Positions 1 through 54,025 of a stretch of 54,025 bases of DNA are shown in pieces (positions within the stretch are counted from its first letter, which is position 1; each line of letters begins with the position of its first letter). The position numbers were made by a program, and so were the translations under genes. The notes below the pieces were generated by a model, which did no database searches, was not told where the DNA came from, and worked only from the letters and a program-made list of their open reading frames with translations. Location of the stretch: IMG/VR virus record IMGVR_UViG_3300008448_000113, positions 1 through 54,025 of that record, one strand, 5' to 3'. The DNA is from a virus (lineage: Duplodnaviria; Caudoviricetes).

Positions 1-1785
1 CCCATCGGAGTCATAGGGTCATCGGGATCTACGGGTCCAACGGGTGCAACGGGACCACAAACAATCACTGGAACCGCGGGTGTGCAGGGAGTTAGTGGTG
101 TTGCGGGTACTGCTGCGACGGGTGTACAAGGACCAACCGGACCTGTAGGTTCTACCGGACCAACGGGACCGTTGGGATATTCGGGTTCCACGGGCGTACA
201 GGGTATTACAGGTGTTACAGGGTCTACTGGACCATTAGGTTCAACAGGTCCAACGGGTGCAACAGGTGCGATAGGTCCGAGTGGACGGCAAGGAATTCAA
301 GGTATTACCGGTGTGATTGGTGTAACCGGTCCTTCTGGAGATATCGGTCCAACTGGACCCATAGGAATAACCGGACCAACTGGAGTAGGCCCCGCTGGGT
401 CAACTGGCCCTGTGGGAGAATCGGGACCGATAGGATCACAAGGAATTAGAGGAGCAACTGGACCTACCGGTGCGGCAGGACCATCGGGAAGTACAGGACC
501 AAACACATTCGGTGGTGCGGGAATTTCTGGACCAACGGGTGCAACGGGTGTCATCGGTGTAACAGGTCCAACAGGTGCACAAGGACGAACGGTATATTAT
601 GTTACCGGTGTTTGTGCGGCGGTCCACGCAAATGCAACCACAACGCATACCGACACAACAGTATATCACAGTGATACGTCAACTCCACATGGTAATTCTG
701 TTGCACATTCCAACATAACCATCGCAGGGTCACACGCTAATATCGCTGCATCACACACAGATTCAACAGCACATACGAACGCAACTACTACACACGGTGA
801 TGGTACCACAACGCACACAAATAGTAGTATTGCGTTTACAAACACGACTGCTCATAGTAACATTTCACCATCGCATAGTGATATTATCACTCACACAAAT
901 ATTTCCACAATTCACGGAGATGGTACACCACATACTAATATTGCGGCATCACACGCAAATGAAGCTGCGGTTTCACATACAGATAGTGCAACGCATTATG
1001 ATGGTGCTACGGAATTTGTTAATATTACCACACACTTCGATGTAGACCCATCACACGTAGATGGAGTACCTCACACAAACGTAAGTCCATTTCATGCAGA
1101 TGAAGCACCATCACATTCAAATTACGCAGCATCGCATGCAAATATCGCAGGTAATCATACCGATACAACCAATTTACACATAGATTACTATCTTGGTATT
1201 GACCCTGTTACGCACGGTGATACTCCTGCTAGTCACGCAGATATCACATCACCACATACAAATTATGCAGTACCGCATTCCGATGGGACTTCAAATCATT
1301 CAGATATAACAGTACCGCATTCCGATATCACAACGCATGCAAACACATATAGTACTCATTATGATCAAATAGCACATCAAGATACTGTAGCAAGTCATGC
1401 AAACTTTGTTGATCATTCTGATATCGTTGCTATACCACATTCCAATGAAACAACAAACTTTACAAATAGTGTTGTGCATACGGATATTCCTGCAACACAT
1501 ACTAATATTGCATCGCATGATGATATTACCATAACTCACACGGATATTGTGACACATACTAATATTACAGCGACTCACACCAATATAACGCCGTCACATG
1601 CAAATATATCTCCGTCGCATGCAAATGCAACACCACATACAAATATCAATATATCGCATGACGATATTACTATTACTCCAAGTCATACTAATGCAACACC
1701 ACACACAAATATTACCACCGCACACTCAAATGTAGCAGCATCGCATTCAAATGTCGCGGCATCACATTCGAATTCTACCACGTAA
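1..1785 (+). CDS. Collagen-like fibre protein with C-terminal HxD/N repeat array (5'-partial)
   Basis: Frame is open from base 1 ([15 protein letters not shown]...), so the true start lies upstream of the window. Gly-X-Y (GPT/GST/GAT) repeats run to about 585. H-x-[DN] motifs then recur every 6-9 aa from 625 to 1773. Confidence 0.85.
625..1773 (+). repeat. Coding HxD/N repeat array 1
   Basis: Units such as [14 protein letters not shown] and HANISPS; roughly 55 units estimated from length and period. Confidence 0.9.
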
Positions 1786-1790
1786 TCATT

Positions 1791-2639
1791 ATGCCACGTT
1801 TTTTTCCGCTTGGTACACCAACTACCGCTAGTATAGCCAAAGCAGCATTATTTGCGTTTACTGCAAGTATTGCTTTAAACGCAAATGTACTCACTGCATC
1901 ATTTGCTTCGGGTTCTGTTGGTGTGATGGGAGTTGGAGGACCAACCGGTCCACGAGGACCAACAGGAATATCTGCTTCTGGGTCCACTGGACCGACCGGT
2001 GCAACTGGACCAACGGGACCGGCAGGTGTAGGACCAACGGGACCGTCCGGTGTGATAGGAATAACGGGTATTACAGGAACCACAGGACCAACAGGATCTA
2101 CGGGTCCAACCGGTGCAACGGGACCAACCGGACCAACTGGAATAGTCGGTATTACAGGACCAGTTGGTCCAACGGGTATTGGGTCATTAATATCGGGAAG
2201 TACTGGTGTACAAGGTTCTACGGGAGCAACAGGTCCAACAGGTACACGAGGTGCAACGGGAGTAACAGCGGGTGTCATTGGTATTACTGGTGCTAGTGGA
2301 TTGGCAAATATTATTGGTCCTACGGGACCGGTAGGAGCAACAGGACCTACTACCATCGGTGGAACAGGACCAACCGGACCACAAGGGTCTGCAGGACCAG
2401 TTGGACCAACGGGACCGAGTGCAGACGCACCATTAACAGGTTCGTTGGGTGTTGGAGGTATTACGGGAATTCAAGGACCAACCGGAGCACAAGGTATTCG
2501 TGGAGCAGACGCAGGATGTCCAGCAGGAACCGTAGTATGTACGGGGTTATCCCCATCCAATACATCATTGTATGGATTGGTATGTGCAACATTACCAACT
2601 GGATGTGGTGGTAGTTTTACATGCCCACCGACAATCTAA
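1791..2639 (+). CDS. Collagen-like protein with Cys-rich C-terminus
   Basis: Gly-X-Y (GPTG) repeats, a hydrophobic Ala-rich N-terminal segment, and 5 Cys in the last ~40 aa. Confidence 0.85.
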
Positions 2640-2679
2640 ACTACTTATATAAGATAAATTGATTACATCGGAGTGATAA

Positions 2680-5289
2680 ATGCCAAAAGCACCAGGCAGT
2701 GTATGGGTAAGTGGAACAGAATTTCATTTTGTCGATAATACGGGTGTAGAATACTACTATATCGGTACATCGGTAGGAACTCCTGCCGGTGCAGTGCCTG
2801 GTTCTATTTGGGTCGATAGTAGTGATTTTCATTATATCGATTCGTCGGGAACGGATAGATTAATTGCAAGTACCGACTTAGGAGCAGTATCAGGAGCACG
2901 ACCAGGATCAGTTTGGGTAGAAAGTACTTTTTGGAATTGGATATCATCGGGTACAAATAAAAGAAGAGGACACACTGATGTTGCTGCAAGTCATACCGAT
3001 TTAACAACTCCCGCCGCACATACAAATGCAACTACCGCATTTGTTAATTCTACTATACCCGCATCACATACCGATGGTACTACAGCTCACACCGATGCAA
3101 CTACCACGGCATCACATAGTGATGCCACTACAACACATACGGATTTAACTACCCCCGCATCGCATAGTGATGGTACAACCCCTCATAGTGACGGAACAAC
3201 CCCCGCATCGCACAGCGATGGTACCACACCACATAGTGATGCCACAACAACTGCGTCGCACAGTAATGCAACAACACCTCACAGTGACGGTACAACCCCT
3301 GCGTCACACAGTAATGCAACAACTGCACATAGTGACGGTACAACTCCTGCATCACACAGCAATGCAACAACTGCATTTGTTAATTCTACAATAACAGCAT
3401 CGCACAGTAATGCAACAACAGCATTTGTCAATTCCACCGTACCTGCATCACATAGTGACGGAACAACTCCACATAGTGATGCTACCACACCAGCATCGCA
3501 TAGCGATGGAACAACTCCGCATAGTAACGCCACAACAACTGCTTCACACAGTGATTTAACAACACCATTTGCTAATTCTACCACACCAGCGTCGCATAGT
3601 GACGCAACTACAACATTCGTTAATTCCACAATACCTGCATCACATAGTGACGGAACAACTCCACATAGTGATGCTACCACACCAGCATCGCATAGTGATG
3701 CGACGACATCACATAGTGATGCTACAACACCCGCGTCGCATACAAATTATGCAACGCATTCTAATATAAGTACTCCACATGCAAATGCCGCATCGTCGCA
3801 TAGTGATTTCGCATCACATTCAAACGTGGCAGCTTCACATGGAAACGTAACCGGACATGCAAATACAGCTGCATCACATACCAATTATGCAACACATGCC
3901 AATGCCCCATCGTCGCACGCTAATATTATAGCACACTCAAATCAAGCGGCAAGTCATACTAATTATGCTACACATGCAAATGAAGCACCTACACACACTA
4001 ATTATGCAATACACGCAAACACACCAGCCGATCATAGTAATACGTACACCCAACACGGAAATACTCCAGGAAGTCATTCCGATACAACTATTATTCACGT
4101 AGATTATTATTTTGGTTTTCCAGAAGAAGCTCACGGAGATGTTCCGGCCAGTCATGCAGACACTTCGATAACACACGACGATGGGCCAGCGTATCATAGT
4201 AATTATGCAGCACCTCATTCAAATTATGCATTACATGGTGATGATACAATCTTCCATTCGGATGATGCATCGCATGGTGACGATACAATCTTCCACACAA
4301 ATTATGCAACGCACGATGATTCTACAAATCCCCACACAAATTATGCAACGCATGGGGACGATACAATCTTCCACACAAATTATGCATCACACACAAACTC
4401 ATCTGATCCTCATGCAAATATCATAAATCATTCTGACGGAACTACACCACATGCAAATACTTCCCCGTCACATGGAAATCAAACACCGCATGGTGATGCA
4501 ACAACCAACCCAAGTCACACCAATATCAGTCCTTCGCATTCGGATGGAACAACACCGGCAAGTCACGCGAATATTGTAGCATCACACTCAGATATAACTA
4601 TAAATTCAAGCCATACAGATATTGCGGCATCACATGCAGACGCAACAACGAATCCAAGCCACACGGATGTTTTGGCATCACATACGGATGGAACAACACC
4701 AGCAAGTCATTCAAATATTAGTCCATCGCATGCAGACGCAACAACTAATCCGAGTCATGCAAATATTAGTCCATCGCACTCGGACGCAACAACGAATCCA
4801 AGCCATACTAACATTGTTGCATCGCACTCCGATGGAACAACACCGGCAAGTCATACAGATATTGCTGCGTCACATTCCAATGCAACAACGCCAGCAAGTC
4901 ATGCAAATATAGCATCTGCACACACCAACGCAACCACAAGTCCAAGTCATGCAAATATTACCCCGGCACACACCAACGCAACCACAAGTCCAAGTCACGC
5001 AGATATTGTCGCATCACATTCTGATGCGACAACACCGGCAAGTCACGCGGACATCGTTGCTTCGCACTCGGATGGAACAACCCCCGCAAGTCACACAGAT
5101 ATTGCCGCATCACACTCTGACGGAACAACACCGTCGAGTCACGCAAATATCGCAGCATCACATTCCGATATAACCATTAACCCAAGTCATACAGATATTG
5201 TTGCATCACACGCGGACGGAACAACCAATCCAAGTCACAGTGATGGAACTACGGTGCACAGTGACCAACCTGTACTTGTTGGGGCTTGA
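2680..5289 (+). CDS. Giant HxD/N repeat protein (putative fibre, putative radical SAM substrate)
   Basis: N-terminal ~95 aa contain three PGS[VI]WV repeats, followed by ~765 aa of H-x-[DN] repeats. Confidence 0.85.
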   Translation: MPKAPGSVWVSGTEFHFVDNTGVEYYYIGTSVGTPAGAVPGSIWVDSSDFHYIDSSGTDRLIASTDLGAVSGARPGSVWVESTFWNWISSGTNKRRGHTDVAASHTDLTTPAAHTNATTAFVNSTIPASHTDGTTAHTDATTTASHSDATTTHTDLTTPASHSDGTTPHSDGTTPASHSDGTTPHSDATTTASHSNATTPHSDGTTPASHSNATTAHSDGTTPASHSNATTAFVNSTITASHSNATTAFVNSTVPASHSDGTTPHSDATTPASHSDGTTPHSNATTTASHSDLTTPFANSTTPASHSDATTTFVNSTIPASHSDGTTPHSDATTPASHSDATTSHSDATTPASHTNYATHSNISTPHANAASSHSDFASHSNVAASHGNVTGHANTAASHTNYATHANAPSSHANIIAHSNQAASHTNYATHANEAPTHTNYAIHANTPADHSNTYTQHGNTPGSHSDTTIIHVDYYFGFPEEAHGDVPASHADTSITHDDGPAYHSNYAAPHSNYALHGDDTIFHSDDASHGDDTIFHTNYATHDDSTNPHTNYATHGDDTIFHTNYASHTNSSDPHANIINHSDGTTPHANTSPSHGNQTPHGDATTNPSHTNISPSHSDGTTPASHANIVASHSDITINSSHTDIAASHADATTNPSHTDVLASHTDGTTPASHSNISPSHADATTNPSHANISPSHSDATTNPSHTNIVASHSDGTTPASHTDIAASHSNATTPASHANIASAHTNATTSPSHANITPAHTNATTSPSHADIVASHSDATTPASHADIVASHSDGTTPASHTDIAASHSDGTTPSSHANIAASHSDITINPSHTDIVASHADGTTNPSHSDGTTVHSDQPVLVGA
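2971..5265 (+). repeat. Coding HxD/N repeat array 2
   Basis: HSDGTTP/HSDATTPAS-type units with 7/9 spacing in the outer arms and 6/7 spacing in the inner arms; roughly 100 units estimated. Confidence 0.9.
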
Positions 5290-5314
5290 CAAATAGTTAA
5301 CTTAGTAGTATATT
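5286..5314 (+). promoter_or_regulatory. Sigma70-like promoter upstream of the radical SAM gene
   Basis: TTGACA-N17-TATATT, followed by an AGAGG Shine-Dalgarno before ATG 5347. Confidence 0.8.
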
Positions 5315-5346
5315 AAAGTTTGATTCATTAAAAGAGGTTTTATTAT

Positions 5347-6648
5347 ATGACAATTGAGTTAGAACCAGTTGGAGTAGTATGTAATTTAAGTTGTCCATAT
5401 TGCTATGAACATCCGATGCGTGATGCTGGAAACTTTCGGCATAAAACGTATAGCGTCGAAAAGATGTTACAGGGATTGGAACGTGAGGGTGGTCACTTCA
5501 CATTATTTGGTGGTGAACCATTATTAACGGATATTGACGATTTAGAAACCATTTTTAAATGGGGATACGAACGTTACGGTGGTAACGGTATCCAAACAAA
5601 TGGTACGTTAATAACCGAACGTCATATTGAAATGTTTAAAAAATATAAAGTGCACGTGGGTATTTCCGTGGACGGACCAGATGATATGAATGATACTCGT
5701 TGGGCTGGTTCCTTGGAAAAGACACGGGAATCCACACAGAAGTCCATGCATGCTATCAAACGATTGCTGGATGAAAAAATGTCAATGGGTATTATTATTA
5801 CTGTCCATAAAAAGAATGGATTGCCCAAGTATAGAGAACGATTTAAAAATTGGATTCGGGAATTAAAATCTTGGGGAGCAGACGGCGCACGATTACATCC
5901 GTTGGAAGTTGATCATAGTGCTGTTGGTGAGACGTTGGCATTGTCGTCTGAACAAAATATAGAATTTTTGTTGGACATGTGGGAATTTGAAATTTCCGAA
6001 TTGAAGGGAACATTTACCTTTGATATTTTCCGTGACGTAGATTATATGATGCGTGCAGCGGATAATAGTGCAACGTGTACATTCTTGGCATGTGACCCAT
6101 ACACAACACACGCAGTACAGGGAATTGATTCACAAGGTAATCAATCAAATTGTGGTCGTGGTAATAAAGACGGTATCAATTGGATTAAAGCCCAATATGA
6201 CGGATTTGAACGACAAATGGCATTGTATCACACCCCAGAAGAACATGGTGGTTGCCAAGGATGTAGATTCTTTGTAATGTGTAAGGGGCATTGTCCGGGT
6301 ACTGGATTGGATATGGATTGGAGAAATAAACCAGATTCGTGTCTAAGTTGGAAAGTTTCATTTGGTATTTATGAAAAGTTGATGTTGAAACGAGGTGAAA
6401 CACCGTTATCATTACATCCAGACTTAAAGAAATACGAAGAGTTAATGTTACACGGATTCAGCCGTGGGGTTGAATTACGTTTGTCTCAAATCAAAAAACA
6501 TTTGGAAACGGGATATAATCTCGACGCATATATAGAAGCAACATTGGAAAACATGAGACGAGGATTTCCAAAACCACACGCCGACCACACAGATAATACA
6601 GGCAAATATAAACAAGAGTATTTTGAGAAGTACGGTATAGAACTTTAA
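5347..6648 (+). CDS. Radical SAM/SPASM-domain peptide maturase-like enzyme
   Basis: CNLSCPYC (CxxxCxxC), FGGEPL, QTNG and ISVDGP motifs. C-terminal Cys cluster CTFLAC...C...CQGCRFFVMCKGHCPG...C is SPASM-like. Confidence 0.9.
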   Translation: MTIELEPVGVVCNLSCPYCYEHPMRDAGNFRHKTYSVEKMLQGLEREGGHFTLFGGEPLLTDIDDLETIFKWGYERYGGNGIQTNGTLITERHIEMFKKYKVHVGISVDGPDDMNDTRWAGSLEKTRESTQKSMHAIKRLLDEKMSMGIIITVHKKNGLPKYRERFKNWIRELKSWGADGARLHPLEVDHSAVGETLALSSEQNIEFLLDMWEFEISELKGTFTFDIFRDVDYMMRAADNSATCTFLACDPYTTHAVQGIDSQGNQSNCGRGNKDGINWIKAQYDGFERQMALYHTPEEHGGCQGCRFFVMCKGHCPGTGLDMDWRNKPDSCLSWKVSFGIYEKLMLKRGETPLSLHPDLKKYEELMLHGFSRGVELRLSQIKKHLETGYNLDAYIEATLENMRRGFPKPHADHTDNTGKYKQEYFEKYGIEL

Positions 6649-6666
6649 AACATAAGAGGATATGTT

Positions 6667-7050
6667 ATGGAAAACGGAATATTACACGCAGACCACATTG
6701 ACGAAACTGGTGCATACGCACGACGATTTCAAGTTGTTAAGGAGTTGGTAGACAATGGAACATTGACACAAATTCCAGAAGAATTTCGTGTAGGTGCAAC
6801 CGCATTATCACAGCAGGAAGTAGTTCCTGTTACACAAGAAAATTCCAAATTTTCATTTTATGATGAGTTTGGTCAAAAGCACGCAGACCACGTAGATGAA
6901 ACGGGTGAGTATCGTAAAGCATGGGAATCCATGTTTGGTCCTATGAACGGGGATAATAATGTATCATCCGAAGATACTCCTGCAAATACCGAATGGAAAT
7001 CGTTCCTACAACAGTTAATTGCAGAAGAAAAAGCAAAACTCAATATTTAA
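6667..7050 (+). CDS. Small acidic protein with two HADHxDETGxY motifs
   Basis: AGAGG SD; the motif is shared with the radical SAM C-terminus. Confidence 0.75.
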   Translation: MENGILHADHIDETGAYARRFQVVKELVDNGTLTQIPEEFRVGATALSQQEVVPVTQENSKFSFYDEFGQKHADHVDETGEYRKAWESMFGPMNGDNNVSSEDTPANTEWKSFLQQLIAEEKAKLNI

Positions 7051-7066
7051 TTTTAACCCAAAGGTT

Positions 7067-8539
7067 ATGCAACGTTTAAATAGTGTATTACCAGATTGGA
7101 CACGAATACAGTGGACCAACATGGAAAATAAAATAAAGTATGGTCCAATTTTAAATTCCATAACACATGCGTGGAAACAAATTGAACGAATGTCTGTTGT
7201 ACACGATTTACGATCCTGTACATTAGATAGTATTAGTTCCACGGAACTTATAGCACTGACAGAAGAATACAAGAAATACGGTGTGTACATTGTTCCATTG
7301 GCAAAGGAAGGAATAACACACACATATTCTTCTACAACACAACCATATATTAACGGTAAACCCTATCGTTTGCGTGTGGTGTTTACAAAGTCGGAAGAAC
7401 TGGCACAAGAATTTTTCACGGTGTGGAATGCACCGGTGCTGGATAATTCCCGAATTGGTGAACTTCTTGGGTATCCAAAGTGTTGTACCGATTTTTATAA
7501 AAAGTATTGGGTTGATCAACGATTTGTAGATACTACGTGGGTAATGTCGGTTGATAAATTACCAATTGACGAAGAGGCACGAACCGTACATATTAAATCC
7601 GACACACCACCAGAATGTAATATTTTGTGGCGTTGGCAGGGTGTACGATTGGTTTCGCATTTACCATGTTCATTTGATTGTGAACATACGGTTGATATTG
7701 GTAGACGAAATGCAGAACTTGGACGTAAACTTGGATTCAATGCTGAAATGGATTTGGCATACGAGTTGTTGACTTGGCCTGTGGAATGGTCTGCGTTACA
7801 CGGTATTGCGGAAATTAAAACGCCAATCAACAAAGTATCCTCACGTACAGATATGACACCGTGGAAATACACAGTACAAAAACATAGTGATATGTATCCA
7901 GAAGATGGCGCATCGGGTACCATGTATCCGTACACAGAAAAGAAACTCAAGATTAAACCAATAACTACAACTAAGTCGTTTTTGAAATCACTTGAAGATA
8001 CATCTGTTTGGGAAGAAAACGGATTCCGTTACAAGGAAGCAATGGATCATTTTCACGAAGTGGTAGTTGAAGCAATTGGTAATATGAAGTATGTACCTTC
8101 GGGTAATGTCCTTGACCTTGGTTGTGGTAATGGTGTATTGTTAGGTCGTGTTGTTGGAGACAGAGCAGACTTAATTCCACATGGTGTTGAAATGGACCGT
8201 CAACGATGTATGTCGGCAGCAACCACTATCCATTGGGGATATTTCACGTTGGGTAATATATTCGACCTCAATACATGGAAGGAAGATTATTATAGTATGG
8301 TGCTGTTGATGCCAGGACGTTTGATGGAAACTGCAAAAGAAACGGCAGAGGCATTCAGAAAACAATTATACGATAAGACAGACTTACTACTTATTAATCT
8401 GACATGTGATTGGACTGTTAAGTATAAGACTATCGATAATATGATGGTGTTAACCGGTCTAGACAAAGATTGGGAACCGGCTGGTCCTGTTGTACATAGA
8501 AAGGATGATGTCGCTCAATTATTTAAGAGGAAAGTGTAA
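7067..8539 (+). CDS. Cys-motif (DUF483-like) domain fused to a class I SAM methyltransferase
   Basis: GELLGYPKCC and HLPCSFDC motifs; C-terminal VLDLGCGNG. Start refined to ATG 7067 after AAGG. Confidence 0.7.
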   Translation: MQRLNSVLPDWTRIQWTNMENKIKYGPILNSITHAWKQIERMSVVHDLRSCTLDSISSTELIALTEEYKKYGVYIVPLAKEGITHTYSSTTQPYINGKPYRLRVVFTKSEELAQEFFTVWNAPVLDNSRIGELLGYPKCCTDFYKKYWVDQRFVDTTWVMSVDKLPIDEEARTVHIKSDTPPECNILWRWQGVRLVSHLPCSFDCEHTVDIGRRNAELGRKLGFNAEMDLAYELLTWPVEWSALHGIAEIKTPINKVSSRTDMTPWKYTVQKHSDMYPEDGASGTMYPYTEKKLKIKPITTTKSFLKSLEDTSVWEENGFRYKEAMDHFHEVVVEAIGNMKYVPSGNVLDLGCGNGVLLGRVVGDRADLIPHGVEMDRQRCMSAATTIHWGYFTLGNIFDLNTWKEDYYSMVLLMPGRLMETAKETAEAFRKQLYDKTDLLLINLTCDWTVKYKTIDNMMVLTGLDKDWEPAGPVVHRKDDVAQLFKRKV

Positions 8540-8540
8540 T

Positions 8541-8759
8541 ATGAATGATATAATTCCTGTCCCACTAGCAGTAAAATTATTGATTGAGTCGCACAAAGAA
8601 AAAGTTGACCAATCATTAAAAAATCTCACCGACGCTAATTTGGAATTAATGCAAATGTTAAATTTGTTACCATCGGAAGGATGGAGATTAGACATAGATA
8701 ATTTCAGATACGTCCGTATACAGAGTACTTCTATTGATGAACCTACACCCGTCGAGTGA
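8541..8759 (+). CDS. Hypothetical protein
   Basis: Fills the gap between two genes; ATG follows an AGAGG SD. Confidence 0.6.
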   Translation: MNDIIPVPLAVKLLIESHKEKVDQSLKNLTDANLELMQMLNLLPSEGWRLDIDNFRYVRIQSTSIDEPTPVE

Positions 8760-10629
8760 ACGAGTAATCTTCACCTGGGGAAGATTTAAAGGACACTCCT
8801 TAGCACATGCTGCGAGGAGTGTTCCTTCGTATCTAGAATGGATGTCAGGTCAAGAAGGATTACCCGAAGCGTGGCGTATTGCTGCCGCAAAAACTTTATT
8901 GGGTGAGGATATCGATGATTTGGACTTACCAAGAACCAGTTCCCCTACCATATCTTATAAAAATTTACCAGATACAAAATCCGATACTGTCGAAGTCATT
9001 TTAGTTGATAAAAAGACGGCGGCTGTTATCATGCCATATAATAAAACTTTATTGGCAAAATTTAAATATGAAATTGATGGTCGTAAATGGAACAATGATG
9101 AAAAGCATTGGGAATTTCCAATTGTACATTTACCAAAGTTTTTTTCTGTATTTCCTGATGCAAAATGTAAACCTGACGTATTAAAGCGATTGGAAGAATT
9201 AAAAACTCGTCGTCAAGACTTGGATGAAATACGACAGCAAGAGGATACGGAATTTAAAATCAAGGGTATGAAGTTAGACTTATATCCCTATCAAAAGATT
9301 GGTGTACAATTTGTGGATAGAGCAGGAGGTCGTTGTCTTATTGCGGATGCACCTGGATTAGGTAAGACCGTACAAGCGATTGCATACGCACAACATCATA
9401 ATTTAAAAACTATTATTGTGTGTCCTTTGTCCGTGGTAATCAATTGGCAACGTGAAATTAAAAAGTTTACCGGAAAGGAGAGTACTATATGGGATTCAAA
9501 GGGGTATGACGGTAAACTCGGAAATCAATTTCATATTACACATTATGATGCTGTTTCTAAAAATAATCATTGGCTTCGTGACCAAAAGTTCGATTTACTT
9601 GTGTGTGACGAAGCAACCTATCTTAAGAACCGTCAAACAATTCGTGCAAAAAGTGTCTTGGGTTCATACAAAGAGCGAAGAAAATATCCAGGTATTAAAA
9701 CCAAGTATAGTATCTTTCTTACCGGAACTCCTGTCATGTCTCGTCCTATTGAGGCGTTTTCATTATTAAACTTTTTGGACAAAGAACGATTCAATAATTT
9801 TTATCATTTTGTAGAACGGTATGGTGGATGGAAAGGTGATGCTCCTCGTAACTTACAAGACCTCCACGATCGTACTAAAGATTTGGTCATACGTAGAAAG
9901 AAAAGTGAAGTATTAACCGAACTTCCATCAAAACAACGAAATGATTTGTACGTAGAATTATCAAAAGACGAAAACAAAGAATATCAAAAATTATTAAAAG
10001 AAGTATTTGGTAAATGGAAGTTGGAAGGAAGACCATCTGTCACCCATATGCCAAAACTACAAGCGTTTTTGATACAACAGAAAATGCCACGATTGATAGA
10101 AATGATTGATGAATTTCTAGATAACGATAGACCTATATTAATTTTTAGTTGTTATATTGCTCCCTTGAAGTATTTGTTAAATCATTATGGTGACAAAGCA
10201 GCAATATTAACGGGGGAAATGAATAGAAATGACCGTCAAGAAACTATCGATAAATTAACGAGTGGACAAGCCAAGGTAGGATTATTCAGTCTCCGTGCCG
10301 CGGGTATGGGTATCGATGGATTACAAAAAGTTATCGATACCGTTGTATTTATCGATATGGATTGGACACCAGCAAACCATGAACAGGCCGAGGACCGTAC
10401 ACACCGTATAGGACAAACCAATCAAGTGCAGGCGTACTATATGATGTGTCAGGATACGATAGACGAATATATGCGGGACATTCTACGGGAAAAACAACAA
10501 GTCGCTGACCTTATTGTTGACGGGGCTTTGGTCACCCCTGAAAGTAATAAATCGTTTTTTAAAGAATTTGTTCGTAGAATTAATAAGGTGTACGATGGTG
10601 GTTTTACCGAAGAAAATATCACAGACTGA
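8737..10629 (+). CDS. SNF2-family (SF2) helicase
   Basis: DAPGLGKT, DEAT, LTGTP and QAEDRTHRIGQ motifs; N-terminal FTWGRFKG...PSYLEW module. Confidence 0.9.
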   Translation: MNLHPSSERVIFTWGRFKGHSLAHAARSVPSYLEWMSGQEGLPEAWRIAAAKTLLGEDIDDLDLPRTSSPTISYKNLPDTKSDTVEVILVDKKTAAVIMPYNKTLLAKFKYEIDGRKWNNDEKHWEFPIVHLPKFFSVFPDAKCKPDVLKRLEELKTRRQDLDEIRQQEDTEFKIKGMKLDLYPYQKIGVQFVDRAGGRCLIADAPGLGKTVQAIAYAQHHNLKTIIVCPLSVVINWQREIKKFTGKESTIWDSKGYDGKLGNQFHITHYDAVSKNNHWLRDQKFDLLVCDEATYLKNRQTIRAKSVLGSYKERRKYPGIKTKYSIFLTGTPVMSRPIEAFSLLNFLDKERFNNFYHFVERYGGWKGDAPRNLQDLHDRTKDLVIRRKKSEVLTELPSKQRNDLYVELSKDENKEYQKLLKEVFGKWKLEGRPSVTHMPKLQAFLIQQKMPRLIEMIDEFLDNDRPILIFSCYIAPLKYLLNHYGDKAAILTGEMNRNDRQETIDKLTSGQAKVGLFSLRAAGMGIDGLQKVIDTVVFIDMDWTPANHEQAEDRTHRIGQTNQVQAYYMMCQDTIDEYMRDILREKQQVADLIVDGALVTPESNKSFFKEFVRRINKVYDGGFTEENITD

Positions 10630-10667
10630 TATTTATATAAAGTATTTACAATATAAGGAGTTATTTT

Positions 10668-11414
10668 ATGTCAAATGTTACATTCCCTACGGAAATTATC
10701 GATTTACCAAGTAAAGGGAAATTTTATCCAGTAGGGCATCCACTGGCGTCTGGGCAAGTTGAGTTAAAATATATGACCGCCAAGGAAGAAGATATTTTAA
10801 CTTCTACAAATCTTATTCAAAAGGGTGTTGTTTTGGATAAACTAATCGATAGTTTGATTGTTACCAAAGGTGTTACCCACGAAGATTTTCTAATTGGGGA
10901 TTTAAACGCAGTCATGGTTGCAGCACGTATTCTTGGATACGGTAAGGACTACGAGATGTCGATTACGTGTCCTAAGTGTAATACAGAACAAGATCATGTT
11001 GTAGACTTAACTGAGTTGGATACAAAGGAATTATCCGAAGATGCAAGTTTGTCATTCAAACTACCAGCGAGTGGTAGGACGGTCAAAATTCAACTAATGA
11101 CACGTAAGTTGGAAAAAAATATAGATAAAGAATTAACGGCTATTAAGAAGGTGGGATTACAAGTAGAACCAGAAGCATCCACTCGTCTTCGTTATATTAT
11201 TTCGGAAGTTGATGGTGTTTCTGATCAAAAAACTATTCGTGAAACGGTAGAAAATATGTTAGTACGTGATACCAAGGCACTTCGTGACTTCTATAAGTCT
11301 GTCACGCCGGATGTACAATTTGAATCTATTTTTACATGTTCAAATTGTTCACATACCGATAAATTGCCAATCGGTATCGGCATTAACTTTTTTTGGCCTG
11401 ACGCAAGAGTATAG
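10668..11414 (+). CDS. Baseplate hub / tail assembly chaperone (T4 gp26-like)
   Basis: LPSKGKFYP, MTAKEEDIL, two CxxC pairs, NFFWP ending; lies upstream of the tape measure gene. Confidence 0.7.
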   Translation: MSNVTFPTEIIDLPSKGKFYPVGHPLASGQVELKYMTAKEEDILTSTNLIQKGVVLDKLIDSLIVTKGVTHEDFLIGDLNAVMVAARILGYGKDYEMSITCPKCNTEQDHVVDLTELDTKELSEDASLSFKLPASGRTVKIQLMTRKLEKNIDKELTAIKKVGLQVEPEASTRLRYIISEVDGVSDQKTIRETVENMLVRDTKALRDFYKSVTPDVQFESIFTCSNCSHTDKLPIGIGINFFWPDARV

Positions 11415-11589
11415 GTTAGCGGTACATAAAGTCATTTTTTCTATGATATATTATGGAAAGGGTGGCTTTACATTCCAAGATTTATATAATATGCCCGTGT
11501 TCTTGCGCGGCTTCTATTTGAAGGAAATGAACGACGCAGTAGAAAACCATAATGCAGAGATAGAAAAAATTAAAAATAAAACTAGATGA
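11389..11589 (+). CDS. Tail chaperone extension (gp51-like), probably reached by +1 frameshift
   Basis: The +1 frame reads FFGLTQEYR...YNMPVFLR from the T7 run at 11388-11394; no SD-supported start. Confidence 0.6.
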   Translation, partial: FFGLTQEYRLAVHKVIFSMIYYGKGGFTFQDLYNMPVFLRGFYLKEMNDAVENHNAEIEKIKNKTR

Positions 11590-11597
11590 GATAATCA

Positions 11598-14321
11598 ATG
11601 GCGATAGATGATAATCTTGATTTTAGAGATCAAGTCAAAAAAGCAGAGTTTGAAAAACTAGCACAGAATTCCAGAAGTCTTGCCGCTAATCTATCAGCTG
11701 CCAGTAAAGAATCAAATAATTTTATACAACGGTTAATATTAAATAACAAAGCTATCTCTGCACAACAAAAATCTATCTCACAACAGTTAATCGCGGATAG
11801 AGCTCAATTAAGATTAAATACTGAACGGTCCCGTTTATTACAAGACGACAATAATAGATTAAAACGACTAATACAACAAAAAAAGGCAGAAGCTGAATTA
11901 ATAGCCACCACGGGAAGAGATTCTCGTGGACGATTTAGGGGTGCCGCTGACATCGATAGATTGTCTACCGAGGCCAACACATTAACGTCACAATACCAAG
12001 GTCAAGTTTTAACGCAACGATCGTTAATGGCAGAATCGGAAGGATTGGAACAAAGTATGAGTCAATCCGGTAAGGAATTAAAAGGTTTGAAGATGCAAGG
12101 CATCGCTATGGCTGCGCAAGAAATATCCAAGGTCATTAAACAGTTTGCCGATGCAATGGCACAATTGGTAAATCTTATATACAAAACACAACAAGATTTA
12201 ACAGTACAGATGGGTACTGCGACCGACGTATTGTTCGATGCGCAGATGAATGTTATACAATCGTACATGCCGTTTAGCGGTGGTCCAATACTTAATAGAG
12301 ATGAAATTGTAAATGCATTTTCGAGTTTTAAGAAAGAATTTGGAACAATATTATCGTCGGAAGAAGCAACACGTATTGCAGCGGAATCTAAAAGATTAGG
12401 TATTTCATCTGACACGTATGTAAAGGCTAGACGAGCATTCTTGGGAACTGGTAATGCAGAAACCGTTAGAATGCAAGCAATGGCAGAATTCCAGAAACAA
12501 GGATTATCTGCCGGCGCAGCATTACAATATGCGGCGGAAAATGCCGATTTATTAGCAATTGCCGGTGATAAATACGCAGATTCATTATTTAAAGCGGCAG
12601 CGGAATCCAAGAAGATTGGTGTTAATCTTCGTGATATAGAAAAATTTGCAAATAGTCTTGTTGGTGACTTTGAAGGATCATTAGAAAATTTCGCTGAATT
12701 AAGTGCCCTTGGTGTTGAGATGGACTTCAACAAATTGGCAGAAGCTGCGGCTACCGGTACACCGGAAGAAATGCAAGCGGTACTCAAAGAACAATTAAGT
12801 TTATCGGGTATTACTGGTGAAGAATTACAACGAAATCGACAACTTAGATTATCACTATCACAAACCACAGGTCTAGACGACGCAAGTATATTACGATTGG
12901 CGGGTGTTGTACAACAACCAACAGAACAAACGGTTGAAGAAAAACAAGTAACACTCCTATCCAGTATATCAGAAAACATAGCAAAACTAACTAGAATATT
13001 TGCTGTAGCGGCTGGTATAATTGGCGGTGGTCTTGCCGGATTTGCTGCTAGTGGAGGAAACCCATTTGGTGCGATAGTTGGTGCAATCACAGGTGGTTAT
13101 GCTGCTACGAAGTTTGCAACCGGTGGATTTGTACGTGGGGCAGGAACATCAACTAGTGATAGCATTCCTGCGATGTTATCTGATGGTGAATACGTATTAA
13201 ATGCTGGTGCGGTTAGAAGTTTGGGTGTTGATACATTGAATAGTTTAAATTCAATGAAACCAGACGGTATTTCTGACGATGACGATACCATGTATCTAAA
13301 ACGTGGTGGTCCGGTAAAGAAGAAACGGAAAGCAAAACTAGAAAAACCAACAGAACCACAACCTGAACAATTTACCTTACTTGGAAAAACCTACAATAGA
13401 ATCAATAAAGATATTCCAACGTGGGCGGAAAAGGCATTAATTTTATCAATTTCCGCTGCGGGACGAGTCGCATCAGCTTTTTCACAAGATCCAAAGGCCG
13501 ATATATTCAAACAAGCTGTATTGGACAGACGAACAAAACCATTCACAGAAAATGATTTTTCAGCTGAAATGTTGGACAGTTTGGCGATGTTATATGCTAC
13601 TCTACCAAAACCAAAAAATGCAATACGTGATTATAATAGTTACAAAAATGCAAAACAAATGCTTTCTGGCTTCGGTAATGTAGCAAAAAATATTAATGAG
13701 TGGGAACTGATAATAGGTAGAGCTAATATTAGTAAATCAAAGACCGGTGTAAAATTTTCCGACGTTTATGATTTTAATGATTATGAATCCTCTAAGTGGC
13801 TTTCGTCCAAGGGACGAAGTAAAGACGAAGGTATTCTTACCAAATGGGGACTCGACGTTGCGGGAAATAGAAAAATTGGGATATCAAATATAATGTCGTG
13901 GTTGGGTAGACGAGCATTACCTGGTGATGTGGGTGGGGTTCCCGTAGAAGTACAACTCAATAATGACCAATTAAAAGTTGCAAAAAGTCAATTGAAGTCT
14001 GTGGGATTACCGAAAAAACACGCAGGTGGACTTATCGGTGGTCAAGGTGAAGTACCTACCATGTTGGAGGCTGGTGAATTCGTAGTAAGCGCCAAAGCTA
14101 CACAAGCGTATGGAAGTGATATGTTAGGTAAAATAAATACTGGAGCATACGCACAGGAACAACCTGTTGTTAATAACAATGTAAAGGTTGACACTGGTCG
14201 ATTGGAAGCAAAAATGGACAATTTAGTTTCTGCAATACGATCCATGAAAGTTGAAATGAATGGTTATGAAGTTGGTCATGTCTCGTTTAATGAAGCACGT
14301 ACACCACTACGAGTAAGATAA
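11598..14321 (+). CDS. Tape measure protein
   Basis: Long Ala/Gln-rich helical protein with a Gly-rich hydrophobic segment and FATGG...SDSIPAMLSDGEYV motif; follows the chaperone pair. Confidence 0.75.
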   Translation: MAIDDNLDFRDQVKKAEFEKLAQNSRSLAANLSAASKESNNFIQRLILNNKAISAQQKSISQQLIADRAQLRLNTERSRLLQDDNNRLKRLIQQKKAEAELIATTGRDSRGRFRGAADIDRLSTEANTLTSQYQGQVLTQRSLMAESEGLEQSMSQSGKELKGLKMQGIAMAAQEISKVIKQFADAMAQLVNLIYKTQQDLTVQMGTATDVLFDAQMNVIQSYMPFSGGPILNRDEIVNAFSSFKKEFGTILSSEEATRIAAESKRLGISSDTYVKARRAFLGTGNAETVRMQAMAEFQKQGLSAGAALQYAAENADLLAIAGDKYADSLFKAAAESKKIGVNLRDIEKFANSLVGDFEGSLENFAELSALGVEMDFNKLAEAAATGTPEEMQAVLKEQLSLSGITGEELQRNRQLRLSLSQTTGLDDASILRLAGVVQQPTEQTVEEKQVTLLSSISENIAKLTRIFAVAAGIIGGGLAGFAASGGNPFGAIVGAITGGYAATKFATGGFVRGAGTSTSDSIPAMLSDGEYVLNAGAVRSLGVDTLNSLNSMKPDGISDDDDTMYLKRGGPVKKKRKAKLEKPTEPQPEQFTLLGKTYNRINKDIPTWAEKALILSISAAGRVASAFSQDPKADIFKQAVLDRRTKPFTENDFSAEMLDSLAMLYATLPKPKNAIRDYNSYKNAKQMLSGFGNVAKNINEWELIIGRANISKSKTGVKFSDVYDFNDYESSKWLSSKGRSKDEGILTKWGLDVAGNRKIGISNIMSWLGRRALPGDVGGVPVEVQLNNDQLKVAKSQLKSVGLPKKHAGGLIGGQGEVPTMLEAGEFVVSAKATQAYGSDMLGKINTGAYAQEQPVVNNNVKVDTGRLEAKMDNLVSAIRSMKVEMNGYEVGHVSFNEARTPLRVR

Positions 14322-14322
14322 T

Positions 14323-16365
14323 ATGGCAAAAATCTTCAGTAAGATAGCAGAAAAAAATACAGGACTACAACAAGTATATAATGATTCTACTGTACAAGTG
14401 GAACCACTGAATTATATACGAAGTGTTATAACTAACACTCCAATGTCAACTGGAATTTTTGCAAACGATATTTTTCGTATTCAACGAATATATAACCTGT
14501 ACGCAACATCAGATAGACAGTATATCGAATTTACTGCAAATAAATTACGAATTGTTCCTATTGTACGTAAATCACGAACCAGTACAATTTATGACGCATT
14601 TCCTGCAAATGTAAATCCGTGGGGTCAACAAACTATCACCAATACACCTATTGCGGGTACGTTGATTGAAATCAAACCTGATAGTAAGGATATACCAGAA
14701 CCAAGTCTTATGCGACAAGACTCGCAGACATTACCGATTATATCCGGTCCACGAGATGAAAAACGATTAGTTAAATATTTGAAAACTTCCGAAGGATTAA
14801 AGTTTTTAGCACAACAACAAGTTTTACAAGCAGGAAATACATTCAAGCAAACACGACGATATAATCCATTGTCCGTTCCCTTAGCAACGGCAAAGTATAC
14901 GTTGGCGAGTCTAACAAACCCATTAGAACGTGTTAGTCGTATGTTATCGGTTGATATGCAAAGTAGTGCGGGTGGTATTCCACAGATGTTAGATGTATCC
15001 GATATAGCAGGACGATTACAACAAGAAACGGTACTGGGTAAACAACAACAATTACAAATACGATTTGTTGGTGGTCAACAACAAGGTAGTAACAGAAATA
15101 CCTTACTCGGACAGGTAATACGAACTGGAATTAATCGTGGTATACAAACCATAGCCAACCGTACCAATATTAAGTTTTTTGGTCGTAAAGTTAATCTAGG
15201 TCAGTTGGGGCGAAAGATTGGATCTTTAGCACAGACAGCACAAGCAATCAATCGAGCATTGACTATTGATAATGCAACGTTACGAGAAAATCAAACGGCA
15301 TATGATGCATTGATTCGTGATGAGTTATGGCCACTGGTAAAAAATAAAGATGGAATTAAAATTAATTTCTTTATTGAAAAGAAAAATTATGTAGAACGTG
15401 CACAAAAGTCATTAGATTTGGCAAAGTTACGTGGGAAGTTGCATAATAACTTTTTCACTAAACCATATCCATCGATAGAAGAAGATTATAGAAGTTCCGA
15501 TTCGTACACAGAAGATGTACAAACCGATGTAGGATCTATAAATGGTGTTGTTAGTGCACGATATATGAAAGATCCTATGAATTTTGACGAATCTGGTAAA
15601 CCTGTTTTTACACCACGATTATTGGATGGTAAGCATTCCGACGAAGATTTTATAAAATTTAAAATTATAGTTCCCACTCTATATGATGAAGGAATTTATT
15701 TTCGTGCATTTATTCAAGATTTTAAACACGAAGCGAAGGGTGAATACGATGAACAAAGATATGTTGGTCGTCCTGAACGATTCGTGGTATATAAGGGTAT
15801 GAGTCGTTCTGTATCTTTTTCATTATACTTGACAGCGTTTTCCAAAGATGAATTATCCGCTGTGTGGGTTCGTGCAAATATGTTGAATAAACTCGTGTAT
15901 CCAGTTAATTCTCGTGGAGGATATATGACTCCTCCGTTAGTAAAGATGACACTTGGAAATATTTTGGTAGATCAACCTGGATATGTTACCGACATTAATA
16001 TGGATTTGTCGGATTCTACATGGGATATCGATGCGGAAGTAACACAATTCGTCAAACTCACAATCAATTTTAGTTTGTTGGAAAAGAATTTTATTACGCA
16101 AACAAATGCAAATCCGGTAGCAGGAACAGATTTGTTCGCAAATCAATTGATAACAGAACAACTGGACAAAACACCAATATTATCTAGAGATCTTGGAATC
16201 AATATAAACTTACCACAAATTGATTTACGACCAACAAATGATCCTCTCTCACAAGAAAATCTTAGGTCTGATATACAGGCAACAATACAGAACCGTAATG
16301 ATAGAATAGCAAAGGAAGCTATAAAACAAGCTGATAGAATTAACAATCTCCTAAGTAGAGCATAA
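14323..16365 (+). CDS. Putative baseplate / tail-tube initiator protein
   Basis: Position after the tape measure gene; C-terminal FRAFI..YVGRPE...PPLVKMTLGN resembles a tube-like domain. Confidence 0.55.
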   Translation: MAKIFSKIAEKNTGLQQVYNDSTVQVEPLNYIRSVITNTPMSTGIFANDIFRIQRIYNLYATSDRQYIEFTANKLRIVPIVRKSRTSTIYDAFPANVNPWGQQTITNTPIAGTLIEIKPDSKDIPEPSLMRQDSQTLPIISGPRDEKRLVKYLKTSEGLKFLAQQQVLQAGNTFKQTRRYNPLSVPLATAKYTLASLTNPLERVSRMLSVDMQSSAGGIPQMLDVSDIAGRLQQETVLGKQQQLQIRFVGGQQQGSNRNTLLGQVIRTGINRGIQTIANRTNIKFFGRKVNLGQLGRKIGSLAQTAQAINRALTIDNATLRENQTAYDALIRDELWPLVKNKDGIKINFFIEKKNYVERAQKSLDLAKLRGKLHNNFFTKPYPSIEEDYRSSDSYTEDVQTDVGSINGVVSARYMKDPMNFDESGKPVFTPRLLDGKHSDEDFIKFKIIVPTLYDEGIYFRAFIQDFKHEAKGEYDEQRYVGRPERFVVYKGMSRSVSFSLYLTAFSKDELSAVWVRANMLNKLVYPVNSRGGYMTPPLVKMTLGNILVDQPGYVTDINMDLSDSTWDIDAEVTQFVKLTINFSLLEKNFITQTNANPVAGTDLFANQLITEQLDKTPILSRDLGININLPQIDLRPTNDPLSQENLRSDIQATIQNRNDRIAKEAIKQADRINNLLSRA

Positions 16366-16367
16366 CT

Positions 16368-16637
16368 ATGGAAAACAAATACATATCGGATTTACAGGTT
16401 GAAAAAACGTTGGAAGGTAAATCATACTATACCACGGTAATACCATCGCAAGTACAACGAGATTTGTTTGAATTTTCTATTGTAACTAGAGGAATTCAAC
16501 GATTTGATAATCTTGCGTACAAGTATTACAAAGATGCTAGTAAGTGGTGGATTATTGCAAAAGCGAATAATATGGTTGATGGGAATCTATTTATTGAACC
16601 TGGGACACGTATAGTCATTCCATCAGTAGGTTTATAA
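16368..16637 (+). CDS. LysM-like baseplate wedge protein (gp53/tail X-like)
   Basis: RFDNLAYKYYKDASKWWIIAKAN...PGTRIVIP pattern. Confidence 0.7.
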   Translation: MENKYISDLQVEKTLEGKSYYTTVIPSQVQRDLFEFSIVTRGIQRFDNLAYKYYKDASKWWIIAKANNMVDGNLFIEPGTRIVIPSVGL

Positions 16638-16638
16638 T

Positions 16639-19173
16639 ATGTCAATTGGTTCACCGTTTGAAAAGTTTAATGTCTTTGATGAAGATATACAAAAAGAATT
16701 AGAAGCTCGTCGATTGTCCGACAATCTTGTAGAAATTAGAACGCCATTTTTACGATATACTACAACGGTAGAGTTTCCTACCGCACAATGGTACACAGAC
16801 TTAGCTAAAAAAGCTGGTGCTACGGACGCATTTAATTACATAGCACCATACGATTTGGGAAGATACGCTGGATGTAAGTTCTTCACACTCGGTGTTCATG
16901 GATTGGATGACGATAAATCTCTGTTTGATAGTATGTACGGAGTGCAAGATAATTCTGGATTAATTGTAGGTACTACATATTCGCAAGAAGATAATACACA
17001 ACGTCTGGTCAGAACTAGTCAATTTGGTAATTCAGTTACAAAACTAGACCAACGATTCGACTCACCACAATCATATCCACCACCAGGAATAGAAAGTGCT
17101 ACCGTTGAACGATTACGAAACGGAAATGTGTTGAAGTTTATGGTAAATGTTGTCTGTTATACAAAACAACAATTAGACATGTTGGAATTATTGGCATTTT
17201 CACCTGGAATGACTTGTGTGTTAGAGTGGGGAAATCTTATATCTACTCCATTTGGTGAAAAAGGATTACGTAAAGATAGAATATTGAATTTCAGAAATGT
17301 ACGTGATACTGAACTTGGGTTGGATTATTGGATAAAGTTGATGACCGGTGGATTACGCCGTCGTGGAGCTTCCAAAGGTGCTCGTAGTTTATTTATAGAC
17401 GCGGTATGTAAACCAAACAATTATCATTATGATTATGCAATTGCAAGAATTGCAAATGTAAAAACAGAAGTTGCAAATAACAAGTATAGTACAACGGTAA
17501 TTGCGTATGGTGTGGCAGATAACATCATGCATATATCTGCATACGCAACAAATAACTCAGATTTTGCAGAAGAACCAAACAATAAAGAAAACACATACAT
17601 CACATCTATTCGTGAGTATTTTGCTCCACGGTCGAAGTTTAATTATTTATTGAACAACATGGTACAAGATACGCAGATTGTAAAGTTTGATGAACCTGAC
17701 AATGCCAATGAAGTAACTGGACCTGGTGCCGCTGCGGGAGCGGGAACACCAACCAATGACTTGGGACAAGAACAAACATTTTACATTACACTAAAAAAGT
17801 TTATAGAATATTTTATTAATAATCCAGAAGATGGAGTAGCTAAAATAGTAAACGCATCACTTAATATAAGTGATAGTGTCAATACAAAAAATAATAGAAA
17901 TGATAGCGTGGAATTATTGGTGGATGTTACCGATTTAAAAATTGGGTATAATGAATTGCTAAGGTCAACCGATCCGTCAACAATTTTGATTGTAAATAAA
18001 CGTGCGATGGATAGGGCAGATATATCAAAGACGGTAAAGGAATATCTGAACACCCAAACACAAAAAGTACAAACGAGTAACAATAAAAAACCACTTGTCA
18101 GTAAAATAGAAGGTAATCAATTTCTTCAAGTAGAACCGGATGGAAATCCCTCTGGAGTTGCATCGGCTGCAACCGGTATTTGGTTGAATAGTAAAATGAT
18201 ACAAGAGGTATTTTTACAAGCACGAACATTTCATGAAGCTATGGAAACCATATTGAATAGAATAAATTCTGCAACCGAAGGGTATTGGGATTTAGGATTG
18301 ATGTATGACGAAGAATATTCTGCTTTTAGAATTGTTGATGGTAATTTAAAAGAATTTCCAAAAGCACCGCAGAAGATATACACATTCAATAAAAGATTAC
18401 CAAATAATCCAACATCACAAGGAGTTGAAGGGCCTGAGGTATTGGATATAAAGATTAATATGGATTACCCCAAACTATTAATTTCGCAGTTGGGTATATC
18501 CGCATTGAGTAATTCTTCGGGAAATCCAGATAGAAAAGATTTAAATTTTGCAAGAAATCCATTACTTGGACCTAGACTATGGGACATATTTAGAAAAGAA
18601 CAACCGTTCGATAAGTCTAGAAGCAAAACACAACAAACTCCACCACCGAGTAATGTTGCGAGTAAAGTTGATGAGTTTGTAAAATCCACGTTGAAAAATT
18701 CTCTATATGATGATGTCCGTACAAATTTAACCCGACAACTAAATATAGCGGGATTTGATACATTACCAATCAACACTAGACAAGCATTGACTTCGATATT
18801 TTCCATACAACGTCCTCTTACACAAGACGAAGCACGGGGATTTTTAAATATCATTCAATCCGATGATTTAACTATCAGTCAAGTTAATGCTATCAAAGTT
18901 GTATTGGGATTACGATCCGAAGCGATTATAAAACAAGCGAAGAAATTAGAATATAATAGTTGGGATGGTTTTGAGTTTACTTTGGCACGTGTAACAAAAG
19001 CAGATGTGTCGAATCAAATAAAAACTGTGAAGAATAATATTAAAAATAGTGAAACATCCTTATTAAATTTAATTAATGGTAGATCTGCATCGACAGTACA
19101 ACCACCACCAAATCAAAATGAATTGCGACCAAACACGCAACCAGCAGGTGGTTTACCTGGAGCAATTAGGTAA
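16639..19173 (+). CDS. Putative baseplate hub protein, N-terminal part
   Basis: PPPGIES and PGMTCVLEWG motifs; tail module context. Confidence 0.5.
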   Translation: MSIGSPFEKFNVFDEDIQKELEARRLSDNLVEIRTPFLRYTTTVEFPTAQWYTDLAKKAGATDAFNYIAPYDLGRYAGCKFFTLGVHGLDDDKSLFDSMYGVQDNSGLIVGTTYSQEDNTQRLVRTSQFGNSVTKLDQRFDSPQSYPPPGIESATVERLRNGNVLKFMVNVVCYTKQQLDMLELLAFSPGMTCVLEWGNLISTPFGEKGLRKDRILNFRNVRDTELGLDYWIKLMTGGLRRRGASKGARSLFIDAVCKPNNYHYDYAIARIANVKTEVANNKYSTTVIAYGVADNIMHISAYATNNSDFAEEPNNKENTYITSIREYFAPRSKFNYLLNNMVQDTQIVKFDEPDNANEVTGPGAAAGAGTPTNDLGQEQTFYITLKKFIEYFINNPEDGVAKIVNASLNISDSVNTKNNRNDSVELLVDVTDLKIGYNELLRSTDPSTILIVNKRAMDRADISKTVKEYLNTQTQKVQTSNNKKPLVSKIEGNQFLQVEPDGNPSGVASAATGIWLNSKMIQEVFLQARTFHEAMETILNRINSATEGYWDLGLMYDEEYSAFRIVDGNLKEFPKAPQKIYTFNKRLPNNPTSQGVEGPEVLDIKINMDYPKLLISQLGISALSNSSGNPDRKDLNFARNPLLGPRLWDIFRKEQPFDKSRSKTQQTPPPSNVASKVDEFVKSTLKNSLYDDVRTNLTRQLNIAGFDTLPINTRQALTSIFSIQRPLTQDEARGFLNIIQSDDLTISQVNAIKVVLGLRSEAIIKQAKKLEYNSWDGFEFTLARVTKADVSNQIKTVKNNIKNSETSLLNLINGRSASTVQPPPNQNELRPNTQPAGGLPGAIR

Positions 19174-19179
19174 TAAATT

Positions 19180-20565
19180 ATGGCGAATAAATCAACTACA
19201 GTACCATCACTCAGTGACTTAACAGTACAACAGATATTAGATGTCATGCGACCAAACGGACAAGTATTGGCTGTTGGCAAATACCAAGCAATACCTGTAA
19301 CATTTAAAGCATGGGTATCCGAAAAAAATATACCAAAAGATTCTGTATTTAATTCTAGTCTCCAAGAACAACTGGGGGATTGGTTGATTGCCGGAAAACG
19401 ACCCAAAATAGGAAGATTTGTAAATGGTGATCCATCTGTAACTGTAGAAGAAGCACAATTAGAATTAGCAAAAGAATTTGCTTCTGTACCTGTTCCATAT
19501 GCATTATATAGACCAAAGGGTGCTGGTGGAAAGAGTGATCCTGGTGGTCCTGTTGAAAAAGGACAATCTTACTATTACGGACTAGCTGGAAATAGGGCCG
19601 CATCCTCCATTGAAAAATATCAAAACGCTTTGTTACAGGCAAAAGCAGCAGGAAGTCTTGATTCTTTAAAAACGTTTATTGCTAGAGGAGAAGGTACATA
19701 TGATGCGTTAAATAGAGGTAGAGCTGGAGATACGAGTACTTATTCCCCGGAATATTATAACGCATTGTCAAGGGCGGGTGCTGCAAATCAACCAATATCG
19801 CAACCTACGACACCAACTACACAACCTACTACAACGATACCGACTACACGATATACGCAACAGGTTCCAAACTATAACGATTATATAGAAAAAATTTATA
19901 AAAATCCATTTAGAACAGATAGAGATGTACAAAATGAAGTGTTAAATCGAGAACTCCCGTTGTTTAAACAGTATTTATCAAACCTTCGTGGAGTAAACTA
20001 TTCTGCAAATGCTATCGGTAATAACTTAACGATAATTACTGATCAAGATTTACAGGGGGATTTGTTGTTGATAGATGGTATCAATGCAACACAAGCAAAA
20101 AAGCAAGAACAAGTAAAAACTTTGGTGGACGATAAATTAAAGGCATTTACACCGGACGCCAAGTATTCACTTATTAATTCAAAGTTGTTTGAAATGTTTC
20201 CTGATAATATGCGAAATAAAATAGCAGAAAATTCTGCAGACGGGGGTGCATCTCCAAATTATTCACATGCGTGGAGAGCACCTGGTAAATTATCCGTCAC
20301 AGCAGATTTTACTATATCTGGTATTTCTGGATTACGAATCGGTCAAATATTTTGGATTGATCGTATATCGGAAGCATATCGACAATATGGGGCATTTCAA
20401 TTATTTGGATTAACGGAAAAAATAGATATTAGTCAGGGATGGACAACATCGATACATTCACGATTTAATGCACTACCACGTAAATCCGGAGCACAATATT
20501 TGATAGATAGTACACAAAACGGTTCTAGTACGGAAACAGCCACACAATCCACGATAAGAAATTAA
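19180..20565 (+). CDS. Lysozyme-like domain fused to a baseplate hub-like C-terminus
   Basis: AVGKYQAIP, LAKEFASVP and FIARGEGTYDALNRG motifs; C-terminal TISGISGLRIGQIF...GWTTSI. Confidence 0.6.
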   Translation: MANKSTTVPSLSDLTVQQILDVMRPNGQVLAVGKYQAIPVTFKAWVSEKNIPKDSVFNSSLQEQLGDWLIAGKRPKIGRFVNGDPSVTVEEAQLELAKEFASVPVPYALYRPKGAGGKSDPGGPVEKGQSYYYGLAGNRAASSIEKYQNALLQAKAAGSLDSLKTFIARGEGTYDALNRGRAGDTSTYSPEYYNALSRAGAANQPISQPTTPTTQPTTTIPTTRYTQQVPNYNDYIEKIYKNPFRTDRDVQNEVLNRELPLFKQYLSNLRGVNYSANAIGNNLTIITDQDLQGDLLLIDGINATQAKKQEQVKTLVDDKLKAFTPDAKYSLINSKLFEMFPDNMRNKIAENSADGGASPNYSHAWRAPGKLSVTADFTISGISGLRIGQIFWIDRISEAYRQYGAFQLFGLTEKIDISQGWTTSIHSRFNALPRKSGAQYLIDSTQNGSSTETATQSTIRN

Positions 20566-20566
20566 T

Positions 20567-20983
20567 ATGGCAGAAAATATACCATTAAATATATACAACG
20601 TACTGGGTGACACCAACGTTAAACAAAAGATGACGCAGGTGTTACGTAATACACAGTCTAGTATAACGGAAGAAGATAAACTTGCTGGTATTAAGGTGAG
20701 ATATTTTGCTAGATATAAAGCAGATACGCGTGGAAGTATATATGAACTGAGTTATAACGATTATATACAAATAGAAGATAATCCATTATTTCAGAAAGTT
20801 GAAATAAATTGGATTATAAAAGGACGTTTGCAAGATACCGTCTTGACTTTTTATGATGGTAGTAGTATAATAGTAAAGGGTGTAATATCACAAAATCAAG
20901 CACTATTGGCTATCGCAAATGAACGAGTACCTGGAATTATACAACATTTGCAAAATCATATGGAGTATTGGGTGGGGGAATAA
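20567..20983 (+). CDS. Hypothetical protein (tail module)
   Basis: Tightly packed ORF in the tail module. Confidence 0.6.
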   Translation: MAENIPLNIYNVLGDTNVKQKMTQVLRNTQSSITEEDKLAGIKVRYFARYKADTRGSIYELSYNDYIQIEDNPLFQKVEINWIIKGRLQDTVLTFYDGSSIIVKGVISQNQALLAIANERVPGIIQHLQNHMEYWVGE

Positions 20984-22296
20984 TGATTGTTCAATCTGGT
21001 TATGACTTGGAACGTGTACAACGTAAATTAGAAAATGAGGTGTCATATGTGACGCCTATTTTTGTCGATCAACATCTACATCCGTGTTTAAACGAACTTT
21101 CGTCACTACATATTCTATTTGATGATAACGAGTACGTATGCATTCCATTTAACCATCCCGATGGAATTCCACTGACTATCGATGTAACTAACGCGAAAAA
21201 AATTGTAACTCTATATAAACGAGAGATACTACATGCGTTTCCTGAATTAAATCAAACAAAAGTCGAGGATGCGGCCACCATATTACATCTGGCGTCGGAA
21301 ACTATACCTGAAGTTCGTGAGTATTATACACCAACCATCCAAAGAACACTCCAGCAATTTAAGTTCAAAAATTTACATCTTAGTGTACCACTGGTGGTTT
21401 GGATGGAATATGCCCATAAGTTATTGGCATATGTTAGGGACACATATAAGAAAGAACGACCCATTGCATACAAGTTTATCAGCGATACAGTTATACCGAC
21501 ACTAACAACAATCGAACAATCGGGTATGCATATTAATCCAACCTTAATACAAGAGCATTTTGGTGAGGAGATACGACGATATCATAAAAATCATATGATA
21601 CATACCGTGTATAACCCATACACATCCACTGGACGACCCAGTAATAAACACGGTGGTATTAACTTTGCAGCGTTGAACAAAACCGATGGTGTACGTAAGA
21701 TATTCGATAGTCGATTTGGTGATGATGGACTTCTTATTCAACTGGATTATGAGGCATTCCATCTTCGATTGGTAGCAAATCAACTACAATACAAATTACC
21801 GTCTACTTCGGTTCACACATATCTAGCAGAACAGTACTACGGAACCAAAGATATTACTACCGAACAGTATGAAAAGTCAAAACAACGTACATTTGCACTT
21901 ATGTATGGAATGCAGGATGACGATGGAAACGTGGAATTCTTTCGTAAGGTAAAAAACTATACAAATGACTTGTGGGAAGTGTATGAAGACTTGGGATTTG
22001 TAGTAGGAAGTTACAATAAAAGAGTTATGGTCGATAATCCTACGCCAAACAAGGTATTTAACTACACGGTACAGTGGATGGAAACGGCAGAAGCAATGAC
22101 TCGTATTTCCGCAGTATGTGACTTCCTAAAGGATTCATTAACGAAACCTATATTGTACACATATGACGCTTTATTGCTTGACCTACATCGTTCTGAAACG
22201 GCTCTGCTACCACGAATTCGATATCTCATGGAAGGTGATACCTATCCGACACGAATGTACAAAGGTAAAACATATGATGAATTAATTTCTCTATAA
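20983..22296 (+). CDS. Compact family A DNA polymerase-like protein
   Basis: TSTGRPSN, motif A LDYEAFHLR, motif B KQRTFALMYG, motif C YTYDAL; ATG overlaps the upstream TAA. Confidence 0.7.
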   Translation: MIVQSGYDLERVQRKLENEVSYVTPIFVDQHLHPCLNELSSLHILFDDNEYVCIPFNHPDGIPLTIDVTNAKKIVTLYKREILHAFPELNQTKVEDAATILHLASETIPEVREYYTPTIQRTLQQFKFKNLHLSVPLVVWMEYAHKLLAYVRDTYKKERPIAYKFISDTVIPTLTTIEQSGMHINPTLIQEHFGEEIRRYHKNHMIHTVYNPYTSTGRPSNKHGGINFAALNKTDGVRKIFDSRFGDDGLLIQLDYEAFHLRLVANQLQYKLPSTSVHTYLAEQYYGTKDITTEQYEKSKQRTFALMYGMQDDDGNVEFFRKVKNYTNDLWEVYEDLGFVVGSYNKRVMVDNPTPNKVFNYTVQWMETAEAMTRISAVCDFLKDSLTKPILYTYDALLLDLHRSETALLPRIRYLMEGDTYPTRMYKGKTYDELISL

Positions 22297-22370
22297 ATTT
22301 AAGTTTGTAACTCATTTTATATATTTATTTAAAGTTGTTTAGTAGGTTATTTACCTCTAATGAGTTGCAT

Positions 22371-22772
22371 ATGAGTCTAGACACACAATTATTATGTACT
22401 TTTTGCGCAAAGGGTGATATAGATACCACGGTTCAAGAAATTAAAAAAGTATATAAATTAGCATTTAATTCTGTATATGTATTGAACAACGCGGATGACG
22501 ATAATCAAGTTATTTTGACGTATAATATTGATTTACGTAGTAATGCTACGGAATCTTCTGTCCCATCAACAATATCTGTGCATAGAAAAAAACAAACGAA
22601 TACAATTTACACCATCAACGCAATTAATAAGTTAATTGAAGAGAAAAATGGTGGAGTATTGGACAAATCATATAAAATAGATTGGAATGAATTGCAAAAT
22701 ACAGTATTAGTAACTGCTTACGGTCGTTTAAAAAAAGTAAATACTAAAATTTCTCATATTATAACTCTCTAA
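22371..22772 (+). CDS. Hypothetical phage protein
   Basis: ORF with QLLCTF and HRKKQTNTIYTINA segments; start refined to ATG 22371. Confidence 0.65.
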   Translation: MSLDTQLLCTFCAKGDIDTTVQEIKKVYKLAFNSVYVLNNADDDNQVILTYNIDLRSNATESSVPSTISVHRKKQTNTIYTINAINKLIEEKNGGVLDKSYKIDWNELQNTVLVTAYGRLKKVNTKISHIITL

Positions 22773-22776
22773 ACAC

Positions 22777-22805
22777 TTGACAAATATAGGTACCCCCATT
22801 ACCTT
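22777..22805 (+). promoter_or_regulatory. Sigma70-like promoter
   Basis: TTGACA-N17-TACCTT upstream of the SSB gene. Confidence 0.6.
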
Positions 22806-22857
22806 TAATCATGGGGAATTTAAACCCAATAAACTCTAAACTCTAAGGAGACAAATT

Positions 22858-23667
22858 ATGCCATTGGATTTTAATGCACTAAAAGCTAAACTCAACACGT
22901 TTACTAAGCAGTCTGACCGTAGTGAAGCAATTTGGAAGCCCACCGAAGGTAAGACCACGATTCGTATTGTTCCGTGGAAGGGGAACCGAGATAACCCGTT
23001 TATCGAACTGTATTTCCATTATCTTGGTAACAAAACCTATATCTCCCCACTGTCATTTGGTCGTCGTGACCCCATCGCAGAATTCGCAGATAAGTTGGTA
23101 GAGGATGCACGCCGTGAAGGTCGTGAGGCAGAAAAGGCTGCGTGGAAGCAGGCATCTGCTTTCCGTCCGAAACTTCGTACGTATATTCCTATCATTGTTC
23201 GTGGTGAGGAAAGTAAGGGAGTACGATTCTTCTCGTTTGGTAAGACGGTGTATCAGGACCTTCTGTCGTACATCGCAGATCCTGATTATGGTGATATCAC
23301 GGACCCTAAGATGGGTCGTGATGTGGTGGTGGAATACGTCCCACAGGAAAAGTCGGATACAAACTTCGCCAAGACTTCTGTCAAGGTAAAGCCCAATCAG
23401 ACACCTGTTGTTGCTGATACGGATTTGGCATCGAAGATTCTTGAGGACCAACCCGATATCATGACTCTATATAAGGAACCTTCCTACGAAGAACTTCGTG
23501 TTGTTCTTGAGAAGTATCTTGACCCCGATATGACTGAACCTGTTGCGAAGGGTTCACCGGAAGTAGCTAGTGTATCGGCAAAGACATTGGATGTAAAGGC
23601 CGAGATTTCCGAATCCGCCGTTGTTAAGAATGCATTGGATGAATTTGATAAACTTTTCGATAACTAA
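22858..23667 (+). CDS. Single-stranded DNA-binding protein (gp32-like)
   Basis: WKP..GKTTIRIVP, DYGDITDP..GRD and an acidic LDEFDKLFDN tail; strong AAGGAG SD. Confidence 0.8.
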   Translation: MPLDFNALKAKLNTFTKQSDRSEAIWKPTEGKTTIRIVPWKGNRDNPFIELYFHYLGNKTYISPLSFGRRDPIAEFADKLVEDARREGREAEKAAWKQASAFRPKLRTYIPIIVRGEESKGVRFFSFGKTVYQDLLSYIADPDYGDITDPKMGRDVVVEYVPQEKSDTNFAKTSVKVKPNQTPVVADTDLASKILEDQPDIMTLYKEPSYEELRVVLEKYLDPDMTEPVAKGSPEVASVSAKTLDVKAEISESAVVKNALDEFDKLFDN

Positions 23668-23672
23668 TCGTT

Positions 23673-24836
23673 ATGTCAGTAGAAAAGAAAACAAAGAAAC
23701 CAGTCCCCGCAGCGGACAGAGATGAACTTGCACAATTGATTGCAGATTCACTCAATAAGTTAAATAAGGATTCAGACCAAGTTGCATATTTCTTGGATGG
23801 TCGTGAAGAAACACCAACCGACTTTACAGATTTTATTTCTACCGGTGCAACAATGCTGGACATCGCGGTTAGTAACCGAATGGACGGTGGAATTGCCGTG
23901 GGGCGTATTACCGAACTCACTGGTCTTGAGGGATCTGGTAAGTCGTTGGTTGGTGCACAACTCATCGCTAATACACAGAAACGTGGTGGTGTTGCAGTAT
24001 TGATTGATACTGAGACAGCAGTAAATCCCGAATTCTTCCGAGCAGTCGGGATTGATATGAATAAATTGGTATATGTACACCTTTCTACAGTAGAAGACAT
24101 TTTCGATGCCATTACAAACATTATTGAGAAAGTTCGAAGTGGTAAAGACAAGGATAAACTCGTCACAATCATCGTGGACTCAGTTGCAGCAGCTTCTACC
24201 AAAAAAGAAATGGAAGCCGATTTTGGAAAAGACGGATATGCTACAGATAAAGCAATCATTATCTCCAAAGCGATGCGTAAGATTACAGGACTTCTTGGAC
24301 GAGAACGAATCGCACTAGTTTTTACCAATCAGTTACGTCAGAAGATGAACGCACCAGCGTTCAGTGACCCGTGGACTACTTCGGGTGGTAAAGCAATCGC
24401 ATTCCACGCATCAACGCGTATTCGATTGTCGTTACTTGGAAAAATTCAAGATAGTAACAAAAATGTAATTGGTGTTGATGTGAAAGCATCAATTATCAAA
24501 AACCGTTTGGGTCCACCGCATCGTACCGCCGAATTCAAGATATATTTTGATCGTGGTATTGATGATTATGGTAGTTGGTTGGATGTCATGAAGGATAACG
24601 GATTGGTTAAACAATCGGGTGCGTGGTATACGTTGGTAGACGAAACAACAGGGGAAGAATTGAAATTTCAATCAAAGGATTTCCCAAAGCTACTGGAAGA
24701 AGACAAGGCACGTAAACGATTGATTTATGAAAAGATTTGTAATGTACTAATCATGAAGTACCGTACTGAATATGATCCTGATAAGTTCACCGTAGATACC
24801 GGTGACGATGATGTTAAACAACTTCTACTGGATTAA
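23673..24836 (+). CDS. recA: RecA/UvsX recombinase
   Basis: GLEGSGKS, IDTE, IVDSVAA, FTNQLR, TSGGKA and KQSGAWY motifs. Confidence 0.92.
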   Translation: MSVEKKTKKPVPAADRDELAQLIADSLNKLNKDSDQVAYFLDGREETPTDFTDFISTGATMLDIAVSNRMDGGIAVGRITELTGLEGSGKSLVGAQLIANTQKRGGVAVLIDTETAVNPEFFRAVGIDMNKLVYVHLSTVEDIFDAITNIIEKVRSGKDKDKLVTIIVDSVAAASTKKEMEADFGKDGYATDKAIIISKAMRKITGLLGRERIALVFTNQLRQKMNAPAFSDPWTTSGGKAIAFHASTRIRLSLLGKIQDSNKNVIGVDVKASIIKNRLGPPHRTAEFKIYFDRGIDDYGSWLDVMKDNGLVKQSGAWYTLVDETTGEELKFQSKDFPKLLEEDKARKRLIYEKICNVLIMKYRTEYDPDKFTVDTGDDDVKQLLLD

Positions 24837-24839
24837 TAT

Positions 24840-25097
24840 ATGTCCGAAGATTTTATTATCGGTGCAATGAAAGCATTTGAAAATGCAAACGGTGATATTG
24901 ATAAATTCGAATTATACTTGCGTAGAAATGTAATGACTATGCAAAAACAAGTATCAACGGTGAGTAATCCACTACCATCTGAGGAAGACATAGATTTGAC
25001 TCCTGAGTTGGCTGAAGAATTGGCACAGTTGGATTTGGATAACATGAGTGATGAAGATATCATGACTTACGCACGTAAACTCGGATTATCAATATAA
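24840..25097 (+). CDS. Hypothetical acidic protein
   Basis: Tightly packed ORF. Confidence 0.65.
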   Translation: MSEDFIIGAMKAFENANGDIDKFELYLRRNVMTMQKQVSTVSNPLPSEEDIDLTPELAEELAQLDLDNMSDEDIMTYARKLGLSI

Positions 25098-25098
25098 C

Positions 25099-26163
25099 AT
25101 GACGGATCTAAATAAGTTATTTAAAGAAATGCAATTTGAAAATATCCAGCAGGAGGGCATGGGCTACAACAGCCGTGTCCTCCTGGTGGATGCATTGAAT
25201 ACATTTCTTCGTAGTTATGCGGCAATTCCAACATTGGATGATAATGGAAACCATATTGGTGGAATGACAGGATTTCTACGAAGTATCGGTGCAGTGATTC
25301 GTGATTTTAAACCAACACGAGTTGTTGTTGTATTCGATGGAAAGGGTGGAAGTCAACGTAGACGTAAGATTTATTCTGACTATAAATCAAATCGAAAACC
25401 ACCCACACGGCTCAACCGTCAATATGATATGACGACTGAGCAACAAGAAATTGAAAATATGAAGTATCAATTGGTTTCGTTAATAGAGATGTTGGAATGC
25501 CTACCTCTTACAGTATTTACTATGGATAACATCGAAGCAGACGATGTTATTGCATATGCATCGGAATTAATCACCGCACAAGGTGGACAGTCTATTATCT
25601 ATTCAACAGATAAAGATTTTTTGCAAATGATTACCGATAGTGTAAAGGTTTACAATCCTGTGAAGAAAAAAACATTCGACATTAATACCGTGGTAGAAGA
25701 CTATGGAGTACATCCCAATAATTTTGTTTTTTATCGTGCACTTATGGGCGATAAAAGTGACAACATCGGAGGAATCAAAGGAGCAGGTGAAAAAACGCTC
25801 CTCAAGATCGTCCCGGAATTGGTACAATCATCTATAATTGTTGATACAAAATTTATAGAACAAAAATATCAAGATATTAAAAAGAAACCAAAGTTAGTCG
25901 AAAGCATTTTAGAAAACGAAGATATTGTTGATCGTAATTTGCAATTGATGCAATTGCGTGATGTAAATATTTCTACTGATTCTAAAATGAAAATTGTTCA
26001 TAAGTTAGATACTGTTAAAGCAGATTTACGTAAAATGGACTTGACAAAGTTAATGATTCGTAGTAAGATCATGAGTAACTTCCCAAATTATGATATTTGG
26101 TTAACTACGACATTTGCACCACTAACGAGGTTTATAAATGGTTCCGATAGTAGCAAATCCTAA
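25099..26163 (+). CDS. 5'-3' exonuclease / RNase H (FEN-like)
   Basis: LLVDALN, VFDG, EADDVI, STDKD and GDKSDNIGGIKG motifs. Confidence 0.9.
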   Translation: MTDLNKLFKEMQFENIQQEGMGYNSRVLLVDALNTFLRSYAAIPTLDDNGNHIGGMTGFLRSIGAVIRDFKPTRVVVVFDGKGGSQRRRKIYSDYKSNRKPPTRLNRQYDMTTEQQEIENMKYQLVSLIEMLECLPLTVFTMDNIEADDVIAYASELITAQGGQSIIYSTDKDFLQMITDSVKVYNPVKKKTFDINTVVEDYGVHPNNFVFYRALMGDKSDNIGGIKGAGEKTLLKIVPELVQSSIIVDTKFIEQKYQDIKKKPKLVESILENEDIVDRNLQLMQLRDVNISTDSKMKIVHKLDTVKADLRKMDLTKLMIRSKIMSNFPNYDIWLTTTFAPLTRFINGSDSSKS

Positions 26164-27541
26164 TTATGACAGTAATGTAGATAATCTCTCCAAATATGGA
26201 ATTGAGTTTCAGACAAAGGTTCTGGCTTCGATTATATCTGCACCAGAATTTCTGGAACAATCCTTTGATGTTATTAATCCATATTTCTTTGATAGTGACT
26301 CGGGTCGATGGGTAGCAAAGAAAGCACTTAATTATTATAACGAATATCGTGCCCTCCCCACACTAGAATATTTTAAACTTGAATTAACTACTGAAACCGA
26401 TGGCGCTCTTCGTGCCGGTGTTGTTGAGCTATTGCGTAAAGCAATCGTCAAAGTAAAAGATACAGATTTAGATTATATCCGTGACAGATTTCTTGATTTT
26501 GCAAGAAACCAATCGTTGAAGTCTGCTATTGTTAAGTCTGTTGATCTTCTAAAAGAAGGTAAGTATGATTCAATTAAAACGTTGGTTGACCACGCATTAC
26601 GTAGTGGTCAACCAAAACATATTGGGTTGAATTGGAGTGAAGATGTAGAAGCACGACTGCAACGAGTATCTCGTGATACGGTACCAACTGGATGGGATGT
26701 AATCGATTCCATTACGGGTGGTGGTCTTGCTGGTGGTGAATTGGGTGTTATTGCCGCCCCTTCTGGTATTGGTAAGAGTTGGGCACTATCGACTATCGGT
26801 GCAAATGCACTTAGTAAGGGAAAGTGTGTTGTTCATTACACATTGGAATTGAATGAAAATTATGTTGGTATTCGATATGATACTATCTTCACAGGAATTG
26901 AACCTGGAAATATTCCCGATAATGTACAACAAGTAAAAGATGTGGTTGATAACGTTCCTGGTAGTCTCATCATTAGATACTACCCAGCAAAGAGTGCAAC
27001 GTGTCATTCATTATTGGCACACACGCAGCAGTTGATTGCCTTGGGACATAAACCAGATTTGATGTTGGTTGACTACGCAGACCTTCTTCGTGCATCGGAA
27101 CGTGTAGATGCACGTTATCAAGAACTTGGTGCAATTTACGAAGAACTTCGTGGAATTGCTGGTGAGTTGAATATCCCCGTGTGGACCGCATCACAAACAC
27201 AAAGATCCAGTATCCAAGATGATGTAATTCAAGCAGATAAAATTGCAGAAAGTTATCAAAAAATCATGACAGCTGACTTGGTTATCTCACTGAGTCGTAA
27301 GCTAGAAGATAAGGTCAATAAGACGGGTCGTGCTCATATTATCAAGAATCGATTTGGTGCTGACGGACAAACATTCCCTGTTGTGATGGATACAAGTATC
27401 GGCCAAATACAGATTTACGACGATAAGTCATCAAAGGGTATCTTGTTGAAGAAACAGATGGATACACAAGCATCCGAAGAAAAGAATAATTTACGAAAGA
27501 AGTTAGCAGAAATGACGGGACTGGAATCTCTTGATGAATAG
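26138..27541 (+). CDS. Replicative DnaB-like helicase (gp41-like)
   Basis: APSGIGKS, LVDYADL, WTASQ and KNRFG motifs. Confidence 0.9.
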   Translation: MVPIVANPNYDSNVDNLSKYGIEFQTKVLASIISAPEFLEQSFDVINPYFFDSDSGRWVAKKALNYYNEYRALPTLEYFKLELTTETDGALRAGVVELLRKAIVKVKDTDLDYIRDRFLDFARNQSLKSAIVKSVDLLKEGKYDSIKTLVDHALRSGQPKHIGLNWSEDVEARLQRVSRDTVPTGWDVIDSITGGGLAGGELGVIAAPSGIGKSWALSTIGANALSKGKCVVHYTLELNENYVGIRYDTIFTGIEPGNIPDNVQQVKDVVDNVPGSLIIRYYPAKSATCHSLLAHTQQLIALGHKPDLMLVDYADLLRASERVDARYQELGAIYEELRGIAGELNIPVWTASQTQRSSIQDDVIQADKIAESYQKIMTADLVISLSRKLEDKVNKTGRAHIIKNRFGADGQTFPVVMDTSIGQIQIYDDKSSKGILLKKQMDTQASEEKNNLRKKLAEMTGLESLDE

Positions 27542-27616
27542 GTAACAGATAATTTTTTCAGTAACGAGCACACTATTTATTTTTCCATAGAACCTTAACA
27601 GAGTTGGAGTAGAACG

Positions 27617-29467
27617 ATGCAGTTGGAAGCCAAGATTTTAAGTGATATTACAGTTTTTATGAAGTATGCAAAATATAATCCAGAATTACAAAGACGAGAA
27701 AATTGGAAAGAATTAATTGATAGAAATAAACAAATGCATTTGGAAAAATTTCCAAATCTAACAGATGAAATTGAACAAGCATATCAATATGTCTACGATA
27801 AAAAAATACTTCCTAGCATGCGTTCACTTCAGTTTGCTGGCAAGCCTATTGCTATTAACAATGCTCGGCTTTATAACTGTTGTTTTCTTCCTATTGATCA
27901 TGTTGATGCGTTCTCCGAAGTCATGTTCCTCTTGCTATCAGGAACGGGAGTCGGTTATTCTGTACAACGCCACCATGTAGAACAACTTCCTGAAATTAAT
28001 AAACCAACGAAGTCTCGTCGTTATTTAGTTGGTGACAGTATTGAAGGTTGGGCGGATGCGGTAAAGGTATTAGTTACTGCATATATGAAAGGAAAGGCAT
28101 TACCTGTATATGATTTTAGCGATGTTCGTCCAAAGGGTGCAATGTTACTAACGAGTGGTGGTAAGGCGCCTGGTCCAGAACCACTTAAGGATTGTTTACA
28201 TAATGTTCAAAAAATTCTCGACCGTAAAAACAATGGTGAAAAACTCACCACAATTGAAGTCCACGATATTTTATGTTACATTGCTGACGCTGTTCTTGCT
28301 GGTGGAATTCGACGTTCTGCTATGATTTCGTTGTTCGATATTGACGACGATGATATGTTGACTTGTAAGTTTGGTAATTGGTGGGAAACAGCACCACAAC
28401 GAGGTCGTGCAAATAATTCAGCAGTGATTGTTAGGTCGAAAGTTGAAGAAGAAGTATTTTTTGATTTGTGGAAGAAGATTGAAAAGAGTGGTTCTGGTGA
28501 ACCTGGTTTCTTCTTCACAAATGATAAGGATTGGGGAATGAATCCTTGTGCAGAAATTTCACTTCGTCCATTCCAATTCTGTAACTTGACTACTATTAAT
28601 GCAGGTAATGTAGAAACACAAGATGACTTAAATGCTCGTGCAAAAGCAGCAGCATTTATTGGAACACTACAAGCAAGTTATACAAACTTTCACTACTTAC
28701 GAGATATATGGAAAAAGACCACGGAGAAGGAAGCACTCGTCGGCGTGAGTATGACGGGCATTGCTTCGGGTGCGGTATTGTCCTTGGATCTCAAGGCAGC
28801 GGCAAGTGTGGTAAAGGACGAGAATGCACGGGTTGCTGCCCTGATTGGAACGAATCCTGCCGCACGTTCTACTACAGTGAAGCCGGAGGGTACTTCGTCA
28901 TTGGTTCTCGGCACATCATCTGGCATTCATGCATGGCATAACGAGCATTACATTCGTCGTATTCGTGTCGGTAAGAATGAAAGTATCTATTCGTATTTGA
29001 AGATTAATCATCCAGAATTGTTGGAAGATGAATTCTTTAAACCAAATCTCCAAGCAGTTATCGGTGTTCCACAACGTGCGCCGGAAGGTTCTGTAACACG
29101 AAAAGAGTCTGCGTTAGACTTGTTGAAGCGTGTATCGAAGGTTTGGAAAGAATGGGTGAAACCAGGACATCGTAAGGGTGCCAATAAGAACAATGTGTCT
29201 GTAACGGTATCCATTAAGGATGGTGAATGGCAAGAAGTCGGTGAATGGATGTGGAATAATCGTGAAAACTTCACGGCACTATCCGTACTACCATTTAGTG
29301 ACCACTCGTACATCCAGGCACCATTCGAAGATATCACCAAAGAACAATATGATGAAATGGTAACTCATATACACGATATTAATTTGGATGATGTTATTGA
29401 ATTGGGTGATGATACCAATTTACAGGGTGAAGTAGCATGCGCAGCAGGAGCATGTGAAGTCGTATGA
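27617..29467 (+). CDS. nrdJ: Class II (adenosylcobalamin-dependent) ribonucleotide reductase
   Basis: PSMRSL, YNCCF, NPCAEI, FCNL, TVKPEGT and C-terminal ACAAGACEV; no beta-subunit gene nearby. Confidence 0.85.
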   Translation: MQLEAKILSDITVFMKYAKYNPELQRRENWKELIDRNKQMHLEKFPNLTDEIEQAYQYVYDKKILPSMRSLQFAGKPIAINNARLYNCCFLPIDHVDAFSEVMFLLLSGTGVGYSVQRHHVEQLPEINKPTKSRRYLVGDSIEGWADAVKVLVTAYMKGKALPVYDFSDVRPKGAMLLTSGGKAPGPEPLKDCLHNVQKILDRKNNGEKLTTIEVHDILCYIADAVLAGGIRRSAMISLFDIDDDDMLTCKFGNWWETAPQRGRANNSAVIVRSKVEEEVFFDLWKKIEKSGSGEPGFFFTNDKDWGMNPCAEISLRPFQFCNLTTINAGNVETQDDLNARAKAAAFIGTLQASYTNFHYLRDIWKKTTEKEALVGVSMTGIASGAVLSLDLKAAASVVKDENARVAALIGTNPAARSTTVKPEGTSSLVLGTSSGIHAWHNEHYIRRIRVGKNESIYSYLKINHPELLEDEFFKPNLQAVIGVPQRAPEGSVTRKESALDLLKRVSKVWKEWVKPGHRKGANKNNVSVTVSIKDGEWQEVGEWMWNNRENFTALSVLPFSDHSYIQAPFEDITKEQYDEMVTHIHDINLDDVIELGDDTNLQGEVACAAGACEVV

Positions 29468-30177
29468 AATTAAAAGATTTGGTCACCATTGTTATTCCTT
29501 GTAAAAACGAAGAAAAATACATCGGACACTTGTTGGCAGATTTATTTCTTTCGTGGGAAATTGGGGGAGTGCGAATTATCATCGCCGACGCTAACTCCAC
29601 TGACAATACAAGAAATATTATCAATGATTGGTCACATGGACTGAACATTGAGATAATCGAAGGGGGTACAGTTTCCGAAGGAAGAAACAATGGTGCCAAA
29701 TTAGTTACAACTCCTTATATCCTTTTCCTAGACGCCGATGTTCGTTTTTTCAACAATTATGCTGTGTTTGATGCTGTCCAAAGTATCCACAAAGAACAAT
29801 TAGATTTAATAACTTGTAGTCCAAAAAATTATGGAACTGAGTGGCAAGCTTCATTATTGTTCTATTTGTTTGGTTTATTCAATAAAATATTCACAAAATT
29901 TACACCATTTGCAATCGGCGCATTTTTCTTAACACGCCGTAGTACATTTGAAAAGTTTGGTGGATTTCCTAACAAATATGATACATCCGAAGATTATATA
30001 CTTAGTAAACAATATAATTCGAAAAAATTTAAAATTATGAATCACTATTTCGGTCAAGATGAACGCCGATTTAAAAAGTTAGGTTATTTTGGAATGATAC
30101 GGTATATGACAATAAACTTCTTCAACCGAAATAACCTAGCACATTTTGAAAAAGCTAAGGTTAACTACTGGAACTAA
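29464..30177 (+). CDS. GT2 glycosyltransferase
   Basis: IVIPCKNEE, DANSTD, FLDAD and SED motifs. Confidence 0.85.
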   Translation: MKLKDLVTIVIPCKNEEKYIGHLLADLFLSWEIGGVRIIIADANSTDNTRNIINDWSHGLNIEIIEGGTVSEGRNNGAKLVTTPYILFLDADVRFFNNYAVFDAVQSIHKEQLDLITCSPKNYGTEWQASLLFYLFGLFNKIFTKFTPFAIGAFFLTRRSTFEKFGGFPNKYDTSEDYILSKQYNSKKFKIMNHYFGQDERRFKKLGYFGMIRYMTINFFNRNNLAHFEKAKVNYWN

Positions 30178-30179
30178 CT

Positions 30180-30920
30180 ATGACACGATATAAGGCAATA
30201 ATTGTATCTGATGTACATTTGGGAACAGACGACAGTAAAGCTATGGAGTTCTTAGATTTTTTAAACAATCACCACACAGACATTCTAATTATCAATGGTG
30301 ACTTTGTAGATGGATGGGCTATTGCCAGAGGAAATAAGTGGCGTTCCAAACATACAAAGGTTATTTCGAAAGTATTAGATATTTCTCGTAAGATTCCTGT
30401 AATATGGATTCGTGGAAATCATGATGAATTTCTCCATGATTTCATGCATATGCATTTAGGAAAATTACAAGTAGAAGAACATTATATTTTGGATTTAGGT
30501 GCAGGAAAGAAATATTTTATTTTCCACGGTGATATTCTAGATGTATTTATTACCAAGTGGAAATGGTTGGCAAAGATTGGTGGTGTAGGATATGGATTGG
30601 CATTGAAGATGAATACGTTGTATAATAAATGGAGAGCGTGGAGAGGATTACCGTACTATTCCATTTCTAAAGATATCAAACGTGGTGTCAAAGCAGCAGT
30701 AAACTACATCACAGATTTTGAAGTTAGTGCTATTAAGTTAGCAGAACAGCATAATTGTGATGGTGTGATTTGTGGTCATATTCATCACGCGGAGAATAGA
30801 CAAATAGCTGGTAAGCATTATCTTAATTCGGGTGATTGGGTAGAAAGTATGACCGCTATTTTAGTAGATCAAAATAATAATATAGAAATTAAAGAGTTTC
30901 ATGTGAGGGATAAAAAATGA
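30180..30920 (+). CDS. LpxH-like calcineurin-type metallophosphoesterase
   Basis: SDVHLG, GDFVD, GNHD, HGD, GHIH and NSGDW motifs. Confidence 0.85.
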   Translation: MTRYKAIIVSDVHLGTDDSKAMEFLDFLNNHHTDILIINGDFVDGWAIARGNKWRSKHTKVISKVLDISRKIPVIWIRGNHDEFLHDFMHMHLGKLQVEEHYILDLGAGKKYFIFHGDILDVFITKWKWLAKIGGVGYGLALKMNTLYNKWRAWRGLPYYSISKDIKRGVKAAVNYITDFEVSAIKLAEQHNCDGVICGHIHHAENRQIAGKHYLNSGDWVESMTAILVDQNNNIEIKEFHVRDKK

Positions 30921-31183
30921 TTACAGTTAAAAGATTTACCGCACCGTGGTGTGCTCCGTGTCGTATGTTGGGTCCGATGTTTAAGCAAATGGAACAGGAC
31001 ATGCCCGATGTTAAGTTTGAAACTATCGACGTAGATGAATTTCCAGAGCAAGCATCCGAACAAGGTGTTAGGTCTGTACCAACGGTATTGGTGCACAGTA
31101 GTACTACGGATAAGACAATTAGTTTGGTAGGCGCTAATTCCAAAACAGCATATTTAAATGCTATGGAGGCTGTCCAACTATGA
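30917..31183 (+). CDS. trxA: Thioredoxin
   Basis: WCAPC active site and SVPT. Confidence 0.88.
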   Translation: MITVKRFTAPWCAPCRMLGPMFKQMEQDMPDVKFETIDVDEFPEQASEQGVRSVPTVLVHSSTTDKTISLVGANSKTAYLNAMEAVQL

Positions 31184-31599
31184 AGGTAAAAAAGTTAGTT
31201 GAACATGCAGTTATACCTGTAAAAGCACATGCTGGTGATTTGGGCTATGATTTATTCGCATCGGATCAGGTCAGTATCTACGCTGGAGATACAGTATTAA
31301 TTTCTACGGGGATTGCTATCCAGTTCCCAGAGGGATACGGTGGTTTGATTCGTGACCGTTCATCTATAGCAACTAAACGAAAGTTATTTACGGTTGCTGG
31401 TGTTATTGATAACGGGTATACGGGGGAAATTAAAATCGCACTTCATAACTCTACGGAAAACTTCCAAACTATTTATAGGGGTGACAAAATTGCACAGTTG
31501 ATTTTAATTCCAACTGTAAATTTTGATGTAGAGGAAGTCACAGATATTTCATCGAACGATGGGAGGAACGACAGTGGATTCGGTTCAACAGGAAAATGA
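31180..31599 (+). CDS. dut: dUTPase
   Basis: GYDL, RSS, GVIDNGYTGE, IAQL and GFGSTG motifs. Confidence 0.93.
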   Translation: MKVKKLVEHAVIPVKAHAGDLGYDLFASDQVSIYAGDTVLISTGIAIQFPEGYGGLIRDRSSIATKRKLFTVAGVIDNGYTGEIKIALHNSTENFQTIYRGDKIAQLILIPTVNFDVEEVTDISSNDGRNDSGFGSTGK

Positions 31600-31924
31600 A
31601 GTTAGTGTGACACTAACCAGCGCAGCATTACGAGAACTGGAAATGTTTTCTCAAATTGAAAATACACAATATTTCCGAATCTCTGTATTACCTGGTGGGT
31701 GTTCTGGATTCAAATACGATTTTAATATCATCAATAGTCCGGAAGAAGATGACATTGTATTAGAGCAATCTAACGGATTAAAAATTGTAGTAGACCCATT
31801 TTCTAGTTCATATTTGGATGGTACATTGGTACATTATGTCAAGGAAATGACGCGTTCTGGTTTCACATTTCAAAATCCAAACGCCACTGCAAAATGTGGA
31901 TGTGGATCGAGTTTTACGGCATAG
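31574..31924 (+). CDS. iscA: A-type Fe-S carrier (IscA/HesB family)
   Basis: GGCSG and CGCGSSF motifs; GTG start after GGAGG. Confidence 0.88.
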   Translation: MDSVQQENEVSVTLTSAALRELEMFSQIENTQYFRISVLPGGCSGFKYDFNIINSPEEDDIVLEQSNGLKIVVDPFSSSYLDGTLVHYVKEMTRSGFTFQNPNATAKCGCGSSFTA

Positions 31925-31931
31925 GTGATAT

Positions 31932-32504
31932 ATGAAAACTGGTGAAATGAAATGGGCATTTGCAACACCAATTCTCGAATTTAATTTAAACGAATATCTA
32001 ACACCACAGTTGAGCAAAAGTCTTATAAATATGGGACGTTCTGACAACACATTGGTGGACGGTATACGTGGTACTGAAAATCCAAAAAATTTACCTGAGT
32101 GCAAGCATTTATATAGTGTATTTCAAAAATGTGTAGACGAATATTCCGAGAAAATAGGAATCACTACCAGCGTAATATTTGAAAGTTGGATGAATATATT
32201 ATCCAAAGGTGGATCTGTTGGTGTACACCGACATTACGACAGTGTAATCAGTGCGGCATTTTACCCTTATGTAGAACCTAACAGTGCTCCTCTAATATTT
32301 GTAAGTCCGTTAGAGGGATTTCGTATGATGGACGTAAACGCTTCAAAACCTCACGCAATAGGTACATACACATCCAATGTGTTAAATGTGGAACCAGCTA
32401 CAGGAAAATTAGTTTTGTTTCCGAGTTGGATACAACATTATGTACCACCAAATAAATCAAGTTTACGTGTGACATTAAGTTTTAATACAAGATTTGCTAA
32501 ATGA
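31932..32504 (+). CDS. Putative 2OG-Fe(II) oxygenase
   Basis: SWMN, HRH, LFPSWIQHYV and R.TLSFN motifs. Confidence 0.75.
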   Translation: MKTGEMKWAFATPILEFNLNEYLTPQLSKSLINMGRSDNTLVDGIRGTENPKNLPECKHLYSVFQKCVDEYSEKIGITTSVIFESWMNILSKGGSVGVHRHYDSVISAAFYPYVEPNSAPLIFVSPLEGFRMMDVNASKPHAIGTYTSNVLNVEPATGKLVLFPSWIQHYVPPNKSSLRVTLSFNTRFAK

Positions 32505-32519
32505 TACTCTTTTTTTCAG

Positions 32520-32897
32520 ATGCCACAGAAGAAAGATAAAAAACAAACAACAAATAAAATTGAGCAAACCGTTTCTAGTATACTAACAAGACTAAATCTT
32601 CCATTCGAAGAACAAGTTGCGGTAGATAAATACACCGTTGACTTTTTAGTGGACAATAAGTATATTGTAGAGTGTTATGGAGATTTTTGGCATTGCAATC
32701 CACAACAATATACATCTTCCTATTTCAATAAAGGTAAAAGGAAAACGGCGGAAGAAATTTGGAAACGAGATAAAGAACGAAAGGAAAAGTTTGAACAACT
32801 TGGGTATAAATTTTTATGTATATGGGAAAGTGATATACGTAAAGACCCAAAAATAGTAAAATCAAAAATTAAACGATATATTAAATTGGATGAATAG
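32520..32897 (+). CDS. Vsr/DUF559-like endonuclease
   Basis: VDF, ECYGDFWH and IWESD motifs. Confidence 0.75.
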   Translation: MPQKKDKKQTTNKIEQTVSSILTRLNLPFEEQVAVDKYTVDFLVDNKYIVECYGDFWHCNPQQYTSSYFNKGKRKTAEEIWKRDKERKEKFEQLGYKFLCIWESDIRKDPKIVKSKIKRYIKLDE

Positions 32898-32900
32898 GTT

Positions 32901-33338
32901 ATGAGAATATTACTATTTGGTTTACCAGGATCAGGTAAAACAACATTAGCGGAAGAACTTATCAAGTTACTTCCCAACACAGCACATTTAAATGCGGATG
33001 CAGTACGAAAGGCATTCGATGATTGGGATTTCTCACCGGCTGGTCGAGCACGACAGGCACTTCGTATGAGAACAATGGCTGATGATTTATTAAAAAACGA
33101 AAATGTAAATTATGTTGTTGCGGACTTCGTAGCCCCAACCGCAGAACTTCGTGCTATCTATGAACCACAGTTTTCTGTGTGGATGGATACAATTGAAGAA
33201 GGTAGATTTGAAGATACCAATAAGGCATGGCGAGTACCTACCAACAACGAATACAATGATCGTATTACACAATTTAATCCCGTAGAGGAAGAGGCACAAC
33301 GAGTATGCAATTTAATTCAAAAGCACCAACAGGGTTGA
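32901..33338 (+). CDS. Adenylylsulfate kinase-like P-loop kinase
   Basis: GLPGSGKTT, NADAVR, DFS..GR and ADFVAP motifs. Confidence 0.7.
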   Translation: MRILLFGLPGSGKTTLAEELIKLLPNTAHLNADAVRKAFDDWDFSPAGRARQALRMRTMADDLLKNENVNYVVADFVAPTAELRAIYEPQFSVWMDTIEEGRFEDTNKAWRVPTNNEYNDRITQFNPVEEEAQRVCNLIQKHQQG

Positions 33339-33661
33339 TGATTGGTCGGTTTCAACCGTGGCACAAGGGTCACCGTACATTATTTGAGAAGATACTAGAA
33401 AAGGAAGGTCAGGTATGTATCTGTATTCGTGACACACAAGGTACCAGTGAAAAGGATCCTTTGGATGCAAACACGGTAGCTAAACGCATTGACGAAGATT
33501 TAATTACAAGTTACGAAGGAAAGTATCAGATTGTTATGATGCCCAATATTACCGGCGTATATTATGGTCGTGATGTCGGTTATAAAGTTGAACAAATTAA
33601 ATTGGGTGAAGAAATCGAATCTATCAGCGCAACGCAAATTAGAAAAGAATTGGGAATCTAA
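33305..33661 (+). CDS. HxGH nucleotidyltransferase (cytidylyltransferase-like)
   Basis: GRFQPWHKGH and ISATQIR motifs. Confidence 0.8.
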   Translation: MQFNSKAPTGLMIGRFQPWHKGHRTLFEKILEKEGQVCICIRDTQGTSEKDPLDANTVAKRIDEDLITSYEGKYQIVMMPNITGVYYGRDVGYKVEQIKLGEEIESISATQIRKELGI

Positions 33662-34425
33662 TGTATTGTTTACTAAGTTTACCCAGGGCAGGAAGTATTG
33701 CTACGTATTCTTGGATGGTTGAGTCGTTGGGGATTGCATATCCACAATATAAAGAAGTTTCTGATTTAATTTCACAAGAAGCTACTCATCCACGATTAAT
33801 TCAAAAAATAGCAGAAACTTTTGAAGAAATCGATACGAGTAAAAAAATCTATGCTGGTGTAAAGAAAACATACAATGATTTGGAACAAACCCTCATGCCG
33901 TACAATTATTATTATGATTTACGATTGTACGAGACATTAACTAAACTAAAACCTTTACCTGTTGTTAGTTTAAAAGTAGGTAAGAACTATGCTATCATGG
34001 ATAAATTTATTTCTAATTCTGATTACAAGTGTATAGTTCTGACTAGAAAGGATGTCAAAAAACAATTTTTGAGTTTTATTGTATCTACACAAACACAAAC
34101 ATATCATGGAAATCGTGAGGCTATCTTTGAAAAAAGAAAACGATTTGAAAAAATTGAAATACACCCAGCAATGTTTTCTAGATGGTTTGATTGGTCATTA
34201 AAATTACATAGACTCAAATCAATAACAAACCATGTATTTTATTTAGAAGATATAGAAAAGAATCCAAATTTCTTTCTCAATTCGTTGGGGTTACCTAGCA
34301 TAGAAATACACGACAAAGTAATACAAAAAACGAAAGATACGGATTTTATGAAGTACATAAAAAATCCAGATGTGTTTGAAAAAACGTGGAATGAATATTA
34401 TGGAATATACAGAGGAATAATATAA
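33661..34425 (+). CDS. Sulfotransferase-like protein
   Basis: N-terminal SLPRAGS (resembles a PAPS-binding loop) and LTRKD...QFLS. Confidence 0.5.
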   Translation: MYCLLSLPRAGSIATYSWMVESLGIAYPQYKEVSDLISQEATHPRLIQKIAETFEEIDTSKKIYAGVKKTYNDLEQTLMPYNYYYDLRLYETLTKLKPLPVVSLKVGKNYAIMDKFISNSDYKCIVLTRKDVKKQFLSFIVSTQTQTYHGNREAIFEKRKRFEKIEIHPAMFSRWFDWSLKLHRLKSITNHVFYLEDIEKNPNFFLNSLGLPSIEIHDKVIQKTKDTDFMKYIKNPDVFEKTWNEYYGIYRGII

Positions 34426-34640
34426 TGGTACATGTAAAACGACATATAGCAAAAACAATTAGTTGGCGAATAATTGGTACAATAGACACAATGATATTAG
34501 CTGGATTAATATCTGGTGATTGGAAAATCGGTGTATCTGTTGGTGGAGCAGAAGTATTAACTAAAATGGTATTATACTTTTTACATGAACGAGTTTGGTA
34601 CAATTGGATTACTTTTGGAGTTGACAAAAAGGCAGACTGA
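34425..34640 (+). CDS. DUF2061-like small membrane protein
   Basis: KTISWRIIGT and YFLHERVW motifs. Confidence 0.75.
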   Translation: MVHVKRHIAKTISWRIIGTIDTMILAGLISGDWKIGVSVGGAEVLTKMVLYFLHERVWYNWITFGVDKKAD

Positions 34641-34649
34641 TGGTATATT
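34621..34649 (+). promoter_or_regulatory. Sigma70-like promoter upstream of PolB
   Basis: TTGACA-N17-TATATT. Confidence 0.75.
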
Positions 34650-34679
34650 GAAGGAGATTATTTACAGGAGAAATCTCTA

Positions 34680-37202
34680 GTGTATCAAAATATTTATGTT
34701 GAAGACGGGGAGGGGCGGGGTACAGTACATCTTTGGGATGACCAGAGTGGATATACCACCCTCCCCTTTGCACAGTTTGACTACGCATATAAACCAGACA
34801 GAAGTGGTAATATGCTGAGCATGACGGGTGTACGTGTTAATAAAACAAAGTATTATAAGTTTGATGATCAGTCTATGTTTGAAACTGACATTCCGCGTGA
34901 AACTCGTGTGCTTACAGATTTGTATCTGGAAGATGATAATCCATCTACGGGGCATACGGTTATGTTTTTTGACATTGAGGTGTCGATGGAAAACGGCATT
35001 CCCAATATCGAAAACCCAAATAATGAAGTTACCGCTATTACTTTGTATGATAGTGTGACTAAGCAATATAATGTATTTGTTCTTGATAAGACCGGTTCTC
35101 GCAAAAGTTTCACGAAGGATAATATTGAAACTTATTTCTTTGATAATGAAATTGATTTATTGTACAAATTCGTTGATGTATACGAAGCAATTAATCCTAC
35201 CATTATTACTGGATGGAACAGTGATTACTTCGACGTACCGTATTTGTATAACCGTTTGAAGCAACAGTGCGGTAATAGTATTGCGAATCGATTGTCACCG
35301 ATTGGTAAATTAAAGTATTCTAAATTCCGTAAGAAGTGGATGATTGCGGGTGTTTCTTCGTTGGATTATCTAGACTTGTACAAGAAGTTTACTTATGGTC
35401 AGCAACAGAATTATCGTCTTGATACTATCGGTCGTATTGAGGTGGGTATGGGAAAGGTTGAATACGAAGGTTCTCTTGATGAATTGTTTAGAACTGACCT
35501 AGATAAGTTTATTGAGTACAACGTACAAGACGTTCGTATTATTGTTGAAATTGACAAGAAGATGAAATTGATTGAACTTGTCCGTGGTATTTGCCACGTT
35601 GGGCATGTGCAATACGAAGACTATTGCTACAGTTCTAAGTTTCTTGAAGGTACCATTATTACTTATCTCCACCGTAAGGGAATTGTGGTAAGCAATAAAC
35701 CTGCCGATGGACGGCAGTTAATGAACGAACGAGTAGAAAATGATGATGAAGGATTTACGGGTGCGTATGTAAAACCTCCGATACCTGGATTGTATGATTG
35801 GGTGTATTCATTGGACTTGCAGTCTCTTTATCCATCAATCATTATGTCACTGAATATTTCTCCAGAAACCAAGGTTGGATTCGTTACGAATTGGGATGTG
35901 GAAAAACATCGTAACGGTGATATTGATTTGTATCTTGTTCGTGATAAGGAAACAGATGATATTACACGATTGAACCGTGACATGTTTACGAAGTTTATGA
36001 CGGATATGAATTATTATATCAGTTCCAACGGTGTATTGTATGACGCCAACAAAACAGGTATTATTCCTGAGGTGCTTGACCGATGGTTTGCGGAACGAGT
36101 CGAGTATAAAAACTTGATGAAGAAGTATAAAAATGAAGGAAACGTGGAACTGGCGGAGTTTTACGATAGACGCCAACATATTCAAAAGATTTTCTTGAAC
36201 TCACTCTATGGTGTGTTGGGTCTTCCTATTTTCCGTTTCTTTGATATCGATAATGCATTGGCGGTTACTGCAACGGGACAAGATGTTATTAAGAACAGTG
36301 CAGATTATGCGAACAAGTTATATAACGATCGATTGAAAGATGATAAGGATTATTGTATTTACATTGATACGGACTCGTTGTATTTCTCATCCAAACCACT
36401 GATACCAACCAGTAAGGAGCCGAAAGAATTTACCATCAATTTGGCTCGTGTTGTCGAACGAAAGTTGAACGACTACTATAATGACATGTCAAAAGAATTG
36501 TTCTTTTGTGACAAGCATCGGTTTTATATCAAAGGTGAATCTGTAGCAAGTAAGGGACTGTGGATTGCCAAGAAACGATATGCGATGAACGTTGTATACG
36601 ATTTGGAATCAAATCTGGACGTTGATAATAAAATTAAAGTTAAAGGATTGGATGTTGTACGTTCTACGTTCCCACCCGCGTTTCGTGAATTCATGAACAA
36701 AGTACTTAAAAGTGTATTGGGTGGTATTGGTAAACAAGAAATGGATGCTACGGTACTTGATTTCCGTTCTGGATTGGATGCTCGTCCATATATTGATGTC
36801 GCACGTAATACATCCATCAAAAATATTTCCGAGTATGAGAAGGGTGCTGGAAACAAACTTGGCGAGTTCAAGAAAGGTACACCTGCACACGTTAAGGCAG
36901 CGATAACATACAATAGAATGTTGAAGCACTTTGAGATACAGAATCGATATGAAAAGATTTCCGATGGTGAAAAAATCAAGTACGTATATCTCAAAAATAA
37001 TCCGTGGAACTTAGAAACGATTGCGGTGAAGGGTTATAACGATCCAAAAGAAATTATAGATATCGCAGAGACATATATTGATTACGAAGCATTGTTTGAA
37101 AACGAATTAAAAAAGAAGCTGGAAGATTTCTATAATGCATTGGGGTGGGGATTACTACCCACCGACGTAAACCAAAAAGCAGAAGAATTTTTCTCATTTT
37201 AA
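34680..37202 (+). CDS. Family B DNA polymerase (gp43-like)
   Basis: Exonuclease FDIE and GWNSDYFD; polymerase DLQSLYPS, KIFLNSLYG, YIDTDS and KKRY. Confidence 0.95.
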   Translation: MYQNIYVEDGEGRGTVHLWDDQSGYTTLPFAQFDYAYKPDRSGNMLSMTGVRVNKTKYYKFDDQSMFETDIPRETRVLTDLYLEDDNPSTGHTVMFFDIEVSMENGIPNIENPNNEVTAITLYDSVTKQYNVFVLDKTGSRKSFTKDNIETYFFDNEIDLLYKFVDVYEAINPTIITGWNSDYFDVPYLYNRLKQQCGNSIANRLSPIGKLKYSKFRKKWMIAGVSSLDYLDLYKKFTYGQQQNYRLDTIGRIEVGMGKVEYEGSLDELFRTDLDKFIEYNVQDVRIIVEIDKKMKLIELVRGICHVGHVQYEDYCYSSKFLEGTIITYLHRKGIVVSNKPADGRQLMNERVENDDEGFTGAYVKPPIPGLYDWVYSLDLQSLYPSIIMSLNISPETKVGFVTNWDVEKHRNGDIDLYLVRDKETDDITRLNRDMFTKFMTDMNYYISSNGVLYDANKTGIIPEVLDRWFAERVEYKNLMKKYKNEGNVELAEFYDRRQHIQKIFLNSLYGVLGLPIFRFFDIDNALAVTATGQDVIKNSADYANKLYNDRLKDDKDYCIYIDTDSLYFSSKPLIPTSKEPKEFTINLARVVERKLNDYYNDMSKELFFCDKHRFYIKGESVASKGLWIAKKRYAMNVVYDLESNLDVDNKIKVKGLDVVRSTFPPAFREFMNKVLKSVLGGIGKQEMDATVLDFRSGLDARPYIDVARNTSIKNISEYEKGAGNKLGEFKKGTPAHVKAAITYNRMLKHFEIQNRYEKISDGEKIKYVYLKNNPWNLETIAVKGYNDPKEIIDIAETYIDYEALFENELKKKLEDFYNALGWGLLPTDVNQKAEEFFSF

Positions 37203-37211
37203 GAGGTTACT

Positions 37212-38009
37212 ATGAAAGATATCGAACGACAAAACAAAATAACATTTTACAGAATAGATAAGAATAAAGCTATTCCTGGGTGGAATGTACGGGCAGCATC
37301 ACCGAAACGTGATTGGATGGATATTCACAATCACATGTATCGTTGTCTGCCAATGGCAATTGCTAATCAAAATGGTTGGGTAATCGAATGTCCCTGTGAT
37401 ATTAGTGCCGTGTGGTTTGGTGGATTAGACACCGCGTCCATGCACTTCTGGTTAGATAAAGAATTTAATGTACCCAATCCGTGGGTAAAGTGTCACTTCT
37501 TAGGTGGTATAATCACGTTTGAATTTGATTTCATTATCAGAACCAGCGAAAAAACAAATCTTTTGGTTAGAGGTGCTCCGAACTTTTTCATAGATGGTTT
37601 ACATCCACTGGAAGGTGTTGTTGAAACCGATTGGTTAAACTTTACATTTACTATGAATTGGAAAGTAACACAACCAAATAAAATTGTTACGTTTAGAAAG
37701 GGAGATCCTATTTGCTTTGTTCAGCCTGTTCCGCATAATTACTCTGAGACGTTCGATTTTGAAATAGACCACTTAGAAAACAATCCATTTATGAAAGAAC
37801 AGCATACCGAGTGGCATAACAAACGTATGGAATTTAGTAATAATCGTAAAATTGGAATTGAAAATCGTAAGTGGCAAAAAGATTATTTTGAAGGGCGGGA
37901 CGTAAAAACTGGAACAACTCAAAATAGTGAAATTCATAGTACTAAATTGTATTTATCTGATCCTGTAGACCAAAAATTACCACAAAAACGATTAAATATA
38001 GTTAAATAA
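37212..38009 (+). CDS. DUF6065-like protein
   Basis: RDWMD, YRCLPMAIANQNGW, GVVETDW and FTMNW motifs. Confidence 0.7.
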   Translation: MKDIERQNKITFYRIDKNKAIPGWNVRAASPKRDWMDIHNHMYRCLPMAIANQNGWVIECPCDISAVWFGGLDTASMHFWLDKEFNVPNPWVKCHFLGGIITFEFDFIIRTSEKTNLLVRGAPNFFIDGLHPLEGVVETDWLNFTFTMNWKVTQPNKIVTFRKGDPICFVQPVPHNYSETFDFEIDHLENNPFMKEQHTEWHNKRMEFSNNRKIGIENRKWQKDYFEGRDVKTGTTQNSEIHSTKLYLSDPVDQKLPQKRLNIVK

Positions 38010-38012
38010 TAC

Positions 38013-38041
38013 TTGACAAACTAATAAGATTGTATTATATT
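38013..38041 (+). promoter_or_regulatory. Sigma70-like promoter upstream of the ligase
   Basis: TTGACA-N17-TATATT, then AAGGAG SD. Confidence 0.8.
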
Positions 38042-38066
38042 ACAGTATCCCAAATAAGGAGAATTT

Positions 38067-39179
38067 GTGAATATTATCAAAACTAGCGATTGGTATGTTT
38101 CTGAGAACAAGGCTGGACTATTGAAGTTTTGGCGTGTACACATTCTTGAATCCAAGAAAGTAAATACTAAGGAGTATTTTACACAGACCGAATGGTATCA
38201 ACTTACCAAAACTGGACGAGAAACTAAGCGTCAACTTTCCGAACCATATTTCGCAGAACCCACAAATGTGGGTAGGGCAAACGAACGAGATAGTTATAAT
38301 CAGGCAGAATTTGAATACGATGCTATTATCAAAAAGCAACGTGACAAGGGATTCCAACTTCCTGGTGAAAAGGTACAGGCATACCCTATGCCGATGTTGG
38401 CGCATAAGTTCAAAGACCACATTGGTAAGGTTGAATGGCCTGTACTCACGCAACCGAAACTTAATGGTATGCGTATGTTGTTTGATGGTTTGGAAGGATG
38501 GAGCCGTGGAAACAAGCAGGTGATTCCCGATGTGATTAAGCATCTTGCTTTCGATACGGCTGGGTTTATTCTTGACGGTGAACTAATGCTTCCGGGTAAT
38601 CAGCTTCTACAAGAAAGTATGAAGGCAATCAAGAAGTATCGCCCTGAACTTTCTCCGAAGTTGGAATACCACGTATATGATATCGTGGATAGTGAACTTC
38701 CGTATGCAAAACGATATCAGTTGATTCTTGATATCTGTCATAACGCACCTGAGAACATTAAGATTGTTCCGGCTGATTTGTGTAATTCGGAAGCAGAAGT
38801 GTATAAAATGCATAAAACGTATGTGAAGGAAGGATTTGAAGGTACCATGATTCGTGATATGGATATGCATTACGAAATTGGTAAACGTTCATATTCACTA
38901 CTTAAACTAAAGGATTTTGTCGATGCTGAATATCGTATTGTTGATATTATTGATGGTGATGGAAGCGATAAGAATCTCGCCATTTTTGTTCTCGAAAACA
39001 ATGCTGGACAACATTTTAATTGTCGTCCTGAAGGATCGCAAGAGAATCGTAGAGAACTTTACAAGAGCCGCTCTAAGTTAATTGGTAAATATCTCACCGT
39101 TCGTTATCAAGAGTTGAGTAAGGATGATATTCCTATTTTTCCTGTTGGTGTATCCATTCGTGAATGGGGTGAGTTTTAA
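38067..39179 (+). CDS. ATP-dependent DNA ligase
   Basis: PMLA, QPKLNGMR, LDGEL, EGTMIR, LLKLK and a C-terminal OB fold (PIFPV). Confidence 0.9.
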   Translation: MNIIKTSDWYVSENKAGLLKFWRVHILESKKVNTKEYFTQTEWYQLTKTGRETKRQLSEPYFAEPTNVGRANERDSYNQAEFEYDAIIKKQRDKGFQLPGEKVQAYPMPMLAHKFKDHIGKVEWPVLTQPKLNGMRMLFDGLEGWSRGNKQVIPDVIKHLAFDTAGFILDGELMLPGNQLLQESMKAIKKYRPELSPKLEYHVYDIVDSELPYAKRYQLILDICHNAPENIKIVPADLCNSEAEVYKMHKTYVKEGFEGTMIRDMDMHYEIGKRSYSLLKLKDFVDAEYRIVDIIDGDGSDKNLAIFVLENNAGQHFNCRPEGSQENRRELYKSRSKLIGKYLTVRYQELSKDDIPIFPVGVSIREWGEF

Positions 39180-39184
39180 TGGAT

Positions 39185-39274
39185 ATGAATAAATTACAAA
39201 TTATCGCTCTACGATTGTCGGTGATTATGTTTTTATTGGTGTTCTGGATTGGTGTATTTAAGTTGGTCTTTTGA
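39185..39274 (+). CDS. Small hydrophobic peptide (below the ORF track cutoff)
   Basis: MNKLQIIALRLSVIMFLLVFWIGVFKLVF fills the gap after the ligase. Confidence 0.45.
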   Translation: MNKLQIIALRLSVIMFLLVFWIGVFKLVF

Positions 39275-39281
39275 TAAAAAT

Positions 39282-39404
39282 TGCGGTGCAGTCGGTCGGG
39301 ACGACGGTGGGAGTGGATATACGGGCGCTACCCGAGGTTACAACCACACTACGCTAGCCAAGGACTTAGGGAAACCTATGTGGGGTTCGAATCCCCCACC
39401 GCAT
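39282..39404 (+). ncRNA. tRNA-like structured RNA (~122 nt)
   Basis: TGCGGTG pairs with CACCGCA (acceptor-like stem); GGGG-TTCGAAT-CCCC T-arm; GTCG/CGAC D-like stem; TAGG-GAAA-CCTA arm; locally GC-rich. Confidence 0.65.
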
Positions 39405-39418
39405 CTATGGAGGTAATT

Positions 39419-39604
39419 ATGGAAAAGAAATATTGTAAAATATGTGAACGGATGGTATTTTGGAAAGATGTTCCAATCGTCACCATGCCAAGTGGTAAAA
39501 CATATCGATTGGGGTGCTCCGGTGGTAACTCCACACACTTTTGTGAGAAAGGTGGTTCATCACATCACGATGATATGGAATGTAAATGCTTGGAGGAAAA
39601 GTAA
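39419..39604 (+). CDS. Small Cys/His-rich protein
   Basis: GGAGG SD; CKIC...C...C...CKC. Confidence 0.6.
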   Translation: MEKKYCKICERMVFWKDVPIVTMPSGKTYRLGCSGGNSTHFCEKGGSSHHDDMECKCLEEK

Positions 39605-40188
39605 TGGCGTTACAAGGTTATTGGGTGGAACATATATCATTTTCTGATACAGTTAGAAAATTTCTATTGAAGTGGCATTATTCAAATTATGCAAATGTCC
39701 AAGAAAAGGAGACGTTTGGTCTATTTAGAGAAGGAACATTCCTACCAGAATTGGTGGGTGTTTGCGTTTATACAAGACCAGCAGGTGCCAACGCAGCGAA
39801 AAAATATTATCCAAAAGATCCAGATAAATGTTTAGAACTACGTAGACTGTGTTTGATTGATGACACACCAAAAAATGCAGAAAGTTTTTTTGTTGGTAGA
39901 ACACTACGATGGTTACGAAAGAATTCAAATTGGAAATTCGTTGTTAGTTATGCAGACGAGATGCAGGGACACAAAGGAACAATATATCGTGCATCAAATT
40001 TTAAATACGAAGGTATGACCGGTGAGGGTACTACTTTATTGGTAGATGGTAAATCATTTCATATTAGAACTCTGACCATGTTGGATAGACCATATGGTGT
40101 AGAAATTAATAATAGATATAAACGGGGAGACCCTGGAATACAAGTGGTTAAAACTAAAGCAAAACACATTTACACATATAAGTTATAA
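39604..40188 (+). CDS. Mom-like GNAT DNA modification protein
   Basis: HY, ELRRL, KNAESFF and SYAD..GHKGTIYRASNF motifs. Confidence 0.7.
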   Translation: MALQGYWVEHISFSDTVRKFLLKWHYSNYANVQEKETFGLFREGTFLPELVGVCVYTRPAGANAAKKYYPKDPDKCLELRRLCLIDDTPKNAESFFVGRTLRWLRKNSNWKFVVSYADEMQGHKGTIYRASNFKYEGMTGEGTTLLVDGKSFHIRTLTMLDRPYGVEINNRYKRGDPGIQVVKTKAKHIYTYKL

Positions 40189-40196
40189 GAGGTCAT

Positions 40197-41060
40197 ATGG
40201 AAATTGATTACAGTAGAATTTTACAACCACAAGAAGATGGTTATGATGTACAGGTATATCAAGAAATTAAAAAACAAAAAGGATTTGTAAAGAAAGAATT
40301 TTCGGGTATACCAAAACGTTTTGATAATAACATCTATGTTCATTCTTGGAAAAAGAATGAATTAGCTACACCATTTGTTCCTGCAACACACCCATATTTT
40401 GATGTACTTGAGCAGGAAGCAAAGTTAGCAACTCCATTAGAATACAAAACACTTATCGGTCTTGTTGATGTGTTATCTTCGATTGAATGTCTAAATGGAA
40501 ATGAGTTTTCTTGTCAGAATGCAGCGGTAGAATATCCACACGCATGGATTGTCATGGCACCAATCAATAATCAACCAGCGATAACAATACGTAATATGTT
40601 ACATGAAATGTTACACTGGAAGTTTACAGCATTAGGATTTGGTAAGGGATGTACTCCCGAAGTATTTGACATGTTACATCACAACAATGAGTTTGTATTA
40701 AATCCAATCGATGAATTACATCATTCGATTGTAAACAGTTATGCTGATACAGCACAACCCGCAGTAGGTAAAAAAGCAACTGGTAGACCAATTAGTGCGA
40801 GCATTCACGCATATGGTTCGTTTTTGGGAGAAGCGCACGTTGCATTGAAATTTGCACGACACGATTTTAAGAAAAATTATAATTGGTTTGGGTATGCAAA
40901 GAAGTGGGGTAGTCGTCTTGAGGAGTCTATGGATGCATTGCTACGAGGAGCAAAAACAACACCGAAGGGTGCGCAGTTACTATTGGGAATGTACAAGTGG
41001 ACAAAGCAATTTGAAGAAGAATACACAGACACAGTAAAGACATTGAGTAAACTATTATAA
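40197..41060 (+). CDS. HExxH-domain protein (aKG-HExxH peptide hydroxylase-like)
   Basis: LHEMLH (40602-40616) followed by RPISASIHAYGSF. Confidence 0.55.
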   Translation: MEIDYSRILQPQEDGYDVQVYQEIKKQKGFVKKEFSGIPKRFDNNIYVHSWKKNELATPFVPATHPYFDVLEQEAKLATPLEYKTLIGLVDVLSSIECLNGNEFSCQNAAVEYPHAWIVMAPINNQPAITIRNMLHEMLHWKFTALGFGKGCTPEVFDMLHHNNEFVLNPIDELHHSIVNSYADTAQPAVGKKATGRPISASIHAYGSFLGEAHVALKFARHDFKKNYNWFGYAKKWGSRLEESMDALLRGAKTTPKGAQLLLGMYKWTKQFEEEYTDTVKTLSKLL

Positions 41061-41071
41061 TGGAGTAATCA

Positions 41072-41434
41072 ATGGGAATGTTCGATGAAATTCGGGTAGA
41101 GCATATTTTACCTGGTGAAACGGAAATTACGGATACTTGGTATCAAACGAAATCACTTGAGAACGTAATGGCTAGATATGTTATTACTGCTAAGGGTGAA
41201 TTATATGAAGATAGATGGGATTACGAATGGGTGGAAGATTCCAATCATTTCTTAAAAGGATATTTAAATAAAATAGAAGACAGTTATCGTCGTGAGTACT
41301 TGACAAACTTCCACGGGGATATTATATTTTATACAAGTAAACCGATGAACGAAAATCGTATATGGCGTGATTATCACGCACGTTTTACGAATGGAAAATT
41401 ATCTAATATTTGGTACGAAGATAAACAATACTAA
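41072..41434 (+). CDS. Hypothetical phage protein
   Basis: MGMFD...YQTKSL...FHGDI.FY...FTNGKL; GGAG SD. Confidence 0.7.
   Translation: MGMFDEIRVEHILPGETEITDTWYQTKSLENVMARYVITAKGELYEDRWDYEWVEDSNHFLKGYLNKIEDSYRREYLTNFHGDIIFYTSKPMNENRIWRDYHARFTNGKLSNIWYEDKQY
41300..41328 (+). promoter_or_regulatory. Intragenic sigma70-like promoter for the clamp operon
   Basis: TTGACA-N17-TATATT inside the CDS preceding the clamp gene. Confidence 0.6.
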
Positions 41435-41455
41435 ACAATTAAGAGGTTAAAGGTT

Positions 41456-42175
41456 ATGGAAAAGTCAAAGTTGGAAAAGTTTATTGTGAAGTACGCACTT
41501 GGTGGTTCATGTGAAAGTGTACTGTGGAAGTCGGATGGTAATGATATTACCGTACGAGTTATTTCCGATGATAAGAATGTTTTGGGAATCGTAACTGTCA
41601 AGGATGTACGGTTGGAGGAAGGTGATTATGGTATCTTTGATACCAAGCAGTTGTCTTCAATGCTGTCTGTATTGAGTGATTCCATCACAGTAACACCACG
41701 GAAGAACTCTGGAAAGACTTCCGCTATTCATATCACCGATAGTGTTGTGAAGGTTGATTACGTGCTGGCAGATGCAGCGGTAATTCCCAATGCTCCTGAC
41801 TTGAAGCAGTTGCCAAACTTCGAAGTAGAAATTCAACTGGACCAGAAGTTTATCAATACCTTTCTTAAGGCAAAGGGCGCTCTCTCCGATGTAGAGACGT
41901 TTACGGTTCTGAGCGATGGAACCACGGCAAGTATTGTTCTTGGATACTCAGACATGAATACTAACCGTATCACACTGGATGTTGATACTACACACAATGC
42001 AAAGATTAATCCTATTAATTTCTCGGCACGATATCTAAAGGAAATCCTTTCGGCAAATCGTGAATCCACTGGTGGTGTATTGAAGGTTAGTAGTAAGGGA
42101 CTTGCATACGTAAAGTTCGGACTTACAGAATATAACACAGATTATTACCTCGTACAAATTCAGTCTGCTTCCTAA
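41456..42175 (+). CDS. Sliding clamp (gp45-like)
   Basis: Size, GIFDT.QL, VSSKGLA..F and YYLV patterns; close to the clamp loader genes. Confidence 0.7.
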   Translation: MEKSKLEKFIVKYALGGSCESVLWKSDGNDITVRVISDDKNVLGIVTVKDVRLEEGDYGIFDTKQLSSMLSVLSDSITVTPRKNSGKTSAIHITDSVVKVDYVLADAAVIPNAPDLKQLPNFEVEIQLDQKFINTFLKAKGALSDVETFTVLSDGTTASIVLGYSDMNTNRITLDVDTTHNAKINPINFSARYLKEILSANRESTGGVLKVSSKGLAYVKFGLTEYNTDYYLVQIQSAS

Positions 42176-43608
42176 TGTCATTTTTTGATTTTGATAGTGT
42201 AGAAACACCAACCGCACACACATCCCCTTCGGTGAAAAAACCACCGAAGGGTGGTATCGTGTTGAATAACAATGCCACCGATTTCTTTAGTGGTGAAGGT
42301 GCTTCATTTGACTTTGATATAGAAAAACAAAAGTTTGTTAACCACATGGATTTTTTGAAAAATCAATCCGTGCAAGAAAATACACTATACAAAAAATGGA
42401 AAGAACTGACTACCGATTTCAATAATACAAAAGATATTCAGTCGGCACAAATCGTTGAAGCAAAGATTTGGAAGCCAACGGATATCATGAATAAAGATTT
42501 AACTATAAAAGAACTACAAGAACTTTCACCGGAAGTTGTTATCGTAGAACCAGATGATTCGACATTTTCTGATTGGAAATATCTTCGTGTCATGTGCTCG
42601 ACGTTTGAGTTTACGGCAAATCCTGGTAGACTGATTCGTATTCTTATCAGAGATAAAAATTCTGGTAAATATCTTGGTGTATGTGCATTGGGTTCTGATG
42701 TCGCATCGGTTGGTGTTCGTGACAAATGGATTGGGTGGACAAAGGAAAATAAATTTAACGATGGACTACTTAACTGTACGTCTATTGGTACAACGATTGT
42801 ACCAACACAACCGTTTGGATATAATTTCTTAGGTGGTAAACTTGTTGCATCACTATTAACAACGGAGTCTGTCCGTAATTATTGGAAGGCTAAGTTTGGT
42901 AATACACTCGTAGGTTTAACAACAACGTCATTATATGGTTCGCATAGTATGTATCAACGTATCCCGTTCTGGAAAGAATTGGGAGTGACGGCTGGTAAGA
43001 TTGCTCTTAAGCCCGATGATGATATTTTTCAAGAATGGGCCAACTATCTCAAGGTAAATCATTCCGAAGGATTCGACAGAGCAACCATTCCATACGTTGG
43101 TGAAATTACACAAAAGGATAATATTTGGATTTGTGAAGACGAATTTATTAGAATCACAGCACCAACACGAGAACAGTTAATTGCAACGTTAGAAGCGGAC
43201 AATTATTCTGTACACAGTAATGGTGAGGTGTATGATAAGAAGTCGAGACACAAGTTCCCACCGACAGGACCAAAACAGCAAACCATGTTATTGTTGTTTA
43301 AGATTTTGGATGTGAAGTCTACGGAATATCAACACGGATTTCAACGGGGTGTGTATTTTGCACCGATATATGAAAATACACGAGAATACCTACGAAAAGA
43401 AATCGATGAAAGTCAACTAATTTTATCCGATAAGTTAAAAAATGATGTTGATAGTGTAATGTCTTGGTGGCGAGAAAAAGCCATTAAACGGTACATAAAC
43501 TTATACGAAAATAACAGATTGAATGGTGGTACATTGTATTATCGGAAGATGGTACAGATGAACTGGGATGAAGCTAAACTTACATATTTGGGTGAGGTGG
43601 GTAGATAA
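42175..43608 (+). CDS. DUF4338 (DruA-like) domain protein
   Basis: NPGR, RDKWIGW, PFGYNFLGGKL and TTTSLYG motifs. Confidence 0.6.
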   Translation: MSFFDFDSVETPTAHTSPSVKKPPKGGIVLNNNATDFFSGEGASFDFDIEKQKFVNHMDFLKNQSVQENTLYKKWKELTTDFNNTKDIQSAQIVEAKIWKPTDIMNKDLTIKELQELSPEVVIVEPDDSTFSDWKYLRVMCSTFEFTANPGRLIRILIRDKNSGKYLGVCALGSDVASVGVRDKWIGWTKENKFNDGLLNCTSIGTTIVPTQPFGYNFLGGKLVASLLTTESVRNYWKAKFGNTLVGLTTTSLYGSHSMYQRIPFWKELGVTAGKIALKPDDDIFQEWANYLKVNHSEGFDRATIPYVGEITQKDNIWICEDEFIRITAPTREQLIATLEADNYSVHSNGEVYDKKSRHKFPPTGPKQQTMLLLFKILDVKSTEYQHGFQRGVYFAPIYENTREYLRKEIDESQLILSDKLKNDVDSVMSWWREKAIKRYINLYENNRLNGGTLYYRKMVQMNWDEAKLTYLGEVGR

Positions 43609-44519
43609 TGGAACATACACTTTGGTGCGAAAAGTATCGTCCCGATACGTTGGAAAATTATATCGGGAATGAGCATGTAAAGACTAAACTCACACAGTTT
43701 ATTCAAGAACAAGATATTCCACATCTACTATTTTGTGGTACTGCTGGTACTGGTAAGACTACTGCTGCAAAGATACTGATAAAAAATATTGATTGTGATT
43801 ATCTGTTTATCAATGCGTCCGATGAAAACTCCGTGGATACGATTCGTACGAAGATTAAAAACTTCGCTGCTACCATGAGTTTCAAACCATTAAAAATTAT
43901 TGTACTGGACGAGGCGGACTACATTACACCACAGGCACAAGCAGCACTTCGTAATCTAATGGAAGTATTTAGTAAAAATACAAGATTTATCCTGACTTGT
44001 AATTACGTAGAACGTATCATTGACCCCTTGATTAGTCGGTCACAAGTGTTTAAATTAACACCACCGTCAAAGAAAGAAGTGGCAGTGCATTTAATGAAGA
44101 TATTGGAGAAAGAACATGTTGTATATGATAAGTCAGTTATCGCAGCCTTGGTTAACGCGTATTATCCAGATATTCGCCGGATTCTTAATAATTCGCAAAA
44201 TCAAACAAGTGGCGGAAAGCTGCAACTGAATGTAGAAGAAATAATCGCTGGTGATTATAAATTGAAGGTCTTGGATGTTTTGATGGGAAACCTCCCATTG
44301 AAAGATAAGATTAATGAAATAAGACAGATTGTAGCAGATAGTAATGTAAAGGATTTTACTGAACTGTATAGATTATTGTTTGATAAGGTAACTGATTACG
44401 CACCGACAAAAATACCACATAGTATTAGAGAAATCGCTGAAGGACAGTTTCGTGATAATTTTGTAGTAGATAAGGAAATTACTTTTGTAGCAACGTTATA
44501 TAACATTTTAAATAGTTAA
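43608..44519 (+). CDS. Clamp loader ATPase subunit (gp44/RFC small)
   Basis: EKYRP, GTAGTGKTT, NASD, LDEAD and SR motifs. Confidence 0.92.
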   Translation: MEHTLWCEKYRPDTLENYIGNEHVKTKLTQFIQEQDIPHLLFCGTAGTGKTTAAKILIKNIDCDYLFINASDENSVDTIRTKIKNFAATMSFKPLKIIVLDEADYITPQAQAALRNLMEVFSKNTRFILTCNYVERIIDPLISRSQVFKLTPPSKKEVAVHLMKILEKEHVVYDKSVIAALVNAYYPDIRRILNNSQNQTSGGKLQLNVEEIIAGDYKLKVLDVLMGNLPLKDKINEIRQIVADSNVKDFTELYRLLFDKVTDYAPTKIPHSIREIAEGQFRDNFVVDKEITFVATLYNILNS

Positions 44520-44528
44520 GAGGTAGGT

Positions 44529-44834
44529 ATGTCAAATAATCGTTTCAACGGACCACCGCAGCAACCACAGTTTAATTTTGATATTTCACAGGCAGACGAT
44601 GTAACGTGTGAACGGTGTGGTAATTATACATTCGAACAAGTTGTCTTGATGAAGAAGGTATCCGCACTGGTATCACCGACAGGGAAAGATGCCGTGGTTC
44701 CCATTCCAACATTTTCTTGTAATGCATGTGGACACATCAATCGTGGATTTCTACCGGTAACTCCAAAAGGAATGAATGAAGAAAATGCACCAGAAGCAGA
44801 ACCATCGAAGCCAACTCTTATACTGGAAAAGTAA
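44529..44834 (+). CDS. Zn-ribbon protein
   Basis: CERCG and CNACGH pairs. Confidence 0.7.
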   Translation: MSNNRFNGPPQQPQFNFDISQADDVTCERCGNYTFEQVVLMKKVSALVSPTGKDAVVPIPTFSCNACGHINRGFLPVTPKGMNEENAPEAEPSKPTLILEK

Positions 44835-44837
44835 TTT

Positions 44838-45437
44838 ATGGCAAAATCAAAAGTAACCACCCCGATTGAAAACGTAGGTAGTGCACAGAATATTATTACG
44901 AACGGATCTTCTATTCGTGATATGGGTATTTACTATCTGTGTGATGAATTTAATAGTAATACCGCACGTGACGTTGTTACTTGGATTTTAGATAGTAACC
45001 TACAGAAGCATAAAACACCTGATCACTTAACTCTGATGATTACTAGTTACGGTGGTGATTTGACGGCGGCGTTTTCTATTATCGATATAATGCGTGGAAG
45101 TGCAATTCCGATTAAAACCGTTGGTCTTGGTGTTATTGCATCGGCTGGACTACTGACATTTATTTCTGGTCAAAAGGGAAGTCGTATCATTACGCCAAAC
45201 ACCAGTATCTTGTCACATCAGTGGTCGTGGGGTCAGGCAGGAAAGGAACATGAACTTGTCGCCACGATGCGTGAGTTCGAATTGACTACGACTCGTATGA
45301 TTAATCATTACAAGAAATGCACTGGACTTCCTGAAAAGACTATTCGTGAACGACTTCTTCCCCCGCAGGATGTATGGTTGTCACCGCAAGAAGCTAAAAA
45401 GTATAAGTTGTGTGACATTGTAAAGGATATTAAGTGA
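44838..45437 (+). CDS. clpP: ClpP-like protease subunit
   Basis: ITSYGG, IASAG, HQ and WLSPQEA motifs. Confidence 0.85.
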   Translation: MAKSKVTTPIENVGSAQNIITNGSSIRDMGIYYLCDEFNSNTARDVVTWILDSNLQKHKTPDHLTLMITSYGGDLTAAFSIIDIMRGSAIPIKTVGLGVIASAGLLTFISGQKGSRIITPNTSILSHQWSWGQAGKEHELVATMREFELTTTRMINHYKKCTGLPEKTIRERLLPPQDVWLSPQEAKKYKLCDIVKDIK

Positions 45438-45444
45438 GGATTTG

Positions 45445-46257
45445 ATGGAACAATCCTATGTCAACACTTCCCGTGTTACAGTGAGAGAAATCAGTAAAGC
45501 TGTAGCACGGGAGTTTGTGCAGAAACATCACTACACTCGTAAGTTTAGTTCTACCAGATATGCACTCGGTGTCTTTTATAAAGAGGATTCCGACCATATG
45601 TTTTTTTCTGGTGATAATGAAACACTCATTGGGTGTATGACATATGGACACCCTGTTAGTAATCGAACGGTGGATAGTATCGCAGATGGAATTCAACTAG
45701 ATGAAGTATTGGAACTAACTAGATTGGTATGTTTGGATGGGTATGGTAAAAATCTAGAAAGTTATGTGATTGGTCAATCGTTTGAATGGTTGAAGAAAAA
45801 TGATACACGGGTAAAAGTCTTGGTCAGTTACGCAGATCCAGAACAATCGCATACTGGTGGAATATATCGTGCAACAAACTGGTTGTATCAAGGGTGTGGA
45901 GCATCGAAGTTAATGCCAGACTATTCTATAAAATTGGAAGAAACTGGTATGTGGATACACTCACGAACCGTTAGTGCAAAATTTGGTAATAAATCTATAG
46001 AAAACCTTGCTAGGGTAATCGGTCATACATTCTGGCGGAAGGAGGAAACTTCCAAGCATCGTTATATATATTTTCTATGTAATAAAAAAGAAAAGAAATA
46101 CTTATTAACAAGACTTAAAATGCCTATTATTGATTTTAAGAATACGAAACCCGTAGTACAATTAATACAAAAGGTTTGGGTCAAGGATAACACGGTTGAT
46201 AGTATTGAAGTCTTGCAGGGTGTAGACAATGGATGGAAACCACAAAATTATATATAA
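45445..46257 (+). CDS. Second Mom-like GNAT DNA modification protein
   Basis: HHY, ELTRL, KNLES and SYADPEQSHTGGIYRATNW motifs. Confidence 0.7.
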   Translation: MEQSYVNTSRVTVREISKAVAREFVQKHHYTRKFSSTRYALGVFYKEDSDHMFFSGDNETLIGCMTYGHPVSNRTVDSIADGIQLDEVLELTRLVCLDGYGKNLESYVIGQSFEWLKKNDTRVKVLVSYADPEQSHTGGIYRATNWLYQGCGASKLMPDYSIKLEETGMWIHSRTVSAKFGNKSIENLARVIGHTFWRKEETSKHRYIYFLCNKKEKKYLLTRLKMPIIDFKNTKPVVQLIQKVWVKDNTVDSIEVLQGVDNGWKPQNYI

Positions 46258-46268
46258 CGGAAAACCGT

Positions 46269-46931
46269 ATGAAAGTAGCTATTGTTTCGACACCTAGAAC
46301 TTGTTCTAGTATTTTAGGTGGGATATTTGCCAAGAAATATAACCTAACCGATATGTCTGAAATTTTTACATCGGCGGAAACCTCTGATGACGCAGCAAAC
46401 TTATTGGAAACATTAAAAACTACAGACAACTACGTGGTAAAAATAACTACTACATCTCTAACAGATTTCACAGATGTATTTCAATATAACACATTTCCTT
46501 GGGAAATCTTTGATAAAATTGTATTAACAGAAAGAACCAATAAATTACAACAAGTTGCAAGTTGGTTAGCACTCAATACAGCACAGAAAAGTGGTAAGAA
46601 ATCTGCCTTGGATATAAATCAGTTTGTTGCAGAGACATTAGGAACTGATGTGGATTTGGAATGTGACACACATCAAATTAATAATATTGTAAATAATATA
46701 AATTTCTATTATGATAATACAAAACCACACTTATTGTCATTGAACTTACCAACGTGTGTAGTTACACATGAATTGATGCAACTACCAAAGGACGAAGTAA
46801 TAATACAATTAAATCAAATACTAAATGAAACTGTAATGTTGGAAGATATTGACAATTCAATACAAAGTAACATAGATTATACATCGTTGATTGTGAAGTA
46901 CGAACTTGAAAAATTAATATCGGAATTATAA
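46269..46931 (+). CDS. Sulfotransferase-like protein
   Basis: STPRTCSS loop, VVK and LTER...QVASW. Confidence 0.45.
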   Translation: MKVAIVSTPRTCSSILGGIFAKKYNLTDMSEIFTSAETSDDAANLLETLKTTDNYVVKITTTSLTDFTDVFQYNTFPWEIFDKIVLTERTNKLQQVASWLALNTAQKSGKKSALDINQFVAETLGTDVDLECDTHQINNIVNNINFYYDNTKPHLLSLNLPTCVVTHELMQLPKDEVIIQLNQILNETVMLEDIDNSIQSNIDYTSLIVKYELEKLISEL

Positions 46932-47365
46932 TGTCAACTAAAGGGTTATTCGAACATATAGATGCAATCTACACAAATCAAAAAGTAGATTATTTTGATA
47001 CGTTAACTGATGCGGATAAGAAGTCATATAACAACTACATGGTGAATAGATTTCTTAGTATGAATCCGCATCAGTTACCATTTGTAAATGAACTACAAAA
47101 ATACACACTAGATACAAAAACACATTATCTGTTTTTCAGTCAAGTAATTCCTCGTGGTAAGCAGTATAACAAATACATAAAAAAGACAAAGGAAGTAAAA
47201 TACGAAGAATGGTTGATAGAGATAGTGTCACGGCACTACGAGGTATCAACAGACGAAGCACGAGAATATTTGGAAATTTATTATAAGCAGGACAAAGACG
47301 CATTGAGAAAACTGTGTCAGATGTATGGAATTGATAATAAACAGTTAAAGAAAGCTAAGTTATGA
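46931..47365 (+). CDS. Clamp loader small subunit (gp62-like)
   Basis: YMVNRFLS, NELQ and Y.VS..EA.EY patterns. Confidence 0.7.
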   Translation: MSTKGLFEHIDAIYTNQKVDYFDTLTDADKKSYNNYMVNRFLSMNPHQLPFVNELQKYTLDTKTHYLFFSQVIPRGKQYNKYIKKTKEVKYEEWLIEIVSRHYEVSTDEAREYLEIYYKQDKDALRKLCQMYGIDNKQLKKAKL

Positions 47366-47808
47366 TGTGGGAACAATATTTCAGAAACATTACAAATGAA
47401 GTAAAAAAGAAATCAAAAGATAAATACACACAAATTGGCGCATTGATTGTTGGATTGGATAATGAAATTGTGTCATCGGGATATAATTCGTTTCCACGAG
47501 GAATAGCGGATGATAAGAATGATAGGCAAGAACGACCTGAAAAGTATTATTGGTTTGAACACGCTGAACGAAATGCTATTTACAATGCGGCAAGAATTGG
47601 CGTATCCACTAAAGGTTGTACGATGTACCTTACGTGTAGCATACCTTGTGCTGATTGCAGTCGCGGTATTATCAATGCTGGTATTACCAAGATAGTGTGT
47701 GAAAAGAATCCATCGTTCGGAGCATCCGGTAATATGTGGGATGAACATGCAAAACGTAGTTTAATTATGTTTGAAGAAGCAGGAGTGGAGATTAAATATT
47801 ATGAGTAA
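47362..47808 (+). CDS. dCMP deaminase
   Basis: SKD, GYN, HAERNA and PCADC motifs. Confidence 0.9.
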   Translation: MMWEQYFRNITNEVKKKSKDKYTQIGALIVGLDNEIVSSGYNSFPRGIADDKNDRQERPEKYYWFEHAERNAIYNAARIGVSTKGCTMYLTCSIPCADCSRGIINAGITKIVCEKNPSFGASGNMWDEHAKRSLIMFEEAGVEIKYYE

Positions 47809-48049
47809 TGGTAAAGGTGATACACCACGGCCACTCAGTGTGGACCAACAAACATTCTCAAGTAATTGGGATAGAATCTTTAATAGTACGTGTGAGTATA
47901 GTGGATTACCTAATACGTCGAGTTATGACGAATCGGATAAAGAATATAATGAGATTCGTGCGTCTGGTTTGTTCTGGGAGTTATTTCCTGAATTAACTGG
48001 ACATTGGGAAACCGATAAATCCGAATGGAAACGTGTGTACAAATCATGA
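47801..48049 (+). CDS. Hypothetical protein
   Basis: GKGDTPRP...NWDRIF; GGAG SD. Confidence 0.6.
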   Translation: MSNGKGDTPRPLSVDQQTFSSNWDRIFNSTCEYSGLPNTSSYDESDKEYNEIRASGLFWELFPELTGHWETDKSEWKRVYKS

Positions 48050-48279
48050 GTATTTACCAAGCAAAGAAAGTGGGTAATACTCCATCTGGTAGTAAATATA
48101 TTATATTACAAGATGGTCCAAAATCCTTTCATATTTCGGTAGCAAAGGGTGATAACCTAATATATGACCATTTTCATGATCCACCGAACTTGGACTTCTT
48201 AGATAATAATATATTATTATTGGAAGAAGAATTATATAATAAATTTCCAGTTGGTTCGGGATTAGATATACACGCATAA
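48046..48279 (+). CDS. Hypothetical protein
   Basis: ATGA overlap with the upstream stop. Confidence 0.55.
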   Translation: MSIYQAKKVGNTPSGSKYIILQDGPKSFHISVAKGDNLIYDHFHDPPNLDFLDNNILLLEEELYNKFPVGSGLDIHA

Positions 48280-48312
48280 CCCCTTGATTTTTGAGGGGTT
48301 TTGTGTTATATT
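48278..48312 (+). promoter_or_regulatory. Hairpin/terminator overlapping a sigma70-like promoter
   Basis: AACCCCT...AGGGGTT followed by a T-run; TTGATT-N17-TATATT. Confidence 0.55.
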
Positions 48313-48339
48313 ACATACATACATTTCTGTGAGGCTTCT

Positions 48340-48741
48340 ATGATGAAAGAAATACGGGCACCTGGTTTTGTTGTTTACGAGAACGGTGGATATGATCGTG
48401 ACCTTGCCAAGCAAAGTGTTGGTCAAGGTTGGTCGGGATTGATTGATGAAATCTTTGATTTGAAGGAATCGCTTAATCTCTCCAACGTTCGTATTGTTCA
48501 AGTCAAAGAAAAGTACGCGGGACTTCGGGTCTACATTGACCTGTATTCGTCTGACGAAAACGATCCAGTGTATAAATTTGAAAAGTTTCTCCATGATACG
48601 GAACTACGGAGTTTCAAGATTTGTGAAACTTGTGGGAAACCTGGTGCGGTACGAGGTCATGGTTGGTATTATACGTCCTGTGACGAACATGCACGAAATG
48701 GTGACCTTCCGCATGGAGATGATGATGCCGAAGAAAACTAA
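48340..48741 (+). CDS. Hypothetical phage protein
   Basis: GW..LI, QVKEKYAGLR and CETCG motifs. Confidence 0.7.
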   Translation: MMKEIRAPGFVVYENGGYDRDLAKQSVGQGWSGLIDEIFDLKESLNLSNVRIVQVKEKYAGLRVYIDLYSSDENDPVYKFEKFLHDTELRSFKICETCGKPGAVRGHGWYYTSCDEHARNGDLPHGDDDAEEN

Positions 48742-48955
48742 ACCAACCGACTTGCAGTTGAAGTTTACAGGTAAAATGAGTGTCCTTATCGAACTGGAAG
48801 GATATGGTCCGTTGGAATTTCGGGTAAATGATTTAGACGTAGTGAAGAAGGTTGCGGCGGTTATACTCGACGTAACTGATAATATCACCACCGTAAATTC
48901 CTACGGTAAACGTGAACAGAAAAATATGCAGAAACTACTGGATGGTATCGAATGA
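48725..48955 (+). CDS. Hypothetical protein
   Basis: ATG after GGAG; ATGA coupling to the next gene. Confidence 0.55.
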   Translation: MPKKTKPTDLQLKFTGKMSVLIELEGYGPLEFRVNDLDVVKKVAAVILDVTDNITTVNSYGKREQKNMQKLLDGIE

Positions 48956-49857
48956 ATAAGATTAGTTACTCACAGTACTCGCTGTGGGCAAATTGTCCAC
49001 TCTCGTGGAAGTTGAAGTATGTTGATGGTCATAAGTTTGATGACTCGTCAATCAATACTGTATTCGGTACTGCTATGCATGAAGTCATCCAAGAATGGTT
49101 GGAACAATACCACTATGCGGGAAAGGACACACAGGCAAAGAGTGTTGACTTGGGTGAACCGTTGAAGCAGAAGTTTATTACATTGTTTCAAGAAAACACT
49201 ACAGTCGATGCAAATGGGAACAAAGTATTCTTGTGTGATAAGAAAACTTTGATGGAGTTTTACAACCAAGGGTGTGAGATTTTATCCTATATTCAACAGC
49301 ATCGTCATAAGATTTTCCCGTCAAAAGATACCGCGCTTGCTGGTATTGAATATCCTATTGAAACGGAAGTTCGTCCTGGTGTAACGTTTATTGGTTATGT
49401 GGATATTATTACCAAGAATGAAAAGACGGGAAAGGTTACAATTATCGATTTGAAGACTTCACGGTCTGGATGGACACAGGCACAGAAAAGTGACCATATC
49501 AAACTAAACCAAATCTTATTGTATAAGAAGTTTATTTCTGAAAAGTTTAACACTCCATTAGAATTGATTGGGACCGAGTTTATTATTCTCAAGCGTACTA
49601 TTAGTGAGAACAGTCCATATCCCATTCCTCGTGTGAGTACCTTTGAACCGTCCAACGGAAAACCCTCAGTTAATCGTGCGTGGGGACATATCGAAGCGTT
49701 TTTGAATGAGTGTTTTGACGGAGAAGGAAATTATCGTACCGATTTGATTAAAGCAACACCTAGTAAAGACGCGTGTAAGTATTGTGTGTATAAGGATAAG
49801 GAAGTGTATTGTTCCGATTCATTTTACAAAATCAAAAAAGTTAAAGTACTTACATGA
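48952..49857 (+). CDS. PD-(D/E)XK nuclease (RecB/Cas4-like)
   Basis: SYSQ...CP, GTAMHE, GYVD, IDLKT, Q...Y and CKYC...C motifs. Confidence 0.85.
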   Translation: MNKISYSQYSLWANCPLSWKLKYVDGHKFDDSSINTVFGTAMHEVIQEWLEQYHYAGKDTQAKSVDLGEPLKQKFITLFQENTTVDANGNKVFLCDKKTLMEFYNQGCEILSYIQQHRHKIFPSKDTALAGIEYPIETEVRPGVTFIGYVDIITKNEKTGKVTIIDLKTSRSGWTQAQKSDHIKLNQILLYKKFISEKFNTPLELIGTEFIILKRTISENSPYPIPRVSTFEPSNGKPSVNRAWGHIEAFLNECFDGEGNYRTDLIKATPSKDACKYCVYKDKEVYCSDSFYKIKKVKVLT

Positions 49858-50069
49858 AATATTTTACCATAATGGAACCCACATCGTTATCGGACAGTAC
49901 ACCAATATATACAACCTATTCGGAAGAAGAAATTTTAAATATGTATTGGAATTATTGGTATGACGCGATGTGTAAAAAATTTGGAAAAGACGAAGTTGAT
50001 AGTAAATATTCCACACGAGATTGTATTGATGATTGGATTATTGTAAATTGGGCATGGGAAGCTACATGA
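49854..50069 (+). CDS. Hypothetical protein
   Basis: Translationally coupled ORF with CIDDW..V.WAW. Confidence 0.65.
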   Translation: MKYFTIMEPTSLSDSTPIYTTYSEEEILNMYWNYWYDAMCKKFGKDEVDSKYSTRDCIDDWIIVNWAWEAT

Positions 50070-50124
50070 TTTGATATTTATATAAACCAAAGGTTATATT
50101 AATAAATAACCAGAGGTTTAATGT

Positions 50125-50796
50125 ATGTTTCATCAAAAATTTTCGAAGCAGACGAAAAGTATAACTGGGTTATCGTTAATATTAGGGTTGGTTTTGTACG
50201 CATGTTCAGATACACCCACAGGATCGGGGAATCCAACAACGCCACCGCCGGATGATTCTGGAGTATCATTTTCGATGTTGTCTAGCATCATCACCGCTAC
50301 AGATACAAACATTAATATTCGTGTGTCATGGAAAGCTCCAAATGATCCATTCGGTGCACCGGAATTTTACAGACATACAATGGTTGCTTCAAAGGTTGTA
50401 ACGGATTCTACCACTGGAAATTTACCTAACCTCAAACAGGTAAATGGATTAGTTGACACCGTTAGAATTTCATTGAAAAAGATAAATGATACGGTTACAC
50501 TTACTTCTAGTATATGGTCAGTCCGTCGAGGTTTGCAATCCACAACTCCTGGAACTGGGAAACTTTTTGTGAGACGAGGTGATAGAGCACCACTACCACC
50601 TGATTCTATTAAGGTGGATACAATTGTGATACCGGCCGCACCCATAATAGGAGGTACGTCATCTATCCTATTTCCAAAAAATACAGCGGCACTGATAAAT
50701 GAACAGTCATACAACTCTATGTTTGGAAGTTATAAAAATGGAGTGAGTATGTACAAGTCGGGAAACACTACGTATTTAACGATTATTCCACAATAG
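50125..50796 (+). CDS. Putative lipoprotein with an FN3/Ig-like domain
   Basis: Signal peptide with LYAC lipobox, Pro linker, VSWKAP. Confidence 0.6.
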   Translation: MFHQKFSKQTKSITGLSLILGLVLYACSDTPTGSGNPTTPPPDDSGVSFSMLSSIITATDTNINIRVSWKAPNDPFGAPEFYRHTMVASKVVTDSTTGNLPNLKQVNGLVDTVRISLKKINDTVTLTSSIWSVRRGLQSTTPGTGKLFVRRGDRAPLPPDSIKVDTIVIPAAPIIGGTSSILFPKNTAALINEQSYNSMFGSYKNGVSMYKSGNTTYLTIIPQ

Positions 50797-50812
50797 CATT
50801 TACGAGGTTATT

Positions 50813-51433
50813 ATGAAATGGTTATATAGTATTATTTTAGCATTTGCATTTTCTACTACTGTAGACGCACAGCCGATTAGACCGGTGGCATCGGTTAGTA
50901 TGTTAACTGCCTCTCGACAGATTGCGTTTCAGCTACGCTGGACGCAACGAGAGGCAGTAGACAGTACAATGGTAGCAGTGTTTTTATCTAAAGATACAGT
51001 TCCAATCTTGTATAGACGAACACAGTCGCCGGACACTATTCGATTTACTATTCCAACTGATACGACGACCTATCGGTTTTTATTGGTAAATGTTCGTAGA
51101 AACATTGTAAGTCCGCCGGCAAATGTGAATTTCTATTTTGATGCAGATAAGTATTACGTTCCAAGTGGATTGTCGGTGTATCCAAAAACCATTACTATTG
51201 ATTCGACTAGTACAACACGACAGGTACAGTTTTGCGCCTTCATTAAGTTTGCAGACGGTACTACGGTGATACGAGATAGAGATCTAACCATCCCAAAGTG
51301 TATTGATTATTACAATACAATTCCTGTGGAGCAACGTTCTACTGGTGGAGCAAAGCAACGGGTGGCAAATAAAATGTGTTTGTCGTGGACAACTACCGGT
51401 GGAACCATTGAGAACGAAGTGTGTTCAGGTTAA
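50813..51433 (+). CDS. Putative secreted beta-rich protein
   Basis: Signal peptide ending VDA-Q; GAGG SD. Confidence 0.6.
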   Translation: MKWLYSIILAFAFSTTVDAQPIRPVASVSMLTASRQIAFQLRWTQREAVDSTMVAVFLSKDTVPILYRRTQSPDTIRFTIPTDTTTYRFLLVNVRRNIVSPPANVNFYFDADKYYVPSGLSVYPKTITIDSTSTTRQVQFCAFIKFADGTTVIRDRDLTIPKCIDYYNTIPVEQRSTGGAKQRVANKMCLSWTTTGGTIENEVCSG

Positions 51434-51747
51434 AGTCGCTGGTGTTTTTGTTGGCAATCCAAACTACCGCCGTGAAAGTGGTATATTCATATAACCGTAA
51501 AGTATATGATAGTTTAGAAATCATCGTGAACAAAAATGAAAAAACAATCCACCAAAAAAATTATAAATTATTTACCGATATCGATTCAACTAATATTGGC
51601 TATGCTACAAAAGCTGATAAGGTTGAGGTAATATTACGGGGATACAAAAAAGATTTATATTGTTACCCACACATCGATAGGTTGCAGTACCCATATTACA
51701 GAATATCATATGGTTTGAATTTTGAATGTGTAAAACTTAAAACTTAA
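51421..51747 (+). CDS. Hypothetical protein, possibly exported
   Basis: Hydrophobic N-terminus; tightly packed ORF. Confidence 0.5.
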   Translation: MFRLKSLVFLLAIQTTAVKVVYSYNRKVYDSLEIIVNKNEKTIHQKNYKLFTDIDSTNIGYATKADKVEVILRGYKKDLYCYPHIDRLQYPYYRISYGLNFECVKLKT

Positions 51748-51756
51748 GAGGAAGTT

Positions 51757-52254
51757 ATGAAATCAGTAATGAAGTTTATGGCAATTGTAGGAGCAGTACT
51801 TATAGGTGTAGCATGTGCAGATGAAGGTCCAACACGCCCATATGTTGTGCATTATAGAAATGGAAAGCTGGATACCGTCTTTCTTCAAAAGACTGACACG
51901 TTGGTAAAGACCAAGACCGATACAATAAATAATGTAATTGTACGAACGGACACGGTTATCATTACTCGTACAAACACCGACACCGTGGTTAAGACAGTTA
52001 CCAAAACCGATACGTTGCGATTGGTTCGTGTGGATACCGTCAATAAAATAGTCACTCGTACCGACACGGTATATGTACCAAAGATTGTAACGAGAGTGGA
52101 TACGTTACGTATTACGAAGGTGGATACCGTACGGGTTCCAACGATTGTTGTTCGGGTCGATACCGTTCGTATTACAAAAGTAGATACACTACGATTGTAT
52201 TGTACAGCGGTAAACCCCGCAGGGAATTTGAATTGTAGTGATAAGAAACCCTAA
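51757..52254 (+). CDS. Putative lipoprotein with [VT]DT repeats
   Basis: GVAC lipobox; more than 10 xDT[VL] repeats. Confidence 0.7.
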   Translation: MKSVMKFMAIVGAVLIGVACADEGPTRPYVVHYRNGKLDTVFLQKTDTLVKTKTDTINNVIVRTDTVIITRTNTDTVVKTVTKTDTLRLVRVDTVNKIVTRTDTVYVPKIVTRVDTLRITKVDTVRVPTIVVRVDTVRITKVDTLRLYCTAVNPAGNLNCSDKKP

Positions 52255-52277
52255 TAATATATTATAATTTAGTACCC

Positions 52278-52322
52278 TTGACAAAATCCCTTACTTTGAT
52301 TATATTCAAGGTAAGGGATTTA
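52278..52322 (+). promoter_or_regulatory. Sigma70-like promoter inside a long inverted repeat
   Basis: TTGACA-N17-TATATT; AAAATCCCTTAC and GTAAGGGATTTT arms flank the -10 element. Confidence 0.75.
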
Positions 52323-52342
52323 AGTTTAATACAAGGTCCGAT

Positions 52343-52465
52343 ATGAACCAACAGTGGTATCAGTTTCACCAACAGGAAATAACCACAACTACCAGCGCAT
52401 CATTTCATTATACAACAACGGAAGATGTCGTATTTCTTCCCGTACTAAATGTAGAACAGGAGTAA
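52343..52465 (+). CDS. Small hypothetical protein (40 aa)
   Basis: AAGG SD after the promoter; MNQQWYQF...EQE. Confidence 0.4.
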   Translation: MNQQWYQFHQQEITTTTSASFHYTTTEDVVFLPVLNVEQE

Positions 52466-52467
52466 CT

Positions 52468-52692
52468 ATGATTCGTACCATTCTTTTTGCACTAGTGGTC
52501 GTTACTACGGGATGTATGGACAAGAGTAACCCACGTAAGGGTACCGTGTACTGCCCGAGCGCCCCACCAGTTGTCGTGGATAGCGCCGTTCATCATTGGA
52601 ATGACCGTGACGGGTTGTATGTGTACACCACACAAACGTCTACTGCGTTCCCGCTTCGTTTCTCACCGTCATGTTCGTTCCGGTGGGATTAA
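52468..52692 (+). CDS. Small putative lipoprotein
   Basis: AGGAG SD; MIRTILFALVVVTTGC. Confidence 0.55.
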   Translation: MIRTILFALVVVTTGCMDKSNPRKGTVYCPSAPPVVVDSAVHHWNDRDGLYVYTTQTSTAFPLRFSPSCSFRWD

Positions 52693-52694
52693 AC

Positions 52695-53303
52695 ATGGAA
52701 AACCCAATGGTGAATTACCAAAAGATTATCAAGGAAACGGCAAGTAATCACTATAACGTGCGGGATGAATTCAAGAACAATACCGTACAGGAAAATATCG
52801 CCATCTGTAATAAAGACCGCTTGAAGTTTTCCGTAGGTTGTATTAATATTACCGGAGAACTCAACATTGGCATGATGCTGCGTTCGGCGTGTTTGTTTGG
52901 GGCAGAGAACTTCTATATCTTTGGACGCAATAAGTTTGATAAGCGTAGCACGGTAGGTGCCGAGAATTATATTAATATCGTCCAATATGTGTTTGATGAC
53001 CCGATCCACGCCGACATGCAGATTGCCCAAAAGCTACTGGATGTAAAGAAGATGATGGAGCATACGATTGTGTTGTGTGATACGGGTGGGCATGAAATCG
53101 GTAAATACACCACATGGAACTACTTCAGGGAACAGAACCCGTTGTTTATTTTCGGTTCAGAAAGTCATGGTATTCCGAGTGCAGTCAGCGAACAATTCAA
53201 GAACAAAGTGAGTATCCCGCAACGTGGGGTCATGCGTTCATTTAATGTATCGGCAGCCATGAACATCATCTGTTGGGACTACGTTAAGGAAATGCATCTA
53301 TGA
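52695..53303 (+). CDS. SpoU/TrmH-family (SPOUT) RNA methyltransferase
   Basis: NIGMMLRSA, FGSESHGI, IPQRG and RSFNVS motifs. Confidence 0.85.
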   Translation: MENPMVNYQKIIKETASNHYNVRDEFKNNTVQENIAICNKDRLKFSVGCINITGELNIGMMLRSACLFGAENFYIFGRNKFDKRSTVGAENYINIVQYVFDDPIHADMQIAQKLLDVKKMMEHTIVLCDTGGHEIGKYTTWNYFREQNPLFIFGSESHGIPSAVSEQFKNKVSIPQRGVMRSFNVSAAMNIICWDYVKEMHL

Positions 53304-53464
53304 GTGGACGTGCGGCACGGGCAGCAAAGCAACGGAAGATGAACTCCATCAACGACGAACTGCTTTGGAAGCATAGTCACTATATAATTCATTCTCCCAA
53401 ACTAATATGGATGGATTGGAATGATTTCAATAAAGAGGAATGTACTGATGAAACCAGAACTTAA
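53300..53464 (+). CDS. Small hypothetical protein
   Basis: ATGA coupling; MSGRAARAAKQRK... Confidence 0.45.
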   Translation: MSGRAARAAKQRKMNSINDELLWKHSHYIIHSPKLIWMDWNDFNKEECTDETRT

Positions 53465-53600
53465 AGAAGTATTAATCAAGGTATATACATCTTCTCTTGA
53501 AGCACACAATCGTCGTTGGGAATATTTGACCTTACCATTGGATGAACGATTTACACTTATACAGGAATATATCGATGAGAAAAGAACTTTGTTATCATGA
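53448..53600 (+). CDS. Small hypothetical protein
   Basis: AGAGG SD; MKPELKEVL... Confidence 0.45.
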   Translation: MKPELKEVLIKVYTSSLEAHNRRWEYLTLPLDERFTLIQEYIDEKRTLLS

Positions 53601-53835
53601 CGAGCTTTGGTATGCCTGTAGAAAGTGTATGGCAGAACTTCGTGTGTGGAAAGAGTATGATAAGTTGAAAAACGAATTGGAAATCGAACGGAGCAAGCGG
53701 AAGCAGATTGAAGAGTTGTATGATAATTTGAAAGCCGATGTTGCTCCACTCATTAAAGCCGCAAAGGAATTGAACGAGAGTTACGAAGATGCTTATGTGG
53801 TAAACAAGGTTCGGAGAGCGGTGAAGAATCTCTAA
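53575..53835 (+). CDS. Hypothetical coiled-coil protein
   Basis: AGGA SD; charged helical sequence. Confidence 0.55.
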   Translation: MRKELCYHDELWYACRKCMAELRVWKEYDKLKNELEIERSKRKQIEELYDNLKADVAPLIKAAKELNESYEDAYVVNKVRRAVKNL

Positions 53836-53851
53836 TTAAATCTTATATAAT

Positions 53852-53887
53852 ACCCCACTTGACAACGGTGGGGTTTTGTATTATATT
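53852..53887 (+). promoter_or_regulatory. Sigma70-like promoter with the -35 in a hairpin loop
   Basis: ACCCCAC-TTGACAACG-GTGGGGT followed by a T-run; TTGACA-N17-TATATT. Confidence 0.7.
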
Positions 53888-53912
53888 TAGGTATACTTAA
53901 CAAGGACAGAGC

Positions 53913-54025
53913 ATGACACTTGAACAACTTGCTGAAATTATTGATAGAATGCGAAACCGTAGTACGTGGGATATGTACAAAGACCTTACCGTAGCGGTTG
54001 TTACCGATGAACCATCCGCCGGTCC
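53913..54025 (+). CDS. Hypothetical protein (3'-partial)
   Basis: AAGGA SD; MTLEQLAEIIDRMR... runs off the end of the window. Confidence 0.55.
   Translation, partial: MTLEQLAEIIDRMRNRSTWDMYKDLTVAVVTDEPSAG

Follow-up and report, generated by a model that had tools for sequence, protein, structure and literature searches.

What does a radical SAM (rSAM)/SPASM enzyme act upon when its gene lies in a phage gene cluster directly behind two proteins that repeat one three-residue motif many times over? We address this question for a phage sequence of 54,025 nucleotides (hereafter the window; GC 37%), in which six genes, encoding proteins A through F, are separated by gaps of 5, 40, 57, 18, and 16 bases (Table 1).

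Table 1. Genes of the rSAM/SPASM locus, with positions in the window.
Feature	Position	Strand	Length (aa)	Description
Putative fibre protein A	1-1785	+	594	5' end outside the window; collagen-like stalk and motif array
Protein B	1791-2639	+		Collagen-like, Cys-rich C-terminus; no His, no motif
Putative fibre protein C	2680-5289	+	869	N-terminal domain and motif array
Radical SAM/SPASM enzyme D	5347-6648	+		CNLSCPYC and eight further Cys
Small protein E	6667-7050	+	127	Two H-A-D-H-x-D-E-T-G-x-Y motifs
Protein F	7067-8539	+		DUF483 domain and class I SAM methyltransferase

Putative fibre proteins and their motif arrays

The preliminary description of this locus reported on the order of 150 H-x-[DN] motifs in two proteins, with one array fused to a collagen stalk, followed by a CxxxCxxC and SPASM enzyme, a small HADHxD protein, and a methyltransferase fusion. 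All of these features are present: proteins A and C carry 53 and 97 motifs, respectively (150 in total, accounting for 150 of their 152 His residues); the stalk of protein A consists of collagen G-x-y runs at residues 2-197 (PF01391, E 1.9e-22); and D, E, and F follow the arrays. The array of protein A begins at residue 209 (base 625), contains every His of the protein (53/53), and includes four in-register F-x-[ND] units. Protein C opens with a domain of ~95 aa (bases 2680-2964) that has three repeats of the G-S-x-W-V type and holds the only two of its 99 His residues that fall outside motifs; its array, from residue 98, adds five in-register F-x-N units to the 97 H-x-[DN].

Position +2 is occupied by D (25 in A, 55 in C) or N (28 in A, 42 in C) in all 150 motifs, which are nearly always spaced 6, 7, or 9 residues apart. 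The residues K, R, C, M, and W are absent from the repeat regions of both proteins. The DNA repeats underlying the arrays match at only 58-91%, which indicates that the motif has been kept by selection and not by recent duplication. None of the other stop-to-stop ORFs of at least 60 aa in the window has more than four H-x-[DN] motifs.

Protein A matches a tail fiber family in PHROG (phrog_5073, 1.1e-53), as does protein B (1.2e-28), in which collagen repeats are likewise detected (PF01391, E 1.2e-19); both proteins therefore combine triple-helix repeats with tail-fibre family similarity, as in collagen-like phage tail fibres. Protein C has no PHROG match, and its N-terminal domain is common to 43 distinct proteins encoded beside homologous enzymes; one of these, Cumys_13, belongs to the tail module of Thermus phage Cumys. 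Based on collagen repeats, PHROG matches, and gene position, we infer that A and C are virion fibres. Protein B is probably a fibre component, and its position suggests that it belongs to the module described below.

A conserved module of repeat protein, enzyme, and DUF483

Enzyme D contains 11 Cys residues, all invariant across 23 homologs: Cys 12, 16, and 19 in CNLSCPYC (residues 12-19; bases 5380-5403), and eight at residues 244-332, including the CxxCx5Cx3C segment CQGCRFFVMCKGHC (residues 303-316). These Cys align to the SPASM core of anSME, an oxidase that acts at C-beta and is not a crosslinker. Placement of the enzyme against the triceptide, HxsB/C, and anSME families, as had been advised, gave a divided answer. 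Proteins or peptides are the substrates of all its nearest characterised relatives (anSME, DynA, AmcB, YhhB, PapB, GrrM/OscB, FxsB, DarE, and, in the PDB, ChlB); the best PDB match is anSME 4k36 (E 9.6e-20), followed by the triceptide synthase ChlB 9gm3 (2.2e-11). However, D falls below every curated cut-off of these families (16-80 bits vs. 268-450), with 42.3 bits for XyeB (cut-off 450), 53.2 for GrrM/OscB (310), 46.5 for FxsB (370), 66.1 for YhhB (445), and 67.6 for AmcB (425). The single best full-length HMM match is anSME (TIGR03942, 80.2 bits vs. a cut-off of 349.45), and the HMMs of cyclophane families align mostly to the N-terminal radical SAM half of D alone. The Pfam matches of the eight scanned proteins include no sulfatase family.

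Protein F begins with a DUF483 domain (residues 1-290), an uncharacterised domain whose fold has no solved structural neighbour and in which C139, C140, D155, C201, and C205 are invariant. The class I SAM methyltransferase follows at residues ~320-490 (VLDLGCGNG at 348), and most relatives likewise have the two domains in one protein. An alternative TTG start for F is present at 7019; the start at 7067 is more likely. Protein E has no match in Pfam, NCBIfam, or PHROG, and has homologs in close relatives only (L084-L096); all four of its His residues lie within H-x-D, in HADHID and HADHVD (bases 6685-6702 and 6880-6897), and the same double motif recurs in the C-terminal tail of D (HADHTD, bases 6577-6594).

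The enzyme family comprises 425 clusters at 50% identity. For the locus comparisons, family enzymes were defined by phmmer scores of at least 130 bits (90 loci); these loci come from two collections, were sampled via the enzyme, and are partly redundant, so the counts that follow are not independent events. A repeat protein with at least seven H/F motifs per 60 aa is encoded within 5 kb in 53 of 63 enzyme clusters at 90% identity, compared with 1 of 70 out-group rSAM loci, in line with the co-occurrence across genomes that had been proposed as a check. The lone out-group positive was rejected as spurious, its ORF being out of frame and of low complexity. A neighbouring ORF within 3 kb with at least five H-x-[DN] per 40 aa was found at 72/90 family loci and 0/70 out-group loci. 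DUF483 accompanies the enzyme in 59 of the 63 clusters. The repeat protein, the enzyme, and DUF483 form a conserved module, which occurs in dozens of phage contigs and in bacterial genomes. Ten clusters fall under the repeat threshold: five retain short peptides or tails with H-x-D (L004, L005, L012, L014, and L020), four lie on truncated contigs (L015, L097, L101, and L105), and only L022 has nothing convincing.

At the 82 loci with at least five H/F motifs per 60 aa, the repeat gene is directly upstream of the enzyme gene in 40 and directly adjoins DUF483 in 14. The enzyme and DUF483 are fused in 37 of 150 family representatives. The motif also extends into the enzymes themselves: it is present in the tails of 57/91 family enzyme ORFs (vs. 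3/70 out-group ORFs), and 58 of 86 unfused representatives have at least two H-x-[DN] after residue 370 (maximum 25, in P0250). At bacterial loci where the partner is not a fibre, it is either a peptide of 90-200 aa with a twin-arginine-type signal or forms the tail of a large protein; a cyanobacterial locus (L004) encodes such a peptide 166 bases upstream of its enzyme gene. Peptides of 88-214 aa occur in some bacterial relatives. In a second phage lineage, a fibre with [H/W/F]-T-N repeats is paired with three rSAM genes.

Candidate chemistry at the repeats

Among the 43 distinct fibre proteins that share the N-terminal domain of C, His/Phe motif counts run from 54/0 through 27/21 and 6/39 (L102) to 2/100 (L104); F-x-[DNQS] accounts for 39 of the 43 Phe residues in L102 and for 100 of the 105 in L104. 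A bacterial relative from Fulvivirga (L016) ends in H-x-K repeats. At X3, any of D, N, Q, S, and K may occur; the aromatic ring and X3 are the sole conserved features, and the repeat period ranges from 3 to 9 residues. The replacement of His by Phe, together with H-x-K, indicates that the conserved unit is aromatic-x-X3, the substrate logic of triceptides, and not a metal ligand pair. The preliminary description had anticipated bonding of His/Phe to Asp/Asn, with which the interchange of His and Phe at position 1 in homologs accords.

We consider it likely that the repeats are the substrate of the enzyme. We propose a three-part protein-modification module embedded in the phage tail-fibre gene cluster, in which A and C would present long arrays of a minimal unit (an aromatic residue, mostly His and sometimes Phe; a small residue; and Asp/Asn), and D would partner the DUF483 domain of F, the two being fused in many relatives. 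D would take a hydrogen from C-beta of the third residue, and this C-beta would then be bonded to the ring of the first residue to form a three-residue cyclophane. Such staples would be installed at many or all of the ~150 sites, either ahead of fibre assembly or in the course of it. A further decoration would come from the methyltransferase half of F; it may be optional because Thermus phage versions of the module lack the methyltransferase. There is precedent for such bonds: the available part of PMC11499958 describes HAA, HNR, and HTK motifs in which His-C2 is joined to X3-C-beta, and one such crosslinking enzyme that takes Phe and Trp instead of His. We judge the chances to be even that aromatic-to-C-beta crosslinks at many sites of the virion fibres are the product. 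Counting against the crosslink reading, D misses the cyclophane cut-offs and has anSME as its best full-length match, and the substrates, of 594+ and 869 aa, have no universal leader; the usual triceptide substrates are short leader-core peptides.

The main rival, which we regard as unlikely, is a different modification of the same aromatic-x-X3 substrate, such as L-to-D epimerisation, anSME-like C-beta oxidation of Asp/Asn, another change to ring or backbone, or a modification that is then methylated by the fused methyltransferase. Three features of the module are compatible with this: the C-beta oxidase anSME as the top full-length match by both HMM and PDB comparison, the restriction of cyclophane-family HMMs mainly to the radical SAM half, and the methyltransferase-DUF483 fusion of most relatives. 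In addition, an HXS rSAM pair yields +8 Da, not -2 Da, on a His-containing repeat, according to the accessible part of PMC13128918. Nevertheless, the occurrence of His or Phe at position 1 (Trp in the second system) and of D/N/Q/S/K at X3 fits a ring as reaction partner of the X3 C-beta-H, and would be a less expected result of epimerisation or of oxidation specific to a side chain; moreover, Cys or Ser-x-P-x-R type targets are absent from the repeat regions of A and C.

Beta-solenoid fibres ordinarily contain stacked aromatic residues and ladders of Asn, so the motif alone need not imply modification. The repeats could be purely structural, forming a beta-solenoid or triple-helical fibre through ring stacking and Asn/Asp ladders, with the rSAM-DUF483-methyltransferase set acting on DNA or a small molecule and merely travelling with fibre genes. 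Some observations fit: cyanobacterial homologs lie near deazapurine DNA-modification genes, the reason for which the authors of the Cumys paper suggested DNA modification (bioRxiv 10.1101/2024.08.14.607894, available part); the structural neighbours of the methyltransferase domain include RNA and small-molecule methyltransferases; and the available part of a pelagimyophage paper places rSAM cassettes in host-recognition clusters and gives no function. We nonetheless find this explanation improbable: the linkage persists in bacteria where the partner is not a fibre but a peptide (as in the cyanobacterial L004) or a large protein's tail, many relatives carry the motif fused to the enzyme itself, the near relatives of the enzyme all act on polypeptides, and the best 25 NCBIfam matches of D include no DNA-modification family, generic rSAM similarity aside.

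Least probable is a metal-stapled fibre, in which three His and three Asp/Asn per trimer layer would hold an axial metal ion, with rSAM/DUF483 involved in metal delivery or redox. In its favour, the His and Asp of H-x-D are classic partners in metal binding, H-x-H motifs bind iron in the T4 gp37 fibre tip, the His/Asp-rich enzyme tails resemble metallochaperone tails, DUF483 has an invariant Cys/His cluster, and one family representative is fused to the "putative heavy-metal chelation" domains DUF4213/DUF364. Against it, Phe, which does not bind metal, nearly fully replaces His in homologous fibres with homologous enzymes (L104 and L102) and occurs in register within the arrays of the window; Asn, Gln, Ser, and Lys, all seen at X3, coordinate metals poorly or not at all; and no metal-insertion role is known that calls for a SPASM rSAM enzyme.

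The crosslink reading, in its broadest form, is one that we hold tentatively, at slightly under even chances: protein-scale RiPPs (up to ~1400 aa) would occur in phage virions and some secreted bacterial proteins, bearing tens to ~100 cyclophane staples, one per 5-9 residues, introduced by SPASM rSAM and DUF483 to give a covalently laddered fibre, and would be widespread and have arisen at least twice in phages. The cross-linked, RiPP-like fibre of the preliminary description is upheld in part: all the checks proposed there that can be made in silico were favourable, although D lies outside the named families and substrate and crosslink are argued from sequence. Any benefit, such as a stiff, heat- and protease-resistant fibre, is speculation. 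Side-chain stapling by radical SAM enzymes is known from short secreted peptides, and here the same substrate logic appears ~150 times in two putative virion fibre proteins. If the staples exist, virus particles would carry a novel type of post-translational modification, and there would be a natural route to hyper-stable protein filaments and a large untapped enzyme family able to work processively on very long substrates.

Comparison with known systems

The T4 gp37 tip and proteins A and C would all be trimeric phage fibres with a regular His-x-ligand motif; T4 has seven motifs where there are ~100 here, and in the present module His gives way to Phe in relatives and the motif has a dedicated rSAM enzyme linked with it. 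D resembles anSME (4k36) in its CxxCx5Cx3C SPASM core and in its pattern of eight Cys, and anSME also acts on a protein side-chain C-beta; in contrast, D is below the TIGR03942 cut-off, has a different partner (DUF483), and has no apparent sulfatase-type target motif in neighbouring proteins.

In the HXS anti-phage system (HxsA-D), a protein containing tandem His-x-small-residue repeats is matured by rSAM enzymes; the modified site lies in a His-containing motif, and the enzyme is bound by a small partner (PMC13128918, accessible part). HXS is a bacterial defence system whose effector has five H-x-S repeats, with +8 Da at a single site in that account, whereas the phage fibre has ~100 H-x-D/N; A and C have no His-Xaa-Ser repeats, as all 150 of their motifs have Asp or Asn at position +2, and enzyme D scores only 29.9 bits for HxsB (cut-off 370) and 16.5 bits for HxsC (267.9), outside both families.

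Closer in substrate logic are the triceptide synthases (XyeB, GrrM/OscB, FxsB, YhhB, HaaB, HtkB, and ChlB), which, like D, are rSAM and SPASM enzymes adjoining a substrate with repeated aromatic-X-X3; His, Phe, or Trp at position 1 and a variable X3 (D/N/K/A/R) are likewise common to both (PMC11499958, available part). This locus has the CxxxCxxC and SPASM enzyme and the adjacent aromatic-X-X3 gene, and neither curated family membership nor a short leader-core precursor was found for it. D further differs in its obligatory DUF483 partner, in being phage-encoded, and in having a product that is predicted; the substrates of the module are structural proteins of 350-1400 aa with up to ~100 sites, not short leader-core peptides.

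The "rSAM module" of Thermus phages Cumys and phiMa is the same module, with a homologous rSAM enzyme (48% identity) flanked by a DUF483 protein and by a third protein that has the N-terminal domain of C and an H-x-D array. The enzymes of phiLo, Cumys, and phiMa are 48-51% identical to D, and in the Thermus phage loci DUF483 is downstream of the enzyme and the H-x-D protein upstream. The only paper that we found on the module calls the third protein unknown and proposes DNA modification, and its available part does not mention the His repeats (bioRxiv 10.1101/2024.08.14.607894); the present finding re-reads that guess. Cumys and phiMa, on Thermus thermophilus HB8, offer cultivable test systems. 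Compared with their module, the locus in the window has far longer arrays, one of them fused to collagen, and adds the methyltransferase and protein E.

Gene cluster and repeat arrays

The window belongs to an IMG/VR virus record with an estimated completeness of 29%; every long ORF lies on the + strand, and GC content is 46% in the first 4 kb and about 37% after that. Six genes (A to F) are crowded into the first 8.5 kb, with intergenic gaps of 5–57 bases. Downstream of these are genes for an SNF2 helicase, a tape-measure-like protein and replication proteins (UvsX-like recombinase, DnaB-like helicase, ribonucleotide reductase, and DNA polymerase). The SNF2-family helicase (phrog_62, E 4e-111) is encoded between the fibre/enzyme cluster and the tape-measure-like protein (window 8734-10629 and 11598-14321), an odd location for a helicase. 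No tRNA gene was found in a search of the window, and megablast of window bases 1-12000 against phage records gave zero matches.

Genes of the fibre and radical SAM cluster in the window
Gene	Position	Strand	Content
A	1-1785, 5' open	+	Collagen G-x-y runs (residues 2-197), then repeat array
B	1791-2639	+	Collagen-like
C	2680-5289	+	Three G-S-x-W-V type repeats (95-aa N-terminal domain), followed by array
D	5347-6648	+	Radical SAM enzyme
E	6667-7050	+	127-aa protein
F	7067-8539	+	DUF483 fused to class I methyltransferase

The anatomy of the A–F locus is real. The preliminary description attributed about 150 H-x-[DN] motifs to two proteins, one of them joined to a collagen stalk; we count 53 motifs in A, which carries the stalk, and 97 in C, accounting for 150 of the 152 His in both proteins. 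The CxxxCxxC and SPASM enzyme, small HADHxD protein and methyltransferase fusion that it placed after them are also present, as D, E and F. The 11 Cys of D comprise the CxxxCxxC triad and eight SPASM Cys, with no others, and all are invariant across 23 homologues. E has four His, which form two H-A-D-H-x-D units; a third such unit is in the C-terminal tail of D.

No other ORF in the window has more than four H-x-[DN] motifs. Successive motifs in the A and C arrays are spaced almost exclusively by 6, 7 or 9 residues, and the arrays are made up of T, S, A, H, D, N, P, I, G, and V and lack K, R, C, M, and W altogether; nine in-register F-x-[ND] units (four in A and five in C) occur inside them. 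The underlying DNA repeats are only 58–91% matched; the motif is therefore maintained by selection. The collagen-like protein B has zero His, and a Cys-rich C-terminal segment (6 Cys within the last 45 residues).

The enzyme family and its conserved neighbours

D passed the cut-off of no NCBIfam model. Its top match was anSME (80 bits versus a cut-off of 349, almost full-length), followed at 42–77 bits by DynA, AmcB, YhhB, PapB, GrrM/OscB, FxsB, DarE, and XyeB; the HxsB and HxsC models gave 29.9 and 16.5 bits. A profile search of PDB sequences returned anSME 4k36 first (E 9.6e-20) and the triceptide synthase ChlB second. Because no model was passed and the matches are to anSME and peptide maturases, we class the D family as a separate family within the protein- and peptide-modifying SPASM group. 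The placement by HMM that had been proposed thus holds for the kinship with such enzymes and fails for the named triceptide, HxsB/C and anSME families, outside which D falls by its sub-cut-off scores.

Loci fetched with the 23-enzyme alignment came from genome contigs (80) and viral contigs (77); phmmer scores of 130 bits or more define the family (90 loci, including three phage records) and scores under 70 bits the radical SAM out-group (70 loci), with a clean split between them. DUF483 is encoded beside the enzyme at 82 of 90 family loci versus 0 of 70 out-group loci, and a neighbour within 3 kb with at least five H-x-[DN] per 40 aa at 72 of 90 versus 0 of 70. A first co-occurrence rule (at least six motifs and at least 3% of the whole ORF) was blind to short peptides and to C-terminal tails of long proteins, and was replaced by windowed motif counts, with misses checked by eye. 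At least seven H/F motifs per 60 aa within 5 kb were found in 53 of 63 clusters (85 full-length enzymes merged at 90% identity) versus one of 70 out-group loci, so the expected co-occurrence of repeat genes and enzyme across genomes was borne out. The sole out-group locus above threshold (L042) was a false positive, an antisense low-complexity frame. Among the ten sub-threshold clusters, short H-x-D peptides or tails are present in five, a contig end cuts in beside the enzyme in four, and one (L022) has nothing convincing. These comparisons indicate that the three-part module of repeat protein, enzyme and DUF483 is strongly conserved.

When 1.84 billion representative sequences were searched with a profile, 425 members of the enzyme family were recovered at E 1e-30 or better. 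Among the best 150 of these, 37 carry a DUF483 fusion, and 58 of the 86 unfused full-length enzymes have at least two H-x-[DN] past residue 370 (maximum 25); in the fetched loci, a motif lies within the last 90 residues of 57/91 family enzyme ORFs versus 3/70 out-group ORFs. Through such fusions, DUF483 and the motif are each linked to the enzyme. Five family enzymes (P0250, P0271, P0294, P0307, and P0256) bear C-terminal H-x-D arrays of 15–25 motifs; here one polypeptide would hold the enzyme and its presumed substrate. Three others (P0316, P0357, and P0289) are broken up by inteins or LAGLIDADG homing endonuclease domains, and P0245 is fused to DUF4213/DUF364 (Pfam description "putative heavy-metal chelation").

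Against 50,697 phage records, tblastn of D found 16 records, with close matches (48–51% identity) only in the Thermus phages phiLo, Cumys, and phiMa. The Cumys and phiMa modules close the row of baseplate and tail-fibre genes; ahead of the enzyme, each encodes a 343-aa protein that combines the C-type N-terminal domain with 53–54 H-x-D motifs, and after it a DUF483 protein. In phiLo, three H-x-D proteins are encoded 4 kb from the enzyme on the other strand; an IS605-type transposase, annotated as two pieces, is immediately upstream of the enzyme (L001 7815-8944). Bacterial partners are often peptides of 90–200 aa in which H-x-D units come after a twin-arginine-type signal; others are C-terminal tails of 875–1377 aa proteins. 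Small proteins with a twin-arginine-type R-R-x-L-I/L-x-A-G-W signal and then 2–19 H-x-D units were seen at L004 7353-7937, L010 12772-13203, L014 12216-13019, and L020 12244-12537, suggesting that modified peptides are exported.

Full-length F retrieved class I methyltransferases exclusively with Foldseek. The DUF483 proteins of the Thermus phages are without the methyltransferase half, which is therefore accessory. The DUF483 domain alone was modelled with a confident fold (pLDDT 95), from which function was not readable in structure searches of PDB and BFVD: neither gave a match at E 0.001 or better (top 0.069, NleE, and 0.051, respectively), and ESM Atlas returned its own DUF483 clusters and nothing else. 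In DUF483, C139, C140, D155, C201, and C205 are invariant and H198 and H245 nearly so, a pattern suggestive of a metal or Fe-S site. In ESM Atlas, the N-terminal domain of C scored no higher than 0.87, which is at best a lead. A complex predicted from D, DUF483, the N-terminal 150 aa of C and three 4Fe-4S clusters carries no weight for or against an interaction (score 0.01, mark 0.32), the partner's own fold being uncertain.

Candidate chemistry of the repeats

The arrays of 43 distinct proteins with the C-type N-terminal domain range from 54 His/0 Phe through 27/21 and 6/39 (L102) to 2/100 (L104), and their Phe are nearly always in an F-x-[DNQS] context; the L102 array consists of five-residue P-F-x-N-T units and that of L104 of F-x-[NQS] units. 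Close relatives of the window (enzymes 74–76% identical) have 13–21 Phe and 24–31 His motifs. This range is what the crosslink reading had predicted for motif position 1. In a Fulvivirga locus (L016, ~7000-9994), the protein encoded immediately upstream of the enzyme has 990 aa and terminates in H-x-K rather than H-x-D units. Judged from these sequences, the conserved unit starts with an aromatic ring and continues with a small spacer and then a third residue bearing a C-beta-H, and the substrates of triceptide enzymes are defined by this unit in published work; on HAA, HNR, and HTK, bonds from His-C2 to X3-C-beta have been described, and HtkB also takes Phe and Trp as the first residue (PMC11499958). 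The apparent substrate logic of the module matches triceptide chemistry.

We consider it probable that the A and C repeats are the substrate of D; that the product is specifically a staple from the aromatic ring to the X3 C-beta is an evenly balanced proposition. A different modification of the same repeats is rather unlikely; the top match of D, anSME, speaks for it and the triceptide-like motif unit against it. Improbable, too, is an unrelated target such as DNA, whose modification is proposed in the Cumys preprint (bioRxiv 10.1101/2024.08.14.607894); motif arrays are found fused to the enzyme itself. The metal-ligand reading of the repeats was favoured at first, was marked down on finding the Phe-type homologues, and now appears very improbable. 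In a T4-like metal fibre, metal is bound by the phage fibre; Phe is unable to bind metal, and such a fibre is therefore not a general explanation.

Comparison with described systems

Among the titles and abstracts listed in searches of openly accessible literature, there was no description of a radical SAM-modified phage fibre or H-x-D repeat protein. An apparently second, independent phage system occurs at L152 6131-11089 (also L153-L157), where a 412–513 aa fibre-like protein with 11-residue Y-S-D-[H/W/F]-T-N-T-G-Y-x-x repeats is directly followed by three radical SAM genes, two of them SPASM enzymes nearest DynA and anSME (152 bits, below cut-off); DUF483 is absent. The Cumys preprint describes an "rSAM module" of enzyme, DUF483 and one unknown protein, with copies in prophages and cyanobacteria, and its main text does not use the words "histidine" or "RiPP" (bioRxiv 10.1101/2024.08.14.607894). 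Radical SAM cassettes inside host-recognition clusters are mentioned in a pelagimyophage paper, and in HXS defence a protein carrying five H-x-S repeats matures in a radical SAM-dependent manner, with a shift of +8 Da at one motif (PMC13128918).

Follow-up and report, generated by a model that had tools for sequence, protein, structure and literature searches.

Two long proteins encoded at the start of a 54-kb IMG/VR record from a T4-like phage (54,025 nucleotides, here called the window) together carry about 150 tiny His/Phe-x-Asn/Asp units, and the question they raise is what such a unit is selected for when Phe stands in place of His. A preliminary description had listed eight such positions, always F-x-N and with a 7/9 spacing preserved, and had argued that a unit of the form aromatic-x-Asx favors enzymatic cross-linking over simple His–metal binding. 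The features concerned are as follows.

1..1785, + strand: protein A, whose 5' end lies outside the window; its H/F-x-N/D units come after a collagen-like G-x-y region
625..1773, + strand: repeat region of A (aa 209-591), unit spacing mostly 7 and 6
835..843, + strand: F-T-N unit of A, in register, 7 residues from the previous unit and 6 to the next
1015..1023, + strand: F-V-N unit of A, in register, 7/6
1459..1467, + strand: F-T-N unit of A, in register, 7/6
1791..2639, + strand: collagen-like protein with a Cys-rich C-terminus, without H-x-N/D units
2680..5289, + strand: protein B, 869 aa; three 'GSxW' repeats in its N-terminal domain, ~104 H/F-x-N/D units, and a conserved tail at the C-terminus
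2680..2970, + strand: N-terminal domain of B, with three GSxW...Y.D..G..R hairpin-like repeats seen in alignments
2971..5265, + strand: repeat region of B (aa 98-862), unit spacing 7, 9 and 6
3040..3048, + strand: F-V-N unit of B, in register, 7/9
3376..3384, + strand: F-V-N unit of B, in register, 7/9
3424..3432, + strand: F-V-N unit of B, in register, 7/9
3568..3576, + strand: F-A-N unit of B, in register, 7/9
3616..3624, + strand: F-V-N unit of B, in register, 7/9

Read in frame with the two long ORFs, every one of the eight coordinates gives F-x-N. Each Phe unit lies 7 residues after the preceding H-x-N/D unit (8/8), and the next unit follows after 6 residues in A (3/3) or 9 in B (5/5); the 7/9 spacing is thus exact for protein B, whereas protein A keeps 7/6. 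With His as the sole anchor there are three odd gaps of 13 in A and five of 16 in B, which the Phe units split into 7+6 and 7+9. The gaps between His and Phe anchors are then 7 (34), 6 (15), 3 (2), 8 (2), 9 (2) and 12 (1) in A, and 7 (54), 9 (32), 6 (14) and 12 (1) in B. The two repeat regions contain 17 Phe residues, 8 of them in F-x-N; none of 20,000 composition-preserving shuffles gave 8, the maximum being 7. The eight cases are not all independent. The five Phe units of B are 69-81% identical over 48 nt, with mostly synonymous differences, and judged by this resemblance are old copies of one another, while the three of A are 35-58% identical to everything else; the kinship within B leaves about four independent cases. 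His also keeps to the motif: all 53 His of A have Asn (28) or Asp (25) at +2, as do 97 of the 99 in B, the remaining two lying in the N-terminal domain. An F-V-D at nt 1405 (HANFVDHSD), absent from the preliminary list, lies inside a normal 6-residue His–His gap and so replaces no His.

Related phages follow the same rule. In 34 distinct repeat regions of this clade (7,274 residues), Asx stands at +2 for 874 of 874 His and 138 of 156 Phe (135 Asn, 3 Asp) but 0 of 92 Tyr, and Trp is absent. His-to-Phe gaps are 5 (38) or 7 (52) and Phe-to-His gaps 7 (34) or 9 (52), so that a 5/7/9 spacing is recovered once the Phe units are counted. Phe-x-Asn pairs number 231 in the clade against 11 Phe-x-Asp, and His takes both residues (465 N, 548 D).

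The wider family was sampled with a profile of the N-terminal domain, which matches 564 cluster representatives at E<=0.001. Among 107 diverse members, Asx occurs at +2 for His in 1325/1446 cases (0.92), Phe in 118/281 (0.42), Tyr in 268/662 (0.40) and Trp in 53/165 (0.32); the other 16 residues range from 0.05 to 0.14, and the Asx background is 0.208. The positional logo proposed in the preliminary description therefore came out as anticipated, with enrichment at the position two before Asx confined to H, F, Y and W. Distant loci behave alike, Asx following F/Y/W in 41/161 cases versus 57/1314 for other non-His residues, and in a second set in 29/69 versus 77/898. Spacers between units are 0-6 residues long. 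Aromatic-x-Asx is thus the unit of the family as a whole, and Phe-for-His is one face of the rule. His is by far the commonest aromatic; the alternative is Phe in the window's clade, which uses His and Phe only, and Tyr or Trp in others. The restriction of Phe to F-x-N likewise belongs to the clade, since across the family F-x-D (68 cases) is commoner than F-x-N (50).

One family member has only Phe units, 12 of them, and in 16 of 87 proteins half or more of the units start with an aromatic other than His. Phe, Tyr and Trp cannot bind metal. His–metal ligation is therefore not what every unit is selected for. These counts bear on an explanation that needs no enzyme, in which positions 1 and 3 of three parallel, unmodified chains face a threefold axis. 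A metal ion would be coordinated by three His and three Asx, much as iron is by the HxH motifs of the T4 gp37 long-tail-fiber needle, and triads of Phe, Tyr or Trp with a ring of Asn or Asp would form metal-free plugs; the radical SAM (rSAM) and DUF483 proteins encoded downstream would act elsewhere or merely assist assembly. Such axial layers would suit the fusion of the units in protein A to a collagen-like region, an obligate trimer motif, and the classical pairing of His with Asp/Asn as metal ligands; irregular unit lengths (5, 6, 7, 9) would be tolerated with identical chains in register. The preference of clade Phe for neutral Asn would be expected if Asp needs a cation or imidazolium, and the rare clade units without an aromatic lose the Asx too (HTNIA-AISSTTPAS-HTD). 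Against this, proteins A and B have no HxH motif (His at +2 in 0 of 152 His), and family-wide Asp follows not only Phe but also Tyr (210) and Trp (38), so the charge argument is not general. On balance we consider axial layers unlikely, though a serious rival.

Protein A matches Pfam Collagen (1.9e-22) and PHROG tail fiber families (phrog_5073, 1.1e-53 over residues 95-321). The collagen-like protein also matches both (Pfam Collagen 1.2e-19) and probably belongs to the same fiber module. The conserved tail of B reads H-S-D-Q-P-V-L-V-G-A. Location in tail-fiber gene modules would be in keeping with a multivalent sugar-binding surface for recognition of host glycans, with rings stacking on sugars, Asx hydrogen-bonding to them and the neighboring enzymes unrelated; the pairing of aromatic residues with Asx is familiar from lectin sites. 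This seems very improbable, as it leaves unexplained the strict i/i+2 geometry, the presence of 92-100% of His in the motif and the enzyme linkage, and Phe-only and His-only variants would differ greatly in binding.

The gene context downstream of the fiber genes, overlooked in the preliminary description, comprises three genes.

5347..6648, + strand: radical SAM/SPASM enzyme, 433 aa (Pfam Radical_SAM 2.1e-16); candidate maturase of the repeat units
6667..7050, + strand: small protein of 127 aa in which H-A-D-H-x-D-E-T-G-x-Y occurs twice
7019..8539, + strand: protein with a DUF483 domain (Pfam DUF483 2.1e-6; 28.2 bits, cut-off 25) and a methyltransferase-like domain at the C-terminus; alternative start ATG at 7067

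The SPASM radical SAM and DUF483 genes thus lie directly downstream of the repeat-protein genes, and the trio of repeat-protein, rSAM and DUF483 genes recurs in bacterial MAGs as well as in Thermus phages and further viral contigs. In the window the rSAM gene has a repeat protein next to it, and this arrangement recurs in 21 of 25 phage loci (the sequence upstream in the remaining four is just 258-3,453 bases long) and in 9 of 10 bacterial MAG loci, where the rSAM proteins are 37-50% identical. A repeat ORF was looked for at rSAM locus L032 and none was seen, which counts against cross-linking. A search from the substrate side yielded one new locus, with an rSAM gene immediately downstream; in a collection of 50,697 phage records the N-terminal domain matches two, both among the three with an rSAM protein at 48-51% identity. 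The neighbors at rSAM loci share the repeats as their sole common feature: some carry the GSxW N-terminal domain, others are ORFs of 933 and 1,371 aa that bear the units in their C-terminal tails, and others are small with signal-peptide-like starts. The repeat protein is thus the gene that stays with the rSAM gene across hosts. Axial layers do not explain this company of SPASM rSAM and DUF483 genes in unrelated phages and bacterial loci, and in the latter the repeat protein is small and secreted-looking.

The rSAM enzyme has invariant C12/C16/C19, no N-terminal extension ahead of the CX3CX2C motif and a complete SPASM pattern (C249-x14-G264-x4-C269 ... C303-x2-C306-x5-C312-x3-C316 ... C332). 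In a full-length Foldseek comparison anSME (E 1.3e-10, TMq 0.56) and ChlB, a triceptide synthase (E 2.3e-9, TMq 0.58), come out best, so that the modeled fold fits the two about equally. By sequence, the anSME chain 4k37 (6.7e-13) is nearer than ChlB (1.2e-6). The best NCBIfam match is again anSME (1.5e-22 over the whole length), although the enzyme reaches no curated cut-off among the matches listed: anSME 80 bits (cut-off 349), AmcB 68 (425), YhhB 66 (445), GrrM/OscB 53 (310) and XyeB 42 (450). HxsB and HxsC are absent from the best 25 of 57 NCBIfam matches. The DUF483 protein has the invariant elements GYPxCC and H198-L-P-C201-x3-C205 (four Cys, one His), and its methyltransferase-like domain gives weak Pfam MTS/MetW matches. 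The small protein, whose gene and both motifs occur in the window and in 13 of 13 related T4-like loci, has no match in Pfam, NCBIfam or PHROG; the rSAM enzyme has the sequence H-A-D-H-T-D-N-T-G-K-Y in its C-terminal tail.

The position of the repeat proteins beside a radical SAM gene suggests that the fiber is chemically stapled after synthesis, and since the SPASM rSAM and DUF483 genes travel with the repeat proteins, the enzymatic reading of the preliminary description acquires a concrete candidate enzyme; the cross-linking itself is suggested by neighborhood and analogy. Most likely the downstream enzyme, acting with the DUF483 protein, has these units as its target. We put at about even the chance that triceptide-like cross-links, from i to i+2, form at the units on a virion fiber. 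Having cleaved SAM, the enzyme would take a hydrogen from the β-carbon of the position-3 Asn/Asp and bond that carbon to the aromatic ring of position 1. Each unit would thereby close into a small macrocycle spanning i to i+2, as triceptides do. The product would be a stiff, protease- and heat-resistant, presumably trimeric fiber with ~100 carbon–carbon-linked rings per chain. Cross-linking predicts neither the clade's preference for Phe-Asn nor its exclusion of Tyr, the former of which a packing or charge model does predict; the enzyme's standing below curated cut-offs and nearer to anSME than to ChlB in sequence also tells against it.

It is possible, if improbable, that the enzyme modifies aromatic-x-Asx units by another chemistry, such as anSME-like oxidation or hydroxylation of the Asx β-carbon, epimerization, a C-N or C-O link or interchain links, perhaps with methylation by the DUF483/methyltransferase protein. 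The rank of anSME by sequence and NCBIfam and its tie with ChlB in fold are compatible with this idea, as are the fusion of DUF483 here to a methyltransferase-like domain and its invariant Cys and His residues; the His-Xaa-Ser system, in the part of its description covered, gives +8 Da rather than -2 Da on its repeat (PMC13128918). An aromatic exactly two positions before Asx is, however, the defining substrate pattern of triceptides, and a reaction on Asx alone would need no aromatic.

The authors of the Thermus phage study, the first to note the rSAM genes there, suggested instead that the rSAM/DUF483 pair modifies DNA, which would make the repeat proteins bystanders; their reason, in the covered text, is that homologues occur in cyanobacterial loci with deazapurine DNA-modification genes (PMC11437467). 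Their proposal weighs against cross-linking. We nevertheless regard DNA modification as highly unlikely: no TGT/DpdA-family gene was found in the 54-kb record, which is ~29% complete, the enzyme has the SPASM architecture of peptide maturases, and it is the repeat protein that is kept with it across hosts.

Several known systems resemble this locus in part. anSME, which acts on a side-chain β-carbon of a protein substrate, is the best sequence and fold relative of the phage enzyme, yet the latter scores far below its cut-off, no sulfatase gene was found in the record, and the repeat proteins are nearly without Arg, so that the sulfatase motif is not present in number. T4 gp37 is likewise a T4-like phage fiber with periodic His motifs at i and i+2; the present repeats differ in having Asn/Asp as the third residue and in admitting Phe, Tyr or Trp as the first. 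In the HXS antiphage system, as far as the covered text describes it, the His-Xaa-Ser repeats of HxsA are matured by the rSAM enzymes HxsB/HxsC with HxsD (PMC13128918). There too the substrate is a protein rather than a small peptide, with His-x-small-polar repeats, radical SAM maturation and a small partner, but HxsA has five repeats against ~100, with Ser at position 3, and is a bacterial periplasmic defense effector with a +8 Da change at one site (PMC13128918).

The triceptide synthases (3-CyFEs: XncB, OscB, MscB, YxdB, HaaB, YhhB, HtkB, ChlB) act on aromatic-X-X3, joining the ring to the residue-3 β-carbon, and like the phage enzyme have SPASM and no N-terminal recognition domain; ChlB also matches its modeled fold. 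In the portions of the literature covered, XncB and OscB link Phe-C4 to Asn-Cβ, OscB links Trp-C7 to Asn/Asp-Cβ, YxdB links Tyr-C3 to Asp-Cβ, and HaaB and YhhB link His-C2 to Cβ (PMC11002830); HtkB, specific for His, cyclizes an H1F variant too (PMC11499958). The phage enzyme differs in falling under every curated family cut-off among the matches listed and in always having a DUF483 partner. Known triceptide substrates are short peptides, whereas those proposed here are structural proteins of the phage fiber, of 200-870 aa (~190 to >869 aa), which have as many as ~104 units and a collagen or GSxW domain but show no obvious leader. The triceptide literature covered contains no description of the His-x-Asn/Asp motif as such.

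The same three genes make up what has been called the 'rSAM module' in the Thermus phages phiMa and Cumys (rSAM 48% identical, DUF483 protein 32-33%, N-terminal domain of the repeat protein 38-40%); the Cumys homologue of protein B has 344 aa. In the covered text its third gene is given as a protein of unknown function and DNA modification is suggested, and a term search of the main text does not return 'histidine' (PMC11437467). The repeat rule, and the reading of the repeat protein as the module's substrate, are new.

The repeat units at the 5' end of the window place an aromatic residue at position 1 and Asn or Asp (Asx) at position 3. They are carried by two proteins, A and B, within a first 8.5 kb in which every gene lies on the plus strand:

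1..1785 (5' end cut by the window), + strand: protein A, at least 594 aa, in which H-x-N/D units come after a collagen-like G-x-y region
1791..2639, + strand: collagen-only protein between A and B, without H-x-N/D units
2680..5289, + strand: protein B, 869 aa; its N-domain (~100 aa) has three GSxW repeats and is followed by about 104 units, and the tail reads H-S-D-Q-P-V-L-V-G-A
5347..6648, + strand: radical SAM enzyme (rSAM; Pfam Radical_SAM, 2.1e-16)
6667..7050, + strand: small protein of 127 aa
7019..8539, + strand: DUF483 protein with a methyltransferase-like domain at its C-terminus
6577-6645 (rSAM tail) and 6667-7050 (127-aa protein), + strand: sites of the conserved HADH motif

The window spans an entire viral contig of 54,025 bases with an estimated completeness of about 29%, and its T4-like affiliation is seen in a baseplate hub (Pfam T4_baseplate, PHROG 150), a UvsX-like recombinase, a DnaB-like helicase and a ribonucleotide reductase. 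Protein A and the ORF at 1791..2639 match Pfam Collagen (1.9e-22 and 1.2e-19) as well as PHROG tail fibre families, and thus qualify as putative collagen-like phage tail fibres; B lacks both a collagen region and a PHROG match. Because A is fused to a collagen-like region, the fibre is presumably trimeric. The collagen-only protein has a Cys-rich C-terminal end (...CGGSFTCPP), and a similar end occurs on some repeat proteins of the related loci L007 and L013. A Megablast search of 2680-8539 against the phage collection gave no match.

Phenylalanine replaces histidine in register in both repeat proteins. His is followed by Asn or Asp at +2 in 53/53 cases in A and 97/99 in B (150/152 together), and each of the eight sites that the preliminary description had assigned to Phe does encode F-x-N. 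When His alone is used as anchor, A shows three gaps of 13 residues and B five of 16; these resolve into 7+6 and 7+9 once the Phe units are counted. The 7/9 spacing described earlier is therefore that of B (7 after the previous unit, 9 before the next), and gives way in A to 7 after and 6 before. The repeat regions contain 17 Phe, and eight F-x-N among them were reached by 0/20,000 shuffles. An F-V-D at nt 1405 sits within an ordinary 6-residue gap and is not a His replacement. Nucleotide identity is 69-81% among the five Phe units of B, which are diverged copies, and 35-58% for the three of A, which are unrelated in DNA sequence, so that about four cases are independent. The pattern suggests that the Phe units are maintained by selection acting on the protein. 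Each protein is interrupted once, near its middle, by an element with a conserved H-[IV]-D-Y-Y-[LF]-G, at 1177-1221 in A and 4096-4140 in B (H-V-D-Y-Y-F-G-F-P-E-E-A-H-G-D in the latter); it forms the sole 12-residue gap in either protein and is possibly a hinge.

Two other readings of the repeats were set aside. Against a regular beta-solenoid or pentapeptide fold stand the irregular unit lengths (3-9) and the lack of a fitting Pfam family; neither A nor B matches a pentapeptide-repeat family at E<=0.01. An N-glycosylation sequon, as F-x-N-S-T might be read, was dropped because position 4 is equally often Ile or Val.

The rule is strong in the clade of the window. In 34 distinct repeat regions from the window and the related loci L003-L015 (7,274 residues, identical regions counted once), Asx stands at +2 of His in 874/874 cases (383 N, 491 D) and of Phe in 138/156 (135 N, 3 D). 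Trp is absent from these regions, and the value of 0.22 for Thr comes from T-D-N and T-I-N within units, not from position 1. The codons for His (CAY) and Phe (TTY) are two changes apart, and the one-step intermediates are almost missing at position 1, Tyr having Asx at +2 in 0/92 cases and Leu in 2/22. Units are separated by 5, 6, 7 or 9 residues irrespective of the starting residue: H-to-F gaps are 5 (38 cases) or 7 (52), F-to-H gaps 7 (34) or 9 (52), and F-to-F gaps 5 (39) or 7 (7). The exchange of His and Phe is directly visible in stretches such as HSNIGHSNIGFTNIGFSNIG. Anchoring on His alone gives 101 gaps of 12-24 residues; twenty long gaps are left after Phe units are counted, most of which resemble units that have lost both the aromatic residue and Asx (e.g. 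HTNIA-AISSTTPAS-HTD), two being the mid-protein H-[IV]-D-Y-Y-[LF]-G element of A and B. Five-residue units such as HSNIG occur in relatives and are absent from the window. The Phe share per protein varies from 0 to 45% among phages whose rSAM is 74-82% identical to that of the window.

Beyond the clade the rule broadens to all four aromatic residues. Searched against 1.84 billion cluster representatives, a profile of the N-domain of B found 564 with E<=0.001; 90 of the best 150 have five or more H-x-N/D. Residues were counted in the 107 of these 150 with at least 40 residues after the N-domain, the other 43 ending less than 40 residues beyond their last GSxW-like motif, having a length of 700 aa or more, or lacking such a motif. 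Asx follows at +2 for His at 0.92 (1325/1446), Phe at 0.42 (118/281), Tyr at 0.40 (268/662) and Trp at 0.32 (53/165), as against 0.05-0.14 for the remaining 16 residues and an overall Asx frequency of 0.208; viewed from the other end, an aromatic residue lies two positions ahead of 68% of 2,579 Asx. Non-His aromatics make up at least half of the units in 16/87 proteins with six or more units, and one family member, P0105, is devoid of His units and has 12 with Phe; further members are rich in Tyr (such as P0104) or Trp (such as P0012). Loci linked to the enzyme behave alike: Asx at +2 is found for F/Y/W in 41/161 cases and for other non-His residues in 57/1314 in Thermus phages and the loci L016-L025, and in 29/69 against 77/898 at bacterial MAG loci (identical repeat regions counted once; spurious GC-rich frames of L034 and L036 left out by hand).

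Enrichment at the position two residues ahead of Asx is thus limited to H, F, Y and W; non-aromatic residues, lying below the Asx background, are not freely placed there. The aromatic-x-Asx unit of the preliminary description is borne out family-wide, with the qualification that the clade excludes Tyr and Trp. Its statement that Phe always occurs as F-x-N is strong within the clade, where whole ORFs contain 231 F-N and 11 F-D against 465 H-N and 548 H-D (identical repeat regions counted once; the units are not independent), and is confined to it, since family-wide the pairing of Phe with Asp (68) is more frequent than with Asn (50). The near-exclusive pairing of Phe with Asn in the clade would be accounted for by an unmodified fibre in which His/Asx layers along the trimer axis bind a cation, with Phe/Asn layers serving as neutral plugs. 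That model is unlikely, being weakened by the many F-x-D, Y-x-D and W-x-D units elsewhere in the family, by the lack of HxH and by the linkage to an rSAM gene. That the units form a sugar-binding array is very improbable.

Several features of the family may be recorded here. The N-domain (2680-2970) consists of three copies of a ~30-residue unit, GSxW[VI]xG..[LF].[YF].D..G..R; among the 150 profile matches are proteins that lack His units and repeat this unit many times, a 2,001-aa protein reaching 17 matched stretches, and the domain is thus also found alone. The N-domain repeat proteins share a tail, aromatic-x-Asx-[QR]-P-[VE]-x-[VI]-G (HSDQPVLVGA at 5257-5286 of the window), with homologues in L002, L010, L017, L026 and many profile matches and a loose form in 51/107 family members; it could be a recognition or capping element. 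Searches of viral and metagenome contigs found no genomic loci for P0105 and P0104 and one related locus, L106, for P0012. Cluster members were named 'hypothetical protein' or not at all in 10/10 cases. A structure look-up of residues 1-260 of B in the ESM Atlas, with a poor model (pLDDT 0.45), gave only leads below 0.8, with weak rows to choline-binding repeat proteins. A trimer prediction for three copies of residues 1-300 of B speaks neither for nor against a trimer, scoring 0.01 with the fold of the segment itself uncertain.

What the units share with a known chemistry is the residue rule itself. Triceptide synthases are SPASM rSAM enzymes that link the aromatic ring of position 1 to the beta-carbon of position 3. 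Pairs reported in PMC11002830 and PMC11499958 include Phe-Asn, Trp-Asn/Asp, Tyr-Asp and His with Ala, Arg or Lys, and the His-specific HtkB cyclises a Phe variant as well (PMC11499958). Any of four aromatics, any residue, then Asx is the triceptide motif, and cross-linking is therefore rated the most likely explanation, at about an even chance. By analogy, the rSAM would take the beta-hydrogen from Asx at position 3; the ring at position 1 would then be joined to the Asx beta-carbon, producing a three-residue ring at every unit, and ring closure along the chain would yield a rigid fibre. Cross-linking predicts neither of the two clade facts, that Phe occurs almost only with Asn and that Tyr is excluded, and the large structural nature of the substrates and an rSAM that is equally anSME-like count against it.

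The association of repeats with the enzyme recurs in other genomes. The rSAM sequence retrieved 23 viral contigs and, from the phage collection, three Thermus phages, phiLo, Cumys and phiMa, which share the trio of repeat protein, rSAM (48-51% identical to that of the window) and DUF483 protein (29-33%); in their repeat proteins 54/54, 75/78 and 93/97 His, respectively, are in H-x-D/N. The repeat protein of Cumys and phiMa (344 aa) has the same N-domain (38-40% identical) and is located in the baseplate/fibre module. A repeat protein lies near the rSAM gene in 21/25 phage loci, the other four having just 258-3,453 bases upstream. As a single-sequence query of genome contigs the rSAM gave no match; an alignment query found ten bacterial MAG loci (rSAM 37-50% identical), in 9/10 of which, the exception being L032, an H-x-D/N-rich ORF adjoins the gene. 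The surroundings of the bacterial repeats differ widely: among them are two at the C-terminal ends of long ORFs (933 and 1,371 aa), two small proteins and one H-E-N-V-S array; both small proteins have a signal-peptide-like start (RRxLLxxGW...AxA), suggesting secreted products rather than phage fibres. Because masked runs (X/N) fall inside the repeat ORFs of the bacterial loci L029:1461-2405 and L033:8282-9977, their unit counts are lower bounds. A search from the substrate side gave one new locus, with the rSAM gene directly downstream of the repeat protein. The unit is the only feature common to the repeat proteins that neighbour rSAM. Maturase-substrate pairs are usually recognised by just such a shared motif among otherwise different neighbours.

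Gene arrangements vary. Bacterial MAG loci (L030:12713-13342, L034:12701-13654 and L027:12777-13367) have the order rSAM, DUF483, repeat protein. The viral locus L024:8001-13542 has two rSAM paralogues and two DUF483-like genes followed by a repeat protein (16 H-x-N, 1 H-x-D) that consists almost wholly of H-S-N units. A second viral clade (L017:178-3933, L022:1161-5438) has a small repeat protein of 195-219 aa directly after a fibre-like protein of 1,252-1,426 aa; there DUF483 precedes the rSAM gene, and the rSAM is without the HxD tail.

The enzyme has the cysteines expected of a triceptide synthase. CX3CX2C lies at residues 12-19, without an N-terminal extension, and C12, C16 and C19 are invariant in 16 orthologues, as are the SPASM cysteines (C249-x14-G264-x4-C269 ... 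C303-x2-C306-x5-C312-x3-C316 ... C332), so that the protein is a candidate for this class. Against NCBIfam it scores under every curated cut-off, best with anSME (TIGR03942; 80.2 bits against 349.45), followed by DynA, AmcB and YhhB; bits (cut-offs) for cyclophane-synthase families are AmcB 67.6 (425), YhhB 66.1 (445), GrrM/OscB 53.2 (310), FxsB/MscB 46.5 (370) and XyeB/XncB 42.3 (450). Among PDB sequences it matches anSME (6.7e-13) and the triceptide synthase ChlB (1.2e-6). At full length, its AlphaFold model (mean pLDDT 77.4) matches anSME 4k39 (E 1.3e-10, TMq 0.56) and ChlB 9gm3 (E 2.3e-9, TMq 0.58), with other rSAM enzymes far behind; the predicted fold is effectively a tie between the two. 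Another rSAM reaction on the same aromatic-x-Asx units, for which the +8 Da rather than -2 Da of the His-Xaa-Ser system provides a precedent, is a minor possibility.

The DUF483 protein has invariant GYPxCC and H-L-P-C-x3-C motifs, whose four Cys and one His suggest a metal or cluster site. Its model (pLDDT 73.9) found no PDB match by Foldseek at E<=0.001; VIA-align paired residues 31-153 only with 2guk, a protein of unknown function (Z 8.0), and with the cysteine methyltransferase NleE (Z 5.4), matches too weak for a function to be named. The Thermus phage DUF483 proteins are without the methyltransferase-like domain fused in the window. Each module has three copies of the motif H-A-D-H-x-D-x-[TS]-G-x-Y-(x4)-[FWY], one at the rSAM C-terminus and two in the 127-aa protein, and the window shares it with all 13 related T4-like loci; HxDHxD runs also close the rSAM proteins of Thermus phages. 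Substrate-like units are thus part of the enzyme itself, and a partner or recognition role for DUF483 and the HADH motif is a guess. The 2024 paper on Cumys proposed DNA modification for its three-gene 'rSAM module' (PMC11437467; the passages seen do not mention the repeats, and 'histidine' is absent from the main text). Modification of DNA by rSAM and DUF483 is most unlikely; no TGT-family gene is found in the 54,025-base record, which is about 29% complete.

Taken in its widest form, the cross-linking proposal is that RiPP-type rSAM chemistry acts on a virion tail fibre, with about 100 consecutive three-residue His/Phe/Tyr/Trp-to-Asx macrocycles per chain made by a new SPASM family with a DUF483 partner, the same system also serving secreted bacterial repeat proteins; its probability is somewhat under even. 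If true, biology would have a new, covalently stapled type of fibre, and cyclophane-forming enzymes would have no larger known substrate. Peptide-natural-product chemistry would reach virus particles, a stable fibre made from polar, low-complexity sequence would be explained, also in hot-spring Thermus phages, and the orphan 'rSAM module' and DUF483 would acquire a function. Chemists would gain a natural enzyme for about 100 sites per protein that takes His or Phe (Tyr or Trp in relatives). Cross-linking is directly testable, since Cumys and phiMa can be propagated on a laboratory strain, Thermus thermophilus HB8, and offer a 344-aa candidate substrate. Were the units unmodified, they would still represent a new fibre architecture, with metal-binding His layers interchangeable with aromatic plugs.

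The enzyme class and motif type are already known; what is new is the repeat rule, its connection with this pair of rSAM and DUF483, and its employment at about 100 sites in phage fibre proteins. The literature search, which may miss clusters listed in supplements or in the JACS 2022 landscape paper, found no report joining triceptides and bacteriophages; queries on His-x-Asp/Asn repeats, tail fiber with radical SAM and SPASM with tail fiber gave nothing relevant.

Several known systems were compared. The rSAM is under the anSME score cut-off, and no sulfatase gene (PF00884) is found in the 54,025-base record, itself about 29% complete. In the HXS system (HxsA-D) the effector repeats are His-Xaa-Ser, whereas Ser never follows His at unit position 3 here, and HxsB and HxsC are absent among the best 25 of the 57 NCBIfam matches of the rSAM. 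A gp37-type needle has HxH, two His per chain per layer, and a metal ligand in every layer; in A and B, 0/152 His have His at +2 and eight units carry Phe, which reaches 45% of units in close relatives and all units in one family member. Triceptide precursors are short ribosomal peptides of leader and core that are released as a small product, unlike the present candidate substrates, which are at least 594 aa and 869 aa long and contain collagen or GSxW domains, or the homologous repeat proteins of about 180-630 aa. What the window does have in common with the triceptide system is a co-encoded putative substrate with repeated aromatic-X-X3 motifs, H, F, Y or W preceding Asx, represented in the window by 150/152 His and eight in-register Phe.

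Follow-up and report, generated by a model that had tools for sequence, protein, structure and literature searches.

Bartual et al. are said to have described, in 2010, an out-and-back topology for the chain of phage T4 gp37. In the available text of PMC6957217, the gp37 needle is a trimer that holds seven iron atoms through its histidines. For the triceptides, the published links include Phe-Asn, Tyr-Asp, Trp-Asn/Asp, His-Ala, His-Arg and His-Lys, and the enzymes tolerate His-to-Phe swaps (accessible parts of PMC11002830 and PMC11499958). In Thermus phages, an 'rSAM module' has been described in which two proteins are called unknown and for which an unknown DNA modification is proposed (PMC11437467, available sections).

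Here we analysed a window of 54,025 nucleotides (positions 1 to 54,025 of the IMG/VR virus record IMGVR_UViG_3300008448_000113), with two proteins, A and B, that carry long ladders of histidine motifs. The explanation that we regard as likely for the whole is that A and B are mirror-symmetric fold-back fibres and that a neighbouring enzyme module acts on their ladders; they would be fibre proteins of an uncultured tailed phage. We infer a likeness to T4 gp37: a thin fibre tip whose chain would lead to a receptor-binding end and then return, with histidines at intervals along its length. However, neither protein has a sequence or fold match to gp37 or to any solved fibre; the motif is H-x-[DN] with free Phe substitution instead of H-x-H; there are 28 and 51 rungs in exact palindromic spacing, compared to seven sites; natural two- and three-gene split versions of the arrays exist; and a radical-SAM/DUF483 module is found in place of the gp38/gp57A chaperones.

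With the triceptide systems (XncB, OscB, YxdB, HaaB, YhhB, HtkB and ChlB) the locus shares an aromatic-X-X3 motif with a variable middle residue, and a radical-SAM/SPASM enzyme gene adjoining the gene of a repeat-bearing substrate. Moreover, the motif types Phe-x-Asn, Tyr-x-Asp and His-x-X are known triceptide substrates, although His-x-Asp and His-x-Asn are not among the motifs published in the accessible parts of PMC11002830 and PMC11499958. Unlike short leader-core peptides, the substrates here would be virion-type proteins of 290-870 aa with as many as 102 motifs; the enzyme scores under every cyclophane-maturase cut-off, and the cross-links are putative. The three genes of the cassette, for the array, radical-SAM and DUF483 proteins, are also those of the rSAM module of the Thermus phages Cumys and phiMa (PMC11437467, available sections), which we also found in phiMa, and its radical-SAM protein is 48% identical to that of the window; the HxD array, its central tip and a link to fibres are not mentioned in those sections. 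Finally, protein A and a 282-aa protein of the locus resemble collagen-like phage tail fibres in their Gly-X-Y repeats (Pfam Collagen, PHROG), but the distal part of A is a histidine ladder.

Layout of the fibre locus

All the features of the fibre locus (positions 1 to 8,539) lie on the plus strand. The protein A ORF, open at the 5' end of the contig, begins with the collagen-like Gly-X-Y part (1..624; Pfam Collagen, E 1.9e-22), which matches PHROG tail-fibre families (best phrog_5073, E 1.1e-53). By motif spacing, the outward (N-terminal) arm has 28 motifs, from His209 to the tip His393 (625..1176), and the return (C-terminal) arm runs from His405 to His589, followed by a short tail and the stop codon (1213..1785). 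Between them, motif pairing places the tip, a 12-residue interval with DYYLG and its mirror centre on Gly399 (1177..1212). A third fibre-type gene (1791..2639) encodes the 282-aa collagen-like protein (Pfam Collagen, E 1.2e-19), which has a Cys-rich C-terminal end and no histidine ladder.

Protein B starts with an N-terminal domain of three PGSxWV repeats, predicted by AlphaFold to be all beta-strand (2680..2970). Its outward arm, His98 to His473 (2971..4095), has 256 aa of 7/9 spacing and then 119 aa of 6/7 spacing; the tip (4096..4131), again defined by motif pairing, is a 12-residue interval with DYYFG and its mirror centre on Gly479; and the return arm, His485 to the last motif His860 (4132..5265), has 119 aa of 6/7 and then 256 aa of 7/9 spacing. 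The gene ends with a C-terminal QPVLVGA strand, in the AlphaFold model, and the stop codon (5266..5289). Downstream are the radical-SAM/SPASM enzyme, with HADHTD in its C-terminal tail at aa 411-416 (5347..6648; Pfam Radical_SAM, E 2.1e-16), an ORF for a 127-aa protein with two HADHxDETGxY motifs like that tail (6667..7050), and a DUF483 domain fused to a class I SAM methyltransferase domain (7019..8539; Pfam DUF483, E 2.1e-6).

Mirror-symmetric spacing of the ladders

The motif scored was [His/Phe]-x-[Asp/Asn], with Phe accepted at the His position, and the intervals were read outward from the tip. Read in this way, both arms have the same interval lengths, 27/27 in protein A and 50/50 in protein B, while the control reading, in the same direction, gave agreement in only 13/27 and 6/50. 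The mirror centres lie at exactly 399.0 and 479.0, with 56/56 motifs paired in A (arms of 184/184 residues) and 102/102 in B (375/375); FVD at aa 469 of A, and aa 17 and 84 in the N-terminal domain of B, were left out as outside the ladder register. The maximum in 200 shuffles of the interval order was 17 mirrored pairs for A and 25 for B, compared to the 28 and 51 observed. The interval series of A is aperiodic (6, 7, 8 and 9 mixed), its given order having p = 1.3e-9 for its composition. Note that local palindromes are trivial inside the periodic 7/9 zones of B, so for this protein the weight lies on the zones being equally long and on the mirroring of the 18 irregular intervals nearest the tip. 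The symmetry of both proteins is far beyond chance, and stronger than first stated in the sequence-only reading, made before this analysis; that reading was also right about the central tip, the 7/9, 6/7, tip, 6/7, 7/9 order in B and the array midpoints, which follow from the motif His at either end of each array (nt 625 and 1765 in A; nt 2971 and 5257 in B). A search for a long inverted DNA repeat that could account for the symmetry found only 8 pairs of 14-26 nt. The tandem DNA copies in the arrays are 58-91% alike and therefore old.

Since each ladder mirrors itself exactly on either side of a central turn, it is almost certain that the chain extends outward and then doubles back. Very probably, to judge from the spacing, it goes out to the tip and makes an antiparallel return in strict register, motif opposite motif, as a thin needle of, if fully extended, ~60 nm in A and ~120 nm in B (estimated at 3.3 A per residue). 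The attachment module would come first, a collagen triple helix in A and the three-repeat beta domain in B, and behind it the ladder, whose unit is aromatic-x-[Asp/Asn], the aromatic being His and sometimes Phe. The 7- and 9-residue intervals are odd, and a flat beta ribbon would put successive His on opposite faces, so the geometry cannot be that of a plain hairpin.

AlphaFold gave a pLDDT above 90 for residues 1-99 of protein B and below 50, without secondary structure, for residues 101-859. The only confident strand beyond the N-terminal domain is the terminal one (865-868, in the last ~9 residues; block pLDDT 87), and a similar xP-hydrophobic end is present in most relatives carrying this domain. 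In the light of this model, the C-terminal strand probably docks on the N-terminal domain, which would close the loop. A search of 1.84 billion proteins gives 399 cluster representatives for the domain at E<=1e-3, but it has no family in Pfam, NCBIfam or PHROG.

A 22-aa break had been proposed at each array midpoint. Translation of 1177-1242 and 4096-4161 gives the residues quoted for it, 14/22 of them shared, and the break exists; its length, however, is that of a single 12-residue His-to-His interval (aa 393-405 in A and aa 473-485 in B), the remainder being one ordinary conserved unit. In agreement with the idea of a short and a long version, A and B have the DYY[L/F]G turn in common, with the mirror centre on its Gly; no other array protein of the loci examined has it. 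As predicted, the tip is the most variable part in the window's clade, with forms as small as a 7-aa loop and as large as Cys-rich knobs of 57 aa, or a break in the chain, and it may well be the receptor-binding end. In homologs, an aromatic/Cys-rich centre is mid-array in 28/37 viral relatives and off-centre in 9/37, and among independent representatives the aromatic centre is mid-array in 16/24 and off-centre in 8/24.

In the window's clade (13 proteins or gene pairs) arm length varies between 87 and 375 aa, yet the two arms remain equal, as had been proposed. Single-chain relatives form 20/20, 12/13, 19/19 and 14/16 of the possible motif pairs. In some relatives the two arms are encoded by two or three separate genes and the mirror is kept between genes. 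Thus, the two-gene forms gave 44 cross-gene mirror pairs from 46/45 motifs (L009), 47 from 48/48 (L010), 44 from 45/44 (L012), 38 from 40/39 (L013) and 31 from 34/33 (L007), with null maxima of 18-21, and where there are three genes, the protein of the return arm pairs with each of the two outward pieces (26/28 and 10/14 in L009; 27/30 and 10/14 in L010). The two-gene pair of L011 does not match: its 39/44 motifs give 26 pairs, and its outward arm falls 40 aa short of that of L012. Exact mirroring belongs to the window's clade: of 31 distant relatives, only 10 had a gapped mirror score above shuffles at z>2, and 4 had a negative score. The arrays of distant members consist almost entirely of HxD motifs. 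BLAST with the low-complexity filter on found no match to the histidine ladder in 50,697 phage records. The fold-back interpretation of the sequence-only reading is supported, all its sequence-testable parts having held up.

Facing motifs and the radical-SAM/DUF483 cassette

Facing motifs co-vary. The rungs are HH in 225 cases, FH in 174 and FF in 2, compared to 26.4 +/- 3.5 FF rungs expected (0/5000 shuffles reached <=2); Phe is almost never opposite Phe, and nearly every rung has at least one His. The paired motifs are HxD (325), HxN (299), FxN (177) and FxD (1), with Phe in place of His in 177/802. Where a His motif faces Phe, X3 is N in 140 and D in 34, and 140/401 rungs are HxN opposite FxN, which have a single His and lack a carboxylate. 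In HH rungs Asp is preferred (DD 104, DN 83, NN 38).

In the loci found via the radical-SAM protein, an ORF with at least 10 H-x-[DN] motifs is present in 55/64 viral loci, and the enzyme occurs without such an array in 9/64 viral and 22/46 bacterial loci. Of the 53 loci in which the enzyme ORF can be recognised and an array ORF lies on the same strand, 39 have the end of the array ORF <=120 nt from the enzyme start. Four kinds of array carrier adjoin the enzyme: the N-terminal domain, collagen, large tail-like proteins and split genes. At least two HxD motifs lie in the last 70 residues of 47/60 radical-SAM enzymes, and in some bacterial loci short HxD tails end the 1300-2000-aa protein just upstream. 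A GYPxCC (DUF483-type) ORF is found in 51/64 viral loci, and in L003-L015 a 128-138-aa ORF, equivalent of the 127-aa protein, separates the radical-SAM gene from the DUF483 gene. Annotation by Pfam, NCBIfam/family models and PHROG revealed no protease gene in the cassette. The Phe-for-His substitutions, the rule of at least one His per rung and the radical-SAM/DUF483 neighbours are all absent from the sequence-only reading.

The CX3CX2C and CX2CX5CX3C motifs of the radical-SAM enzyme are invariant in alignment A1. Its nearest solved structures are anSME (6.7e-13) and the triceptide synthase ChlB (1.2e-6), but it scores far under every family cut-off: anSME, also the best full-length model, gives 80 bits over residues 6-346 against a cut-off of 349, and the cyclophane maturase models 42-68 bits against 310-450. 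anSME acts on the side-chain C-beta of a protein substrate, although the arrays lack its [CS]-x-[PA]-x-R site. The DUF483-methyltransferase protein was modelled by AlphaFold with a mean pLDDT of 86.7, its top structure matches are all SAM methyltransferases, and C139, C140, H198 and C205 of the DUF483 protein are invariant in alignment A3. We think it quite probable that the radical-SAM/SPASM enzyme and the DUF483(-methyltransferase) protein act on the ladders. Since the motif grammar fits three-residue cyclophane (triceptide) motifs, enzymatic cross-linking is the leading reading. By this analogy the chemistry might be a cross-link from the aromatic to a C-beta within each motif, or perhaps across the rung, a proposal that we make tentatively; it would staple the needle.

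The main alternative, which we consider rather unlikely, would be a metal core as in the T4 long tail fibre tip: a trimer in which facing His (and Asp) on the axis bind Fe or Zn, the radical-SAM and DUF483 proteins being assembly or metal-delivery factors, or unrelated. Metal binding can be compatible with the fold-back; the difference lies only in what holds the rungs together. In support of a metal core, protein A should be a trimer because of its collagen triple-helix part, as is the iron-holding gp37 needle, HH rungs prefer Asp, and the distant members are nearly all HxD. Moreover, the arrays lack Lys and Arg but contain ~8% Asp (and ~13% His), a charge that has to be balanced by cations or protonated His. 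However, Phe replaces His too often, the HxN-FxN rungs would bind metal poorly, the motif differs from the H-x-H of gp37, solved fibres give no match, and the SPASM enzyme is left without a role. It is improbable that the enzyme module is unrelated to the arrays and modifies DNA, with the ladder folding unaided. This was suggested for Cumys and phiMa, and cyanobacterial radical-SAM/DUF483 homologues adjoin deazapurine DNA-modification genes (both in the available sections of PMC11437467); the bacterial loci without a long array would also fit. Against it, arrays on four different carrier modules all adjoin the enzyme, HxD motifs recur in the enzyme's own tail and on the upstream bacterial protein, and the nearest characterised enzyme relatives all target peptide or protein side chains.

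Very improbably, the arrays could be multi-core RiPP polyprecursors, cut into many small modified peptides and not structural fibres. Repeated aromatic-x-[DN] cores beside a peptide-maturase-like enzyme suggest this, but mirrored spacing and cross-arm covariation are only sensible if the halves pair, the arrays occur in fusion with collagen and with large tail-like proteins, and the cassette has no detected protease gene. We give even less credence to the symmetry being a by-product of periodic low-complexity repeats, in a disordered linker or a parallel beta solenoid. The array predicted without structure and the trivially palindromic 7/9 zones are consistent with such a by-product; the mirrored aperiodic series of A, the mirror kept across separate genes, the avoidance of Phe-Phe rungs, the absence of DNA inverted repeats and the divergence of the tandem copies already disfavour it.

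Finally, and with enzymatic cross-linking still the leading reading, charge pairing between His and Asp is a simpler explanation than enzyme specificity both for the almost complete lack of FxD and for the surplus of Asn facing Phe. Tyr is also found at the aromatic position in distant members.

Two mirrored ladders at the left end of the window

Three fibre-type genes occupy the left end of the window, a single 54,025-base record in which the long open reading frames (ORFs) lie nearly all on the + strand. The first, for protein A (1-1785, +), is truncated at the beginning of the contig and encodes Gly-X-Y collagen repeats followed by a histidine array (625-1785). Next to it lies the gene (1791-2639, +) for a 282-aa collagen-like protein with a Cys-rich segment at its end and no histidine ladder, and then that for the 869-aa protein B (2680-5289, +), which has a 97-residue N-terminal domain with three PGSxWV repeats and a 772-residue array (2971-5289). 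The Pfam collagen family PF01391 matched protein A at 79.2 bits and the 282-aa protein at 70.3 bits, against a cut-off of 27.2; protein B had no Pfam, NCBIfam or PHROG family match. Note that the N-terminal FFPxGTPTT segment of the 282-aa protein is similar to the start of full-length A-type relatives, which suggests a shared attachment site.

The repeating unit of both arrays is His-x-[Asp/Asn] at steps of 6-9 residues. Wherever two His are 13 or 16 residues apart, Phe-x-Asn stands at the expected place, so the motif as a whole reads [His/Phe]-x-[Asp/Asn]. The sequence-only reading had described a 22-residue break at the middle of each array (1177-1242 in A, 4096-4161 in B). The two stretches were found at these coordinates, with 14 of their 22 residues in common, and there is indeed a break at the tip (the central DYY[L/F]G turn), although the true break is one 12-residue interval and not 22 residues. 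In support of the mirror symmetry also proposed there, the intervals counted outwards from the tip were the same in both arms at 27/27 positions in A and 50/50 in B, compared to 13/27 and 6/50 in the control, in which both arms were read in the same direction. The arms are equal, with 184 residues on each side in A (His209-His393 and His405-His589) and 375 in B (His98-His473 and His485-His860), and the mirror centre falls on Gly399 of A and Gly479 of B, the Gly of DYY[L/F]G, so the tip is central in both. Since A's intervals mix 6, 7, 8 and 9 without a period, the probability of the given order is 1.3e-9. B's 7/9 zones are periodic and thus palindromic locally by themselves; the evidence for B comes from zones of equal length (256 + 119 residues per side) and from the 18 inner intervals, which are irregular. 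When interval orders were shuffled, the pair counts never came near those observed.

No inverted DNA repeats underlie the symmetry, and the two tips, with 87 of 141 nucleotide columns identical, are unlikely to have been homogenised by recent gene conversion. The tandem DNA copies are only 58-91% alike. Neither array contains any Lys, Arg, Cys, Met or Trp, and both are about 19% Thr and 13% His; from this composition, trypsin resistance is expected, as is a net negative charge unless the histidines are protonated or metals are bound.

Structure prediction gave no confident fold for the array. In the AlphaFold2 monomer model of B (32-sequence alignment), residues 1-99 had a pLDDT above 90 and were all beta, the N-terminal domain being confident as a single chain with three internal repeats, but residues 101-859 had a pLDDT below 50 and no secondary structure. 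The last nine-residue block reached a pLDDT of 87, with a strand at 865-868. Since the N-terminal domain is otherwise the sole folded part of the model, this confident terminal strand suggests that the C-terminus may dock on it. In most relatives, the return-arm (C-terminal side) proteins of split forms among them, a conserved xP-hydrophobic C-terminal end goes with the N-terminal domain. Foldseek with the B model, most of which is of low confidence, gave no PDB match at E ≤ 0.001, and a profile search of PDB sequences gave a single match, at E 0.71. A flat two-stranded ribbon fits poorly with the odd intervals (7, 9), and the collagen part of A suggests that this protein may be a trimer.

Arms, tips and rungs in relatives

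Relatives were collected by a search with an alignment of the radical-SAM protein, which gave 64 viral contigs, 55 of them with an ORF of at least ten H-x-[DN] motifs; because these relatives share ancestry, counts over them lack phylogenetic independence. Within the window's clade (enzyme identity 74-82%), the single-chain relatives showed 20/20, 12/13, 19/19 and 14/16 of the possible motif pairs. Several phages encode the two arms in adjacent genes, separated at the tip, with the mirror standing between the genes. The two-gene pairs gave 44 mirror pairs in locus L009 (46/45 motifs), 47 in L010 (48/48), 44 in L012 (45/44), 38 in L013 (40/39) and 31 in L007 (34/33), and the shuffle maxima were 18-21. 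The collagen type found in L009 and L010 has an outward (N-terminal side) arm that is itself in two pieces, and the return-arm protein pairs with both of them (26/28 and 10/14 in L009; 27/30 and 10/14 in L010).

In line with the equal arm lengths inferred in the sequence-only reading, repeats change in both arms together, over lengths of 87 to 375 residues in 13 proteins or pairs of the clade. The exception is L011 (5936-7006, 7030-7932), where only 26 motifs pair; compared to L012, its outward arm is shorter by 40 residues and its return-arm ORF is unchanged in length and coordinates. This points either to an assembly in which a repeat has collapsed or to a needle that is naturally mismatched. 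The tip is highly variable in the clade and ranges from a 7-residue loop to Cys-rich knobs of 40-57 residues or a chain break. Among the 13 proteins or pairs, a DYY[L/F]G turn in an array was found in the window's two proteins only.

The distant relatives are Thermus phages and many proteins of about 300 aa with HxD every 4-5 residues, in which the exact mirror is weak. In this group neither the exact nor the gapped mirror test rose above shuffles in most cases; of 31 gapped scores, 10 exceeded shuffles at z>2 and 4 were negative. Tips were located by the mirror-pair count together with a test of aromatic/Cys density. The largest motif-free gap, also tried as a locator, misassigned many tips, including that of B (a motif-like FWN of the N-terminal domain was counted), and the arm correlation of -0.29 that it produced is meaningless. 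The irregular aromatic/Cys-rich segment is central even so, lying at 0.4-0.6 of the array in 28/37 viral relatives, in 16/24 complete proteins (drawn from 143 newly listed proteins of a 50%-identity representative search) and in 15/28 bacterial-locus arrays, compared to a chance expectation of about 20% (p = 5e-13, 9e-7 and 8e-5, respectively, values that overstate independence because the sequences within each set are related).

A homologue search with a 288-aa relative (L003, 7076-7939) returned 28 proteins, all annotated as 'hypothetical protein' and none with a Pfam domain. With tblastn against phage records, B matched through its N-terminal domain only, in two Thermus phages, and A's array had no match; in both searches the low-complexity filter of BLAST may hide array matches. 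The B N-terminal domain belongs to a small family, whose members are unnamed: among 1.84 billion proteins, 399 representatives matched at E ≤ 1e-3 and 136 at E ≤ 1e-10.

Each motif was then considered together with its mirror partner, as a rung. The rungs comprised 225 His/His, 174 His/Phe and 2 Phe/Phe, compared to 26.4 ± 3.5 Phe/Phe expected when partners were shuffled within each protein; none of 5000 shuffles gave two or fewer. Since L009-L013 are related, the rung count is inflated, the direction of the effect being unaffected. Among the 802 paired motifs there were 325 HxD, 299 HxN, 177 FxN and a single FxD, and the second position was variable (T 376, S 285, A 49, G 31, V 29, and others). 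A His motif facing a Phe motif carried Asn in 140 cases and Asp in 34, and the His/His rungs were DD in 104, DN in 83 and NN in 38. The covarying positions are separated by 12 to 750 residues or lie on separate polypeptides. This contact-type covariation is the strongest evidence for arms that would lie side by side, motif against motif.

The radical-SAM gene module

Downstream of the fibre genes lies a radical-SAM/SPASM gene (5347-6648, +). Pfam Radical_SAM and Fer4_12 both match the enzyme, and the CX3CX2C and CX2CX5CX3C motifs and flanking Cys of a SPASM radical-SAM protein are invariant in the alignment of these enzymes. Its best model was that of the anaerobic sulfatase-maturating enzyme (anSME), at 80.2 bits over the full length, far below the equivalog cut-off of 349.45; the anSME type of substrate site, [CS]-x-[PA]-x-R, is absent from both arrays. 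Models of cyclophane-forming maturases cover the N-terminal half of the enzyme, and it scored far under all their membership cut-offs (AmcB 67.6 bits vs 425, YhhB 66.1 vs 445, GrrM/OscB 53.2 vs 310, FxsB 46.5 vs 370, XyeB 42.3 vs 450). The nearest solved structures are anSME and ChlB, a synthase of triceptides (three-residue cyclophane peptides).

At least two HxD motifs lie in the last 70 residues of 47 of the 60 viral enzymes, and such a tail could serve as a pseudo-substrate or docking strand, or bind metal. In the window, the motif of the presumed substrate appears in the enzyme tail as HADHTD (6577-6594), and the enzymes of L003-L066 have up to seven HGD-type tail repeats. The next ORF (127 aa; 6667-7050, +) has no Pfam, NCBIfam or PHROG family and carries two HADHxDETGxY motifs that match the enzyme tail. 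A counterpart of 128-138 aa lies between the radical-SAM and DUF483 genes in 13/13 loci of the window's clade (L003-L015).

The gene encoding a DUF483 domain and a methyltransferase half (7019-8539, +) completes the module, downstream of which lie replication genes (helicases, recombinase, ribonucleotide reductase and DNA polymerase). DUF483 (PF04467) was matched at 28.2 bits, above the gathering cut-off of 25, and the nearest protein Atlas clusters carry PF04467 and are mostly viral, the others being unnamed 'hypothetical protein' clusters. The AlphaFold2 model had a mean pLDDT of 86.7, and Foldseek identified its C-terminal half as a class I SAM methyltransferase; the DUF483 fold was left unmatched because this half dominated the structure search. 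In the DUF483 half, Cys139-Cys140, His198 and Cys205 are invariant across 33 sequences, and Cys201 and His245 nearly so, which looks like a putative metal or catalytic site. The literature on DUF483 held no functional account among the matches listed.

A recognisable enzyme ORF was present in 60 of the 64 viral loci. An array ORF on the same strand accompanied it in 53 of these 60, with its end no more than 120 nt from the enzyme start in 39 of the 53, and a GYPxCC (DUF483-type) ORF was found in 51/64. In Thermus phage phiMa, a 342-aa array protein with B's N-terminal domain is followed by a radical-SAM protein (48% identical) and then by DUF483, as in the window. phiLo (L002) has the enzyme and a methyltransferase; its two array genes (633 and 478 aa; 2-3346, minus) are on the opposite strand at a distance of about 5 kb, and the enzyme gene is immediately preceded by IS605-type transposase genes. 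Among 46 bacterial genome loci from many phyla, 24 had arrays of at least ten motifs and 30 a GYPxCC ORF. A Bradyrhizobium locus (L104) has the enzyme and DUF483 but lacks an array, and none of the remaining Bradyrhizobium loci had one of ten or more motifs in the scan. In three other bacterial loci (L086, 2-5944; L100, 1987-5994; L091, 431-5311), the radical-SAM gene is directly preceded by a gene for a protein of 1300-2000 aa that ends in a short HxD run of about 5-10 motifs, with no obvious return arm.

The arrays are carried in four ways: behind the N-terminal domain, on collagen, on large proteins and as split genes. The large carriers had weak PHROG matches, including one 'virion structural protein' family. 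The putative fibre role rests on the collagen fusions, the PHROG names and the carrier proteins.

The proposed fold and the chemistry of the rungs

Given the mirror spacing, the matched length changes, the split versions, the rung covariation and the co-located chain ends, it is very probable that the chain goes out, turns at the tip Gly and returns in strict register, so that each motif would face a partner and each rung would keep at least one His. On this model B would be a rod of about 120 nm and A one of about 60 nm, both chain termini being at one end. If so, the design rule can be read from sequence, as motifs at mirrored positions on two rails, and evolution lengthens, shortens or splits these rails in matched fashion only. 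The arms of 87 to 375 residues would then form a natural needle series, a scaffold of tunable length and a testable model for keeping very long thin fibres in register.

A close comparison is gp37, the long tail fibre protein of phage T4, whose structure was reportedly described by Bartual et al. in 2010. The likeness would lie in the out-and-back topology, which the mirrored intervals, the mirrors between split genes and the covariation of Phe and His strongly imply for the ladder. The motifs differ, being H-x-D (325), H-x-N (299) and F-x-N (177) here and H-x-H in gp37, and the array protein had no sequence or fold match to solved fibre tips (PDB profile, Foldseek). PMC6957217 describes gp37 as a trimeric needle in which His residues bind seven iron atoms. 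Such a metal core could hold the rungs here as well; it is the main rival to cross-linking, not exclusive of it, and on balance unlikely. The lack of basic residues in the arrays and the Asp preference of His/His rungs would suit metals, but the many HxN/FxN rungs do not fit.

Our leading reading, ahead of the metal core, is that the rungs would be held by covalent cross-links made by the radical-SAM enzyme. We consider this quite possible, if somewhat short of probable, because the motif has the aromatic-X-X3 form of triceptides and the enzyme carries an HxD tail of its own. The aromatic-to-C-beta link of triceptides means a loss of 2 Da per motif. Both systems share the radical-SAM/SPASM enzyme class and conserve positions 1 and 3 of the motif. 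However, the enzyme scores under every maturase cut-off, and triceptides use a short leader-core precursor, whereas the candidate substrates here have 594+ and 869 aa (124-1194 aa in relatives) and are fused to collagen or tail-like domains. According to PMC11002830 and PMC11499958, known triceptide links include Phe-Asn, Tyr-Asp, Trp-Asn/Asp, His-Ala, His-Arg and His-Lys, and triceptide enzymes accept His-to-Phe swaps. The near-absence of FxD counts somewhat against cross-linking, since His-Asp charge pairing would fit it better than enzyme specificity. According to a published suggestion (PMC11437467), the module modifies DNA; this would explain neither the arrays nor the enzyme's tail.

In its strongest form, the cross-linking reading says that a virus-encoded radical-SAM enzyme staples a virion fibre some 50-100 times, per motif or per rung, by cyclophane-type links, which we hold only tentatively. 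The product would be a ladder-like needle, resistant to proteases and heat, whose two rails could be separate polypeptides, and the link chemistry would account for the rule that no rung goes without a His. RiPP-style carbon-carbon cross-linking would then be seen for the first time in a large structural protein, and for the first time in a virus particle. To our knowledge, peptide cross-linking chemistry has so far been known only from small natural products; if the enzyme modifies the ladder, this chemistry would also build virus particles. We place the system among the fold-back phage fibres, with a substantial though less than even chance that it is new in kind, as a radical-SAM-stapled virion protein.

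Supplementary files aside, the literature searched did not describe the mirrored ladder, the split-arm forms or the rung rule. It likewise held no radical-SAM-modified phage fibre and no link between enzyme and fibre, although supplementary lists of triceptide precursors could hold H-x-D/N families. The gene module was mentioned in PMC11437467 only, which notes the cassette in Thermus phages as an unexplained 'rSAM module' and the Figure S5 of which could hold these loci. If the enzyme does modify the ladder, a substrate would have been found for this module. Both the fold-back and the cross-linking are directly testable in cultured carriers, namely phiMa and Cumys on Thermus thermophilus HB8.

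Follow-up and report, generated by a model that had tools for sequence, protein, structure and literature searches.

The window analysed here is the whole of a 54,025-base virus record (IMGVR_UViG_3300008448_000113), for which CheckV estimates a completeness of 29%. The genes and motif copies with which we are concerned are listed in the table.

Table. Genes and motif copies discussed in the text (positions are those of the window)
Feature	Position	Strand	Basis or remark
Fibre protein	1..1785	+	5' end cut by window; Pfam Collagen 67.7 bits
Collagen-like protein, 282 aa	1791..2639	+	Pfam Collagen 70.3 bits
Fibre protein, 869 aa	2680..5289	+	ORF and triplet count
Radical SAM/SPASM enzyme, 433 aa	5347..6648	+	PF04055, 61 bits (cut-off 29.5)
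Motif copy 1, HADHTDNTGKY	6577..6609	+	Enzyme residues 411-421
Small protein, 127 aa	6667..7050	+	ORF
Motif copy 2, HADHIDETGAY	6685..6717	+	Small-protein residues 7-17
Motif copy 3, HADHVDETGEY	6880..6912	+	Small-protein residues 72-82
DUF483 + class I SAM methyltransferase fusion	7067..8539	+	PF04467, 28.2 bits (cut-off 25)

The truncated fibre at the start of the window (594 aa) consists of collagen-like Gly-x-y repeats with a 53-triplet H-x-D/N array behind them, and is a candidate substrate of the enzyme. The 282-aa collagen-like protein behind it has no H-x-D array. The main candidate substrate is the 869-aa fibre, in which three N-terminal 'PGS(V/I)WV' repeats precede 97 H-x-D/N triplets and a C-terminal end reading ...HSDQPVLVGA. 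This fibre, the radical SAM (rSAM) enzyme and the DUF483 protein constitute the window's version of a conserved cassette (aromatic-x-Asp/Asn array fibre, radical SAM/SPASM enzyme, DUF483 partner) that is widespread in phages and is also found in some bacteria. A DUF483 partner is present in 160 of the 166 loci of the rSAM family. After dereplication of the enzymes at 80% identity (51 viral and 65 cellular clusters), 46 of the 51 viral clusters have an array ORF (H/F/Y/W-x-D/N) near the enzyme. Our literature search found no biochemical description of this cassette, and a blastn search of a phage collection with positions 5347-8539 gave no match.

The likely start of the DUF483 partner, ATG 7067, agrees with the N-terminal consensus and is in frame with a longer ORF beginning at TTG 7019. 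Cysteines C156 and C221 are invariant in this protein, and C155, H214 and C217 are kept at a level of at least 90%. In the 506-aa model of the partner (pLDDT 94.3) a methyltransferase fold spans residues 326-506; all structural matches are confined to this part, and none is to a protein other than a methyltransferase (Foldseek against PDB; VIA-align wide). A mention of 'DUF483' in a paper on amphioxus turned out to be DUF4832, matched by the start of the word.

The enzyme combines a Radical_SAM domain, the CxxxCxxC signature (C12, C16 and C19, invariant in 91 sequences) and a Cys-rich C-terminal region for auxiliary clusters, in which C244, C249, C269, C303, C306, C312, C316 and C332 are invariant. 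With 11 residues ahead of the first cluster cysteine, it lacks an N-terminal leader-binding (RRE-type) domain. The best solved folds for its AF2 model (pLDDT 87.9) are the anaerobic sulfatase-maturing enzyme anSME (4k37, E 3.6e-14) and ChlB (9gm3); CteB was also matched. The anSME, which acts on leaderless proteins, provides the best full-length NCBIfam match as well (TIGR03942, residues 6-346). We nevertheless rejected an anSME identity, for the match scores 80.2 bits against a cut-off of 349.45, no sulfatase gene is found among the ORFs of positions 1-14000, and a sulfatase or C/S-x-P-x-R context near the enzyme is absent. Membership of a curated triceptide family was rejected on similar grounds, all five models lying far under their cut-offs (42-68 versus 310-450 bits): XyeB (42.3/450), YhhB (66.1/445), GrrM/OscB (53.2/310), FxsB (46.5/370) and AmcB (67.6/425).

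Beyond its catalytic core, the enzyme carries a tail of about residues 373 to 433, ending in ...PHADHTDNTGKYKQEYFEKYGIEL. Motif copy 1 in this tail is followed by a short helix (residues 420-429), and residues 401-433 of the AF2 model have a pLDDT of 73-80 and are not scored as disordered. The original prediction reported HADHxDxTGxY three times in this region, and all three copies were confirmed from the ORFs and the DNA of the record. Neither H.DH.D nor H.[DN]H.[DN] has any further match in the six frames of the 54 kb; 200 mononucleotide shuffles of the window gave a mean of 0.06 and a maximum of 1 tandem motif. The description of the motif as a compressed form of the fibre motif is likewise borne out, as 97 of the 99 histidines in the 869-aa fibre and all 53 in the 594-aa fibre are in H-x-[DN]. 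Neither fibre contains a tandem pair; their His-to-His spacing is 6, 7 or 9.

The gene for the small protein begins 18 nt downstream of the enzyme gene. It encodes two motif-plus-helix modules and then a conserved C-terminal amphipathic helix (WKSFLQQLIAEEKAKLNI), and all four histidines of the protein fall within its two motifs. Among 74 relatives, 73 keep both motifs without change and the remaining one is truncated; the invariance extends beyond His and Asp to Ala, Gly, Tyr and the amphipathic helix. Distant relatives preserve H[GA]DHxDxTGxY and the C-terminal helix; no genomic locus was found for them (P0199-P0203) in viral or metagenome contigs. The small protein has no family in Pfam, NCBIfam or PHROGs and no tblastn match in phages. 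Its ESM Atlas model is of low confidence (pLDDT 0.40), with structural relatives that all have TM < 0.5 and give no usable feature match. A complex prediction for the small protein with enzyme residues 1-400 (scores 0.00, 0.34 and 0.00, run without controls) gives no verdict. The link to the enzyme comes from the sequences: the tail and the second repeat of the small protein share 10 of 24 residues (BLASTP, E 9e-7), and a profile of the small-protein family, run against 13,313 ORFs, retrieved 17 small proteins and otherwise exclusively rSAM tails (17 rows, E 1.8e-6 to 3.3e-4). The enzyme tail is therefore homologous to the small protein's second module.

Absence from homologues had been named at the outset as grounds for abandoning a functional motif. 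Instead, enzyme homologues conserve the motif, and it is invariant in the family of the small protein. H-x-[DNE]-H-x-[DNE] occurs in 70 of the best 120 enzyme homologues, always C-terminal to the catalytic core, and a motif tail is found in 42 of the 51 viral clusters versus 11 of the 65 cellular ones. On a FastTree phylogeny of 115 cores the tail label changes 8 times, compared with a mean of 38.1 for shuffled labels and with none of 500 shuffles as low. The tail is retained across clades that are just 45-55% identical, and every invariant residue of the motif shows synonymous codon variation among 8 distinct loci. This comparative evidence shows that the motif is maintained as a sequence module by purifying selection and is not a product of chance or drift. 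In clades other than the window's, the tails lack a fixed helix and consist of variable, low-complexity HGD repeats that differ in length and copy number. Two viral subclades have lost the module and retain their arrays and DUF483 partner, so that the module is accessory and not essential. Altogether 9 of the 51 viral clusters have neither a tail nor a separate motif ORF; no compensating motif ORF was found in the tail-less viral loci, where tandems occur solely within array proteins or at cut contig ends. Proteins in which rSAM and DUF483 are fused contain no tandem motif, with 0 to 2 H-x-D after the core, and in one locus (L105) the DUF483-methyltransferase protein also carries a C-terminal motif tail. 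The literature search yielded no paper describing a motif-bearing enzyme tail, and the cyanophage and pelagiphage papers among its results mention rSAM genes merely in passing.

The tandem unit recurs in fibre arrays of sister phages. In one of them (L036) it is a repeat unit of the arrays, 'PHSDHTDG', with 20 tandem sites; next to cellular homologues, a 55-aa precursor-like peptide contains it, as do proteins that apparently have signal peptides. An H-x-D-rich ORF accompanies all 11 cellular tail-bearing clusters versus 8 of 36 tail-less ones, and 32 of the 42 viral tail-bearing enzymes begin at most 100 nt from the end of an array ORF. The aromatic residue of the arrays may change: it switches from His to Phe in the L022 array, Asp/Asn being unchanged, and the L041 fibre array is of the type Phe-x-Gln/Asn/Ser (45 F/Y/W triplets versus 2 with His) while the enzyme tail still reads HLDHSD. 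Tails also differ from arrays in composition. At x2, Gly occupies 137 of the 221 tail motifs versus 311 of the 1842 motifs in arrays, and in 43 of 49 clusters its share is greater in the tail. Tandems per motif amount to 0.28 in tails versus 0.09 in arrays, and the X3 residue is Asp in 217 of the 221 tail motifs. The idea that the tail simply tracks the array motif is ruled out by L041 and by this composition bias. Loci in bacteria also encode an aKG-HExxH peptide hydroxylase (TIGR04267, 76.5 bits, cut-off 40). NCBIfam gave no match to five array or precursor-like proteins or to a 128-aa ORF of L041.

Since the tandem unit is also a repeat unit of sister-phage arrays and of bacterial precursor-like peptides, we favour, at a probability of about one half, a reading in which the motif is a substrate-type unit. 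The tail would present it in cis, and the small protein in trans, to an enzyme whose probable products are His-to-Asp cross-links like those of triceptides. The chemistry is argued by analogy, from the exchange of His for Phe with Asp/Asn kept, the anSME and ChlB folds and the hydroxylase of the bacterial loci; on these analogies the enzyme probably staples the His-x-Asp triplets of tail-fibre proteins. It would abstract a hydrogen from the side chain of Asp or Asn, which would then be joined to the aromatic ring two residues upstream to give a three-residue cyclophane of the triceptide type, and such a cross-link would form at each triplet of the fibre. The tandem H-(A/G)-D-H-x-D would be a substrate-type unit of this reaction. 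On the tail it would enter the enzyme's own peptide groove in cis, either to be cross-linked itself or to serve as a placeholder (pseudo-substrate) until the fibre arrays displace the tail, and the small protein would offer the same unit in trans. The resulting layout of enzyme and substrate, fused as well as split, would resemble that of borosins and burpitides.

The nearest chemical parallels are the triceptide synthases (HaaB, YhhB, HtkB, ChlB, XyeB, GrrM/OscB). According to the available text of one study, cyclophanes from His-C2 to C-beta are established on HAA, HNR and HTK motifs, and HtkB tolerates His, Phe or Trp (PMC11499958). These synthases share with our enzyme the rSAM/SPASM fold, with ChlB among the best matches, and substrates with repeated aromatic-x-X3 triplets, of which the window's fibres have 97 and 53. 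The interchange of His and Phe seen in the HtkB assays, as far as that text describes them, has its counterpart in the natural arrays, and in bacterial loci the enzyme is accompanied by the aKG-HExxH hydroxylase. Unlike theirs, the substrates here would be fibre proteins of the virion, which carry as many as about 100 triplets and probably lack a leader; the array fibres have a conserved N-terminal module and the enzyme has no RRE-type domain. The obligate DUF483 partner, Asp/Asn as X3 and a motif on the enzyme's own tail are further differences. As to the layout, borosins (OphMA-type fused, and split) and plant burpitide cyclases also have the enzyme and a C-terminal core peptide on one polypeptide, with split variants, in the accessible parts of the sources (PMC7878506; bioRxiv 10.1101/2021.12.24.474128; PMC10107690). 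In our enzyme a core-like motif lies at residues 411-421, and the same unit is found in the family's arrays and precursor-like peptides. Borosins and burpitides are unrelated classes (an N-methyltransferase and a copper BURP domain, respectively), and their fused peptide is the product, whereas the main candidate substrates here are separate fibre proteins. A cascade from Asp to aminomalonate was set aside as a parallel; in the portion of PMC12186529 at hand, other enzyme types are involved.

Several observations sit less well with a copy of the substrate. The L041 tail keeps its His beside a Phe array, an objection that is weakened by the tolerance of HtkB for His, Phe or Trp in the HtkB text available. 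The tail motifs are a biased subset, with Gly at x2 and more tandems, and the window's own fibres are without any tandem. The tail on the L105 DUF483-methyltransferase fits a tag for a complex as well as an rSAM substrate, and the tail-less 9 of 51 viral clusters manage without the module. The list of options first proposed (substrate mimic, precursor-type peptide, metal-binding tag, docking tag) can thus be narrowed: the substrate-like option gains support from the tandem units in the L036 arrays and in the precursor-like peptides, but a plain copy fits poorly with the His tail of L041 and with the tail-specific composition.

Our substrate-type reading competes with two others, each of which we consider unlikely. 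According to the first, the tandem His/Asp unit is a metal-binding tag that chelates a metal such as Fe, Zn or Ni and is never a substrate; the metal might be meant for the enzyme's iron-sulfur clusters or be handed to the His/Asp-rich fibres. Metallochaperones with His-rich tails and T4-type fibres with HxH iron sites are parallels. The near-constant Asp at X3 and the His kept despite the Phe array in L041 suit such a tag, as do the small residue at x2 (Gly/Ala) and a tandem spacing constrained beyond the needs of an array, and the L105 case indicates that either enzyme of the pair can bear the tail. However, array proteins contain as many as 20 repeats of the tandem unit, which is also found in precursor-like peptides, and one shared role is the simplest reading; the Phe-type arrays (L022, L041) show that the cassette's chemistry is independent of metal-ligand side chains; and TGxY and the helix after it are conserved too, neither of which a bare chelator needs.

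According to the second, which we regard as no more probable, the module is a docking tag or tether that binds a partner and not the active site, and so keeps the enzyme attached to a protein substrate that has no leader. Either the DUF483-methyltransferase or, by mimicry of the repeat unit, the nascent or assembled fibre array might be this partner; the small protein, made from the same module, would act as adaptor or chaperone. The invariance beyond His and Asp (Ala, Gly, Tyr, amphipathic helix) speaks for docking, and so do the middling rather than low confidence of the tail in the AF2 model, an enzyme whose CxxxCxxC begins at residue 12 and leaves it without a leader-binding domain, the occurrence of tails mainly on viral enzymes that face large arrays, and the small protein's own C-terminal helix, kept in distant relatives. 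Against it, viral enzymes that lack a tail are found with the same partner and similar arrays, the rSAM-DUF483 fusions do without the motif, and the variable HGD repeats without a fixed helix beyond the window's clade would be unusual for a specific epitope. A neutral by-product, in which recombination or slippage placed functionless copies of array repeats at the 3' end of the enzyme gene, would agree with the usual abutment of enzyme and array genes and with the variation in tail length and copy number, but is very improbable because of the conservation data: invariant residues with synonymous codon change, persistence across 45-55% identical clades, a composition unlike that of adjacent arrays, and a separate small-protein family built around the motif.

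Returning to the substrate-type unit, we put forward tentatively a bolder version, in which the enzyme may be a natural self-substrate radical SAM protein that cross-links its own tail as well as a detached two-copy mini-protein, the unit allowing a peptide-type maturase to serve leaderless virion proteins, be it by priming or occupying the substrate groove or by tethering the enzyme to the array. If so, this would be the first fused or split enzyme-substrate layout among radical SAM enzymes, and would belong to the first case of a virus particle matured in a RiPP-like way. An enzyme-borne motif offers a cheap test of the chemistry on one protein, or on its 127-aa partner, that avoids the 869-aa repeat fibre. 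Were the tail modified or regulatory, it would show a peptide-type maturase adapted to large structural proteins and would bring to radical SAM enzymes the fused/split principle known from borosins and burpitides; were it to bind metal or to dock a partner, it would still mark the viral branch of the family and hint at how the complex is organised.

Two further systems invite comparison. In the HXS anti-phage system (HxsA-D), rSAM enzymes and a small partner protein mature repeats of the His-x-small-residue type that are located on a protein rather than on a short peptide, and the modification was mapped to a His-containing motif, according to the available text of PMC13128918. As described there, the H-x-S repeat of HXS is present in five copies and is served by two rSAM enzymes and HxsD, with no DUF483; the target is a bacterial defence effector and not a virion protein, the mass change is +8 Da with N-terminal processing, and that text describes no enzyme-borne motif. 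We rejected an assignment of our locus to HXS, since its repeats are H-x-D/N, it has a single rSAM enzyme and a DUF483 partner, and no Hxs model is among the best 25 of 57 NCBIfam matches.

Much closer is the rSAM module of the Thermus phages Cumys, phiMa and phiLo. Its authors note the three-gene module and, in the part of the text available, suggest DNA modification (bioRxiv 10.1101/2024.08.14.607894); by term count, 'histidine' and 'RiPP' have zero occurrences in the main text of that paper. The Thermus module has no small motif protein, unlike the window. It does comprise an rSAM enzyme of 48-51% identity, DUF483 and an H-x-D array protein whose N-terminal module is that of the window's fibre, and the enzymes have C-terminal tails of the HGD...HGDHWD type. 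The N-terminal module of the 869-aa fibre is common to phage Cumys_13 and to 67 of the 166 loci.

The HADHxDxTGxY module common to the C-terminal tail of the radical SAM/SPASM enzyme and to the small protein encoded directly after it is real and conserved, and it is undescribed in the searched literature: among openly accessible papers and the main texts of preprints, none was found that treats H-x-D fibre arrays as radical SAM substrates or describes the enzyme tail. In all six frames of the window the tandem H-x-D-H-x-D occurs at three sites only, one in the tail and two in the small protein, against a mean of 0.06 and a maximum of 1 in 200 shuffles of the window. The small protein has four His, each inside one of its two motifs, and the His of the two upstream fibres fall within H-x-[DN] (97/99 in the 869-aa fibre, 53/53 in the 594-aa fibre), spaced 6, 7 or 9 residues apart. 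Neither fibre holds the tandem pair, their arrays being single triplets; the original prediction was accurate in calling the motif a compressed, doubled version of the fibre motif. The record (estimated completeness 29%) is of a tailed phage, with helicase, baseplate hub and tape-measure genes downstream of the region. Upstream of the main array fibre are two proteins of collagen-like (Gly-x-y) type, of which the first has both collagen repeats and an array of H-x-D/N triplets on a single chain. The C-terminal piece of the main fibre, H-x-D-Q-P-(V/E)-x-V-(G/K), also ends arrays of very different phages.

Coordinates of features in the window and in collected loci holding enzyme homologues (L-numbers)
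Feature	Location	Strand or placement	Detail
Collagen-like proteins	window 1-2639		
Shared array-fibre C-terminal piece	window 5230-5289; L001:5961-6992; L020:3959-4558; L036:1626-2978; L041:6196-7986		HSDQPVLVGA (window); variants HADQPVRG, HSDQPEFVGNV, HNDQPVFVKNV, HVDQPVYVGP
Radical SAM enzyme, 433 aa	window 5347-6648	+	C-terminus ...PHADHTDNTGKYKQEYFEKYGIEL
Small protein, 127 aa	window 6667-7050	starts 18 nt past enzyme gene	HADHIDETGAY at residue 7, HADHVDETGEY at residue 72
Start region of longest DUF483-methyltransferase ORF	window 7019-7069		from TTG 7019; 32-nt overlap with small gene
DUF483 domain	window 7067-8030		GYPxCC ... HLPCSFxC
Phe-type array	L022:2908-3945		TPF(D/S/A)N units
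Phe-type array	L041:6196-7986		TPFAQ or GFVNT units
Pirellulales MAG genes	L105:5981-6364, 10936-13716, 13849-14250		
Compact RiPP-like clusters	L117, L124, L098, L119: ~7500-10900 each		
Double enzyme/DUF483 locus	L076:8001-13545	viral	HSN, HNN array

The enzyme has a Radical_SAM domain (61 bits; cut-off 29.5) with CxxxCxxC at C12, C16 and C19, and eight further invariant Cys in the manner of SPASM domains. Among the best 25 of 57 NCBIfam matches it reaches no curated model, all scores lying far under the cut-offs, so that by sequence it is not a member of the curated triceptide families; the top matches are anSME (80 against a cut-off of 349), DynA and the cyclophane synthases AmcB, YhhB, GrrM/OscB, FxsB and XyeB. 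Its AlphaFold2 model (pLDDT 87.9) is closest in fold to anSME 4k37 (E 3.6e-14) and the triceptide synthase ChlB 9gm3 (E 1.6e-12). In this model the tail scores 73-80, higher than a free coil would, with a helix at 420-429.

Searches of Pfam, NCBIfam and PHROGs placed the small protein in no family, and its Atlas model is of low confidence (pLDDT 0.40). Both motifs are invariant in 73 of the 74 relatives found, the remaining one being truncated, and distant members retain H[GA]DHxDxTGxY together with the helix at the C-terminus. The family is narrow, its profile having gathered only 12 clusters from 1.84 billion representatives. Run against the 13,313 ORFs of all collected loci, its HMM matched, outside 17 small proteins, enzyme tails only (17 rows, E 1.8e-6 to 3.3e-4), and the tail of the enzyme aligns with the second small-protein module over 24 residues, 10 of them identical (E 9e-7). 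From these matches and this alignment we infer that the small protein is a doubled, detached copy of the tail module with an additional helix. Its gene, in each of the 17 rows where it is present (the window included), begins 18-30 nt downstream of the enzyme stop and precedes that of the DUF483-methyltransferase.

At least one tandem H-x-[DNE]-H-x-[DNE] is present in 70 of the 120 best enzyme homologues, always C-terminal to the core, as PHADHTDxTGxY in the clade of the window and as HGDH(T/W/Y)D, often with extra HGD units ahead, in others. Dereplication at 80% identity left 116 complete clusters: 51 viral (35 with the tandem motif, 7 with at least two single triplets, 9 with none) and 65 cellular (11 with the tail, 18 fusions or long forms, 36 with none). 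The tail label, placed on a 115-core FastTree phylogeny with local supports only, requires 8 changes, against a shuffled mean of 38.1 (0/500 shuffles as low). Of the nine viral clusters lacking the tail, eight sit in two groups (one of five, one of three), so that on this tree the tail is old and seldom lost.

The cassette (array fibre, enzyme and DUF483 partner) belongs to the radical SAM module of Thermus phages: the enzymes of phiLo, Cumys and phiMa are 48-51% identical to that of the window over the core and adjoin a DUF483 gene, and the Cumys enzyme directly follows Cumys_13, a protein that shares the 'PGSVW' repeats of the window fibre at its N-terminus and carries H-x-D triplets in a dense array. 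This three-gene module has been noted, with DNA modification proposed (bioRxiv 10.1101/2024.08.14.607894); 'histidine' and 'RiPP' are absent from the searched text of that preprint. Among loci collected with the enzyme alignment (80 viral, 80 cellular), a DUF483 homologue was counted in 160/166 and the fibre N-terminal module in 67/166.

The triceptide signature is an aromatic residue two positions ahead of the residue attacked at its side chain. According to PMC11499958, His-C2 to C-beta links are established for HAA, HNR and HTK motifs, and HtkB takes Phe or Trp in place of His. From this pattern and these known links, the enzyme would most likely form a cross-link inside each triplet, working much like a triceptide system. 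In the loci of two related phages (L022, L041) Phe replaces His in the array while the third position remains Asn, Asp, Gln or Ser, which looks like a natural aromatic swap; even these arrays keep the N-terminal module and the final H-x-D-Q-P unit. Radical SAM enzymes likewise mature a His-repeat protein in the HXS defence system, as described in PMC13128918, although there the repeat is His-x-Ser and the gene set differs.

For the module itself, we give about an even chance (0.5) to an accessory substrate-type unit: the tail unit would enter the enzyme's own peptide groove in cis and the small-protein unit in trans, there to be cross-linked or to serve as a placeholder. In favour are the array of the sister phage L036, whose repeat unit is the tandem itself (PHSDHTDG-type, 20 tandem sites), the presence of the tandem in a peptide of 55 aa and, next to cellular enzymes, in proteins that seem to bear signal peptides, an H-x-D-rich ORF in 11/11 cellular tail-bearing clusters against 8/36 tail-less ones, an array ORF within 100 nt of the start of 32/42 viral tail-bearing enzymes, and the modelled order and helix of the tail. 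This layout, an enzyme bearing a core-like motif with split copies nearby, resembles that of borosins and burpitides. Against a plain substrate copy, the L041 enzyme keeps HLDHSD despite its Phe-type array; Gly stands at x2 in 137/221 tail motifs against 311/1842 array motifs, the fraction being higher in the tail in 43/49 clusters; tandems per motif are three times as frequent in tails; the DUF483-methyltransferase of L105 has a tail of this kind at its C-terminus too; and no substitute motif ORF was found in those loci checked among the nine tail-less viral clusters. A metal-binding tag seems to us unlikely, and a tag for docking or tethering is similarly doubtful. Synonymous codons vary at every invariant motif residue (H, A, D, H, D, G, Y) in eight distinct loci, which points to a conserved motif, and we hold a neutral by-product to be very improbable. 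The chief value of the module is as an experimental handle on a putative protein-modification system of phage particles.

The protein encoded downstream of the small one, DUF483 fused to a class I methyltransferase, probably starts at ATG 7067, not TTG 7019: the N-termini of its homologues read M-x-R-L-x-F-x-L-P-x-F-T-R, and sister loci have a spacing of 17-19 nt. In its DUF483 domain C156 and C221 are invariant among 60 partners, with C155, H214 and C217 at 90% or more, a set that resembles a metal or cluster site. The L105 protein (926 aa) carries terminal tandem H-x-D units, and the locus has two proteins of 127 and 133 aa with seeming twin-arginine-type signal peptides and H-x-D-rich ends. 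The enzyme of Bryobacterales and other bacteria forms one chain with DUF483 and comes after PH-x-D-repeat peptides of 63-140 aa; four MAG loci (labelled Bryobacterales, Bryobacteraceae, Acidobacteriaceae) have one or two such peptides and then the fusion, followed in three (L124, L098, L119) by an HExxH-motif ORF, that of L124 scoring as an aKG-HExxH peptide hydroxylase (TIGR04267, 76.5 bits; cut-off 40). This chemistry could be simpler to test in such clusters. In the viral locus L076 an Asn-type array follows two radical SAM and two DUF483 genes arranged consecutively, and neither of the enzymes listed for it has an H-x-D tail.
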